A DNA stretch of 64,000 nt, from the NCBI GenBank assembly GCA_000182565.2, contig KQ257457.1; one strand, given 5' to 3'. This document shows positions 1 through 64,000 of this stretch, in pieces. The number at the start of each line of letters is the position of its first letter. The first letter of the stretch is position 1. Below the pieces are notes generated by a model that made no database searches, had not been told where the DNA came from, and was given only the letters and a program-made list of their open reading frames with translations. The translations under genes and the position numbers were made by a program. This DNA is from Spizellomyces punctatus DAOM BR117. Its lineage: Eukaryota.

Positions 1-760
1 ACCCTCTAACCGACCTCTTTGGCGCCCCAGAACCCTTTCAACAGCCACAAGCTCCCCAAGCCCAAGCCCAAGCACCATCCCGAGCTGCTCCTGCAAAAGA
101 ATCGATCATGTCCCTCTTTAATACTCCCAACCCTCATCAACCTGCTCTGGGCTTCCAAAACCCAAATATGGGAATGCAATACTTCAACCAGGCGGGTGGT
201 GGCGGTTTCCCCCAACATCAACAACAAATGTTCCCTCAGCACCAGCAGCAAATGTTTGGCCACCAACAGTTCCAGCCTCAAATGATGGGCATGCAAAATT
301 TGGGAATGGGAGGCATGCAAAGGCCGGGAATGAATGGGATGCCGCAGCAGGCATATTCCAATGTGAACAACCCGTTTTCTGCATCTCAGCAGCAGCTGCC
401 ACAACAGCAACAGCAGCCGACATATGTGTACGGATCCAGGCCGAGTAATGTAAGTCTATATCTGCTTCGTTATGTACTTCTTCTGAGGCTATTATTAACG
501 TATGCATATTCATATAGCCTTTCGGAGCTACTCAACCGGGTATGTTCACCACCTCGGCTGCCACCGTGCCACGGGCGCTCGACGTAGGTCTAGGTTCGGG
601 AGGATTTGGTGGCTTCCAGCAGGCTCCGGACCAACAAGCTCAGGTTGCATCTAAACCGGATCCGTTCGCGGATTTGGGTCCCTCCTTTGGTGGGGCTGCG
701 AGACCTCAGCAGCAGCAACAGCAGCAGCGACAGGTTTCTCAGCAGAACATGCTCTTTTAA
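1..760 (+). CDS. 3' part of a Gln/Gly/Met-rich protein, probably an ArfGAP of the SMAP/Age2 type (5' end outside window)
   Basis: Open frame from the window start: PLTDLFGAPEPF...KESIMSLFNTP, similar to the SMAP-type 'KDSILSLY' motif. NPF/DPF endocytic motifs; intron 450-517 (GTAAGT...TAG) creates SNPFG; stop TAA at 758-760. The ArfGAP domain itself is not in the window. Confidence 0.55.
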
Positions 761-1097
761 AGAAAGGATATAAACAAGGTTGGGTTGGTGTGTGGGTCAA
801 TTGTTTTTCATGGAATTATACAGTTCGGGTTGATACAGGAATAATGTGCGACTCCGTAGCCCGTTTGTAAGCGTCCGATAAAACATATATTTGTCATTGT
901 GAATGCGTATAAACGTGCCCTGGCCATGTTAAGTTGCAGCCAAGCAACCATTGTATATCGAATGTCCCCAACCCACCAATCCCATTCCAGCAACCTGCCA
1001 AAGCGAAAGGACTACTTCCTAGCTACTTGCACATCGATTAGTATAATAAAATGCACCCAACCCTCTAAAAAATTGTCCCAAAATACATATGACAGTT

Positions 1098-2695
1098 TCA
1101 CTTCTTTCGTGTCAAAACTGCTTCCGTTAGTTGTATCAAGGCCGTCTGAGCGTTGCTAGGTGGTAGCGCTGAGATTGCCTCAATCGCTTGTTGACAGTAC
1201 GACTCGGCCAATGCTCGTGTTCGGGAAAGGCCATCGCTTTGCAACACCAAAGATAATGCCTGTGCAACAGCGCACAACAAATTAGCTCAGGTTCAGGACG
1301 ATCTGACAGAAACGGACTCTCATACCTTTTCAACGTCCCCCTCGTTTCCAAAATTACGCTCAATCAAGGGATGAAGGTCTTCAAACTGTTCTGCAGCGTA
1401 CAAGACTGGTGCTGTTGCTAGGCCCAATTTGAGATCCGCATTGACTGGCTTGCCAAATTCGTCCGCTGATACCGTAAAATCGAGCATGTCATCGACCAAT
1501 TGAAACGCAAGTCCCAGATTCTTTCCATAACTGTATGCTGCATCGACGATCTCCGGTCGGCAGCCCCCTAATACCGCCGCAGCTTGACAACTTTTTGCAA
1601 TCAAACTCGCCGTCTTCAAGTAAGTCTTTTCGATATAGTATTGAAACTTTCCGTTAAGTGTATCATTGTCGGACGCCTTCAACATGCCTTTTGCGTGATA
1701 CAACCAGCCCTTCTCCTCATTCAAAGCAGAGTTCCGCAATTGCATGAATTCGCCCTCAACCAAATTTGAAATCACAGTTGCCAAGAGCTCCACCACCTCG
1801 ACATTTCGTAAACGTGCCAATGCTACAGATGCTCGTGCTAGTAAAAAGTCCCCAGCTAAAATAGCCATTTTATTTCCGAATTCCGCATTCGCAGAGGATT
1901 GTGCTCTTCGTGTCATGGCCAGATCAATGACGTCGTCATGTAGGAGGGACGCGGTATGTATCATCTCAGTGATCTCTGCAAGGCGCCTTTGTGTGGGAAG
2001 AATGCTCAAGTCCGCGGCGGGGGCAGTGTATGTATTTCTACTCTCTACATGTGCCCCAAATGTTATTTCCCTCGATGGAATTGTCGGTTGGTCCACTGGT
2101 AGGTTATTGACATTTTCTTGGCCTGCCCCTCCCAGCTTTGGTGCGATGCTTGTAGCTTGGGCTATCAGTAGAACGATCAGCGGTCGAACATGTTTTCCTC
2201 CAGCGTGGAAGTAGTAATTGCTAATGGTAGTCAATACGGGATGTCCGGATCCAAGGAGACGACGTATATTATCTGTGAGTAACTTCAAGTCCTGGCCAAG
2301 AAGTTCGCGTGGATTTATGACGGAGCCGCCTTTTGGATGAACTAGAGTCTCGGCGCTGGCTATTGCGTTCGTCCATGTGGGTGATGTCGCACTCAATGAA
2401 CCTTTCTTTGCACCTATGCCTCGGACCATCTGGCTCTTGATTGCAGTTACTCCCTTCGAAAGCCACCCTTGCTCGCCTTCATTCTGTGCGGTCGCGGTAT
2501 TCGTTGATGCCAAGCGGACGTGGTGGAAGACAGGCGAATAAAAGACCTAAACTCAAAGGCGTGGAGTTAATAATTCCGATAACCTTGTCTTGATCCATTA
2601 TCTCAGTGTGCAAACCAGCAGGCCCTTACCAATCGTCGCCTACATTCCAGCGAGGCACCTCCCACCCTACTTTTTCTCACAGCCAGACTAAGCAT
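1098..2695 (-). CDS. COQ1: Mitochondrial polyprenyl diphosphate synthase (coenzyme Q biosynthesis)
   Basis: GGKHVRP, EMIHTASLLHDDVID (FARM), KTASL, AFQLVDDMLD (SARM), C-terminal VLTRKK. Predicted exon 1 2630-2695 (MLSLAVRKSR...), intron 2547-2629, last intron ~1262-1325. Confidence 0.92.
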
Positions 2696-3016
2696 GGCAC
2701 AATGTGCACACCAAACAACTTTCCAGCTTTCAAAAACTGTGGCGGTGGTGCTCGTTTGAGCCGCGAGCCGTCCGCCAAACCTCTTCCTTTCAGCAGAGTC
2801 AAGGCCGAAATGACGACGACGACGAAACAGAGGATCCGGCGTGGCCCATGTTGCCGTGACGATCCGGATGAGTGAGTCATTTAAAGAATGTGGTTAAGTA
2901 TTCCAGCCTGGTTGTAACCTCATTTCTGGCTGAATCCACTTCTTGATTCTTTTTGGGTGTTGACAGCCCAAGGCATTTTCCCACATTCCTTCTCCCCAAC
3001 CATGACTTTAGCAAAA

Positions 3017-4439
3017 ATGAGTCGTCCGTCTGTGTCCGCAAATTGGAAAAAGCTATGCTCAGTACGTACTGCCTCTATGCATTTCTCGATGATTGCCTTC
3101 TCAATTCTCTGGTTTTGCAGAAAATAAACAAACCTAGTAAATCCTCTAAACCGAATGCGACCCGACCCACTACCAAGTCGAAAGTCTCGAGCAGAAAGGC
3201 AAATACCGGTGCTTCTAAAACAGTTTCTGCTGACAGCACTGTTTCCTTGGTTGCGGGAAGGAAGCGGAAAGATACTGTGGACGGCAAGCCGGTTATCAAG
3301 GCGGCAAAGCGAAGCAAAGTCGATGACACTCAGTCTCAACTGAGAACCAAGAATGGCATACCAAAGAAGAAACTAAGCAGAGCCGCTCCGGTGCCCTCTC
3401 CTCCTCCACAAGACGATGATACGGAAGATTCAGATTTTGAAATTGGCGGCGCTCTCCACTCCTCTGTGGTCCTACGGAAGGCATCAACCAATATGTGCTG
3501 CAATGCCCCGCCTGTAGAAGATGGTCCGAAACGATCTATTGAGGAATGGTATGAGGAGTTTGATCGCGAAGGGAGTGGTCTTGGTGAAGAGGAGGCAACT
3601 TTCAAATCAATAAGAGACAGAGATCGTAAAATATTAGAGCTTGTTTTGACTGCTGGAACGGGATCCGCGCTTTCGGATGGTGAGGAGGTGGAGCAGGTTC
3701 AGGTTCAAAGATCCAGAGTGACTGCCACCAAAGATGGTCGAAATACCCAGGCGGTCACTACAGAGTATGTCACAACCACCGCTACGGTGAAGAAACCACT
3801 TGATTTGCTGGATGGAATGGATGTTTCGGAGCGAGCGAAAACCAAGGTTGGCAAATACATTGCTATGGATTGTGAAATGGTGGGAGTTGGCGAAGACGGA
3901 ACACAGTCTGTTTTGGCTAGAGTTAGTTTGGTTAATTTCCATGGGCATACGTTACTGGATAAATATGTGCTGCCGCAGGAGGAGGTGACCGATTACAGAA
4001 CGTGGGTTAGCGGCATTACACCCGAATTGTTAAAAAACGGTAATTCTCCAGTTGTTTCATGATTTGATTATGTCGAACTCTAACTCGGATATGCGCAGCC
4101 ATTTCTTTTAAACAAGTGCAAAAGGAAGTGGCGGATTTGATAAAGGACCGCATTGTCGTTGGACATGCTCTAAAGAATGATTTTCAGGCACTGCTTCTGG
4201 ATCACCCACATCGACTCGTACGAGATACGTCATTATACAAGCCCTTTCGTGCAATGGCCAAGAACAGGGCACCTGCGCTGAGAAGATTAGCCAAAGACTT
4301 GCTGGGTTTGCAGATTCAGAGTGGCGAACATTCTTCTGTCGAGGATGCGAGGGTCGCCATGTTATTGTATAGAAAAGTCAAGGTCGAATGGGAGAAAACA
4401 CTGTTGCGGAGGATAGAAAAGGGACTTGACAAGACGTAA
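3017..4439 (+). CDS. REX4: RNA exonuclease 4 (DEDDh 3'-5' exonuclease)
   Basis: N-terminal [13 protein letters not shown], intron 3062-3120, basic low-complexity region, then [12 protein letters not shown]...ARVSLVN...[10 protein letters not shown]; after intron ~4040-4098 VGHALKNDF...HSSVEDA. Confidence 0.92.
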
Positions 4440-4933
4440 TTTTACGTAGAAGCATATACTTGTACTGTGTATTGCGCAAAACGATGCAGGCAAACCAAAA
4501 CAAGGACAGCTTGGAAAAATGTCACAATTTAAAGTTGGGCAAACGACCGCAACTTGAAGGAGATAAAAAAAAAGGGATCATGGCGTTTGCGCTGGCGGTT
4601 TGCCCGTGCTAAAAGACCAGAGCGCGTGTCGCGTGTGTGTTGTCAACTGGGGGTAATAATCCAAGGGGGTTATGTCCAAATTACGATGGTTGGGAAGGGC
4701 TTTTAACAGGAAATTACGTCCTTTTTTTTGCAGAAGTTGTCATGTCCGACAACAAAAGTTCTTTGAAAAGAATTCGCCACATGGAGAGTATCCCATCCCA
4801 TCCAAAGCGTTATTTAAAAAGGGCCAACCCGCTCCACACTTCCCTCCTCCATCCATCAACGAAGATCATCAACGGCTGCGCAGCCTGTATTTGAGTATTT
4901 TTAAACGCTGCATCATCCCAATCATTATTCACC

Positions 4934-5327
4934 ATGTCTAGCAAGTCGTTTATTGCCATCAATGTGGTGCTTGTCTGCATCGCTTTGGGTGTTGCAGCCG
5001 CACCTGTTCCTGTAGACGTTGTTTCTCCTGCTCATTTGCGTAAGTTGCGCGTAGTCGCGAAATGTTCAAGAAAACCCTGTTCATGTCCTTTCAGTCCTTA
5101 GGCGTCAAGACGTGCTGACGACGCCGCCTCCGCCTCCGACTCCTCCGGTTGTGCCCGTTCAAACCACGAACGGAAACGATAATATTCCCGCCGAACAGGC
5201 TAATGAGGTGATCGTGGGTGACGCAACTCCTCCCTCTCTCGCTCCTCCCGGATCCGCCGTCGTCAGCGCTGAAGTCACGGCCGGAAATGACAATATTGCA
5301 TCGTTTTCTTTGGGAACTGGGATTTAA
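4934..5327 (+). CDS. Small secreted Pro-rich protein with signal peptide and kexin-like site
   Basis: MSSKSFIAINVVLVCIALGVAAAP (hydrophobic signal peptide). Intron 5040-5094 joins in frame to LLRR|QDVLTTPPPPPTPP...; stop at 5325-5327. Confidence 0.7.
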
Positions 5328-5917
5328 TGCAGGAAACAATAATGAACCGTAGGCAGTGTGAAATAGGACCATTTGGAATTTATATATTGCGCAGTTTGTC
5401 ATTTCACTAGAGTAGACGTCGCGGAAGGCATTTATCCTCCTTTTGAAATTGTGCACAGTTTTTTCTTCATTTGTTTGTTGAGTGAAATATACCTTTGTAG
5501 AGTCATGTCCGTTGATATCTTTTGGACAATATGGTTTTCATTGTTGAATGTCACCAGGGAAGGATACGGTTGGTTGTCACAGACTTAAGATGGGTTTGAT
5601 ATGCACACTGGAAACGGACACAGCAAATCATATTCCTCTTGCCATCTTACGTTTGCTCTTAAAAATGTGGTAAGAAACGTGCGACATTGGGTATGATGAC
5701 TCCCGCACCGTTTAAACCTTCACAGAAACGACTGCTATAATCACCAGACAACACGCATGATACTGTGCAGCATGGCATCGTCAACCTCGCATCGTCTGCA
5801 TGACTCTTTGTTCGCAAGGACCGGAGCTTAATGTCCGTCTGTTTTCATTGCAAAACAACAAATAGCTAGACTAACGACGACTTGAGCAATTCACTCCTTG
5901 TAGCTGACTGCGCAAAA

Positions 5918-7043
5918 CTATTCTACTGCAGGGGGCAGGTCCCCATGTCCCTCTGCCTTACGCGCCGATCCGTCTCGATGCCTTCCCAATAAACTCCACC
6001 GGTGCTTAGCATGGTGATCCTTGTCCAGCTGTGCAGGTGCTGTAGTTTTGTGTCGTACAATGACAACCGGCATTGCGGCATGACGCATGCAATATGCAGA
6101 AGTGCTACCCAGCAAAAGACTTTTTGCAGAGATGACAATCAAATGATATGCCAATATGCATGCCTACTTTTGAAAGCGAACGTACTGCTTGAGAGGAGAT
6201 ACACCATGCGACCCCAGAACGAGAGTGTCCACAGCGAGTTCCGATGCCTAAGGTAATTAGAATGTCTGCCGTGAATGTAGTACCTCTTTTCCTATGACAG
6301 ATGTTACGACTACCAGCTCGCAGATGGTTGTCTTTGGCGAATCCGACAGTTTGACGTGAACAGAGAGGCGGATGTTCTACGTTCAAAGTCCAAGTGATTA
6401 CAAGTCTTCCAACAATACGATACAGCGTTAGGTTTACAAAGATTTACCTTGACTGGAAACGCCTCCAGTCTGCGACGGAACGTCTTGCGCATCTCTGTTC
6501 CCTACATTTTGAGCACTGACGAATTGGTATACATATAGCTTGGAATGCCAGAAACGCCAGCTGCAGACCATTTGTTCTAACATATTCTCCAAGTTGTGTG
6601 TCCCCTTTTCATAATCCTCTGCATCAGCGTGTAAGGAGGATATACTTCCAATATGTTTTGCACGATGAAGTAACTCTGTGCCCTGATCGCTTACCACTCA
6701 GCATTTTCACATATCCATCGTCTTTCACCACATTGACCAAAACTATTTCATCCCCGTCTTTGGCTAATGTCCTGCAAGCCCAATCGAATGCCTCGTCTGA
6801 TAGAGGAGAATTGTCGATGGCAACCATATGGACACCGGAACGTGTAGATCTTTCAGGGAGGGATATGGAGCTTTGCGAAGAAATGGTTTGGAGGTTCGGA
6901 CTGGCAGAGTCATAGTCCAGTAAATGGTCTGTCGGTGGTGGTGTCCCAGGAGGAGGTGGTTCAAAGATATCAGAGGCATCGGCTATTTCTTCAACGTCCT
7001 CTTCGCCAGGTTTGGCAAGAAGGTGAGGCTTGGCGTTGGTCAT
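5918..7043 (-). CDS. Universal stress protein (USP/UspA) domain protein
   Basis: HMVAIDNSPLSDEAFDWAC...IVLVNV (USP beta1/alpha1) and LLLGSTSAYCMRHAAMPVVIVR (USP C-terminal signature); several short introns. Confidence 0.85.
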
Positions 7044-7270
7044 TTTGACCTCGCTGTAAAAACAACAAATGGCCAACGGATGGCTTTGGTAGTTTGACTC
7101 TAACGCCAAACAGTTAGCTGGCAAATGGAGGTCATCCAGCATGCAAGTCATTGGGCTTCCTTCCGCCCGTTAGTCACCTGCTTACGTATGGGGCTGAGCC
7201 TCAAGGAAAATGGCGTGGCCTCTGCAACGATCATCTGGCGAGCTCATTTACATTCCCACCCATCTCCCAA

Positions 7271-8049
7271 ATGTCCGTCCGCAACCGCAAGAATCAAGGA
7301 AAGGACCCCATCGCACCTTTCGAGGAGGAGCTGCTGACTTATATCAATGCGAGACACGACGATTTAGTCGTTTGCGCTCAATACTTTGCCAACTCAAAGA
7401 ATGCGCTTCAAACCAAAGTGTCAGACATTGATTCTGCGGGTTTTACATTGAAATATGTCGACAAAAACATGGAAGGCGAGCTTGCGCAAAAGGAGGTGCG
7501 GGTAGCGTTTGATAAACCGGTTGCAACAAAGGAGGCCGTCAAGGATAAGTTTTTGACATTGGCGAAGGAGGCGCGAACGGGTTTGGGATTGGTAAGAGAT
7601 GTAAAGTCATTACAAAAGTTTACACATATTGATGGTTTGTCTCCTGGAATCAACAGGTTGTTGACAAGAAATACGTTGCACCGGGAAGCACGCCTCGACT
7701 TGACTTTTACCCTCCTGCTCAAATTCTCACAGGTGCGGCCGCACTTTGGACGGTGGGTCTGGGCGGTGCCTTTGCGCCCCTTCCACCAGTTGCAGAGTTT
7801 TATCGAAACGAACTAGGAGGGAAACAAATATTTGAGAACGTCATAATGGGTGTGCTAGTGCTACACGGCCTGGAAGCGTTGGTGGTACTCGGATTTGGAG
7901 TGTATGGACGATTTTCTTTCCTAGACTTGGTGAAATCAGCGGTATTAACCATACTGTTTGGGATGGCGTGCGTGGGGCCAATAATCAAGACTGCGGTGAA
8001 GAGGAAGTTGTTCTTGGATGGCCAAAAGGAGAGCATCAAGATCGGCTGA
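7271..8049 (+). CDS. DUF2470-domain protein with C-terminal membrane segments
   Basis: LLTYINARHDDLVVCAQYF...VSDIDSAGFTL...VRVAFDKP matches the DUF2470 pattern; after intron ~7592-7657 hydrophobic helices including LVLHGLEALVV. Confidence 0.7.
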
Positions 8050-8300
8050 TCAAAAATAGATGAAATTGAAACTATTCTATCGCACGGCGTATTTGCTACC
8101 GTTGGCTTTACATAATACCTCGCCGAATGTAGTCGATGCCTTACACCTTTTAAAAATTGCGTAGCCTAACCGGACAGAATCCAACTGTTGAATTACAATA
8201 GTGCATACATTCACCGACCACCCGCCGCCCCATCTCGGACGCGGTCGGTATTATATAGATACAAGCTTGGAGCAGTCAATGCCATTGTCTTTTCTTTTGT

Positions 8301-11300
8301 TTATCGCATAATAGCCATCTGATGTTTCGTCATATCGAATTCGTCGAGATTCGCTTCTTGCATGAGGTTGAAAATAGTCCCTTCGAGGACAGTTTCAACC
8401 ATGTTTTGGAATTCTGACGTACTGTTCAAGTGAAGGGTTTTGAGCTTGAACTCCCGAAATTATGGTAATTGACAAAGTATACACAAAACTATACCTCAAT
8501 ATCGTCTCACCCAACTCCTTGTTCAATTCGTTAGTGGGGTCGTTTTGTTCCATGCCGATGACACCGTCTACTGAGTCGAACTGAACGTGTTCATGCACTC
8601 TATTGTCAGCAGCATGGGACTCATCCAGTACAATGCCGTTCATGGGCCGCGATGTTGCGATCTGCACATAATATGGCAGAGGCTCATGTCGCATTTTCTC
8701 GGGAAGGATCTGTATGTCCTGATCTTGGAACACATCGTCCAAGAGGGAAGTGAGGATTCCAGTCAAGAGTACTCGCGCGGATGGGGAACTGAAGGTCTGT
8801 TTAGGTAATATAAGCGATGTTTAGCTGATATTGTCTGCACTGCAATAGGCAGGTCTTTTTGATCAGTTACCTGACTCTCGATGGGCGCTGTTTCGTGATC
8901 GGGTTTCCTCTCGTGGAAGAAATTATCATAGCCCGTGTAGAGGCGGCGACATTCTTCTACCGGATGTGATCGACCAATAATAGCAAGGAAAAGATGGAAC
9001 GGTTCCGGGGCTGGTGCTAAACCGGGGAATAGGCTAATGTCGCTGGTATCTGGAGTAGGGACGGGTAAGCATCAAGAGTATGGCAAAAAAAGTCGTCAAC
9101 TTACTGGAGAGCGCCGAAATGGGTCGTCCCTCCTTCGTTGGGGCCTCCGTCTCCGAGACTCGACCACTGAGAGTTCCGGATGGAGTTTTCGGCGGTGTAA
9201 TGGGCGGCAGAGTCCTATACTTCATCTTGGTTAAATCATGCTGGCTTCCACCTGCCGCGACCGACATCCTAGTCGAGTCTCTTCGGAGTGCTGGTGCAGC
9301 CGTCTGAATAGCGATACTCAAGGGTCTGCCTTCCCGTCTGGCCGTATCGATCACATCTTTGGCCTCATTGTAAGCAGCTAGCTCTGTATCATTCATGATT
9401 TCACAGATAACGTCCGTTTCGTACACACGTGGTTCGTTCGTCGGCGTAAAGGAGAGCCTGCATACCCTCGATTCGCCAGGCGCAAGTAATCCCGACGGCG
9501 GACTGATTTTAAGGACTAACACGAAAGAAAGAATGAATAGGTTGCTTCATGACAAATCCATCCGTTGCAAGTCCACTCACTTTCAGCCAGAGAGCTTGGT
9601 ATGATCCAATTGAAAGATACATCTGCCTCTTTCTCAGTGTTGCTGATAATGACAAGCTCTCGGACAGTGGCGTTCAAAGGAATATGGCCAAAATTGATAC
9701 GTTCCTGCAGAGACATATCAGGCTATGGTGGTCTTCTACCAAAAGTGCACCATCACCTACTCGTGATAGAAGTGCCATTTGTCTTGGCATGTCAAGCTCC
9801 TGCACCGATGGAATGGGATCGGAATATGCCTTTGAATCTTGTCGTTCATCTGCCTCCAGATCAACCTATCAAGAATTAAGATATTTGTGAAGGGCTCCAG
9901 AAATGATTACTGATGAGAAACACCTACCATCTCCTGCACGCCTTGACCACGGAAGGTGATGCTTCGACTTTTGCCATCGGCAACAGTGATGGGTATCTCG
10001 ACCTGCAGATGTGATAAGCCCAATGCTTGGAAACAGACAAGTCAGAATCACTATCATGCTGCCTCACCTCATATTCTTTGATCTCTAGCGGCCGGAACAC
10101 CCAGTCGATATGTTCTATATGACCTGGAGCGATGGTGCCCCTTCGTTTTCTACATTGAAGGATTTCCACATTGAAGTTTTCTTCTTTCAACTGTTGAATA
10201 TATGCGGAATTTGTAACTTTCGTCAACGAAAGAATAGCCATGGGTAACATACATGTTCGAGTGGTGAGAGATCTAGCGTATATTCGAGCGACACGGCACC
10301 GCGGTTCATCAATTGGTAGGTCTGAAAATGGATGAGACAAAGCAGTTAGCATTACTGTGCAGCTATAACCAACAGCAAAACTAACATACTTGTACAGGAG
10401 GTTCCAGTGTTCCAATCGATACAGGCTGGAACGTATGTTCCGATGAATGAAAATGCAAACACTTTTTTGCCGGCGGTACAGAATATCCCACAAAGTTGAT
10501 CATGACTTCCTTGCTCGATTGAGTTGTTCCATTCTTCAGCTTGAACATTACGGGCAACTTGTGCAATCCGGCAAATTCATGGCTGTAGGTCATGGTTACG
10601 TGCACCGCCTCGTTAGGATCTAGCCAACCGGCTTTAGGACTGATCGTAAACAATTCATTGTCGATGATCAAGTTGTGATGCAATTGCTCGTCGGTGTAAT
10701 CTCCGGGATCTGCCCAGTGTTCAATCTCAATCTCCAGGTCATTTGGGAAGTAAAAAACCCATTCAACGGGCACAACGCCTGAATTCCGCAGGTTGAGGTG
10801 GTAAACTGTAGGCTGGCAGCCAACGGGAGTTGCGCCGAAATCAAAGTCTGTCGAAAGAATGTCAGACTCGGTCTTTTGGTCTGGCGTGGAGTACTCTGAT
10901 TTTGAGTCAGTTGGGAAGGAGTTATCTTCTTGTACTAGAGACGATATTTGAGGCGGGTCAACGGCACTGAGGAGATTGTTGAAGCGGTGGAGGGAAAAAA
11001 GTTGCCACAAGAGGGATTTAGAAAACCCTTCGCAGCGGATATCCGTGACTTGGATCAAAGGATGGACACCAACAGCTAGTACGTCACACAAGTGCTGTCT
11101 CTGCGACTCGGTCGCAAGCGAAAGGAGACTTGGTGAGGAGTGTAATGACTGTGGCTCCAAAGTATAGTAAACTCTGTAGCGATAAGGGACTTGTTCGGAA
11201 AGCCGAACCCTCACTCGCAGCGCCTGATGTGAGCGCGCAGGCAAGATCTTTGACTTTTGGACAATTTCAAGCCCAGAATCATTTACGTTATTAGGAACTG

Positions 11301-14300
11301 GCTCCCCTTCTTCCTCGTTACCCATCTCATCACCTTCCTTTCCGTCGTCGGTATCGGTTTTAGACTCCCTTTGTCTCGTGAGCTCCAGATGGTAAACCAC
11401 GTCACATTCCGTCGGATTGTGCAGAATCATCTCCCGTTCGACGAGAGAATGCACTAGGACGGCGCTCAAGTCTAATACCTCTGGTTGGGCCACAATCTTT
11501 CCGTATGTACCCTGACCGACTACTGAAAACGTGGTGCGACGTTGACTAAAGTCTGGCGACCATTGATGATCATACGCAACGCCAGGCTCTGAGAGCAGGT
11601 CAATGAGATTGTAAGCGATCCGGGTTAGAGAAACACTCGCTTACCTCTCAACTCATGGTGATAGTAGCAAGGTAGTTTAATTACCCAGTTTCTTGCTACG
11701 TTTGGTGCAAAAGTGCAGACGAGGTCCATTGCACTGTTGGAGGCCAGTTTGCCACTCGTCGGCTCTATTGAGATAATGGAAGAATACTGCCGAGGGATTC
11801 TCCACTGTGTACGTCCCGCAGGGCGGCATTGTGAGATAGGTGATTTAGGTACGCCAAAACTGCTCAAGTACCTCAAAATTCACAGTAATTCGTGATGTAT
11901 TTCTGGCGGGGAAGGTGCGCTTGGCAACCGCACCGATACAGGTGGGCTTGAAACAGAGCGTGTTTTGCGTCCCCAAGGTGAGATGAGGAAAATATCCAAC
12001 ACCTCGCATTTGAAGGTCCTAAATAACAACAAAAGAGAGCTTGGTATATGTGCGTGGTAGTCGGCCAGTGAGCATTGCATCCCCAGCCTACCTACATAGC
12101 TATTAGCCGCTGAGCTGTTGAATGAGCATTTGAGTGCTTGCTCGTAAACTCTCTGCTCACTCGGAGAAAATCTAAAGACAAGCAACCGAGATTCATTCTT
12201 TTTGAGGAGTCCCAAGCGTGGTTTGACCGTAAATGCCGCACCACCCAAGCTTGCGAGTGCCGTTCCACCGCCAATGCCCGTCAATCCGCCATCAAGAATA
12301 GCAAAATGCACGGGAGTGTCTCCGGTATTGGAAACCCGAACCGTGCGATAAACGGATTTGTCAACGTGACAGGAGGGGAAGTCCAGACGGGTCGCCCCAA
12401 AGTCGATTTTGGGGATAAAGGTGTCCTGCTCTGGAGAAAAGGTGTTGCTATCCGTATGATGTTATTCCACGTTCCGCATCTCCTGTACATCAAGATTGGA
12501 TGAAAGCATCCGTTACCTACCCTGTAACCATTGGCGTAAGGCACCAGGGAGGAGTGAATGTATCTTGGTTCACCAGCCGAAAGTTCCTCATGCTCTTGAA
12601 GTAAACAAAGCACTCCAGCTGGGCTCCATAGATGGAATTATCAATTGTAGGCCGAAAGTTTACACGAAAGTCAGTAGTGCTTTTAGGAAGGATATCTGCT
12701 ACTACTGGCGTAACGGTGAACACCGGCTCCTCCCTACAAAAAATCACGAATTAATGACAACCCTGCAAGAACGACGATGGTGACGTTTGAATATCATTAC
12801 CCACTATTCTCCCCTGGGACAATCCAAACGCAAGACATCTTTCCCTTTGTATTATTGGCAATGCGGATGTATTGGCAGTCAATTACTCGGTACCGAGAGC
12901 ATGACCCAAAGTCAATATGGGTGTCCACTAGGGTAACCGCTTCCGAGTCGCCCGTGTTTTCGTAAAAGTATTCGCTAGCTACTTTACAGTCTTCGTACGT
13001 GGAATCGACAGTGTTTTTGGTTACTGCAACCGTAATTTTAAGATTAGACGTTTGCTATGCTTGATGCATAGAAGGTTATGCGTACTATGCATATTGGCCT
13101 GCCCAGGGTCTACCCAGGAGAGAACTCCTTGATTGCACGTTATTGTTCCATTTTTGAGCATCTACACCAGAAGGAGGGTTAAGGTTGCTGACTTTCCCAA
13201 TCCCTACAGCCTCTTTTGATGAGAATATACCTCTTCAAGCTGCTCTGGACCAAAACTCCACAAGCCATTTTTCTTCCGTATCTGGTAATTCTCAATGTGC
13301 TTTTGATGAAATGTTGCGGGTCTTCGTTTATCGTTGTAGCATGTTCCCAGAATATCCAAAATCTGTCAAAGCACGCTCTCATTAGCCTTCATTTGTTACG
13401 TCTTGTACTCTCTCTATTGGTCTCACCAGCCCATCATGATGCTCCACCAGACAGTACACTCGTCGATAATAGTTGATAGGTTCAAAGGGTGTGAACTTTA
13501 CAGTGAGTGCGACTGAAGAGTGAGGTCCAATGCTGCCCCAAGGTTTGTCGATTCGAAAAATACCGTTGGCTTCGGTGAGGAACTATCATTCGCGCTCAAT
13601 TTAACATGACGCTTATCGGTGTTTTTGACTAAAAAGCAACAGGATGCATGAACTCACCTGGTAGAATGCAGTAATGGGGGAGTGGTTTTGCAGAAAGAGT
13701 GCTCTGGTAGCAGTTGTTGCTGCCGGAACATCGTTAAAGTTCACTACGTTGGTATTAAGGGTGACTTTTGGGCCTGAAAAATATAGAGAATCAATATCAA
13801 GCATCCCCGTCCTTGACTTTTTGCGTAGCCATACCTATCCCTCGACCAGAGCAGGTGATACGAATGGTGTTACCAGACAGAGTAGTGATGTCGTAGTAAT
13901 CAGTGGACTGCATCCCAGCAGCGACAGGGGTATAGATGATCTAAAAAAAATATTTCAATGTATAAGGTCCTCATAAAGCAGGATTGAACTCTGCTCGTCT
14001 GGACGCACCGTAATATCCATACTTTGACCGCTGGGAACAGTTCCACTCAGAGTAGAGAACTCAAAGTAGGGATCGGTATCGCTTTCTGGCTGTTTAATTC
14101 TGAAATTTGCGTGCACCTGCGTCGGGTAAAGCATCAAATGTTGAGCTGCAAATCACCGCATTTGTGAACTGGCATGTTGAGCGCACCGCTGAGAGATTTT
14201 GCAAAACAAACTTCTTCTCCACACTTCGTCCAACGAATACGTCCCCAAAGTCAAATATCTTTTGATTACCCTCAATGGCAAGAAAAGAGAACTTGCCGAG

Positions 14301-15308
14301 ACCGTAAACGGTCATTGATTGTTGAACTTTTGATTTTTCCCAATGCTGACGGTCCCCGAATGTGCAGACGGCCGTGGCACCAAAGACTGATGCATCCTAA
14401 AGGTTTGGGTGGGGCATGGACGATCATCTTATTCAGCGTTCATATAATAAGATATCTACAAGGGTCAATACCTCTGGTTTAAAGTCCATGGTAACAGTCA
14501 AACTCGAACCGGGTGTTAACGAGCCAGTTCGCGGCGAAATCGCAAAGGGTTTCTGTATTGCCCACTCAAAATGGCTTGCCAGCTCCCCCACGTTTTTCAA
14601 AGAAAACGTCTTTTTGGCTGTCTCGCGCACTGGGCACAATGTAAAATCCACCGTTTCGGGAAATTCTAGGACATGCTCCGGCAGGGTTGCTTTGACAGGG
14701 ACGTAAAACTTGCCGAATGAGGTCGTGAATTCAATTACGTCGTGGTAGTTTTCCTGATTCAAACGTTAGCTAAATGCCACGGGCTACGCTAAGCGCTGAT
14801 TCAAAGGTGAATTCACCTTGGCTACAGGTCTAAATGTAATCGGCACTGTCCAATTCATTCCCGCACTCAAGGTCACTGTTTCCGGAAACTCCATAGAAAA
14901 GTATCGCGTTTGTGGGAGCTTGTACTTTATTTTCTGCGTTTTCATGACCACATTTTTGACTACGAGATGCTTGACATGCTCGCCTCCCGGTTCCCTAGCA
15001 TCATAGCATCTCGATGAGCATGGTTTTCCTGGACAATACATGCATGGTCTGTGCTTGTAGTGAGTGCCTCACCAATGAGTGAAATGTACCAGCTCAGCAC
15101 AGTCAATCCCAAATTGTAACCTCCTGTCATGCCTGCTGGGAGTGGGGATGTACTCTCTTTGTTTTCCTGGCAATGAAGGTGGATGTGGGTTTTGGGTAGG
15201 ATTGACTGCATCTTCGACTGATTTGTCCGAACCAAACGTGACGATGGCGGGATGAATTGTTGTGTTGCCGGCAGCACCGGATTGGGATATTCGTCCTGCT
15301 GTTATCAT
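8301..15308 (-). CDS. CFAP65: Cilia- and flagella-associated protein 65 (CCDC108), multi-exon, repeated ASH/MSP-like Ig domains
   Basis: N-terminal FGIDCAELVHFTHW-EPGGEHVKHLVVKNVVMKTQKIKYKLPQTRYF...VPITFRPV...VPVKATLP, internal FKSMRNFRLVNQDTFTPPWCLT and FYFPNDLEIEIEHWADP, C-terminal TIFNLMQEA; these fit CFAP65 as I recall it. Confidence 0.85.
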
Positions 15309-15601
15309 GTTGTCATTCGGTGTGCTCGAGAACACACTTCCAGGACACTTGGAGAACGCGTCTGCTAGATCGTCGCGTACAAGCCACCTCAGCGGAGTTT
15401 GCTTACGATTTTGGCAACTTCCACAAAATGGTGGAATTGGATACAAATTTCGAAAGCTGCATCAAAGGTGGTCATACTGAAGGAATAGCGCAAACTTTAT
15501 GGGGAATTTTAAAATCAAGTCGAGACTTGGTTGGATATCTTATGTATTCATGATGCATAGAAGTGACAGCAGCGACGCTACTTGACTCGGCGATCAAACA
15601 C

Positions 15602-16452
15602 TTAAGCCTTTGCCTGGGGGCATTTTTTCCATTGGAACTGGTACTTTTGAACGATCTTGCCGTCTCTACATGATAGATGGCAATGTAAGAGATGGAGAAG
15701 AAGACTAAATATGAAGCTGCCGGATGAGGATACGTACACAGAGTCAGTGGTGAGGACACCTCCAGCTTTGGGGTTCTTGGTGTTCGATACGAAGATGCTG
15801 GTGTTGATGTTTACCGGACGATCTTCGCCGCAAGGGGACCAAGACTGGGATGTAAAGTCAATCTCATCACGAATGGCGTAGTTTTTAGCGATGGGACCGT
15901 TCACACTCATTTCCGTCGTAGTCTAAGGGAACAAAGGATTGAGCTTGATGTGGGAATATTATGAATCGATATGCTACATACGGTGCGGCCATCTCCCTGG
16001 AAGTAGTAGATGGATTGCTGACGACCGGTGACATCCTTGTCAAGCTCGGCCCAACCACGGAAGTCCGCAGAGGCAATCGAATATTGCCATCCACCAGGAA
16101 TATGAAGTTGGACGGTCAACTGGCAGTTCTTGCGGTTCTCAGTTCTGGGGATGCCCGGGCCAGCGGACGCGATGAATTTATCAAAGAGAACAGTGAAGGA
16201 CTTTTTGTCATCTAAAGAAAGATAGGAAATTTGTTATTAGCTTGAACTGCAGATATGACCATTTTTCGACTCCGCTTGCTCCTTACCGGCCAAGACGACT
16301 TGAGCGGAAGGAGGAGATATGGGACATCCAGAGCCATTGTAGCTGACGCCCTTAACGTAGACCTGGTTGGGGTCAGGTGTAGGTTCAGTAGGAGCAGCAC
16401 TGGCGGCAGTGGCAGCAAGGGCGACGAGAGGAAGAATGGTTGTAAGCTTCAT
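15602..16452 (-). CDS. Secreted DUF4360 family protein
   Basis: Signal peptide MKLTTILPLVALAATAASA; VSYNGSGCP; RKNCQLTVQLHIPGGWQYSIASADFRGWA; WSPCG...NINTSI; KYQFQWKKC. Confidence 0.85.
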
Positions 16453-17664
16453 GTTGAGTTCTGAGTATGAGGTGCGTCGCGGAGTGAATGAGACTAGACC
16501 CAATGCGATGTGGGATGCGACAGAGGATGGGCTTGCAACCACTGCGTTTTTATCCCTTTTCCTTGGACAGTATCTTTTCGCGCCTTTTAATTCAAGCCTT
16601 CATGTTGAAAAGTGTGTAAAGTTTTCTGTGTACTTGTTTGGTGGATCACGAATCATGCGTGTTGTCCCGTGTAAGCGAGTGATAAACAAATGCACGAAAA
16701 ATGGCTACGGGCGAAGCATGCACCTTGTGGTTACATTTGTGAAGGCACGACCAATGTACCCCAGGATCTCCCAAATTCTTGCTTCTTTCTACATGCATTT
16801 GGTTGTCAGGTAGCAAATGCTCCGCTACACAAATTTACCCAAACGCTTTGAGTCTTCAATCCTATGTGAAAGACAAGAGAAAAGGCCCCCAAAAGATGGC
16901 TTTTGAGTGCTTTTGTGGCTTTTTACAGTGATCTCTGTTGCGCACATTTTTTGTATTTTGGAGGGTTGATGCCCAAACGTAGGCAAATCGATGAAAGTGC
17001 TGCACAAGCTGCACAGCCAAAAGGTTGAAAGGCTCCACCACGAGGATCCGCGCGACTAAGCCTCGCGTGCGCGCACTCAAAAAGCTAAAATTGCCTTGAT
17101 CGGCGCAAGCACAAGCTATTTTCCTGCAGCCAACACATTTCCTTCAATGGGAAGGTTTAAAGGCCGCTCTCTCGTGATGCAAGGCAACTTGGAGGTTGCG
17201 TCTTTCCTTTGATCGTACGGCCTGAATGCTGGGTTGAAAACACTGCCGACAAGTGCGCATACTGATCATGCAACTTGTAGCGGTTGGCAAACATACCCTT
17301 TTCTTGTTCCCGCAAGGAATTACACCGAGCTGCTTGGGTTGTAGTAAACAATTGGGCTGTTTTCAGAAAATGGCGTAGCCTGTTTGTTTATTCCTTTCTT
17401 CCACCAATTCTATCGCCTCAAAGTTCATTAGTTCGCCAACTTTTGGAGGGGGAGTGGGGCATGGTCGTCAATAGGGAGGGGCCTTCGAATCAATATCCGT
17501 AGCACGCTTTTCAATTTATTGTATAGGCAGTCCGTCAGTCCTACCGACATCCAACCAGTAACAAGACAGCCACGGCGACCAAAGAAACGGCGATCATAGT
17601 AACAATCTCAATCCAAACGCCTAAAATCCAACAAGGGTATATTTGCCCCATCATGCTAAAATCT

Positions 17665-18630
17665 TCACCGACACAACAGCTCGTACTCGATCCCAATTCC
17701 CATACCCATCTCGTCCATTTCCACACAAGGAAGTTGCGCCCACACAAGGTTCTTCGTGCCTATCAATAATACTGAGATAAGGACGATGTACGGTTTGAAA
17801 AATCCCCATTCAAATCAAGAACTAACCCGAAAGGTCCATCCGATCCGTGCTAGTAACCCCTTCTGAAAGGAACATCCAGAAATGACCATTGTTGCATGAA
17901 TCCAAGCACTTATCGCAGGGTTGAGTTACGTGGTATCCAATTACATTGCCACTGTTGGGTAAATGGAGAGCGTTATAACGGTCTGCTGTATAATGAGGAA
18001 ACGTGGATATGATCACCGTACCATCCCAAACAGGCCACATCTCGGATTCGGCAGCGGCAGTTCCGAGTCATGTAATCGTGGTCTACTAGTTGGACTCGGC
18101 TACAGGACAGAAACCATTGTGAGTATAGTGATTCGAAATTTTGTTACATAAAAGGATGAGGGAGTGCGTCGACATACTTTGATGGTGGAGTATCCGTTGA
18201 ATACAGCTCAACCTTTTCCAATGACAAGAATTGACGGTCATCCAAAGTCCGGCAGAACGACCAAGGGAGCATGACAGACAGAACTCACCCTCAAATCCCC
18301 CAATAAAATAGCTTTCATCCCCCTAGAACAGACTACACTGTCACAATGTCGGCAGCTCAAAGTGCACACCGTTTTTGATCGAAAATGCGGGTGACTAGAT
18401 GTGCCAGGTCGGGGTGGTCGAACGACATCTCCTCGATCTTGCGCTCGGGGATCTCGGTCAGGAGTTTGTGCTTGGTGGGCTGGATGCGGGTGGGGGTGAG
18501 GGTGAGGTGGATGTTGTCGCGGACGGTGAAGGGAACGACGTTGGTTCGGAGGTTGGAGAACAGTGAACGACGTACTGGAGGTTCGGGGAAGCAGGGAGGA
18601 GCGAGGACGGGGCAGGTATGATGACGACAT
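17665..18630 (-). CDS. FAM72: FAM72 family Cys-rich (Zn-binding) protein
   Basis: FRSKTVCTLSCRHCDSVVCSRGMKAILLGD / ELYSTD / [40 protein letters not shown], the FAM72 signature, reconstructed across introns. Confidence 0.88.
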
Positions 18631-19586
18631 TGCCTTTTTGTCGTTTCTAACAGGTAGGCAGATGTTCGTAGACGGCGGAGAGAATGTTGAAGATACCGGC
18701 TGGTAGCGAATATTATCCCTTCTCGTCACGCCAAAAACCTCCGCACACCACCACCGCCAGCAAAACAACCTCAGAAATGCAAAATCCAAATCACTCCACA
18801 CCTAAATATCCGCAGAAAAATAGCTTATGGACCAATCGGATATTTTTGAATGTTGGTAAACTGGAAGTTTGGTCATCTGCGACGGAAATAGAGATTCAGG
18901 ATTTGCTTTGGACGACGCTGGAGTGATATCCATTCCTTTCTGTCGGAGATTTTTTGCAACAATACAGCTAGCCTGTGCACTACGGTAAAAGCATGAATTT
19001 TCAGAGTAGGACATTTTGCCCCGGCCATATACCATTTGCAAGAAGGGGTTTGACGACAAAGATATGACCCATTTCGCAGGGCGACGATCTCTCGTCACGT
19101 CATTTGCAGAATACAAAGGTATCGAGAGAGTCCCATCTGTCGTATTCTCCATACCTTTATATTCCCTGACACATGAAGCCTCACTGGTAAAGAAGACACC
19201 AGCTGTGCTAGGGGCAAGTATGATTGGTGAATGCAAGCAGCAGCAGCTGCTCCGTCTTCAAGAAATAAATACAATTCGTGTGAACAGGTCTTTGCCAATG
19301 TGTGCCAAAGAAACCATGTTTCTCAAAGGTGACATGGCATTCAATGCCTTTCAAAATAACACTATAGTAACCTTTGGGCATGAAATGAAAGGTGCAATCT
19401 TTCATAACTGCAAACCGCGGAAACCAATTGCAAGCTAATGTCAGTAGGATTCGTCATAGACAACCAACGCTGAATCGACAGAGGGGTGTCATGCAATTTA
19501 TATATATATCTATGAAAGTTGAATGCGCAACGCCGTCCAGATTGGCTCTATCCTAACAACAGAGCTGCTCCACCAAAACCATTTCC

Positions 19587-20429
19587 TTACAGTCTTCTCC
19601 TTTTTGGTGGTCGACAGCCCGCATGCCGCACCTTTGTAACATCAGTCACACGGGTAATCCTCCATCCTGCCGCCAAAATCGCCCGAAACGCCTGATCCCG
19701 TCCAGGCCCAAACCCCTGCAACTTCAGATGGATCCCTTTCTCCATAACCTCAGTCTGAATGTTCACACCATGATAGACTTTCGGTTTGTCACTAGCCTTC
19801 TTTTCTGCAGGTAAGTTAGAGGCAAGTTCGGTAAGGTGTATGACTGACTGATAACCAGCGTCGGGGGTACCGCGTGCTGCTTTGCGAAGTTTGAGACGCC
19901 CAGCAGAGCTCCAAGTCAATACGTTGCCCTCGGGGTTTGTAAGGACACAGACGGTGTTGTTACGATTGGCTGTGACGTGAACGATATAGTGATTGTCGAA
20001 ATTGGGCCTTATGTACATGTCGCTGGCGGTGGAGATCAGCGACGCACGCCCAAAATTCTCTCTGCGTCCTTTGGGGAAATCTTTCCATTCAGCGTCAACT
20101 TCCATTGCCTTCTTCGATTTCGGTGTACTAGTGCGAAGCAAATCAAAAAGTTGCGACCCTAGTGGAGTCATGCTCTCCCCGCCGTTACTGTCACCCAGAG
20201 GACTCGCTTTGGTATCCCAAAACCCGCCCTTCGTTCCAAACGTTCTTGAACAAGCGCCGCTCTTCCAGGCAACCGTGGTGCCGTTGGGCACGGACCTCCC
20301 CAGTGCTGGCGGTCGTTGTTTAGCCGCTAGACATAGCCGTCGAAGGGAGGACATGGCGTTGAGAGAATCAGCAGCGAAAGTTGTCGCCTGCAAAACGCTC
20401 CTACTGCAGTGCGACATCTCAGTTGCCAT
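19587..20429 (-). CDS. MRPS11: Mitochondrial ribosomal protein uS11m (true start may be ATG at 20354)
   Basis: IVHVTANRNNTVCVLT...WSSAG...LQGFGPGRDQAF...DVTKVRHAGCRPPKRRRL; Arg/Ser-rich presequence. Confidence 0.9.
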   Translation of the reverse strand: MATEMSHCSRSVLQATTFAADSLNAMSSLRRLCLAAKQRPPALGRSVPNGTTVAWKSGACSRTFGTKGGFWDTKASPLGDSNGGESMTPLGSQLFDLLRTSTPKSKKAMEVDAEWKDFPKGRRENFGRASLISTASDMYIRPNFDNHYIVHVTANRNNTVCVLTNPEGNVLTWSSAGRLKLRKAARGTPDAGYQSVIHLTELASNLPAEKKASDKPKVYHGVNIQTEVMEKGIHLKLQGFGPGRDQAFRAILAAGWRITRVTDVTKVRHAGCRPPKRRRL

Positions 20430-20556
20430 GGCGACACATTATATTGTATCTATCCATACTGGTTCGAAGCAATGGTTTGATGAGTCAGAAAGCAACACCC
20501 AGCTGGGCAAAGCTTTTGAGCAGATCTTGGCTTGAGGGTAGAGCATCAATCACAGC

Positions 20557-22866
20557 ATGATAGACAGAAGAACTCAGAAATATGATAGGCAGCTACGGTA
20601 TGCGCTTTTACCTTGTGAATAGTTGGGAGTTCTGGTCGCTTTTTCGCTCTCTTCGAAGTGGCTAATGAATGACTCGGGTTTGGCCTTTGTCATTTCACAG
20701 CCTGTGGCATGCACACGGCCAATCTGCACTGGAAAACGCGAACGTATGTCTTCTGAACGGGTCGGCAGTCGGTACTGAAATCTTGAAGAATCTGATCCTT
20801 CCAGGTGAGTGCACGGTTTGCCTTTGCTGTGGACCATTTCGTGTGACTGGTCTCTTCACCTAGCGATCGGTTCCTTTACGGTCGTCGACGGCAAAGCAGT
20901 GGAAGTGGCTGACTTGGGAAACAACTTCTTTCTAACACAAGAATGCTTGGGCCAATCAAGGGCAAAGTGCGTGACCCAACTGTTGAATGAATTGAATGAA
21001 GAGGTAGAGGGCAAGTTCTTGGAAGAGGTATGTGTCATATGCGCTTTGCATTGGAATATCTACCATTCAGTATCTCAAGGTTTGGTTGGTATGCAGGATC
21101 CTACGGTGCTGATAGAAGCGAATCCATCGTATTTTCAACAATATTCTCTTATCATTGCGAGTCAATTACCTACATCCAGTTTATTGAGGTTGGCTGATAT
21201 ATGCTGGGAAACGAATATCCCGTTGGTGATTGTGCGGACGTACGGCTTGTTTGGATACGCCAGGATAGCTGTGAGAGAGCATCACAGTACGTCACGTCGC
21301 TGGATCCAGGTTACAGTTCCATTCTAACTTCTTCTCTCATTGCAGTTGTTGAGACACATCCCGATCAGATTGTTGACCTTCGCCTTGACTGTCCCTTTCC
21401 TGTCTTGCGTGACATGGTGCAAGGATACGATATCAGCCAGCTGGACTCAATGGCCTATGGTCATATACCGTATATTATCCTGCTACTTATGTGCCTCGAA
21501 GAGTGGAAGAGCGTGGTAGGGTTTGTGCCAGTGGCCTGACATTTTTGCAGATGCTGATGACGCTGACCGCTAGTTTGCAGCATGATGGGAAACTACCGCT
21601 GACAAGCACAGAGCGATCGCAATTTAAAGATCTCATTCGTAGCAAGCAACGGGAAGATGTGGGTGAGAATCAGAACTTCGAGGAGGCTTTGGCTGCTGCC
21701 TACCGAGCATGGACGCCGACAAAGGTATATTGCCTTACCATATCTTTCATATCTTTATCTGCTAAGAATTTCGTATTTTCAGATACCTTCTCATATTCAA
21801 GACATCCTTCAAGATTCAGCGGCCGACAACATCACGGAGCATGTAAGTTATTCTCACCATGTCTTTTAGTTACGGCCCAATTACCTAATCCAGTTTTCGT
21901 AGACGCCCACCTTTTGGGTGATTGCAAGGGCGGTTCGCGACTTTGTTACGAATGAGGGAGGAGGATATCTTCCCCTCGCGGGTACAGTCCCTGATATGCA
22001 TGCGGACACTGAGTCCTACGTGAAACTGCAAACCATGTAAGTTTCAACAGTTTGCTCAATCCTGCGGTTAGTCCGTAAATAACTTGATAATTGTTAGCTA
22101 CCGTACAAAAGCCCGAGAAGATTGCGCTGCTGTAAAGGAAAGGGTGAAAAGTATCCTCGTGTCGTCAGGAAGGTCGCAAGATGCTGTGTCAGAAGAAGAG
22201 ATTGAAAGATTCTGCAAGAACGCGGCCTATCTGAAGGTTATACGATATCGTTCGCTCAAGGAGGAATACGAACAGTGCACATTGACGGGGAAGAAGATTG
22301 GTAGGAATGCGTCAAATCTGAACGAATCCCATCCTTTACGGCAATCTGAATTTTGCTGTATCAGGCAATTGGCTCTCGGATCCCGATGATAACATCGTGT
22401 TTTATGTGTTAGTACGGGCCGCAGACCTGTTCTACGAAAGAATGCAACGATATCCAGGTATGTTGTCCTCCCATTTAAAGGTTAACTTGCTAGCAATATA
22501 ACTCAATGTTTTCAGGCGCAGGAATCGAGAATGTGGACGAGGACATAAGTCCAATGAGGCAGTGTGTAAGCGAGCTTCTAGCGCAATGGGATAGACCAGA
22601 TGCAGCTGTATCCGACGATCTTATTTTGGAGATGTAAGTCACTACCAACGAAGACCAATTTCCTCTTTAAGATGTCCTAACATGTGCTCATCCACGTTAT
22701 CCCCAGTGTTCGCGCAGGTGCTTCGGAATTGCACACTATCGCAGCATTGCAAGGGGGAATCGTATCGCAAGAGATCATCAAATTGCTCACCCGTCAGTAC
22801 GTGCCGTTGAATAATACTGTCGTATTTAACGGAATAAAATCTGGGGCCTCGGTGTATGCGCTCTGA
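20557..22866 (+). CDS. NAE1: NEDD8-activating enzyme E1 regulatory subunit (APP-BP1/Ula1)
   Basis: [78 protein letters not shown]; many GT-AG introns. Confidence 0.93.
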
Positions 22867-23015
22867 TAGAAAAGACAGAAACTGACACCCAAACTGTTGC
22901 ATCGGAGAGTTACTTTCATTGAAATCTACTCTGAAAACTATACAAATATAATACCACAAAAACAAAAACTTCGGAAATTGAACACGTAGCAGTTCCAATG
23001 AATACAATCCGTGGA

Positions 23016-26000
23016 TTATGCCCCCTGATCTGCTCCTTCCCTAGACCCATTTTCCCCTTCTTCCTTCCTCCACCATCCCAAGACTGCGCTCAAGCCCGCC
23101 TCCGACAATTTGCGCCGCAAAGTTCCTCCCGCCACAATACTGCTTCTTCGCTCTGTTATCGATTCCCTCTTTCCATGACCTGCGGACTCACTAATTGCCG
23201 GGGACGGGGTCCTACTCAGAGGTGCTGGAACATCCATTGTACCCAAGAATCCACGTACATCCGATGGCAGTCGTAACAAGGGCGGCGATTGGCATCCTAC
23301 CTCCGTGTCAGTACCCTCATGATCCGAAGTAGACGTTAAATCATCGGACGACTTTTCATGCTTTAACGGAGACTGGAACGCTGCAAACGGATCCCCTGAG
23401 CGCAAGGGGGATGATTGAGGCATTGGTGTGCCCACAAAATCAGTGGGTGCCGGGTTCACGCTTCCTGCCAGAAGCTTTGCCTGTTTGGCATGAGTGCCTT
23501 GTATGACGTCCATCAACGCGTCGGATGACGGCGATCGACTCGCGGAACCCGTAAAAGCCTTTCCGCTACCTTTGCTTATACTACCCGTAATGCTCTTTTG
23601 CCGCTCGCGATCGCGATCGGAAGGTTCAAGGATTTTAGAAAGGGTCATGAGTTGCTCTTCGGTAAGGCAGGGAGGATGTGTGCAGTAACTGTGCAGGGTG
23701 ATGGGGAGTTGCGACGGAGATGTTGATGGAATAAGGACGTCCTCATCTTGGTTGAAAGAGAACTTGTACCGTTGGTACTCTCGAATGGCATTGATGACAT
23801 TGTATATCATCCGTTGCTTTTCGAAATTGATGAGTCCATTTGACAAGACTTTCTGGTTTCCATCATTTAAGAATGTCAGATCTTTGATGATGAGTCCAAA
23901 GAATGGGAGGAGAGGTGGTTTGGACATGTGCTCCAGTTCGCGGTACGTTTTGTAGTTGCCACGGTAAGACAGTCGGGACTCTAGGTCCTGATATGCGGAT
24001 GTCGTTCGTGACGATAAGCCCGCAAATGTCTTCTTTAGGCGTGAGACGGGCCCCGTATTCAATCCTGATAGAATGGCCATGGCAGTGTTGTAATTTTGTA
24101 GCTCCATACACCTATTTGCGATCTTAATGAACGTCTCTAACGCTTCGGACCGCTTTCGGTGTTCTGGAAAGGAAAGAACGACAGTTCCAACCCAGTAGCC
24201 TACGCGGTTGAATCGGTCGATGTACGCCTGTAGTCGCTGGGCGCGCCAGTCTTTCGCACCACCACCCCATAAGAGAACGGCAAACTCCTCCGGTCGGATG
24301 GCTCGGAACATTTTCGAATCGACCAAAGTGAGCTGCTGGGCAATCTTTTTGCTGGACTGGGAGAGAAGGTCAAAGTCGCGAAGTAGAACTTTGAGATCGT
24401 CAGGTTTCTGCCCATCGCCCGCTGAATCAGGTGACGAACTTTCCTGCTGTTTCGAGTCGAGATTTTCGAGCTCGTGCTGGACCAGAGATTGGATTTGTTT
24501 GGCGTACGAGCTGTGTTCGCTTGCTTTCACGAGTTCCAGGAATTTATTCAAAGCTGCCATTGTTTCCGGTTCCACGAAATCGTAGCAGTATTCGCCCACC
24601 TGTGCGAAGTGTTAGGGGACCTCCCGGAAAGTGGCAGGAATACCGGACACTTACCCATCGCTTGACCAAACTGACGATCCGATTCATAATGTTTGACGGA
24701 ACCTGTGAGTTCTCCATTGACTGTATTCTATCCATTTGCTTTTGATAATGCTCAGTCAGTTTTATTACGAATTGATCAGCCGATATAAAATGTCGAAACG
24801 TCAGCAGGAACGTATTTAAGTAGGATAAATCTGTCGACATAGTGGGTCAGAACTTTGTGTCAAACGCCCACCGTGGACGCCCACATCTGGTCTTTACCTG
24901 GCTCTGGTTGATCTATCAGTGCCTCCACCAGGGCATCCACAGTTCCTGCCGTGATTTCGTAGCCGTGCTGCCTCAAATTCTTGATCAAGACTTCTTTTCC
25001 TGATGTGTCCAAGCTTTTCACAACAGCTGGTAGCGACTCTGTGCGTAATGGAGAAGAGTTAAATTGCATCTAAACTGAGATCTGCTGTCATGACTTATGT
25101 ACCATTTAGGCTTTCGTGGCTGGTTGTACCACTATCTTTGACTGCAGGGGAGACGGCGGATTGCTGCTTCTTTTTCTTTACGCTGACCTTGGAGGCCATT
25201 TTCCTGCGAAGCAGAAACTCTGGGTTGGACTCTGTTCTTGCAGGATTGGAACATATTCAATACCTACTTCAACGTAAATCCAGTGAGAGATCCATATTTC
25301 TCTGGCTTCCCGTTCGCTTCTACCGGAATGTCATTGACACTCGGTCTATGATTTGAATCCCCATACGTCTCGCCCACCGGTTCTGTCTCCGCTCTTTGCC
25401 GCCCACCACTCGTGTCAACCTTGCTACCAAAAAGTGCCATGACAGACGATCGCCCTTGTTTTTTTGTTGCCAAGGAAAGGAGCGGTTCAGATGAGGTTTT
25501 GGAATGTGATGCCAAAGACTGAAGACTGCGAATGCTGGCGACGGAATCTCGGACGACAATGTCAGGCTTCTGCGACGCTACTGACGCACGTCGACTACTA
25601 GGTTCATCATCTAACAAAGAAGGATCTGACTTCGCTTTTGTTCGGGATATCGAGGCGTAATCATACCGCACTTGATTCTTCCATTTGCGCTGTTCAGCCG
25701 CCGGCTCGGTTGGTGCGGCATCCGCCGCCCCACTTTCGCCGCGCGAATGGTACCGAGACTCGATATATAGTTTGGCAAGTACGGCTTTTTGAGCCACACT
25801 AGCTTCTCCTCCGCTATCTTGGTCTGAGTCTTGGTTTGTCAGCTGATCCAGACTTTTGCTCGTCCGGCGACTGCCGCGTCCAATCGTAGTATCTATGCCG
25901 GGTCTATGAGACAACCTTCTCCGGCCTGCCCAAGTCTCGTACTGCCCCTTTGCAGCATCCTCATTCGTTCCCTCGTCAGCTTCGAGTAGTGAAGACAACG

Positions 26001-26738
26001 ATGCCTCCTGCTTCTCAGCCCCGCGATTGGGATCCTTATGCTCGTTGAGTCGCTTGTTCTTGATTTTGATGATGATCGCAATTGCTCGTCCCATCGCCTC
26101 GAATATCTCAAAATACTAGCAAGATTCCCGTATTATCAGCAAGAAGCTTAAACAGTCAGCTTGCGGCCGGCAATGTTATACTCAAATACGTACCAACCTT
26201 TTCGGAGCGGAACTTGAACTCCCGCAAGAGCCCATCAGCATCCATGTGCGAGAAGCAGAAGGTTTGTTTACCTCGATTGTGGGAGTATTTGATAATTTCC
26301 TCGATGGGAAATTCTACAATCAATGAACCCTTGCTTTCGTTCTCACTAATGTGAACGCCGAGAAGATCAACTTTGACAAACACCTCCTCATGGCCATTAA
26401 GAATAGGAACTACGCTGGAGGCTGGCTGGATAAAAAGGTTAATCCTCGAACGATCCGTGCAGTTGTCAACGATTCCAATGAGCATACCTGAGCAAAATAC
26501 CCCACACCTTTCTGCAGTTCGAGAAATTCCGTTAGCACATCGGCTTCTTGCGGCCCTGCCGCAAACATAAGGGATGGCTTCTATAGGTGGAGAAGCATAA
26601 GATGGGAGGTTCGCAGAGAGTTGCATTCGGAGAAAAATTCACCTCAGAAGCTTGGGGCCCCCCAGATTTATCTGGTCCACCTTTCTTGCCTGAGAACGCC
26701 CTCTTAACAAAGCTTTGTGCGGCACTCTCTCGTCCCAT
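23016..26738 (-). CDS. Ras guanine-nucleotide exchange factor (REM + CDC25 domain) with N-terminal PH/PTB-like segment
   Basis: REM motifs (AGTVDALVEALI, YLNTFLLTFRHFIS); CDC25 domain IAQQLTLVD...FNRVGYWV...LQNYNTAMAILSGL...PFFGLIIKDLTFLNDGN...LINFEK. 5' end uncertain. Confidence 0.88.
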
Positions 26739-27690
26739 GATGCTACTGATCCACAGTTTACAAATTTGACATTCGCCGGATAGTTAAAGTGGAAGCGGGG
26801 CACGGAGTGGAAAGTGGGAGATTTATGGAGTAAGATGAGCGTATGCCGTCTTTGATCTGTACAGTGCACAAGAGGACATGTGAAATTAGCACTTGTGCTG
26901 AGTCAACTGGTAGACGAAAAGAGATGCAAAAAGGAGGCCATCTCCCGCTCTAGTCGCAGAGGAGGAAGACAGCTTAGCAGGTCGGACCCTCATGCCAGGT
27001 TCGACATTACCCACGACGTAATCCTCTCTCCTTCATTTGCCACTCGACTAGCTTATTCTGCCTACCTCTTCTGCAAAACGATGAAAGCAAGTTGACCCAA
27101 GTTGTCACACGAGTCTCCAACTATACTAGGGCACAAGGAGCGATAGAGGGTTCAGGTATACCATCCCATTTTACCATAACAACAAGATCAACATAACACT
27201 GCACGCCACACAACTGCCCTCCACCATTGTTGTTGCACATAAATAGGCACAATAATAGACTATCAATTGCGATTTAGATGAAGAGCTTTATTGCTTTTGA
27301 CATTGCATAGGCATCACATTGGAGGGCATTTTATGTTTTTTGAATAAGCAGGGAGCAAAACAGCATATATCGTTGTTGCCTTCCAATCATTAACAGAATG
27401 AATGAGCTAGACTAATAAGTCCGGCCAGCAATGGAACCAAAACGGGTATAACATGTCGTGGTTTTGAACAGATCTGCCAGCTCGTAACCTGCGACGTCTG
27501 TAATCCCTTCGACATGTGGGTAGGGACGATCCGACACCACCCGAGTCGTCTCCTTTCTCCAAGGGGCAGCGCACACGGAAAAGGAGAGCGGACGACGGAC
27601 AGCATGATTATGTCATCATTGTAATCTATCCATATATGGAAAGTCTGAATTGTTTTTGTCGGCGCGACTTTTGGAAAGTCCAGCAGTTTC

Positions 27691-27740
27691 CCATCCATCC
27701 ATCCATCCATCCGTCCATCCGTCCATCTATCCATCCATCC
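27691..27740 (+). repeat. Imperfect (CCAT)n microsatellite upstream of NOP58
   Basis: ccatccatccatccatccatccgtccatccgtccatctatccatccatcc seen directly. Confidence 0.9.
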
Positions 27741-27799
27741 TTCGCACGTTCGACGGGTTTCCATCTTGCACCTTTCATCCATCGATTGACGGTATCGTC

Positions 27800-29533
27800 A
27801 TGTTGGTGCTTTTCGAAACACCTGCGGGGTACGCCCTGTTCAAGCTCTTGGACGATGGAAAGCTCAAGAAGCCGGACGATCTCTACAAAGATTTTGAGAC
27901 TGCGGACCAGGCGAACAAAACTGTGAAGTTGAAGGCATTTGGAAAGTTTGAAAACACAACAGATGCCCTCTCTGCTGTAACAGCGTTGGTGGAAGGCAAA
28001 GTCTCCAAAAACTTGAAAAAGTTTTTGGGTGACGAGTTGAATGCAAAGGATTTGAAAGACCAACTGGCGGTCGGGGACGCGAAACTTGGTGCGTGTGTGA
28101 ATCGCATGTGGTTTCTGTGGGCGTAACGTGAATGTGGAATGCTGATGGATTGACCCATTTACAGGAAGTGCCATTGCCAAGAAACTCGGGATCAAGGTGG
28201 TTTCTGACGCTGCTGTCAATGAATTGATGCGCGGAATTCGTTACCAGCTCTCTTCCCTCATTTCTGGATTGCCGGAACAAGACATGAACGCTATGGTTCT
28301 TGGTCTGTCACATTCACTTTCCCGATACAAGCTCAAGTTCAGCCCGGATAAGGTGGACACGATGATTATTCAGGCAATTGCCCTTCTTGACGACTTGGAC
28401 AAAGAACTCAACACTTACGCCATGAGAGTCAAGGAATGGTACGGATGGCACTTCCCCGAAATGGGCAAGATTGTGGTGGATAACTTGGCATATGCTCGTA
28501 CCGTGAAGGTTATGGGATTCCGGAGTAAGGCTGAAGAGACGGATTTGTCGGAGGTCCTTCCTGAGGAGTTGGAGAAGGAATTGAAAGAGGCGGCAAAGGT
28601 CTCGATGGGTACTGAGATTAGTGACGAGGATATTGAGAACATCACCTATCTGTGTGATCAGATTATTTCGATTTCCGAATACCGTACGCAATTGTACGAC
28701 TACCTGAAGAACCGCATGATGGCCATCGCACCTAATTTGACGTGTCTGGTGGGAGAATTGGTCGGTGCACGATTGATTGCGCATGCTGGATCTCTTTTGA
28801 ACCTCGCTAAGCAACCCGCATCCACCGTCCAAATCCTTGGTGCTGAAAAGGCGCTTTTCCGTGCCCTCAAGTCGAAACACGACACACCCAAATACGGACT
28901 TATATACCATGCATCATTGGTGGGTCAAGCAGGACCGAAGATCAAAGGAAAGATTGCACGTACTGTTGCCACAAAGGCGGCTCTGTCTATTCGTTGCGAT
29001 GCATTGGGTGACACAGAAACACCCAACATTGGTATTGAGCAGCGGGCAAAGGTCGAGGCACGATTGAGGCAGTTGGAGGGTAAGGCGGTTCGCGCCGCCA
29101 TTGGTTCGGCAGCAAAGGGCAAGCCATCACAAAAGAAGTACGAGTTCAATGGTGCACCATCCTATAATGCGGCATCCGATGCTGTGGTGCCTACCACTCC
29201 AGCATCAGAGAAGAGCAAGAAGCGCAAGGCGGAGGATTCAGATGAAGAGGAGGACGCTACACCAGCGACTCCTACACCAGAAGTGAAGAAGGAGAAAAAG
29301 TCAAAGAAGTCGAAGAAGACTGAGGAGGCAGACGGCGCGTCAGGTATTTACCTCTGAAGGATGAGATTCGTCTTTTGTGACAGTGTTAACTTTATACCAT
29401 GTTTTCAGACACTCCAGATAAGAAAAAGAAGAAGCGAAAGGTTTCAGAGGAAGCAGAGGTGAATGGGGTAAACGGCGAGGTGAATGGCGAAGAGAAGACA
29501 AAGAAGAACAAGAAGAAGTCGAAGAAGGATTGA
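27800..29533 (+). CDS. NOP58: Nucleolar protein 58 (box C/D snoRNP)
   Basis: [54 protein letters not shown], Lys/Glu-rich tail; introns ~28089-28164 and ~29344-29408. Confidence 0.96.
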
Positions 29534-30614
29534 ATACTGTGAATATTGGGGCTGGGGGAACGTATAATCATAAACGCAACCGGAAGGACGATCCGAGTGG
29601 TCACGCAGGTGGTTAGTGTGCGGGTGGGACTAGGGTTGCAGTTGCGTTGCATTTTTTATTCTTGCTTGTATCTATTTTTTTCAATTTTAAGATTCCTAGA
29701 GAGGCATTTATCATTCATTTGTCGATATGCGAAAAACTAATGCTGTATGTATGTTTCTTCCATCTCCATTCTATCCAAAAAAGCTCAAATGTAGGCAGGC
29801 ATCCGCAAACAGTTTCTTACGACGCTACCAGTTGTGCAATGCCCGCATCCCGTTCCCAGGATCAAAGCGACACTGACATATTTCCAAGTCGCGCACAGCT
29901 TTAATCGGTTTGCTTTATGTATGAGACTAGTCTGGCCGTGCCCGTTCTCCAATAACCAGCACCCTATAGGAAACCAGTTGCATCCCAAAATTCGTTGTCA
30001 CATCGATATCCTAGGCTTTTCCATTGAGCGATATACATTTATACATTTCCCATTCCTAGGGGGCTCCACTGGTCGTTATCAGTAAATCCAACGATTCAAA
30101 GAGGAAAAAAATTCCAACGGTCGTACACAATGACATTGCAGATGGTATAGTGACAAAGGTGTAAAGTAATTCTTTATCAAAAAGCCCAACCCCACACCCT
30201 GTATACTTGTAAACTCTGGAGAAGGGCCTTGGATATCTTCACCCGTTGTGATTGCGAGCGTCGCATAATGCATTTTTAACACATGTGCCCCTCCATGAAC
30301 CTCTCTCGTCAGTCTTCAGTACATGCGATCCTTCCACATGCCGTATCCCTTTCTAAAAAGCCAGCTTCGGTTCATCAGTAAGCTGCTTGTCAAAACACAA
30401 TGAATGTCTGGCAGGCTAATTCCTGAATCACTGCGGGGGTCGACTTCCCCAAAACGCGCATCGGGTAATGGTACGTGTCACGCGCTCGCGCGAAGCCCAG
30501 CGTCCCCTTCCACCTATCCATCCATCCGCCGTCCCCATCTTTACGCATCCATCCATCCATCACTTTGAGCTACTTTGATATTTGGACACCACCACTGCAT
30601 TCTCTGCATTCGAT

Positions 30615-31412
30615 ATGGTATGTGTGCAAAGTTTGGTGCGATGTGCGTTTCTGGGGGAGATGCTATGGACATTGGAAACAATCCGGTCCGATGAAGGAGA
30701 TGAGACAAATGGACAAGTACAAGCGGCTGGCTTACCACTGTACTTGTAACAGCCAGTAAAGGAGTAGTTAGGCTTGTTGTTTTTGGACCAAGATTAACGC
30801 CATCATTCTTGCGATCAACTTCCGTAGGCTGATAAGGGAGATAACTCTGGGCAAGGTGAAAAGCCAAAGGTGAAGCAGGCTCCACTCTCACGGGCGGCCA
30901 GGGTGAGTATCTCTCTGTTCAATTCTTCTGGTTCTGAATTTTCTGGCAACAGTTTTTCGGGTGGGTAATTGTGGACTGTCTGCTGATCGCACACCTCGGT
31001 TTTGCCAGGCTGGTCTCCAATTCCCGGTTGGCCGTATCCACCGATACCTCAAACAGCGAACGCAAAACAATGTCCGTGTTGGCGCAAAGGCTGCCGTATA
31101 CTGCGCTGCAATTTTGGAGTACCTTACCGCTGAAGTTCTCGAGTTGGCGGGAAACGCATCAAAAGATCTCAAGGTGAAGCGAATTACTCCTCGCCATTTG
31201 CAGTTGGCGATCCGTGGAGATGAGGAATTGGATTCTTTGATCAAGGCGACGATTGCAGGCGGAGGAGTCATCCCTCACATTCACGTAAGTGCTTCCTTGG
31301 GCCTTTTCAGCTGATGCGCACAGGCATCTGATCGACGTACCTTGTCAATGTGTAGAAATCCCTTATCAACAAGACCACCAAGGCAAAGAAAGGCCAAAAG
31401 GAGGTTGCTTAA
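30615..31412 (+). CDS. HTZ1: Histone variant H2A.Z
   Basis: ATG-only first exon, intron 30618-30827, then ...[31 protein letters not shown]...[43 protein letters not shown] (H2A.Z-specific). Confidence 0.96.
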
Positions 31413-31674
31413 TTTATTATTTCTACTGCGTATGCATATAATGGGAGACGTGGTGGAGATTTGGCGGTTAGTAATGAGAGAAATGGGGAAGCAAAACGGC
31501 CGATCTCGCCGTCGTAGCTGGAGCTACGCTCCCTTCATGTGTTTTTGATTCGATTGCTTTTGTACATGTTCGTGAGATGATTTAGTCCCTGGTTGAGGCT
31601 TGTGTTTTTCCTGTCGATAGTTGGAAGAGATGAAAATAAAAAAGTACGATATACCCAGATTGCCTTAACCGTCA

Positions 31675-32241
31675 TCATTGGTCCTGCCATTTTTTGAACA
31701 TCGCCGCCTGTCCAACTATTTCACCAGACTCGTCTCTAACATTCCACACGTATCCATCCCACATCTTGAGTGGGCTGCCATCCTTCTTTACTCTGATGCA
31801 GTCATAATCCTTTACGCATCCCTTCACTGCCACCTCTCTCATAAAATCCTCTCTGCGAGTCCGTTCATCAGGCCCTGCCGAGAGTCGAGAGGGAAATTGA
31901 AGAAGCTCGGCGGGTGTGCGCCCAAACACTGACAGGGCTTTCTCATTGCCTATTTAGAGTTTCATATAAGAAAACATCCGAGTGATACGGCCGCTTTTCT
32001 TCTTGACATGCCAAAAACCATCAAACTCACCGAAATTGTATATTGGATCATGTCCACCCGTTGGCGTTCCCGTGTGCGTTAAGAATATAAAAGGTAAGGC
32101 ATATACCGTGTCGGCAACTTTAAGCAGCTCGTTCTTGGAGGGGCGAGCTGTGAATGGGACTAGGGTTTGGTTAAAGTAATGATGAAACGATACTATAGCG
32201 CGGTGGACATTTCCTAGCGTTGTCGGCGTGTGGTACCACAT
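31675..32241 (-). CDS. Stand-alone MEKHLA (PAS-like) domain protein
   Basis: Two exons (intron 31950-32030) give ...LPFIFLTH...DPIYNFGNEKALSVFGRTPAELLQFPSRLSAGPDERTRRE...KGCVKDYDCIRVKKDG...VWNVRDESGEIVGQAAMFKKW, the MEKHLA consensus pattern. Confidence 0.88.
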
Positions 32242-32584
32242 TGTTGATGAAAGAGACAACGAATGGCGATGGAAGACAACTTGAGATCAAGATTAACAGC
32301 CGAGTCCGTGGCTTGGGACGTGGCGCTCGCTTACGCGCTTTGTCACATCTGCTGTGAGATTTGGGATTTGAAAGCACCGCAAGTGAATAAAAGACAGTCG
32401 AGCACATTACAAGGTCGGGGGTTAATTGATAAATGTCGCCATGCTTGCTTGTAACTGTGCCTGGGCAGGATGTACAGAAGCAAGTGCGATGTCTTAGGTT
32501 AAAACACCGACCACAATATCCAATGCAGTAATGCAGTCTCGCTGTGAATATATTACAATGTAAATGTAGATTACAGTTATCTCT

Positions 32585-34472
32585 TCACCATGGTTCCGAA
32601 TCACCGTCGCCATGCCTGTTGGTAAAGCTTTGATTCCATTTCAACGTTTGATTGATATCCCTCACCCAATCCTTTCCGTGCCTTGTTCGGCTCACGCATG
32701 GGATCGGAAACTGTGACATGCGCACCTGAATTTGAGTGCAAGTGTAAGCTTCAGAAAACCAAGTACGCGTGCGAGCAGTATCTTCACCTCTACATATTCT
32801 TCCTTCCCCAACAGATAAACATCTCTGCCATCGACCGAGACCTGCGCGGTTCCTCTACTGTTTTTTGACAGCTGATGGTGTCGAATAGGTTATTTAGTGC
32901 GTGCGAACAATAACAATGCGGTGCGTGGCCACTTACACGTAATCGAACGGTCAAATATGGAGGTAGCAATGCCGGTCGGAAAGATAGTGATCGCGGGCAA
33001 ATAGGCGTTAAAAGAAGAGATTGTACAGCTGGGTGTACAATAGGTCCACCTACATGAATGCAAGTAGATGAGAAACAGACCTCACGTAACGTGAAGAAAA
33101 AATGCTGACCTGCAGACAGCGAATAAGCTGTCGATCCAGTGGGTGTGGAGACGATGAGACCGTCAGCCTTCGAGACGTTAAAAGGCCAATCATTAATAAC
33201 TATTCTGTCGAATACGTCTTGTATCAATCTACTCACGACAGCGTCCGTCAAAAATTCTCCTCCAACTGAACAATCAATAACTGTCAAATGCGGATTATGT
33301 CCACGGTGCAACGTTATATCGTTCATAGCCTGCAAATCTACACTGCCGACAAAATGTAGGTGGGCGTTTCATACCTCGACACCGAATTAAGAATTATAAC
33401 GTACCTTGGTCAAGGCCATCATACATCACCCTCCGTCCATCATTACGAAAGATGGCACAGGTTAAACGCATACGTAACAGGAGCGGTACGGATCCTTCGA
33501 TCACTTTAATTAGAGCTGTTTGATAGTCTTGGAATCCAAACGGCAGAAGGAAGCCCAATGTTCCCAGAGAAAAGGATATGATCGGCGGAACCGCTCGCGG
33601 GAAAAGAGAGGAAGCATGTAATATGGTACCATCGCCACCTAACGTTATTGCAAAGTCGATTGTCCGGCTGTATTCTACCATATTATCTGAAGCTTTTTGA
33701 TAAACAACCATGTGCAGTCCACACTGAAATTGACTTGTGAGACCAACCCTTGGAGATAACATGGAGTCCAGACACTTCCTCGCCTAGTTCTTCCGCGACT
33801 GCTGGTTCGACGACGATATTCATGTAAGGGTATTCCGAACGAAGCCAGCTGAAAGCATGCATCAATTCAGCCCCAAAGGACATTAGAAGGTCTTACAGAA
33901 GGACAAGCAACAAACCGAACAATCTCTAGAAATGCCGCTCGAGTCCGTTCATCATTCGGCTTTTTCACAATCAGGACAGTGCGAGGTGGTTGCGACCATC
34001 GCAGCAGGTGTTCTGCACTAGTAGAAGCGGGAATGAGAGTTTGGCACATGCCGCCTATGCATGCCGCTCTGTTAAGAAAATACGCCTCACACCTATATTC
34101 ATCACCAATTTTCTGTCGAACCTCTGCTGGCGGTCTGTTCGTGTCGAGATCGTTCCCTGGATAAATAACCTCCATGGTCACCCTGTTGCGGCATGTAGCA
34201 CGGGTCTCACACGGCAGAGAACCGGAAGAGAAGAAATACGCACCAACCACATCCTTTGGTACAGCTTCATCTAGACCAATATGTACTTTATCTGGTAAGG
34301 AAAGGGAGGTCTTCATGGGAGGTGCCGAGAAACGGCGAGCCGCATTGGCCCGTTTGAGTGAATAAGCAAGTCGGGTCCCCACGCATTGCGGAGAATGCTG
34401 CAATATCCTCAGTGAAGGCGTGCCCAAGTGAGTGAACGAGCGGATTGCTGGGCGCAAGCAGCGGAGGGTCAT
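32585..34472 (-). CDS. POS5: Mitochondrial NAD(H) kinase, Pos5-type
   Basis: Presequence [40 protein letters not shown] motif; [45 protein letters not shown]. Confidence 0.88.
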
Positions 34473-34624
34473 GACCGAAATGTTCTAAGTAATGCCGAAG
34501 GTCAAGAAACTCGGATCTGCAACCAAACTGATCGGTGAGTCATGTCGCCCATATGGGTCGCGTAAGCAAGACTGTGTTTCTTTTTGTTTGTTTATCACCG
34601 ACAGCCAGAGATCGCAGAACGGAA

Positions 34625-36788
34625 ATGGACGAGGGGACGATTCCACAGTGGGGGGATTTGTTCACGCAAGATGACATTAACTCTGCCATCAAGATATTCT
34701 CAATATATGCGGAGCATGACGAATACATGAAGCATGCCATGACGAACCCCGACCTTGCCAAGTTGTTCGAGCTAGCACGAAAGACTCTGATTCCGTCCGA
34801 AAAGGAATTGAAGGAGCGGAGAAGGAGGCGAAAGCAGGATAAGAGGGATAAAGATAAAGAGATTTTAGCTGTGGCGGGGATTCGACAAATGCGGAAAGTG
34901 AAGATGGTGGGCTACACTGGTGGCAGTAAGTAGGGTCGGGGAACTCATTCCTCGTTTTCATACATGGTGCTGATTTGATATAGGTGTGGATATTCCTATG
35001 CCACCAAGAATAGGCACCCAAGAAGCCAACGAAGCATTTGCCGCTGAGGATGAGCAGCGATTGATAACAGAGACTGCAGCAGAAACCTCAGCGGTCGTTG
35101 AGGGAGAGGACCGTAGCGCAACCAAAGTAGCTGATGGACAAGCAGTTACAGCTGACACCGATCCAGTACTCCCTCCCCTTCGGAAGCTTACTTACAATCG
35201 TGCATGTCACGTATGCGGCAAACCATTCCGAGAATTGCACCATTTCTACGATCAGCTATGTCCCACCTGTGCAGATTTCAATTTCATGAAGCGGTTTTCG
35301 GAAGCGGATATGCGTGGTCGAGTGTGTATCGTTACTGGAGCTCGCGTCAAGGTTGGTTGGAAACTTTTCCTACAACAAGTCAAGACTGTCGTCTCATCTT
35401 CAGGTTTCGTTTCTTTTTAGATCGGCTACTGCATAGCATTAAAACTTTTGCGTATGGGAGCCATCGTGATTGTTACAACTCGCTTTCCCCATGACGCTGC
35501 ATCGCGCTACGCAAAGGTTCGCCTTCCTTTCCCTTGCATCACAAACTATGGCGTCCACTGCATATTGATTCACTCTTGAACTTACAGGAACCCGACTTTC
35601 TCTCTTTCAAAGGGCGGCTGGCCGTGTACGGAGTAGATTTCCGGGACATTCCACTCATGCATCATTTCTGCCGAGAAATCACTGAACGATTCCAACGATT
35701 AGACGTCATCATCAACAACGCTGCACAGACTGTGCGTAAACCACCTGCATATTATGAACATTTGATAGAAGGCGAGGCAATAGATATTCCGTCAGATGTA
35801 CGAGACGTTATCGACGTTGTAGATGTTTACCGTGCTCGGAATGGTGGATTCATCTTTGGACATGGAGGAAAAAATGCCCTTCCTGCTTCAGCCGTTGCAC
35901 GACTGGAGGAAGTGATTGAAGACGAGGACGGTGTTCGATCTCTTGGGGTCGCTCTGCCAGCTAAACAGGCAATCGCTCATCTACCTGAGGTCAACATGTC
36001 TGCGGCGATGTCACAACTTGCCCTTATTGACAGTGATATCAAACCTACCGCCAAGGTGTTCCCTCCCGGCTTATACGATCGTGACGATCAGCAAGTGGAT
36101 TTGCGGGGTGAGAATTCCTGGACACAAGAACTTGGGCAGATTAGCACGGTGGAAATGATGGAATGTCATGTAGGTAGCGAGGATTGTCATTGCCATGGCA
36201 CATCTTCCCTCACCTAGTCTTTGTTTCAAGGTCATCAATACTTTTGCACCCTGGATTCTGATATCTGAATTGAAACCGCTTATGGAGCGAAGCGCCAAAG
36301 TGGATGGAACAGACGGTATATGCGATAAGGTAAGGCAGATTATCTTAAATGTCTTCTGGTACCCCAATCTGACCGTAAACGATCGCAGTTTATTGTCAAC
36401 GTTTCAGCGATGGAAGGTCAATTTTATCGAAACAAAACAATGTAAGTCCTTTCGAAGCATGCTTTTACAAGGCCAACGCATTGTGTTGAAATGCTTTGTC
36501 TGTAGTTATCATCCTCACACAAATATGGCGAAAGCTGCCCTCAACATGATGACCCGCACAGCATCGGCCGGTTTTGCAGCGGTGAATATCTTCATGACCG
36601 CAGTCGACACTGGATGGATTACAGACGAAAATCCTGTAGACCAGTGGCACAAGCGTGAACACGCACCACCACCACTAGACGAATGGGATGCGGCCATGCG
36701 TGTCCTGGATCCCGTTTTAATGGGTGTTCGTGGAGAAGAGAAACTCTGGGGGGCCTTTTTGAAAAACTACAGACCAACGCGGTGGTAG
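34625..36788 (+). CDS. Atypical short-chain dehydrogenase/reductase with N-terminal CxxC...CxxC motif
   Basis: RACHVCGKPFRELHHFYDQLCPTCADFNF; IVTGARVKIG; TTRFPHDA; LDVIINNAAQTVR; IVNVSAMEG; HPHTNMAKAALNMMTRT; VDTGWITDE. Confidence 0.85.
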
Positions 36789-37084
36789 GAAGTGTATAAT
36801 TTATTGAAACCGATATATGGGTGAAACGGTCCATCTCTTGTGAGCCAACAGACTCAGGGTGACAACCGCAGAGGGCAAATGCAAATTAGAATCCTTGTCA
36901 TTGTCCGTGCATGAACCATCATGATATTTATCCGATTCTCAGTTGGCCTGTTGATGAACAGGAAGATTGTCCATGGTTCTCGTTGTACTGCTCGCACGGC
37001 AACTCTGATCACATGTTGAATAAGATGGCATATGGATGCATATGTCAATCTCGCCGAAAAAGCACCTCATTGGGTCAGGGGACA

Positions 37085-37731
37085 TTACGCCGATTTTGGC
37101 TTGCTCAGCTTGATCCTCTGCTTTTGCTCAAGCTCTTGTACCAGAGCCGGTCCTCTTCGTACCGTCACTTTGATGCAGCTCTTTGGGGATTTGTCCGGTG
37201 CTTGGAAGGTTGTGGTGTCGAGTTCTATTCTTGAACCGTAAATAGTGATATACTAAGAGGTAAAAAAAACCTGGGAAGTATACCATGTCGAGTCGCAATG
37301 CCCGAATTTTCAAGGATAAGGATGACGGAAACACAGTTTGCAAGTGCTGGATGGGGTCAATGTCAGGCAAGTTACGCTGTCGGCGTCCTGCAAAAGGATG
37401 CATTGATGAGCCTACCAGGATCGACGCTGAGGTTTTCACAAGAGTCAGTTCTCGCCATAATATGCACTAACGAACAGGTTCCTTTACCCCACGATCTCCA
37501 CCTCGTCAAACTCTCTCAGAGACGACGCTATCCATTCCGTATATCTGCGGGCCAGAATAGTGGTTGAGTCCCAATCATGAGTCCACCTTCCAGTCAGCCG
37601 CCATACCCACTGAGTTCCGGATCGTCTGGGCCTACGGAGGCTACAATGATTTGACGCTCTGGATCTGGGACGCCATTGAGCGGAAGAGGCTTCGCAACGG
37701 GAACCGGAGGCAGAGACGAAGGGCCTGGCAT
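37085..37731 (-). CDS. Alba-like DNA/RNA-binding protein (5 exons including an 11-nt microexon)
   Basis: Spliced product MPGPSSLPP...YTEWIASSLREFDEVEIVGVDPALANCVSVILILENSGIATRHELDTTTFQAPDKSPKSCIKVTVRRG...; pattern matches small eukaryotic Alba proteins. All introns GT-AG; missed by the ORF track. Confidence 0.7.
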
Positions 37732-37935
37732 GTGAAATGTGTCCGTTGTGTCCGTTGTGCACGAGCACTGTGAGGGTATCGATAATTGGCGTCAGCGTCG
37801 GTTCATCATGGCCGAAAGCCAGCCGTCGCAATTTGTGTGAAGTTTGGAAATTGGGTTTCGCGTCAACGCTTTGGCCTCCCGTGGGTGACTTTTAAAGTTA
37901 CGTTCGCGTTCTAAGCAACTTCAACCACTTTGAAA

Positions 37936-39542
37936 ATGTATCTTCCGCTCACTCCATCCAGCTATGACGGTTGGGTGATACTTCGCACATTATCGATATG
38001 CTCAAACGTCGTGCCTCTTCTCCTCGAGTTTTTTGCATCCTCCGCTCACCTTACAGCACGACGCTTACGCTTTTTGAAGATCGAGGTAGATCGGGCTCTG
38101 GTAGCCTGTGAACTTGCCGAGACCCTATTAGAATGTAAACGAGAGAATGGAACTATCATACAGGCGCGGCAGAGACTTCAAAGGTGTCTGTCAAAACTGG
38201 AAGAGATTGCTGGATCGAACATGGCTGCGGCAGAGGCGTTAGGTGCGCATGCCATAATGTGCAGGCGCCAAAGCGTTCAATCTCACCTTCACACCTCATT
38301 TCTCAAGGACCATGTAGGGAATCGGAGTCATCTTCTGACTTCCTTCCTACCGAGATATTTTGGCTGGTCTCCTCCTTCGTCAGCTCCCCTCAAGATATCC
38401 TCAACCTCTGCCTAGTCAACCGAGCCTTTTACCGCATTTTTACAAAAAGACTCTACACTTCAATATCACTCCTCCGCACGGACTATAAAGACATTCGCAT
38501 GTCTTTATTTAACTTGACGATTACCCTCAGATCCAATCGAGATCTGGCGGCCTTGGTCAAAGACTTTACAGCTGGAATGCAAGGACTTGATGAGGAGAGT
38601 CTTGATGAGGAGAGCCCGGTGCCAACAGCGATGGAGGAGGAAGATCCTGCGGATATGGTATATGAAGTTGTATCAGATCCATTTGCGAACACAGAACAGT
38701 TTGAATGGAGCGTCGAACCACGAGGGAAGATGAGGAGTCATTCGCATGACACGCTAATGCGGAGTCTGCTTTTGGAAAGTATGATAAATCTAGACGCTGT
38801 TCATTTACACTTCAATGCCTGTCTACGACTGAGTGGTTGGCTAAATCGAGCCCAAAGTATGCGGATCAAACATCTTGACTTGAGCTTCTCGTCGATCAAG
38901 AAGTTTCCCGTGCTATCTCACGAAATACGGTCTCTCCAGGAGCTCCTGCTTCGCGATTGTGGAGATCTCCGCACCACCGAATTCACTGATCTCGTCCATA
39001 AATGTCCCAATCTTCGCGCAATCGGCATAAATGGCTGCGAAAACCTATCCGACTCATCCATTTTCGAGTTGCTGTCCTGTTGTCCCAAACTTGAGGCTAT
39101 TGCCTTTGGATATCGTCAACAATTCAAATCGATTGATGCAGTCATTGGCAACATTACCCACCACATGCCCCGTCTAAACGCATTTTTCCTTGATGGCCGT
39201 GACCGGGTACCAGAGTACCCTTTGTATGAGCTCATCACCACACGAGGACATCAGATCAAAACGCTGAGTCTCAGCTTTTGCCTCATAACAGACAAGTTGG
39301 TAGATCTGGTGGCGGAACGGTGTGTTAACTTGGAGGCATTAGCATTGAACGGATGCAAAGGAGCGGTGACGGACGAGTCAGTCACACGGGTCATGGAGAA
39401 ATGTCAGAACCTCACGGTATTCTCGTTGCTGGAGAATGAAGGTGTGAGCTGCAAAGTTGATCAAGAGGTAATCAATCGATTTGGTTGGGATGTGCCGACG
39501 ATCGTTGAAGAGTTTAGGTATTGGAAGAAATGGAAGGCTTGA
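37936..39542 (+). CDS. F-box / leucine-rich-repeat protein
   Basis: F-box LPTEIFWLVSSFV...DILNLCLVNRAFY, followed by cysteine-containing LRRs (CPNLRAIGINGCENLSD; CVNLEALALNGC...VTDESV). 5' exons inferred. Confidence 0.82.
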
Positions 39543-39615
39543 TGATAGATAATAAATTAAGACCAAACAGCTTGCATGGCCACACACTAAGAACCCCCAA
39601 TAAGACTGCCACCGC

Positions 39616-40045
39616 TCATATCCCGGCCTTCTTTGACTGTAATCTCTCCTTCAAAACTGCCTCCTCCTCTCTCAGTTTTCTTCGTTCCTCAAGCAGTGCA
39701 ATCACTCGTTGTTCCTAAAATCGCGGGTTAGTTCGTGTCAACATCAAAATTGCAAGATATCCTGAAAGGCATCAACGAACGGACCTTATCATGAGTTACA
39801 GCAACATTAGCCATATAGGTAGCCAACACTACGCTTCCAAGAATAAAGCTTGCAACCCGGAGAACGGACCAGCCGTAAGATCTCTTTCGCGGGAGTGGGG
39901 CAAGTCGGTCGATGCGGTCGCGTGAGAGTTGAGATGCATATGTCCCTATTGTTTCTGGTACGGCAGGTCGTCGTCCTTCAATGGAAGTGGGGGATGGCGT
40001 GGGAAGAGTCGCTGGGAAATGCAAAGGTCGTGATGCAAAAGGCAT
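39616..40045 (-). CDS. Small single-pass membrane protein with C-terminal coiled coil, unknown function
   Basis: Exon 1 ends ...VASFILGSVVLATYMANVAVTHDK|GT; exon 2 EQRVIALLEERRKLREEEAVLKERLQSKKAGI* is in frame. Confidence 0.55.
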
Positions 40046-40480
40046 GATCTCGGTTGTTGGGGTGGTTTTGAACAGTTGGTGGTCGCAGGAACGATCAAGC
40101 CCTCATTTGCACGTGAGCAAGTGGCTTTTGATGGTTTCGTAATCAAGTTGGGACGAATTCTCCGACGAGAGGGATGAAGGGATACCCGCGGATATCAATC
40201 CTCGTGCGTAAAGATCTTCCAAAAAGGGTCACTCCCCCTTATAAGATGGCGCATCGCTTTGAATTATTGGACGAAAGAGTGGTCTCCAGCATCCTGCGGT
40301 ACTTAACCTATTGTTACCTGCACAGACCCCTTCTTGCCATGGATCTCGACATGGTTCGCGTCGTTAGCGGCGCCGATCTATGTCTTTGAATCATGCCATT
40401 CGGAAGACGTATCACAGAATATCAAATTGGACATATTCTCTAGGAAAGAATAGTTATCGGATATCTCACCGTCAACCTCC

Positions 40481-43400
40481 ATGTCGCTACTTCCTATTCC
40501 TGGCATCCGTGGAGGGGAAGCAATTCCCTTCTCCAAGGCTGCACCCAAAGACCAAAAGCACGAGCTACGCAAATACTATGGGGCGGCCGAAGCTGTACTC
40601 CATCGAGCAAAGGCTGATACAGTTGAACTGCAGACAAAGACTGATCGGGTCAACGTACTGAAAGATCGGGCATCGTATAGGTCGGAAAGGGAAATGAACT
40701 TGGCGCATTTCGCCGAGTTAATGAGTATCTTTAAGGTTTTGTGGCTGTTTAAGATATTTGGGTATTAAATGTCTTTGTTGTTAACATTGATTCCTATCAG
40801 CAAGCATCAAAATCTGGTAGCGGTAAACTGACCATGCCAGAGTTCAAATCCGCCTTCTCGGTTGTCCTAGGCCACGGTCTAACCGACGATCAAATGTCCA
40901 TCCTTTTTATGAAAGTTGACGCCAATATGGATGAAGCCGTTGACTGGGACGAGTTCAGCACCTTCATGCTTCTTCGTGCCGAAGGTCAAAGTGTCATGCA
41001 GGAACAAGCTGAAACCCAGCTCTTTGATACTGAATCCATGACCACTCATTTTCCTATTTTGACGCCTCACAAGGATATGATTATTCGCATTCTTTGGTTG
41101 GGAAAGAGTCAGCGCTATGTCACTTGCAGTCGGGATGGGATGGTGTGCTGTTGGAGCGATCGGTTGAAGTTGCAGAGAAGTTTTGCAAATATTGGGTAAG
41201 CGATCGTGCAGTATTTGACACGTCCTTTTGACGAAGGATTGCTGCCTGCTTACAGATTTTGAGTTTTGATTGTTTTACCTTTTGGACCAAAAAGAATTTC
41301 CTCAAAGCCTGAACCTGGCCTCAATAGCAAGACAAAACCACCTTGGATTCATGACTGTATCTATCTTCCCAATCTCAACAAGTTGGCGATGTCGTCCGAC
41401 GACCACGAAATTACCTTCTATGGTAGGCCCCATTGAATTGTTCCGCACCATGCAGACGTCGTGATAACTATTTCACAGATAGTACAACGATGGAAACGCA
41501 ACTCCGCCTTGACCTCCATGACAGCGTCGCTTTCACAATGAATTACCACTATGACACTGAAAACCCCGACAGCGACCAAAGTACCCTCTTATACGGAACC
41601 GACCAAGGCTGCGTAACTCTCATCCGCTTCTCCCACGCGGCTCTCTTTGGTACTGCCATCAGCAAAAAGGACCAGGCGCCCGTCATATTAGTGGACAGTT
41701 TATCCAAAACACCTGGGGTGCAGGTCTGGAAGCGAAAAGCACACAATGACTGGGTGCTCCAGGTGGAGTATTACCATGATTTGAGGTCGGTTGTTTCGTG
41801 CTCTCCTGATGAGAAAGAGAGCTTGGTCATGGCGATGCAAACGGGAACAAAGAAGTGGACGGTCGTTTCGGCGAGCGTGAGGAAGGGGGTAAATACCATT
41901 GCTTATAGCAAATTCCCCTTGGCGTTGGTTAGTGGGGGAACAGGTATGTTTTTGCCCAATTGTTTCATTGGCATAAATGTCAATTTAGTCTTGCCTGTTT
42001 AGATCGGCAACTCCGCATCTGGAACCCACACCGGCTACAGCGACCCACAGCATCTCTCTCTGGACACTTGTCACCTATCATATCGGTAACGGTCAACCCT
42101 TTAAATGGCCAAGCTATATCACTCTCCACGGACAAAGCTATCAAGATATGGGACATTCGCAAACAACAATGTCTTCAAACGTTACCTAGCTCCATCGAGC
42201 ATCGTCCTGAAAACAGTCTATCATCCATATTCTTCAGTACTCACCGTGGGGGGAAATTGATTGTTGCCTCGACTGTTATGGTTACGTATGGGTTGGTGGA
42301 CCGGTCGCAGCAAAATCGAGTGCGAAGTCACGATGCTCCAATTAGGGCTGCATTGTGGAATGGTGCGTTTAAGCAAGTTGTTAGTGGGTGTGATGCCGGT
42401 GTCGTAAATGTCTGGGTGAGTTTGTTTTGGTCAGCCTATCGCGGGAGGAGTGCTCAGTTACGGATAATGACGTTAAATCTTCGCTCGTACCCAAGGATGC
42501 AAGCACGGGTCAAAAGACGTTCCGTTTTGCGAATGTCCACGAGAAAGCAGAGATTACTGCAATGGCATTTGATGCGGCATGTCGGAAATTGATTACTGGG
42601 GGTCGAGGTAACGGCTTGCAGAGTTTACGCCAGTCAACAGCTTTCGTTACCAATTTTTTGTTTCATCACACCAGATGGGAGTATTCGAGTATGGAACTTT
42701 AACAACGGCCAACTGCTCCAAGAGCTGGTCAAGGGTGACCGTTCTGAAGTTACTGGCATTACTGTGGGTATCTTTGCGTAAGTCAGGATTGAACCCTCAA
42801 CTCAAACACAAATGACTTGCAGTATATAACTCTCAAATCAACACCGTATATCGTCACAACGGGCTGGAACCGTCTCATCCATTTCTTCCCAGCAACATCT
42901 TCAGCTCCCACCGTTCACCCAACGCAAACGCTGTCAGCGTCACACAACGATGATATTCTGACAATGGCGTTTGCCGAACCGGATGTGTTGGCTACAGGGA
43001 GTTATGATGGTGAAATAGTTGTTCGGTCTTTGGGGAGTGGGTGTGTTATCGGACGCTTGCGAGTAGGCGAGGAGGGCGAAAGGGGACGAAGCGTCGATAA
43101 AGGTTTGGTGCTTTTCTTAGACCCATCAAAATTTAATGTACTGACATTAGTTGACTTGTCACCGTAGTGCTCTTTCTTCATTCTCGTCTCAACCTCCAAC
43201 ACACTGCCCACCTCCTCTCCTCAGGAAGCGATGGCCAAATCCGTTGGTGGAACACTCATGATATGTATCTGATGCTCTCGTATGACGGAACCCATGGAAG
43301 AAACGAAGGCATCTTTTCCATGGCCACTAACCCGCATAACACAGTTCTGGTGACTGGGGATACAGCAGGATACATTACAGTCTGGGATATCGGTAGCACT

Positions 43401-44112
43401 TGCGTCGGCGTGTGCCACCGAGCTGGAGAGGGCATGGCGTGTAGGAATGTATTCAGAGCTCATTTGAGGAGCGTTGTGAGTTTGGATCTGGTAGTGGATG
43501 GGGAACAAGAGGCGGTCGTGAGCGCCAGCACGGACTGTACGGTCAGAATGTTTACGGTAGGTGTTTGTCCGCTTTTATCTGGTCAATCTGCGTTGACTTG
43601 CATTTGTTTTTTGTTCCCGTTTAATTCTGTTACTCAACCTGAATGGACAGCTCACCGGACAATACATTGGGACATTCGGCCAAACAATGCCATGGGATCT
43701 GTATAATCCATCTACATATGCATATCCATCGAGGCCCCCAGAAATCACGCTCGATGAAGTCGACGAGCGTAGCGATGAACCCACATGCAACAACCACGGA
43801 GAGCAGGAGTCCGCCGTGATCTCATCTCTGATGAGCCCTCCGGCGCCAAAGCCGGAAACCTCCCAGAGAGCCATGACTGCAACAAGAACACCTAAACCAT
43901 TGAGCCCCTCAACACAAACGCCCACTTACAAAACATGGTACGCAAAATCCAAATTCGCGCAAAAGTTTATTGCACATCCATCAAGACGTCCACGGATTCT
44001 TCCCCCACTAACGCACGTCAAACCTGGGTGTGGAGGTGTGGCGGGGACATTTCATCGACTGGAACCATATGAGTTGGCCGAAGTAGGAAGAGCGGGTAGA
44101 GAGAAGAAGTAG
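40481..44112 (+). CDS. EF-hand + WD40 repeat protein (WDR49/WDR64-like, cilia-associated family)
   Basis: EF-hand LFMKVDANMDEAVDWDEFSTFMLL, then many WD40 repeats (GHLSPIISV...IKIWD; SHDAPI...VNVWD; SASTDCTVRMF); C-terminal IGTFGQTMPWDL. Confidence 0.8.
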
Positions 44113-44252
44113 CTTATTTTGTAGGAGAGAATCCCAGCATACTAGCCTAGGTGAATTAGTTTTGTAGGACAGAGTCCGCATGTAGATATAGCAAAGAGGT
44201 CCTAGGGAACTGAATGGTTACATTCATTACATACAATCACTCTATCGGACCG

Positions 44253-46022
44253 TCAATTTTCAAACTCTTTGGCAATTTCTGCCACTTTGAGGAATCCCCT
44301 GCGAAGATCTTCCTTTAGATCCTCAACATCTTCCAATCCAATACTCAATCTAACAAGTCGGGGGGTAATCTTGTCGTCAACGACAGCCCGCCATTCGAGG
44401 GCGGATTCGCAGCCGCCGAGAGATGTTGCATTTACAACGAGCCGGAGATGCGAGCCAATCAGGCGGGCATGATGAAGGGATTTGAACTGAATACCGTGGA
44501 AAATAAGCCCAAGTTCCTGTCCGTTCAGAGAGAAATCTCTTACCTCAATGGATAAGACACCTGACCAGCCTTCTCCTTGCTTCTTGCCCGCATCATGTCC
44601 GGGTTGTTTGGGTAATGATCCATGCCACACTTTGTCGACGATCTGCGTAGCGGGCTCATCGCGGGCGTCCAACCATCTGGCAATTTCTGTAGCCGATCGT
44701 GATTGTTGGGTAACTCGGACGGTCAATGATCTAACAGTCCTCATTTTAGCTTCACACCGCTCTCAAAAGTTTTCTACCCGGGTCCTCACCTCAAACTACG
44801 GAGTAGCAGCCATGCTTCGAAATTGCCCATCACGCTGCCCAGGTAAGTTCGGTCATCGCGTAACTATGTAAATAGACAGGACAAGAAAGCTGCCGTTAGG
44901 ACCTGCCCGTCTCCATTACAATCACCAGAAATGAAATCCACCTTCTCAGCCGTTTGCTCGTCTTTGACGATCAAGACACCGCCCAGCATGTCCGAATGTC
45001 CGCCGAGAAACTTTGTGCTGCTGTGCATCACAATGTCAGCGCCTGTTTGCCCGCCATTCTGTATGTCAGTTCTTTCATGCCATGTAGTATATCAGTCAAC
45101 CATATCCAGAATACCTGCAGCGAGCGTCTTCTGGAGTGGCGCTGGAGCAAATGTTGCGTCGACCGCGAGTGTCGCACCGCTGGGCGACGAGATGCATAAT
45201 CGGCAATGTCTTTAAAGATTTGCGCGAAGATAAGGTAAACTGACTATCTGATATAGAACAGTTGAAGTTGACACATACCGGCAATCTCACCCCGAGGGTT
45301 CTGGGGTGATTCTAACCAAATCAAATCTCCCTTTTGGAAGGTCTGAATGCCGTCCTCGATAAATACTAGACCCTGTGGTGTAAGGAAGCCAGTTGAGAAC
45401 TACAATTCGTCATGAGAAGGAGCGTTTGTCCCGGAGACACTTGCCACTTTATCTTCGCGTCCTCTCCTGTAGATTCTAATAACACCATGAGTCCCATGAT
45501 ATCCTTCCCGGGAGGTGACAATTCGTGAAGGTTGCACATGATTAATGGCAGCCGTGATTGCAGCAAGGCCAGTAGTGTATGTTACCGCATGGCCTGTAAA
45601 TGGTAAGTGGTAAGTATCAGTATCTGTACCACTGAGATGTCGTGGTCCAAACACCATTTTTACCTCCTTCTAATGCCCCCAAAACCGTCTCCAATCTGTC
45701 CCTCGTTTCGGTACCCTCTCGCGAGTACACATGCTCACCGTTTGGAGTCAGGGCAGTTTCTTTTGCAGAAGAAGTGGATTTAGGTATCCAGCCTTTCTCA
45801 GCAGCATAGCGGTCGTTCCAATCGTTAGCAAACCCTGACCACACGATGTCATTATTATCACATTGAACATGCTGGTGAGAATGTTTTCTTTTTGAAAAGA
45901 AGTGGAGACATACGGTAATTTGTCGAGACGTGCATAGGAGGGGCAACGTCGGGTGTGCTGCCCGTATCGGCATGGATGGAAAGCGTAGATAGGCGATAGG
46001 AGAGCGTCTCTTTGCCAGTCAT
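44253..46022 (-). CDS. PLP-dependent trans-sulfuration enzyme (cystathionine gamma-synthase/lyase family)
   Basis: [49 protein letters not shown] (PLP lysine), [25 protein letters not shown]. Confidence 0.9.
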
Positions 46023-46714
46023 TATGATTGCTGTACTTTGCAGTGAAATTTGTACAAGTGAAGAGCACTGGAAACAAGGTCAAAATGGCAACGACAACAG
46101 CAGGATGGGGGGGAAGCCATCTGCTCGCGTCACTTGTGGCGTGGCTTATCTGACGCGATCGGTCATCAACCAGCGAACGTCGCCGTTAAACGCACTTGTT
46201 CAAAACTTTAGACGAGCAACCCGTTTGAGAAAAGAGCATCCGGGAATGTATTGCGCAAGATGCACAAATATCATCAGAGTGGATTCTTTGAAATTGCGGG
46301 ATCTCTTTCGATGCGGAACTTGGAACTGACAACGACAATGCATAAAAATGATTTGCTGTGTATTGTGGGTATTGGGAAAACATTAAATATCAAGATGCCT
46401 GCTACTTTCATCGTCAAAGCATCACATCAAACAGTTGACATGGCCAACGTAAAGCCGTCGATCACACTCGGCAATCCCGAAAGCAACTCGCCGTTTGACA
46501 TTGGCTTAGATAATCCATAAGCCACTTCTGACTTGATGATTCATGTGACTGTGGTGACTCACTTACCCCACAACAAAGTTTCCCACGCACGAGTCCCACG
46601 GTTGGAGGGTTTTGGAAGGAATCGTTCGTTTTGTTGTTGTTGGGTTTCTTTCTTATTTTAAAGCGTTTTCCATCCCCACGGCCACCTCACCATTCGATAG
46701 GGGATTAGAAGACC

Positions 46715-48025
46715 ATGTTGGTAAAACGCCTGACCTCCACCTTCCTTCAACGGCCTTTGACAGCCTCAGCAACAAGATGGTCGTCAACCTCAACACAAGC
46801 ACCGCTCGCAGTGTCTCGTATCGTCAAGTCCATTACACAATCCCCAAAAGAGCAGCTACCAAACAACCAGCTTGTCTTTGGTCGAACGTTTACCGATCAC
46901 ATGTTGACTGTGGAGTGGGACGCTACAGTCGGCTGGAAGGAACCAAACATTAAGCCATACGGAAAGATATGTCTGGACCCTTCTGCTGTCGTATTCCACT
47001 ATGCGCTGGAATGTTTCGAGGGATTGAAGGCGTACGTAGTGGTATCTTCTCCCCGCAAATGTTGCTCTTGTTCACAATAGTTCCCTATGACAGATATAAG
47101 GACAAGAAGGGCAATATCCGACTGTTTAGACCGGACCTTAACATGAAGCGTCTCATCAGTTCATGTGAACGTCTCACTCTTCCCACATTTGACTCTGCTC
47201 AACTCCTCGAATGTATCAAGGAGCTTCTCAGGGTTGACCAAAAATGGATCCCAAGCGAGCGCGGGTATTCCTTGTATCTTCGTCCAACATGTATCGCAAC
47301 CCAAGAGTCTCTTGGCGTCGGTCCATCTAATCGTGCCCTCCTCTTTGTCATTGCATCCCCTGTCGGTCCTTACTACAAAACCGGCTTTAACGCCGTATCT
47401 CTGTATGCTACGCAGCAGTACACACGGGCATGGCCTGGGGGAACAGGGGATGCAAAGATTGGTGCAAATTATGCACCAGGTATCAAGCCTCAGATCGAAG
47501 TGGCAAAAGAGGGATATCAACAAAACCTGTGGCTATTTGGTGAAAAACAGCACATTACCGAGGGTACGATAGGGCTGATTTTCCTTGTTATTTTCATCAT
47601 TCATCTGACATGATCATAAATTAGTTGGCACCATGAACTTTTTCATGTACTGGACGAACGAGCAAGGGGTAAGAGAACTCGTCACGCCACCGCTTGACGG
47701 CACTATCCTCCCCGGAGTTACAAGAGACTCTATCATGGGCCTAGCCCGCTCTTGGAACGAGTTCAAGGTGACGGAGCAGCCCATATCAATGTTTGATGTC
47801 AGAAAAGCGGTTCAAGAAGGTCGTGTTCACGAAATGTTTGGGTCCGGTACAGCAGCCATTGTTTCCCCTATCAAAAAGATCAGATTCGAGGGCGAAGACT
47901 TGGACATCCCATTGGACCCAAGCGATAAGACTAGCCAGGCTGGACCCTTGACAAAGAGGATCGCGGACACTATTATGGGTATACAATACGGGGAAATCGA
48001 GCACCCGTGGTCCGTCGTTGTGTAG
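46715..48025 (+). CDS. BAT1: Branched-chain amino acid aminotransferase, mitochondrial-type
   Basis: LVFGRTFTDHML, FHYALECFEGLKAY, SLYLRPT, KIGANY, EVGTMNFF, ILPGVTRDS, EMFGSGTAAIVSP. Confidence 0.95.
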
Positions 48026-48145
48026 GCGGCTTTTTGGAGATGAATTATTAGCGGACGCTGCTAGTAGAGCTCTATATAAAATATGAGAAATCTCGTCTAC
48101 ACTTGTCTAGTCTGCATCTGCCGTATCATTAATCTCGTAATGTCA

Positions 48146-50898
48146 TTACGTTAAATCTATAACCTCGCACCAGCTTCTTACTCTTTTGATACTAGGTAGT
48201 GTCGTGTCGCACTCATCCTCGATGACAATTACACTGGTCACTGTCCTTCGAATCCCCTCCGCTCTCCGCCTTTTGCGAACCGGTATCCAACAAACGGACG
48301 AGTTTGTGCAAGATTGACTCTCGGATGAATCGCTATGTCGTTTTGGGGGGGACGAGATGATGATGGGTGATGGGGGTTTGGAGTGAGACAATAAATTCAA
48401 GGGTGTTGTGGCATTTCGTGGCGGTGTTGATGGGAGTACCACGATGGGATTCAGTGAATGCTCTTGGGAGGTGTGCAAAGTCGTGTCGACGGGTGGAGTG
48501 TTGATGTTGATTACATTGTCAAGAGTTGGTGGAGAAGCGGGTATGGGAGATTTCGGAGATTCTGCCGTTTGTTCTAACGTGTGAGTTGTGCCCAGCGAGG
48601 ACCTATCGGACCTTATAAGCGGCTTTGAAAGCTGAATTTGATAATTCAGCTCTATTCTTTCACTCACTCAAACTGCAAATCATGCCAGAAGGCCTTGATG
48701 GCCGCGATTCCGACTCCTCCAGCTTTATGTGCCCTATCCAGATCTTTGATGCTCACACCTCCCAAAGCATATACTGGCAAACTACTCGTCTCTGCTTCGG
48801 TGATTATCTGAGCAAATCTGTCCCAGCCCAAAGTCCTTGAGGACGGACAAGTCGACGATGGCAGAACTGGAGAAAGAACCACAAAGCGCAAACCAAGTTG
48901 GGCTGCGCGTTTGAGATCGGCCGTGTCATGGCAGGATGCACCAATGACTAGGTTTGTGAAAGGCAGACCATCCAATGACTGACATATCTTCAGTACGGTG
49001 CCAGACAAATGCAGACCACCTGCTCCCGTTTCCTTGCATAAGTGCGCCGATTCCGGCAAGACCTCCGGATCGGACACGTTGATTAACAATCGTGCACGGT
49101 CCTCGGATGGTACTTTCGTAACCACTTGGGAGTAGAAGCTTAATGTATCATCTCCTTTCGAGCGCAACTGAACGAAAGGTGGAACTTGCAGGCCGGAGCT
49201 TGCAGCCAGCACCGTGCACAGCTGGGCGACGAAATCGGAAATTAGGTCGACCGAGCTAACCGAGAGAGATCGCTTCGGATCGTCGGAAATAATATAAAGT
49301 GGGGGCACCACGGCAGATACGCCGCGGCCAGCTCGACCGCAAAGCGTTTTCGTCATTTGCATCATGGGCGAACCACCTTCGGTCATCTCTTCTTCCCCAC
49401 AGCTCACAATCTCTGTTTCCTGCGAATCTGTCTGCAGCAACCTATTCCAATTGCCAGTTACGTACGATCCACCTTCGTCCTCATTTGACACTAGATGCTT
49501 GAAGAAATCTTTAGCTGTTTTGCATGCCGCATGTTCTTTGGTCAGCACACAGGGGAATATCTTGCGGGGGCGAAGGATGGATATAAGCGATTGGAGTTCG
49601 CTAAGAGATGAGTGAGTTGCGTACAGGACATTCTATTACGGGAAGATTAGCCCACAACCAGGATGTTCCTGTCAGAGATAAAGTAAACGTACCCAGAACC
49701 TCTCTCCACCCTTGACTACAACCTCGGTCGTCCTACCTTTAAACCACATCGCTGAAGGGCGAATGAATACAATGGTTTTTTCCGCCTTCCACTTTACACA
49801 CTGAGGACAATTGTCGCATGCATGGAAACGCGTTGAAAGCGGATCATCCGTAATGTATTCTGGCAATGACGGGAGGCCAGCATAAATGGCATATCGAGTG
49901 GGTGAGATATAAACTTTCGTTTGGAAAACTTGGAACAGGGCTGCCCAGATGTTTTCGGCCCTATGGTTATCAACTTTACTTTGGGTGCTCTGACAGAGAA
50001 GAACCCTCCCGCATCACTCACCCCAAAATGTTGAGACCAATCTTAAAGTTCGTAGTAGCCGGATACATTCTGATAATGTCAGCAATAGCCTCCACCGACT
50101 CCTGCTTGCTTGGAAAGGTTTCGTATCCAGTGTCGCAGAATGTAGTATCCAGGTATACAGACTCTAGTCGTGGAATCTTTCCCTGTTGCCTGTATTCTTT
50201 GATGCCCTCTAGAAACCACGTCTCCGCGCGCAGATCACCAGTGTATAAGACATTGCCATTGGGTCCTTCGATCAGAAACCTGTAGAGACATTAGAAGCCA
50301 AGTTTCGGACGGACAGGATGAACCCCTTACATTGTTGAGCCCGGGCAATGGTTGGCGGGAAAGAGTGTAAGAGTGATAGTCTGGTTGTGGCCAATATAGA
50401 CTGTGCTCCATTAAACTTTGACCAGCAGTCTAAACTTCATTAATGCCCAGGCACGTACTCTGAGTCGTCTCCTCCATTGGTAGCGGCCTCTGGCGGCAGC
50501 CCACTATGAAAAACTTGGCTCCAGCTACAAAGATATTTAAGAGAAAAACCTACCAGCCATCTTTTCAAATGCTCATATTTCCCCTGGCCCAGGTTTCCCA
50601 AAATCGCGGCCGTCTCTTCAGAGCAATAGAGAGGGACATTGAACGCCAAGTTGTCAAACCCAACCAAATGATCTGGAAAGGTAAACATTGGCACATGGAT
50701 ATGGAACCTGCTACAAGCAATAATTTATAAAGTACCAGTGTGGCAGTGTGATAGTAGGACTATCCGAATATCGCCTTGGTTGGACCGGTACTTGTCTATC
50801 AAAATAGTAGGATACTTGGAAAGGGTTTGTCAGAGTTCAAGTTAGGTTGGCAAATGGCGTGTGCTTACCTCACGGACTCGTCCGTCAAAGGTGCTCAT
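48146..50898 (-). CDS. DCLRE1C: Artemis/SNM1C-type MBL-beta-CASP nuclease fused to a ThiE/TenI-like TIM barrel and a disordered tail
   Basis: MSTFDGRVREYPTILIDKY (Artemis-like start), SHCHTDH, ANHCPGS, YTGDLR, YLDTTF, IRPSAMWF, YATHSSLSEL; the same exon continues into VQLRSK...GASCHD...VLSPVLP...LGWDRF...LPVYALGGV...GIAAIKAFW. Confidence 0.85.
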
Positions 50899-51250
50899 GG
50901 CAAATGATTGGTCTCATCCACATTTAGAGACGGAAGTACCTGCCCGTTAAAACTCACCCAGACTAGTGAAAGCCAACGGTAAATGGTGTGAAAAGATCTG
51001 CTTGCCTTGAGCGGAGGATCGCCAGTTCCAGGATATAATGCACTTATTCTGATTCCATTCTGGTTCCAGATTTGGTCATCAACTTGCCCGACGACTTTTA
51101 ACTTCATCCATTCCAACATGCCGACAAAGCCCAGAGAATTGTGTTGAAAGAAATCTCAAAAATGTGTATGTATTCCAGATAATCTGCAAAATATGTACTT
51201 TCTGGTTATGAAATATACAACAGATATGCGAAAGGCCAAATAATCCCTGC

Positions 51251-52333
51251 TCAAAGGGCAAACGAGATACCGCCCGTTGCATGCAAGTTTTGTCCGGTGA
51301 ACCACGTAGACTGAGGACTGGCAAGGAAAACGACCGCGGCTGCCACATCTTCCGGTTTCCCTAACCGCTTGAGCGGGGTTTGTTGCTAACAAAAGTAACC
51401 GAGCTCGTAAGATTCACAGTCATTAAGAATACACCAGCAAGGATACCAACCTCCCATTGCTTCAATTGTTCCTCCGGATTCGTCCGTAGCATATCCGTGT
51501 CCGTGGTTCCAGGAGAAACCACGTTGACTCGGATACCTTTTGGTGCAAGTTCGACAGCCAGTGCCCGAGTGAGAGCTTCAACACCGCCTTTGGACGTAAT
51601 GTAAGAGGCGACATTTGCAACAGGGGTCTTGGTCAAGCATGTCGAAATGTTGATAACGGATGAATCAGGACCGAGGTGGGGAACAGCTGCTTGTGTTAAA
51701 AAGAATGGGCCCTGGAAAATATAATCAACCTTTAGTATCCTTTGCCATTTTTTCTTTATTATCTCGGATTACCTTCAAATTGACATCTAGGACCCGATTG
51801 TACTCTTCCAAGGTAACTTTTTCAAAATCCTTGCCATCGTAAATTCCAGCACTATGTCGACCAGCGTTAGGATAAAGGATGCCATATCAGGTCCTGGCTC
51901 GGCTGCCAACGCACTTGTTGACCACAATGTCCAGACGGCCCAGCTGCTGAACGGTCTCTTCCACAATCCGCTTGGCATCGTCGGGATTACCGACATTGCC
52001 CTGGACAGTAATGGCTTTACGCCCCCCCTTGCAGTCACGCAAAATCAGTAAACTGCTCGGTTGGCGTGCGATGTATATCATATTCTAACCTTTATGATAC
52101 TCTCAGCGACCTTGAGAGCATTGGGCTTGCTTCCGATATAATTGACGGCAACCGAAGCACCGCAGGCGGCTAGCTCTTGGCAAATAGCTGCTCCAATTCC
52201 CCTTGATCCACCTAATGACATGCAACTTGTGAGTCTGAAAATATAATTGACAGCAGGTCTGCCTATATGTACCGGTGACTAGGGCAACCTTTCCAGACAG
52301 ATTGATAGACGGCTGGGCGATGGAAACGGGCAT
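51251..52333 (-). CDS. Classical short-chain dehydrogenase/reductase (FabG-like)
   Basis: GKVALVTG-GSRGIG, LDIVVNN, catalytic YITSK, RVNVVSPGTTDTDM, TPLKRLGKPEDVAAAVVFLAS. Confidence 0.9.
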
Positions 52334-53581
52334 GTTGGTGGTGGTTAACTACAAGTGTAGAACGTCTTTCAGATACAGGAAGGGCAAGACAAGCTGCTTG
52401 GGTCTTTATGCGGATGTGGGATGACAAATAATGCAGATTAATTGACGTACAAAAAACCCTTATTTTCCTTTGATCTCCACAACCATCTGCAGATTAAACA
52501 TGTGCTTTAGACTCCAGCAGAGTAGGAAGTCATACAACGAGAGTCAGAAACTTTTGAATAGTCCTGACTAATGACGGATATGCCAGCCGCGGCTTCCCGG
52601 TCCTTTTGAAATCAGACCGGATGCATTTGAAATTGAGGGCTTTTTTTACCCTTCAAAACGTGCATCTCAAAAAGCCTTTTTACACTGCCCGTTTGTTTGG
52701 AGGAATCGAACAGCCCATTCGTTGTATTCATTGTGACGTGGTTTTTATTGTAGGGGATTGTGTTTAGCGCCATAGCCATAGCGTATTTTAGATCGCCATA
52801 TCGCGTGGCTTTGAAGCAGCTGCAAACCCCTGGTAGCCATAGGGCGGACTCACAGGTCCCTTTGATATCCGCAACATCTGTCAAGCGGTACTGGTTCCGC
52901 CCTGGATCAGCGGCATGTCCTTACTTGGAAGGATGATTTCGTGAGTGCAATGATACCTGGCGTGTCGGCGACCGTTGGCATTAACGACGTGATAACGTCT
53001 GAACAGGAGAAATTTAACTGGGGATGGCTTGCTTCCACCCGTCAGAATCAGATGAGGACACTGTAATTGCAGAACTGTTGTCCTCATCAATCAAGCCCAT
53101 TGTTACTTGCAATGACCATCCATTTGTTAGGCAGAATATGTCAGACAGAATACAAAGGACAGATTGTTAAATTCCAGCAGGGCGCATTATGACTTCTCAT
53201 GGCGAGAGAGAGATAGTCTCCTTGTATGGAGATCGCCCGCAAAGGAACCCAAGACCGCATACTGATTACTCTCACCCGTTCCCCCTCAGCCGAAACGAGC
53301 TATGCTCCTCCAAGCAGGCAACATTGCACCAAAAGATCATATCTCGCAATGAGACAAACCCCAATAAAGCGTCCCGAGTTTTCCAACCTTTGCGCAGCTA
53401 GTGTTCACAGAAGGATGGATGGAGGCCAGGAAACTTTTTGGGTGAAAACAAGTAGGCTTATAGGCTGGACGTCCACCCATCTTGAAAACACTTCGACCGA
53501 CCAACATATAAATTCTTATTACTAGCGAACCGAGGTTTAATATCTACCCAAGTTTTCGTGTATGGTTTACTTTACGATACA

Positions 53582-56500
53582 TTAATCATCCTAACCAGAA
53601 GCATCATCAGTGACAATCTCAATGTTTCGCGTAAAAACCTATACTTGACTTACCCACTCATCATCGTCCACTCCCTCCATCTCATCCTGGGGTAGCTTTT
53701 CTTCTTCAGCATCCACCCGAGCTCGCTCAAACATTTGTTGCATGCTCTGTGAGCGGGGAATTCAGTTGACATAAATGCAGCAAAATAGGGAATGACACTG
53801 GACATACAGCGGCCGCCCTCTCGGATTCAGATTGCTCCTGCTCCAACACCTGTGCGCGTCGCTCGACTTTGACTTCAACGGGCGCCTGGGATACTGTGGA
53901 AACGAGAATTGGTAGAGTTTCTCTCACATGTTACCCCAAAGAAACCATACATGAAATCATGTCGGATGGAGCCAGATTAATAAAGTCAGCAATTGCTTTT
54001 TCTCCCTTGAGCCATTCATCAATGTCCAGAAGTGGTTTCTCCACATCCCGAGTTGGAACGTAAATGTCGTCTTGGAAATACTCTTTCTGTAACCGCATTT
54101 TACATCAATACGTACAGCGAAAGTCGTCCGGTTTACTCTTACCTTGAGCCGCGGTACCGTGAACGATATTGTTTCAATAGCGGACTGCGTGATGCGATAT
54201 CCGTTTGCAACTGTTCGGTACTGCGTCAACCTTCCACTCAGCATTTACACACAACAATACTTCGCACCTTCGATCTCACGCACGTCACACGATCGCTTCG
54301 GCAGGAAGGACAAGCCTTGCTGCGTGCCGGGCGAATCAAATCTCGTCAAAAATATTGGACCATTGTCTGTTATCTCATAAATAAGCGTGTACGATTCTCC
54401 CTGTGAGTGAATCTTCAGCTTAGAGGCTTGCGTAAAATAGACCCATGTTAAGACACAGCAACACGCACCCGTCCCGTTAAATAAAGCACTGAGATGTCTT
54501 CATCATATATGGGAAGGAGGAGCGAGGGTGAGGTATCAATGGTAATGGAATGGAGTGGAAATGACAAGTTCTGTTCATCGTATATGTTGATTTCGCGTTG
54601 GCTGGCTCTATGAGTGCCCATGATGAGTCATTGCATAGTCTTACTCACGGATGCAGACCCAAAGAAACACGGACTTGCCGAATCCAACGGTCAACAGTCT
54701 ACCAGTAGAACCCAACCAAAGCACTCTACACCCTTTGACTCCCTCGTGACTGGGTCCACTCTGAAAACATATCACGACTCAAAAACAATGTCAAACACAT
54801 TAATACAACGATCACAGACCTGCAGCTCCTTCCCAGTCCGGGCATCAAATACACGTATAAACTTATCACGACACACAGTAGCCACTCTCTCTCCATCTAG
54901 TGTGAAAGCACAACCAAGAACCACATCCGGATGCGGTATTGTTGCAATCTCCTTTTGAGTTTTCAAGTTCCAAAGTTTCACGGATGGTGATCCTTGTTCT
55001 GGAGAGGCAGTCAACAAGAGATTCGAGACAGTGGGGTGAAAAAGGAGGAGACTGGTTCTATTTGTGTGGGCTTTGCAATCTCCATCAGTAATTATGGCAG
55101 ATATAAAAGACGATTCCCACCAGTATACCTGTAAAGTAGAGCGACGGTTCCACAGCATCATCTGCGATTCCATCTTCAGCCACGGTCCAAATGCGCACTT
55201 TCCCGTCATCAGTAGCTTATTGCAAGTTGTAAGCAACTTATTTCGACTACGCGTTAGCATGCCAAACTCCAACCTGTCGCAAGACATTTTTTATCAAACG
55301 GATTCCACTTGAAATCCAGTAAGTCAGCTCCACATATTATGGCGGGAATCTTGTACGGTAGCCGGCCAGTTTTATTCGTAGGCCAAATGCCAACCCTCCC
55401 ACCAGGACCCGCCATTGGAAATGCTAAAAGTCTTTCGTGTGCCTTTATCACGTATCTCAGAAAAATGAATTTCGCTAAACGACTCCGTTCACATGTACCT
55501 CCAATGCCGAGCTTTCCCCAGTCAAATTGGTGCTTAATCCCCTCAAATCTTCGTATTTAGGCTGACATTTCCCGCTCAGGAAGCGGTAGGCTGACTGTTT
55601 TGGAACAACGAACTTGGGCTGAGGTCTAGGAGTCGCATTGCTTTGAGACGGAGTCGGCGTGGCCTAATTTAAGATTAGTGTGCGGTTGGCAACTGGTTTT
55701 GTTACTTTGATACATACTGATTGCAAATCCTTGGCAGAAGATTCCCCAATGACCATTTTAGGCGTTGAAACGGAGGGCGTCGCGAGTGGGATAGATGCAA
55801 CGACTGGGATCTTGTCAACGGACGGAAGTTTCTTTGGGTCCAAACTAACAAGGTCCGGAAGTTTCGTTTTACCACTCAGCCATTCGGAAGCCGTCAGAGG
55901 GGGAGAAGTGGATTTGGTATCTGGGAAGATATCCGAATGGAATTCAATATGCGATTTCCTTGGCACTGTCACAGAAATAGGAATAATAGCACTGCCGTCT
56001 GAAGCAAGGGTCAAAATACGATTCACTTCACATTCCATGACGTTTAGAGCTCGCTTGGGCACAAGAGTCGCGGCGGTATACACTGCGTTTGAGTTGTACG
56101 GAAGGGCACCGGGAGACACCGGGGACGATAGATCGTCTGTTTTGATTTCCCACCAGCGTATACTGGTATCCCCCTTGCCCGCAAGGAATAGCATACCGGT
56201 ATCGCCATCATACAGGGGAGTAAGGATACCCGGCGACGTGTCAATTTTGTGCAAAGATAATGAAGACGACAGGTTGCGTGCATCCCATATGGCAAATTCT
56301 AATGGTGTGTACACGTTGATATGAGTAATTAATACAATCAAAAAACAATGATCCAGAACAACCTCGATCTCTTCGTTGGGAAAATCCAGTGCTCAAAATC
56401 AAATCAGAGCTGCCCAACCAGATCACTTTTGTTGGCTTTACGCCGGTATGGGCTTGACCTGACATTATAGCCGTTTCTGCACTACGCGGATCAAACACAC

Positions 56501-57183
56501 GCAGTATATTATCTTTACTCGCGCTCGCAAGGAGGGAACCATCGTCTTTCCAGCTAATCGATTGAACAAAATCTCCTGCAATTATGGTGTAAGATGCCTC
56601 TTCCGCTCTTACGTCCCAGATTTTGATCTCTCCGAGCCCAGACGTTGTAAACAGCCCTTCGGATGTGGGGTGGAAGAGCATATTCTCAACGCGTCGCTCA
56701 TGGCAGCGTCGCATAAATGTTGGACTCGACAAACTGTCGGTCAATCCGGTTTTCGGAACATCCCAGAATTTAACAGTACCATCATCTCCCGCCGTTGCTA
56801 GGACATCAGTATCTTTCCGCGTGTCCCATGGACTAAATTGGACTTCAGATATCATCCCAGAGCCTGCTTGCACAGTGGGTGCACCCGCCGCAATCTTGCC
56901 GGCATGTTTCAACGAAAGAACACCGACTGCGGTGCCAGAGGGTCCCGAGCGAAATGCAACGAGATCAGCGCTGGCATGGACCGGGGTGGAGTCGCCTGAG
57001 GTGTTTACATAGCCGCTGGGTAACGACCACCACTCCTATAGAACGGTGTGTTCGGGACAAACTATCAAAAAGCTTTCTCAAGCTTATACGAGCAACATTA
57101 ATACACAGAAAACAAACCTCACGCTTTGCTGCAGACAAGACTGAATTCCTATATTTGCTTAGGTTCTGAAAGCGCTTGGACAT
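53582..57183 (-). CDS. CORO7: Tandem coronin (coronin-7/POD-1 type)
   Basis: MSKRFQNLSKYRN start; two coronin WD40 units, each ending in a V-P-R motif (VPRKSHIEFHSDIFPDT; VPRLK...FQDDIY); acidic C-terminus GVDDDEWDD*. Confidence 0.88.
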
Positions 57184-57778
57184 GGCGGCGATTGCAGGCC
57201 AACTTTAGATGGCGTTGAAACAAGATGGTGCCAAGGGTTGTCGCTGGCCTAATGGCCAGTCGCGGTTATGGCACAGCCATCCATGCTTGTTGCTAGGCAG
57301 CACATGGCACAGCTCCGTGGGTCAGTTGGCGCTTTGGACCAACGTCCGCATTGCCCAATTGCCGATTTCTGTTTCTGCCATCGTTCCATAAGTCGCCCCA
57401 GGTGATTTCCGTTTTCATTTCCTTGCAAAGTAGTTGAAGGAAAGGCACAGTTGTTTGACGCATCTGGAATCTTTGCTGAATCCCCTCCAAGTGGTGAGTT
57501 GACGTACTGCAATGTCAGTCTTTAGTTTCTTGCAGTTGGAAGCAAGCAAGCAAGTTGACCAGTTGCGAACATGCACTCAACTTTGATTTCTGCTAGTTTC
57601 CATAGTCTTTGTAGTTGAACCGCACAAGGCAACAAATATTCAGTTATCGCTCGAGGGTCTTCGTGTCACCTACAGGAAGATACAGTTTTGCCCTGATGCA
57701 CCCTCTGCATCCTTACACTGCTAGCTGAGCAACGTCAGTTATTCCCCGGTATCGAAGCGCCGAGAACAGGCGTAGGGC

Positions 57779-60000
57779 ATGAACGGTGGATATCTCGCAC
57801 ATGGGGGGTTGGACCCGGCAGATGCAGACGCAGGACGAGGACAGTACCTCTATCGGACCGAAACTCAATCATCTGGCCGCAGCCGCAACAGCTTGGATGG
57901 GTCGGAGGGAGCGCCTTCACCAATAGGAACGGCGTTTATAGGGAGAGGGGCGTCCCAGAATTCATACTCGCGGGGATCTTTTCAAGACAGTTCTCACCGT
58001 GGCTCGATATCATCAGAAAGCTCAGGAAGGCAACGTTCACCACCCTTGCCCAATAGCACACCACAAAGCATGCCCGCTACAAAGCCAAGAGACGATGTTA
58101 TCCCCTCCCTTCCTCCACCGACCTTAAGAAGCCCCCTCTATTCAGCTGATGCGATGGTATTGCTATTTCCGCACCTTATTGACGCCATCGCGGGTAGCTT
58201 ACCAGCTGTATGTTCTCAAGTGGCATGCATTTGCTACCAGCAATGATTTTCTCATGCAGATTCCATATAGGATGCGTGGGAGTGGGCATCGACAGAAATT
58301 GCCGCACCTGTTATTTCCGTGAAAGAGGATGTCAAGGAAGAGAAGAAGGTATAATCCTTCAGCGGCATTGTAGTCGGGGATAATAGTAGTTTTCTGACTC
58401 ACTTACATTGTTAGGCCCCCGAAACTGTGGAGTCAGTATTACAAAAGGATGGGAGAGGTGAGTGCTAATATATTCGGTACAGTGGGATATTTCAGAAATT
58501 TATACCAAATCCAGGGCATGTGGTGTGGAATATGGTGGAAACGGAACGAAATTACGTGTCACAGCTCGGAATACTGCAAAATGTGAGCCAAACTTGTAGT
58601 TGGATCTCCATAGGGTCCTCTCGTTGAAAGATCTATTGTTTGACAGATTTTTCGTCAACGATTATTGGATCAAGGGATATTATCTGAGACAGCGGTCAAC
58701 CTTATTTTTGCGGGCATAGGTACGCGAGAGCTCGCAACGCCATCTGCGGCATCAATCTGAATATATCTGTTTTTTTCAGATGATCTGCATGTATTCCATT
58801 TGAAGTTCAGTGCCGAACTGGAGAAGCTTGTTGCAGTTGGGTCATGGTCTACCAAGGAGACACGAATTGGGGAGTTGTTTATTCGCTACGTACGTAGAGG
58901 GTTTGCGACCGCGACTGCAAGTGATCCTAACATTTCTTGGATTTTGCAGAAAGACGATCTGGTGCGGATATACACGAAATTCATTGACAGTTACGCTATG
59001 TCGCAGAAGCTTATGAAAAGGGAGGAGAAGGAGAATGCTGAGTATCAAGCATTCATGAAGGTATACGACGTGTTTCGGGTTGGTCGGATGCAGATCGGAC
59101 GTCTTACTCCTGAGACATGTGTAGGATGCGGTGAAATTGAAGGAAACTGGTCGTCAGCAGCTGAAGGTGCGCTCTTGACCTTTCACTCTACACAGCTCGC
59201 TGCCTTGCTGATGCCTTTCATAGGATTTCTTCATTTTGCCTGTCCAGCGGACGGCGAGATACCATCTTTTGCTGAAAGGTATGCGCATATAGATGAATAA
59301 AATTCCAGTTTTGTATCTAAATAACCGCTGGCCTTTCAAAGATCTGAAAAAGCGAACAGACGAATCGCATCCCGATTACCAAGATCTACAAACTGCATGG
59401 GAGGCCATGAATGAACTCGCTGCATCCGTGAACGAAAAGAAACGCAAAGAAGAAGAGGCAACCGGTCTTTTCGAAGCATTCGAACAAACGAAAAATTGTC
59501 CTCCAACCCTCATCAAACACACACGTAAACTAGTCCTCAACGCGGACGTTGTGGACCACCGCACTGCAAAAGTTATGCATTTGTTTTTATGCTCGGATCT
59601 GCTCATGGTCACACATCCGATTGGAAAAGGAGTCCTTCCGTTCGGACGGGATAAGGCGGAACATCTGTACAAGTTTGTACGATGGCTGGATTTATTGGAG
59701 ATTGAGGCGGAGTATATGGGCGGTCAAGGAGAAGGTGGGTCGTCTGCTGTGGGCATGTTTTCGAACACGAATTAAGCTCATTCACTATTTCTAGCATATC
59801 GAGACGTGGTAAAAGTCACCCATGATCCGAGCAAACGCGACCCGAGTGATTCCAGCACTCAGCCCCTCGAGCCTGGCGGATTCTCAATGCTCGTGAGATT
59901 CGAAGGAATGGACGCTACCAAAAATCGAAAAGATTTCTTAATGGCGATCCAGTCGGAGATCAAAAAGAATCAAGAGACGAGGAGAAAAGATGGGACATGA
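57779..60000 (+). CDS. Rho guanine-nucleotide exchange factor (DH-PH)
   Basis: MVETERNYVSQL, FFILPVQRTARYHLLLKDLKKRTDESHPDY, VNEKKR, HLFLCSDLLMV (PH). Confidence 0.88.
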
Positions 60001-61080
60001 AGTCTTCTGTAGGGGATGTAGGGGATGAGGCCTCCTGCCGAGAAAATCCGCCGCATTATTTTGGCTGGTGCTTTACGCCTTTGGAAGGGTTTTATGGTTG
60101 CTGGTGGTTGAAAGGCGACCTTGGTGTTTACAGGACCTTAATCTTCGTATAGGGCTAGTCTTAGTCAGGTTCTTATGTAGTAGAAACATGCTCCAATTGA
60201 CATTATAATTTTTGGAGCCCTCCTGACGGGATCCGCTGGGTTTTCCGATGTGAACAGAATGGGGAAGTCTTTCAACATGCGTAAATACTTAGTGTAGAGG
60301 TGACAGAAACTGGCACTAGCTACTACACCAGGGAATAAACCAGCGACAACTGGTTCGGAAAAGCTAACTCAGCTACTACTAGGCAATTATACACGCAATA
60401 CGTAATGGTTGGTTCTAACCGGATAATTGCCCACCACCACACACGGTCCCTACTAGGCCTTGATCCAGAACTCTTGATGGCATTGAAGCCAGAGTCTTCG
60501 CAACATTGGGGAGGCTCACAAGCTGGAGGATGTTCAGTGACAAGGCTTGGAGACTAGAGAAAAAAACTGCATGTCAGAAGATGACCCGATGACAAGAAAT
60601 GCAAGAAATGCCATCAATACATACCAACCAAGCTCAACTAATGTGGCAGCATAATAGTAGGTTTTGTTATCGGATCCGATTGGTTGCCGCTGGTTCTGAT
60701 CACGGTTGCTGTCGGGCGGTCGAGGTCCTCGACACCACCACATCGGCGTTCTCATGGTTGACCGAGTCGCGATGAGGTTGCAATGTGGGCCGCTATGAGG
60801 TTGCAATGTGGGTCGCAATGAGCGTTTGTGCAGATGCTTCGAGTCGAGGATGGGTAAAGAGGAAAGAGGGAAAAGGCCCCCCTTTTATAGACCTTTGGCA
60901 TGCGCCTCACCGCAGTTTAAAAAAAAAAAACATTACATGCATGCCACACCAATCTGAGCGATAGAGGGGGGTTCTGATTATGCGATATGATTAACCGGAT
61001 TAATCCGGATAATAATGGGTCCTAGTGCCATTTTCAATCACCTCCACACTATGTATTCCAGGTTTTCCTGTTGTAAGTAC

Positions 61081-63364
61081 TTATTCTGTAAAGAGCACAG
61101 CTCTGCCTCTGCTATATACCCTTTTCACAATATCTAGTCGAGGGAGTAAATTCTGAAAGTAGAGAGAAACTGTTCAACCTTATATAACCGACGTTTGCTG
61201 TGAGGTTCTAGCAGTACCTCAAACACCACCGCCAACTGATCCTCTCCTTTCGCCACAACCGCTAAGTAATATCTCACAGTCAATAGTGTGATGGCTTCGT
61301 TGATGATCAGGTCCGCGATATTGGAGAGAGGAATGAAGCGCGCAGTGGTCTGACCAAGTCTATTGCGGGTCTCAATTTGTATACCCAGAGTGCGAATGAT
61401 GAGAAGTGATTCTATAAGCTTGACTTTATGAGTAGCATGTGGGCATTGGCAGGGCGATAGTAGATTACCTCGGTGGACACTCAACAGTCTGGTCAACACC
61501 CAAACTACGAGTATCAGAGCAAATGGTAGGGAAAACTGCCAGCGGCTGAGGGAGCCCCCAAGCAGGTACTGTTTGAAAGGTTAAGCAAAAAAGAATGGCG
61601 ATCTATCCAGCACCATGGAACCTACCACGATAATTAAAATACCTGAGCATGTGGCTAAAAGGACCACGTCCAGGACACTCCAACCCGGATTTGCCTTCTT
61701 CACAACAAACTCAATTGCCCCTTCCCCCAATAATCGTTCTTCTAGGAGAAAGCCTCCATGAGAGTACGTGATGGTGTGCGGTCTTGGTTGTGATAGATCT
61801 GCACTGGTCGCTGAAGATGCGGGTTCTTCCGACGTGATGAGATCCGTACCCGAAGTGCTTAGAACAGGCTCGTTGAAAACCTGTCGAACATTCCCTTTCG
61901 CAAAAATCGGTTCAAATGCATGCGCCTTGATCATGCACGCCAATATTCCGGCATTAACAAGATAGAATATAGCACTAGCTGCCCAGAGCTCCCGAAACGT
62001 ATTGTGCCCGAGGTGCTCCAGGCGAAATGCTTGGGATAGCCAGAGAGCCTGTAAAACGTGTATGAGCAATCAGCTCTTGCGTTGAGTCGACTGCACCCAT
62101 ATGCCGACCTGACCCGCAACCCAAAGAGACAAGAGTCCAATACCGAGTTTCCATTGATCTGCCACAAGGCGGCTGCTAGGCAAAATAATGGGTAGAAAAC
62201 AGAGGTACCACATAAAATACTACATAGGAAAATGATCAGCACACGGAGTAGGATCCACAAGAACAGTCGATCCACCATCACACCTGAGAGGTACAAACTT
62301 TGTTCAACATAACAAAAGCAAATGTCTGCGCAAAGGTTGCGAATACGACATCTTTCGCGAGGACGGCCCCGACTACCGTTACTAGGCCAAGCTGTGGGGC
62401 AAACGAGAGGATTGAAATGATTCTTGAGATTAAGGGGCCGTTCAACACAGCAGATGCCGGTTCATGGGAAGAGAGGTACATGTGGTAGAAATACGGCGAA
62501 AAGTTGTGGCGGTGGTCTTTACGTGTGACGTGGTAGAGGTATGTTCCCTCAAGAAACTCATGACCATAACTACGGCGGGTGAGCTGAAATCCTCGTTCGG
62601 TTACAGAAGTGCAATACTACTCACATATAGTACATCAAGGCGGTCAGTGCAAAAAAAACACCTCCGCTGATGAAGCCGAACTCTAAGCGCTTCCAAGTGA
62701 AAAATGCCCTGACTCGCCGACCCACAGATGCGTTCCGGTACCTGTCCTGCGTCGCTGCTCTCCTCACATTATCAGTTGCTTTTGTCCTTTTTCCTTCCTC
62801 CCCCTCGAAATCGGAATCCAAAAATAACCAAAAAGGGACAGCATAAATAATAGGATAAATCTTAAAGTGTACGCCAATTCCAAACACGACGGCGCCTATT
62901 CGTCGCCATTTCTTTACAATCAACGCCCATAATACTGCCAACACTAACGCAGCAACTATACTCTCCGCATTTCCCCGCGTCGATATTGCGATAACGAACG
63001 GGTTGAGCATCCACACCGCTGCATACTTGCTTGCACGATGATCTCCCATACCGCGAGCAGTCAAGATCTCATGAATGAACCATCCTGCGACAAGATCACA
63101 TATGCAAAAGAGAATTTTTCCCCATAACGGGTGAAGAGTTATATTTGGAAGTACCAGATAAGCGAGCAGCGGTGTGTAGCGGTAGGTCGCTCGAAGATAA
63201 GGTGACAACCCTTGAGAAATATATCGGGCTCCATCGGTGAAAACGAGGTAGTCAATATCCGTGAATTTGACAACGGGATGTCTGTCTTGGTAAGCGCCAT
63301 AGATGAGGAACCCAGCGTGAAGTAGAATTGAAGCGAGGGTCAAAGTCTTGAAAGTTAATCCCAT
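61081..63364 (-). CDS. GPI14: GPI mannosyltransferase I (PIG-M/Gpi14) fused in frame to PIG-H/Gpi15 (GPI-GlcNAc transferase subunit)
   Basis: PIG-M: VKFTDIDYLVFTDGA, TYRYTPLLA, ISTRGNAES, HFKIYPIIY, NKVCTSQYF, QALWLSQAFRLE. No stop follows; the frame continues via GT-AG introns into PIG-H-type ESLLIIRTLGIQ...FIP...INEAI...YYLAV...VVFENLLPRL. Confidence 0.82.
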
Positions 63365-63592
63365 GGCCAGTCAAGTCCAGCGATCGGGCAGAGAGTTGCT
63401 GCCCTGCACTCTCGGCAAAACATCGGAGCCTCAAGTAAGCAGCGTCAAAGCCAACAGACGCGTCTCTGCTGTCTGGTGGAAGGCGAAGAGATCATGGGCG
63501 ACGAGACAGGAAAGTTTCGACATAGCGCGCTCAAAAGCAGATGGTCTGCCTAATAACAGCTGTCTATCGAATTCCATTCCTCAAACCGTACC

Positions 63593-64000
63593 ATGTTGGC
63601 CATCAAGAAACACGAGCAGTCTGGGACCGCGTCACTCTCTTGGCAACGAGTCTCCGCCGCACCTCCCAGACCACCGCTTCTACGAACAAGAACATTTCTT
63701 TCCCGGGAACTGGGTTCTTCGAATGCCCTAGATTTGAGTTACGGAAAAGGCGAACGGCCACTGGCTACGGTCTTGCGGGAAGCTGCAAATAGAGAGAGGT
63801 GGGTGTACGACGAAAAGGCGGTGGAACCTGCAGGTGGGTAATGGACGTAGGCTGTTTGCTCAGGTCTGTCAACGTCATGCCGCTAGATGGGTTTTGCTCT
63901 GTTGTGGCACTTATGTGTATCGCACGGTGGAGAGACTTAGCTCACTCGGTTCTAGTCCTATATTTTTCTTGTACTTGCAGAACGCCAATTTGAAGGAACT
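63593..64000 (+). CDS. Possible 5' end of an unidentified gene running off the window
   Basis: ORF MLAIKKHEQ...VEPA ends at a GT donor (~63834), with a ttgcag acceptor near 63980; head-to-head with PIG-M. No recognisable domain. Confidence 0.35.

Follow-up and report, generated by a model that had tools for sequence, protein, structure and literature searches.

Results

The minus strand of the window (the whole 64,000-nt stretch of Spizellomyces punctatus DNA that was analysed) carries a gene in which a PIG-M coding region is followed, in frame, by a full PIG-H coding region, as the initial annotation had proposed from the letters alone. The start ATG lies at 63364 and the TAA at 61081-61083; the summed exons come to 1926 nt, and the terminal stop is the only one in the frame. 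Both Pfam domains, PIG-M (PF05007) and PIG-H (PF10181), fall within this one gene, and the join between them lies in a single exon (Table 1). The three introns that had been placed earlier in the 3' part of the gene (introns 4, 5 and 6) were exact, all with GT..AG ends. A repeat adjoins the gene, in which Rfam and tRNA scans gave no matches.

Table 1. Features of the PIG-M::PIG-H gene. Positions are those of the window.
Feature	Position	Strand	Description
Whole PIG-M::PIG-H coding region	61081..63364	minus	7 exons, 6 introns, 641 codons + TAA
Exon 1	62625..63364	minus	N-terminal half of PIG-M with the DxD motif (..FTDIDY..); PF05007, E 1.5e-15
Intron 1	62570..62624	minus	55 nt, GTGAGT..TAG; removal required by the frame; agrees with the public model
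Exon 2	62284..62569	minus	PIG-M core; PF05007, E 3.1e-29, profile positions 97-184
Intron 2	62220..62283	minus	64 nt, GTGTGA..TAG
Exon 3	62109..62219	minus	PIG-M; PF05007, E 6e-08, profile positions 185-219
Intron 3	62049..62108	minus	60 nt, GTCGGC..CAG
Exon 4 (junction exon)	61626..62048	minus	141 stop-free codons
End of PIG-M module, last membrane helix (residues 380-422)	61920..62048	minus	profile positions 220-259 of 259
Conserved tail of 16 residues adjoining the last PIG-M helix (residues 423-438)	61872..61919	minus	cross-species identity, ungapped
Variable Ser/Thr-rich linker (residues 439-476)	61758..61871	minus	low identity, gaps
N-terminal strands and membrane helix 1 of PIG-H (residues 477-520)	61626..61757	minus	conserved alignment block
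Intron 4	61569..61625	minus	57 nt, GTAGGT..CAG; in-frame TAA inside
Exon 5	61469..61568	minus	second PIG-H membrane helix; hydropathy peak at residues 533-551
Intron 5	61412..61468	minus	57 nt, GTAATC..TAG; open in frame; homologue alignment restored by removal
Exon 6	61218..61411	minus	PIG-H Pfam domain; PF10181, E 1.8e-22, profile positions 1-67 of 67
Intron 6	61153..61217	minus	65 nt, GTACTG..CAG; RNA-confirmed
Exon 7	61081..61152	minus	PIG-H C-terminal helix and TAA; resembles the C-termini of homologues P0004, P0005 and P0007

The same gene is present in public databases as S. punctatus SPPG_05327 (XP_016607994.1, KNC99954.1, UniProt A0A0L0HGB8; P0160 in our protein set), with a product of 645 aa. 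Residues 1-618 are identical between the public protein and the spliced 641-codon model, but the public model reads through intron 6 and so ends in 27 intron-derived residues. The splice joint from 61152 to 61218, which skips 65 nt, was seen in four RNA reads with two start places, and these, together with the C-termini of the homologues, favour the 3' end of the initial annotation over that of the public model.

PIG-M/Gpi14 is the catalytic subunit of GPI mannosyltransferase I (GPI-MT-I; CAZy GT50); its partner is PIG-X/Pbn1 and its active site is lumenal. Residues 1-422 of the S. punctatus protein are like PIG-M/Gpi14 in giving a full PF05007 match with the DxD motif kept. This match spans exons 1-4 (58.2, 103.1, 33.3 and 28.8 bits, against a cut-off of 23.4) and ends at the last of the 259 profile positions, at residue 40 of exon 4; positions 1-61 and 97-259 are covered, the uncovered part being a variable loop. 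Exon 1 also matches PIG-U and the GT87 clan in Pfam. The DxD motif of the first lumenal loop is present as D-I-D in exon 1, both Asp columns being at least 90% conserved among 70 aligned sequences; its role in PIG-M/Gpi14 is treated in the available part of PMC12653191.

For structure, the homologue P0007 was used, in which 280 of 422 residues are identical. It matches solved GPI-MT-I chains at an E value of 1.8e-83, and these chains align as far as its last PIG-M helix. Its AlphaFold2 model shows the 12-helix GT-C fold, and the best PDB match by fold, on which it superposes, was Candida glabrata GPI-MT-I (9wno_A; Foldseek E 2.2e-22, TMt 0.83). Residues 1-440 of this model are confident (pLDDT mostly >90) and residues 441-497 are disordered. 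Stand-alone PIG-M proteins end a few residues past helix 12 (the solved chain has 390 aa, and the unfused proteins of the neighbouring chytrids Podochytrium and Polyrhizophydium have 441 and 445 aa), unlike the S. punctatus chain, which runs 219 residues further.

The further residues begin within exon 4, which runs from the last PIG-M helix through a short tail, a linker and the EFVVKK block to membrane helix 1 of PIG-H. As the initial annotation had stated, no stop codon follows the PIG-M helix, the exon staying open through the linker into PIG-H. The whole join is contained in this uninterrupted exon (62048-61626), so splice choice did not create it. The likelihood of about 70 codons remaining open by chance after the PIG-M helix is about 3-4% ((61/64)^70), and chance is ruled out because the join is likewise open in five further species. 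Codon log-odds over 61704-61919, which includes the linker, were +0.16 in frame but -0.14 and -0.25 in the other two frames, as in bona fide exons.

The tail and the linker are conserved very differently. The 16 residues directly after the last PIG-M helix are all identical in Spizellomyces 'palustris' and 7-9 of them are identical in the other four fused proteins, without gaps; this conservation is confined to the fused clade, and the tail after helix 12 in the P0007 model has pLDDT values of 94 and 87. In the linker, 14 of the 38 residues are Ser or Thr by manual count, identity to the other genera is 7-9 of 38, and gaps occur in three of those four protein alignments. It varies in length and sequence among the fused proteins, yet is open in every model, and the corresponding segment of P0007 is predicted to be disordered (pLDDT 32-54).

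The 641-residue model has methionines at positions 1, 106, 119, 244, 277, 334, 345 and 418 only. It had been claimed that PIG-H has no start methionine of its own, and none is present in residues 419-641. The methionine at residue 418 lies in frame within the last PIG-M helix, and S. 'palustris' (P0002) has one there at residue 420. No methionine occurs from the last PIG-M helix to past the first PIG-H helix in P0004, P0005 or P0007; the linker of P0003 contains one, and three occur in P0008 within the N-terminal block of PIG-H.

PIG-H/Gpi15 belongs, without being catalytic, to the cytosol-facing GPI-GlcNAc transferase (GPI-GnT), whose other subunits are PIG-A, C, P, Q, Y, DPM2 and ARV1. The last part of the S. 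punctatus protein is like PIG-H/Gpi15 in its whole-profile PF10181 match (positions 1-67 of 67, within 61137-61580; 79.3 bits against a cut-off of 25), in the N-terminal strands and two hydrophobic helices that precede it, and in its size. Hydropathy peaks for the two helices lie at residues 504-522 and 533-551, and the homologues scored 58.3 and 68 bits with PF10181. The nearest Atlas clusters to this part are stand-alone PIG-H proteins of 181-209 aa, and by its resemblance to these it is full length. It differs from stand-alone PIG-H/Gpi15 in having no start codon of its own and in being joined to the C-terminus of PIG-M. In the P0007 model the PIG-H elements run in the order strand-strand-helix-helix-strands-helix, the helices at 525-545 and 555-582 being of low confidence; docking or contacts between the two halves are unreadable from this model because the PIG-H part has pLDDT values of 38-57. 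With the PIG-H ORF as query, no PDB sequence match to a solved PIG-H chain was obtained at E values up to 10.

No second PIG-H was found within the window. In a word-based protein search with the PIG-H ORF, which is weak evidence on this point, none of the 155 candidates of 81-259 aa was a stand-alone PIG-H, and the only match among 5188 candidates in the same kind of search of longer proteins was the fused cluster.

RNA evidence came from one raw run, of which about 6% was read. Depth on the strand of the gene had its sole peak at the 3' end of PIG-H: it was 10-20 over 61091-61381 (10.5 at 61285-61381), 1.7 in exon 5, 0.5 in the bin over the N-terminal part of PIG-H and at most 0.5 over PIG-M. 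RNA support, which the initial annotation had called for across 62050-61600, was thus obtained for the splicing of intron 6 but not for the join itself, where no reads crossed and depth was 0 in four bins from 61673 to 62060 in the portion read. Nor was there any sign in this run of a separate 3' end for PIG-M, depth being 0-0.03 over 61673-62157, just past PIG-M. The initial annotation had also allowed for a sequencing error hiding a stop; DNA contigs from public runs, which are of low coverage and may share their strain with the assembly, showed 0 differences over 61055-61915, 61398-62022 and 61026-61824.

The survey of relatives revealed the same architecture not only in the public S. punctatus model but also in five related species: S. 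'palustris', Geranomyces variabilis (records P0003, P0004, P0161 and P0162), G. michiganensis, Powellomyces hirtus and Phlyctochytrium arcticum, all represented by predicted gene models. With exon 4 as query, four of five matches carried both PF05007 and PF10181, and the open join was found at 90% identity in one other species and in three more at 39-49%. Of the best 150 PIG-M relatives drawn from 1.84 billion representative proteins, only two were fused, namely those of Powellomyces hirtus (two separate records) and Phlyctochytrium arcticum; these were the only full-length matches among the 150, and PIG-H was present in only two of the 18 longest. Several other long PIG-M "fusions" among the proteins searched, with squalene synthase and CC2D2A, may be gene-model merges. 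A tree of the PIG-M part alone placed the five fused proteins in one clade (UFboot 93, SH-aLRT 71; 94% of 200 bootstrap trees), in which the fusion was retained in every sampled genus, with no reversion seen.

A metagenome scan gave 116 pattern matches, of which four were confirmed as PIG-M loci. Three of these (L001-L003) share the same match statistics and are probably copies of a single sequence. Downstream of the four loci no PIG-H was found better than E 0.29 (tblastn with five PIG-H parts), L001 being uninformative with only about 330 nt beyond the match.

Discussion

This study examined a gene of S. punctatus that joins the catalytic subunit of GPI-MT-I to a subunit of GPI-GnT. It is probably a genuine fusion, inherited from the common ancestor of the Spizellomyces/Powellomyces/Geranomyces chytrids, whose product is most likely one protein of the endoplasmic reticulum (ER), with its modules probably in their usual complexes. 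SPPG_05327 would be translated as a single ER membrane protein of about 641 residues, beginning with a 12-helix GT-C module, equivalent to PIG-M/Gpi14, whose active site faces the lumen. From the last PIG-M helix the chain would emerge on the cytosolic side and pass through the short conserved tail and then a Ser/Thr-rich, disordered linker about 40-90 residues long, to be followed by a complete PIG-H/Gpi15 with strands in the cytosol, a hairpin of two helices and a cytosolic domain. With PIG-M and PIG-H each in its usual complex, the tether would fix the ratio of the modules at 1:1 and keep them no more than a few nanometres apart, so that the first step of the pathway and the first step after the flip would take place in one membrane patch. 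A single mRNA and a single, uncleaved protein are what we infer, as are the function of both halves and any kinetic benefit from their union.

The topology is compatible with such a protein. Gpi14 is described in the available part of PMC12653191, from which the orientation was taken, as a protein of 12 membrane helices with cytoplasmic N- and C-termini, and this places the join in the cytosol, where PIG-H begins. PIGH itself is partly membrane-embedded and partly cytoplasmic, in a complex with a very small lumenal portion, according to the available text of PMC12182360.

That the open frame is an artefact, with an assembly or sequencing error or a merged gene model concealing a stop between two genes, can practically be dismissed. 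Apart from the possible merges among other long PIG-M proteins, no support for this was found, whereas the raw sequence itself has the join inside a single exon, the DNA contigs of three runs agree with it completely, and the open join recurs in other species at the identities given above. It is also quite improbable that one locus yields two proteins, with PIG-H either translated from its own internal transcript, from Met418 or a non-AUG codon, or released by proteolysis in the linker, and the fusion existing only as an ORF or precursor. The RNA depth, which over the final 300 nt at the PIG-H end exceeds that over PIG-M 20- to 40-fold, and the join uncrossed by reads agree with such an arrangement, and the long, poorly conserved, predicted-disordered linker would suit a cleavage site, just as the methionines at residue 418 and, in P0002, 420 would suit an internal start. 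The 3' excess was read as 3' bias of the library, although a shorter PIG-H transcript started by an internal promoter would give an identical picture; depth falls within the PIG-H coding region itself, however, which fits 3' bias and is unlike a full-length PIG-H transcript. The methionine of the last helix is moreover missing from P0004, P0005, P0007 and P0008, three of which have none before the PIG-H membrane helices, and the frame has been kept open across the sampled genera, which translation from an internal AUG would not need.

A different question is whether the fusion, as a real protein, has any functional meaning. It is quite possible that it is neutral: two adjacent genes would have been joined when a stop and a promoter were lost, the long flexible linker would leave each half free to enter its own complex independently, and nothing would follow for coupling between GPI-GnT and GPI-MT-I elsewhere. 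Its restriction to one clade agrees with this, as only two of the best 150 representatives are fused and the neighbouring chytrids are not, and so do the metagenome PIG-M loci lacking a downstream PIG-H and the variability of the linker in length and sequence. Against neutrality stand the retention of the fusion in every sampled genus of the clade, the confidently modelled 16-residue tail that is conserved only where the fusion occurs, and the links that already exist independently between GPI-GnT and the mannosylation steps through DPM2 and ARV1 (PMC12182360, available text).

Physical coupling of GPI-GnT and GPI-MT-I is a plausible reading of the fused sequence, which offers a hint of it. 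How GlcN-PI or GlcN-acyl-PI on the cytosolic face is delivered to the lumenal mannosyltransferase is only partly understood, and DPM2 belongs also to Dol-P-Man synthase. In the available text of PMC12182360, DPM2 and ARV1 are both subunits of GPI-GnT, and yeast ARV1 is proposed to help GlcN-acylPI to reach the first mannosyltransferase; CLPTM1L is reported as a scramblase needed for efficient GPI biosynthesis (PMC9169118, available part). Beside the DPM2 and ARV1 bridges, the fusion would be a third link, and a covalent one, from GPI-GnT to mannosylation. These two are shared or accessory subunits shown biochemically, whereas the fusion is a covalent join known only from the sequence of one fungal clade. 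As a covalent tie between a GPI-GnT subunit and the catalytic subunit of GPI-MT-I, present in every genus sampled from one chytrid clade, it provides genetic evidence of an independent kind that both complexes are able to work side by side, and perhaps do so normally.

The most far-reaching proposal is that the fusion is a true Rosetta stone for a supercomplex of GPI-GnT and GPI-MT-I present in eukaryotes generally, with PIG-H lying beside helix 12 of PIG-M. Together with ARV1, the scramblase, PIG-L and PIG-W, this would form an assembly line passing GlcN-(acyl)PI from one face of the membrane to the other, and a remnant of, or adaptor for, the contact would survive in the conserved tail. This is unlikely. 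If the fusion is instead neutral, it remains a clear case of two pathway steps fused in a manner compatible with topology. S. punctatus can be transformed, in which case tagging, splitting of the fusion and pull-downs would be feasible in the native organism.

The fusion is already public as a gene model, and no description of a PIG-M/PIG-H or Gpi14/Gpi15 fusion was found among the papers listed in literature searches, judged by titles and the openings of abstracts. The name of the public entry, "GPI mannosyltransferase 1", overlooks the PIG-H half, and the public annotation is corrected here both in name and at its 3' end.

Gene Structure and the Join

A single minus-strand gene joins PIG-M (Gpi14), the catalytic subunit of the lumenal GPI-MT-I, to PIG-H (Gpi15), a non-catalytic subunit of the cytosol-facing GPI-GnT. 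The initial annotation had read the two in one frame to the TAA, and both Pfam families were found on a single 641-codon frame: PF05007 (PIG-M mannosyltransferase) on exons 1-4, where the profile reaches its last position (259) at exon 4 residue 40, and, with 79.3 bits (cut-off 25), PF10181 (PIG-H) on exon 6. All six introns are GT..AG and measure, in order, 55, 64, 60, 57, 57, and 65 nt; the three that had been proposed were recovered exactly as given. The join is not produced by any splice-site choice, because exon 4 carries both of its sides in one uninterrupted stretch. Methionine occurs only at residues 1, 106, 119, 244, 277, 334, 345, and 418, and the last 223 residues are therefore without Met, which bears out the claim that a separate PIG-H start is lacking after the PIG-M helix. 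Both halves have the sequence and fold of the PIG-M and PIG-H families, and the difference lies in the architecture.

Features of the fused gene and its surroundings
Feature	Position	Strand	Remarks
Gene, ATG to TAA	63364-61081	minus	Seven exons, six introns; 641 codons, one terminal stop
Exon 4 (junction exon)	62048-61626	minus	141 codons, uninterrupted; in order: last PIG-M helix, 16-residue tail, 38-residue linker (Ser or Thr at 14), conserved PIG-H N-terminal block, first PIG-H membrane helix
16-residue tail	61872-61919	minus	Follows last PIG-M helix
Intron 4	61569-61625	minus	
Intron 5	61412-61468	minus	
Intron 6 (last)	61153-61217	minus	
Small RNA read pile	62643-62739	plus (first mate)	Opposite exon 1
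Repeat	about 60800-61055		Dispersed, multi-copy; begins ~25 nt 3' of stop codon
Inverted repeat	60987-61016		30 nt, within the repeat
Convergent neighbour gene	57700-60150	plus	Long open frames, beyond the repeat

The fused model is already public, but its name covers one half only: SPPG_05327 of Spizellomyces punctatus DAOM BR117 (XP_016607994.1; UniProt A0A0L0HGB8; 645 aa) is called GPI mannosyltransferase 1. It sits in the 90% cluster of the Spizellomyces sp. 'palustris' protein, the first match of a search with exon 4. Residues 1-618 are identical in both models, which assigns the window to S. punctatus or a nearly identical strain; thereafter the public model leaves the last intron unspliced and takes its final 27 residues from it. 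Splicing of this intron is seen in four RNA reads with the joint 61152 to 61218 and gives the 641-aa protein, the C-terminus of which can be aligned with Powellomyces and Geranomyces proteins. On the basis of these reads and the homologues' C-termini, the last intron as initially annotated is better than the public model.

Coding Evidence for the Linker

Four lines of evidence speak for translation of the linker. In all six species the join stays open, with linker identity between genera of only 7-9 of 38 residues. The tail is gap-free, identical in S. 'palustris' (16/16) and at 7-9 of 16 residues in the other four, and is placed packed on PIG-M in the AF2 model of Powellomyces hirtus (pLDDT 94 and 87). 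Of the chytrid PIG-M proteins aligned, the two unfused ones are without it, one stopping before and the other having a different sequence there; the tail may be an adaptor that arose together with the fusion. Codon log-odds, trained on a small set (11 kb) of 10 long ORFs from other parts of the window, gave the linker +0.16 bits per codon in frame, against -0.14 and -0.25 for the other two frames. Accepted exons gave +0.06 to +0.15, except for exon 7 on its own (-0.12). All three frames were negative in the upstream DNA and in every intron but intron 3, which had one weakly positive frame. Two fused Geranomyces proteins (P0004, P0005) and that of P. hirtus lack Met throughout the stretch that separates the last PIG-M helix from the PIG-H membrane helices, and therefore have no independent AUG start for PIG-H. 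A sequencing error hiding a stop, considered initially as a threat to the fusion, was ruled out by the orthologues; DNA contigs from three runs, which may derive from the assembled strain, also agree, with 0 differences across the join.

RNA Evidence

In the RNA run X7, of which ~6% was read (60-nt reads), the strand of the gene had a depth of 20, 19, and 10 in three bins over 61091-61381, 0.5-1.7 over 61382-61672, zero in four bins over 61673-62060, and 0-0.5 across the remaining PIG-M. Across 62050-61600, where RNA-seq had been proposed as a check, the outcome was divided: no depth peak marks a PIG-M 3' end, and no read bridges the join in the ~6% of X7 read. The lack of bridging reads would suit a PIG-H made from an internal transcript of its own, which may occur, but depth already collapses within the PIG-H coding region, and the profile is for this reason read as that of a 3'-biased library. 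Because such a library shows no peak just after PIG-M, a separate PIG-M 3' end is mildly disfavoured. PIG-H may also be released from the fused protein by cleavage in the linker.

At the gene's 3' end, the first mate of X7 reads lies on the minus strand. The small pile opposite exon 1, in which depth is 3.1 and 8 molecules end at 62670, may stem from antisense RNA or from duplicate reads.

Topology

According to the Candida glabrata GPI-MT-I cryo-EM report, Gpi14 has 12 membrane helices and both termini cytoplasmic (PMC12653191). The P. hirtus protein aligns with solved GPI-MT-I chains as far as its residue 418, which lies five residues short of the solved chain's end, and the best fold match of its AF2 model is 9wno_A, from C. 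glabrata GPI-MT-I (E 2.2e-22, TMt 0.83). The fused chain therefore exits PIG-M on the cytosolic side, so that the topology, raised initially as a check, is compatible with PIG-H beginning there. In the ARV1 paper, PIGH is part membrane-embedded and part cytoplasmic, and an AlphaFold3 model has it touching PIGQ and PIGA in a complex of which very little is lumenal (PMC12182360). Hydropathy in the C-terminal part of the fusion peaks at residues 504-522 and 533-551. As modelled in P. hirtus, at low confidence since coverage is limited to five sequences, the PIG-H part begins with two strands and two long helices, followed by three strands and a last helix. Its likeness is to stand-alone PIG-H clusters (181-209 aa), that family occurring alone in 25 of 30 ESM Atlas matches. 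Given the cytosolic exit, the two hydropathy peaks, and this full-size likeness, the fusion is topologically permissible: a 12 + 2 helix protein whose PIG-H is complete.

Distribution and Origin

With exon 4 as query, 581 candidates yielded five proteins at E ≤ 0.001, of which four had both Pfam families. With the S. 'palustris' protein as query, phmmer gave 3484 matches at E ≤ 0.001 among 1.84 billion representative proteins; two of the best 150 were full-length. The Pfam scan took 18 of these 150, namely the two full-length matches, which alone had PIG-H, and 16 others of at least 507 aa, with PIG-M alone or with unrelated domains. The other 132 (≤ 496 aa) were judged by length as too short for both modules. 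The survey of related fungi that had been suggested thereby yielded fused models in five species beyond S. punctatus.

Proteins matched by exon 4 or over full length
Species	Length	Match	Architecture
Spizellomyces sp. 'palustris'	635 aa	Exon 4; 90% identical	Fused, both Pfam families
Geranomyces variabilis	567 and 667 aa	Exon 4	Fused, both Pfam families
G. michiganensis	670 aa	Exon 4	Fused, both Pfam families
Polyrhizophydium stewartii	445 aa	Exon 4 (fifth match)	PIG-M alone
Powellomyces hirtus	659 aa, two separate NCBI records	Full-length	Fused
Phlyctochytrium arcticum	655 aa	Full-length	Fused

A maximum-likelihood tree built on the PIG-M part alone (30 rows, no unfused Spizellomycetales row) placed the five fused proteins in one group, with UFboot 93, SH-aLRT 71, and 94% of 200 bootstrap trees, the bootstrap being not fully settled; a quick tree gave SH-aLRT 95. 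Their nearest neighbours were unfused chytrid proteins, and the simplest reading would be a single origin in the ancestor of this chytrid clade. P. arcticum is placed in Chytridiales by NCBI taxonomy, and its PIG-M part groups with the fused Spizellomycetales proteins. The species has been transferred to Triparticalcar (Spizellomycetales), which its tree position is taken to fit. No second PIG-H was found in limited protein searches, and PIG-H was downstream of PIG-M at none of four metagenome loci, three of which appear to be one sequence and one of which has too little downstream DNA.

Among the representative proteins there are also predicted ones with PIG-M joined to other domains (P0020, P0068, P0087): squalene/phytoene synthase and PIG-M (1058 and 930 aa), and PIG-M, CC2D2A, and CEP76 (2169 aa). 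These may reflect gene models run together, or additional fusions.

Possible Role of the Fusion

The PIG-M and PIG-H modules would most likely each join their usual complex. Judged by the anatomy of the fused protein, a disordered tether of 40-90 residues would then hold GPI-GnT and GPI-MT-I close together and in fixed ratio, and substrate hand-over between the two steps may be improved. Links between GPI-GnT and mannosylation are already known. Among the GPI-GnT subunits are DPM2 and ARV1, the latter of which, in yeast, has been proposed to aid GlcN-acylPI delivery to the first mannosyltransferase (PMC12182360), and CLPTM1L is a reported scramblase needed for GPI biosynthesis to run efficiently (PMC9169118). 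By joining PIG-M to PIG-H covalently, the fusion would add a third, independent sign that the two complexes lie near each other. No paper on such a fusion was found, as judged by titles and abstract openings; it is apparently undescribed as biology and confined to one chytrid clade. A supercomplex of GPI-GnT and GPI-MT-I as a general reading is rather unlikely, and the interest of the fusion would rise if it proved general.

Neighbouring DNA

Summed contig depth over the repeat beyond the stop codon is 110-350 per bin and reaches about 100-700 at individual positions, versus ~2.7 for the gene. The repeat had no further copy in the 64-kb window and no Rfam or tRNA match. It carries RNA reads on both strands, and many loose ends set its boundary at 61053-61057.
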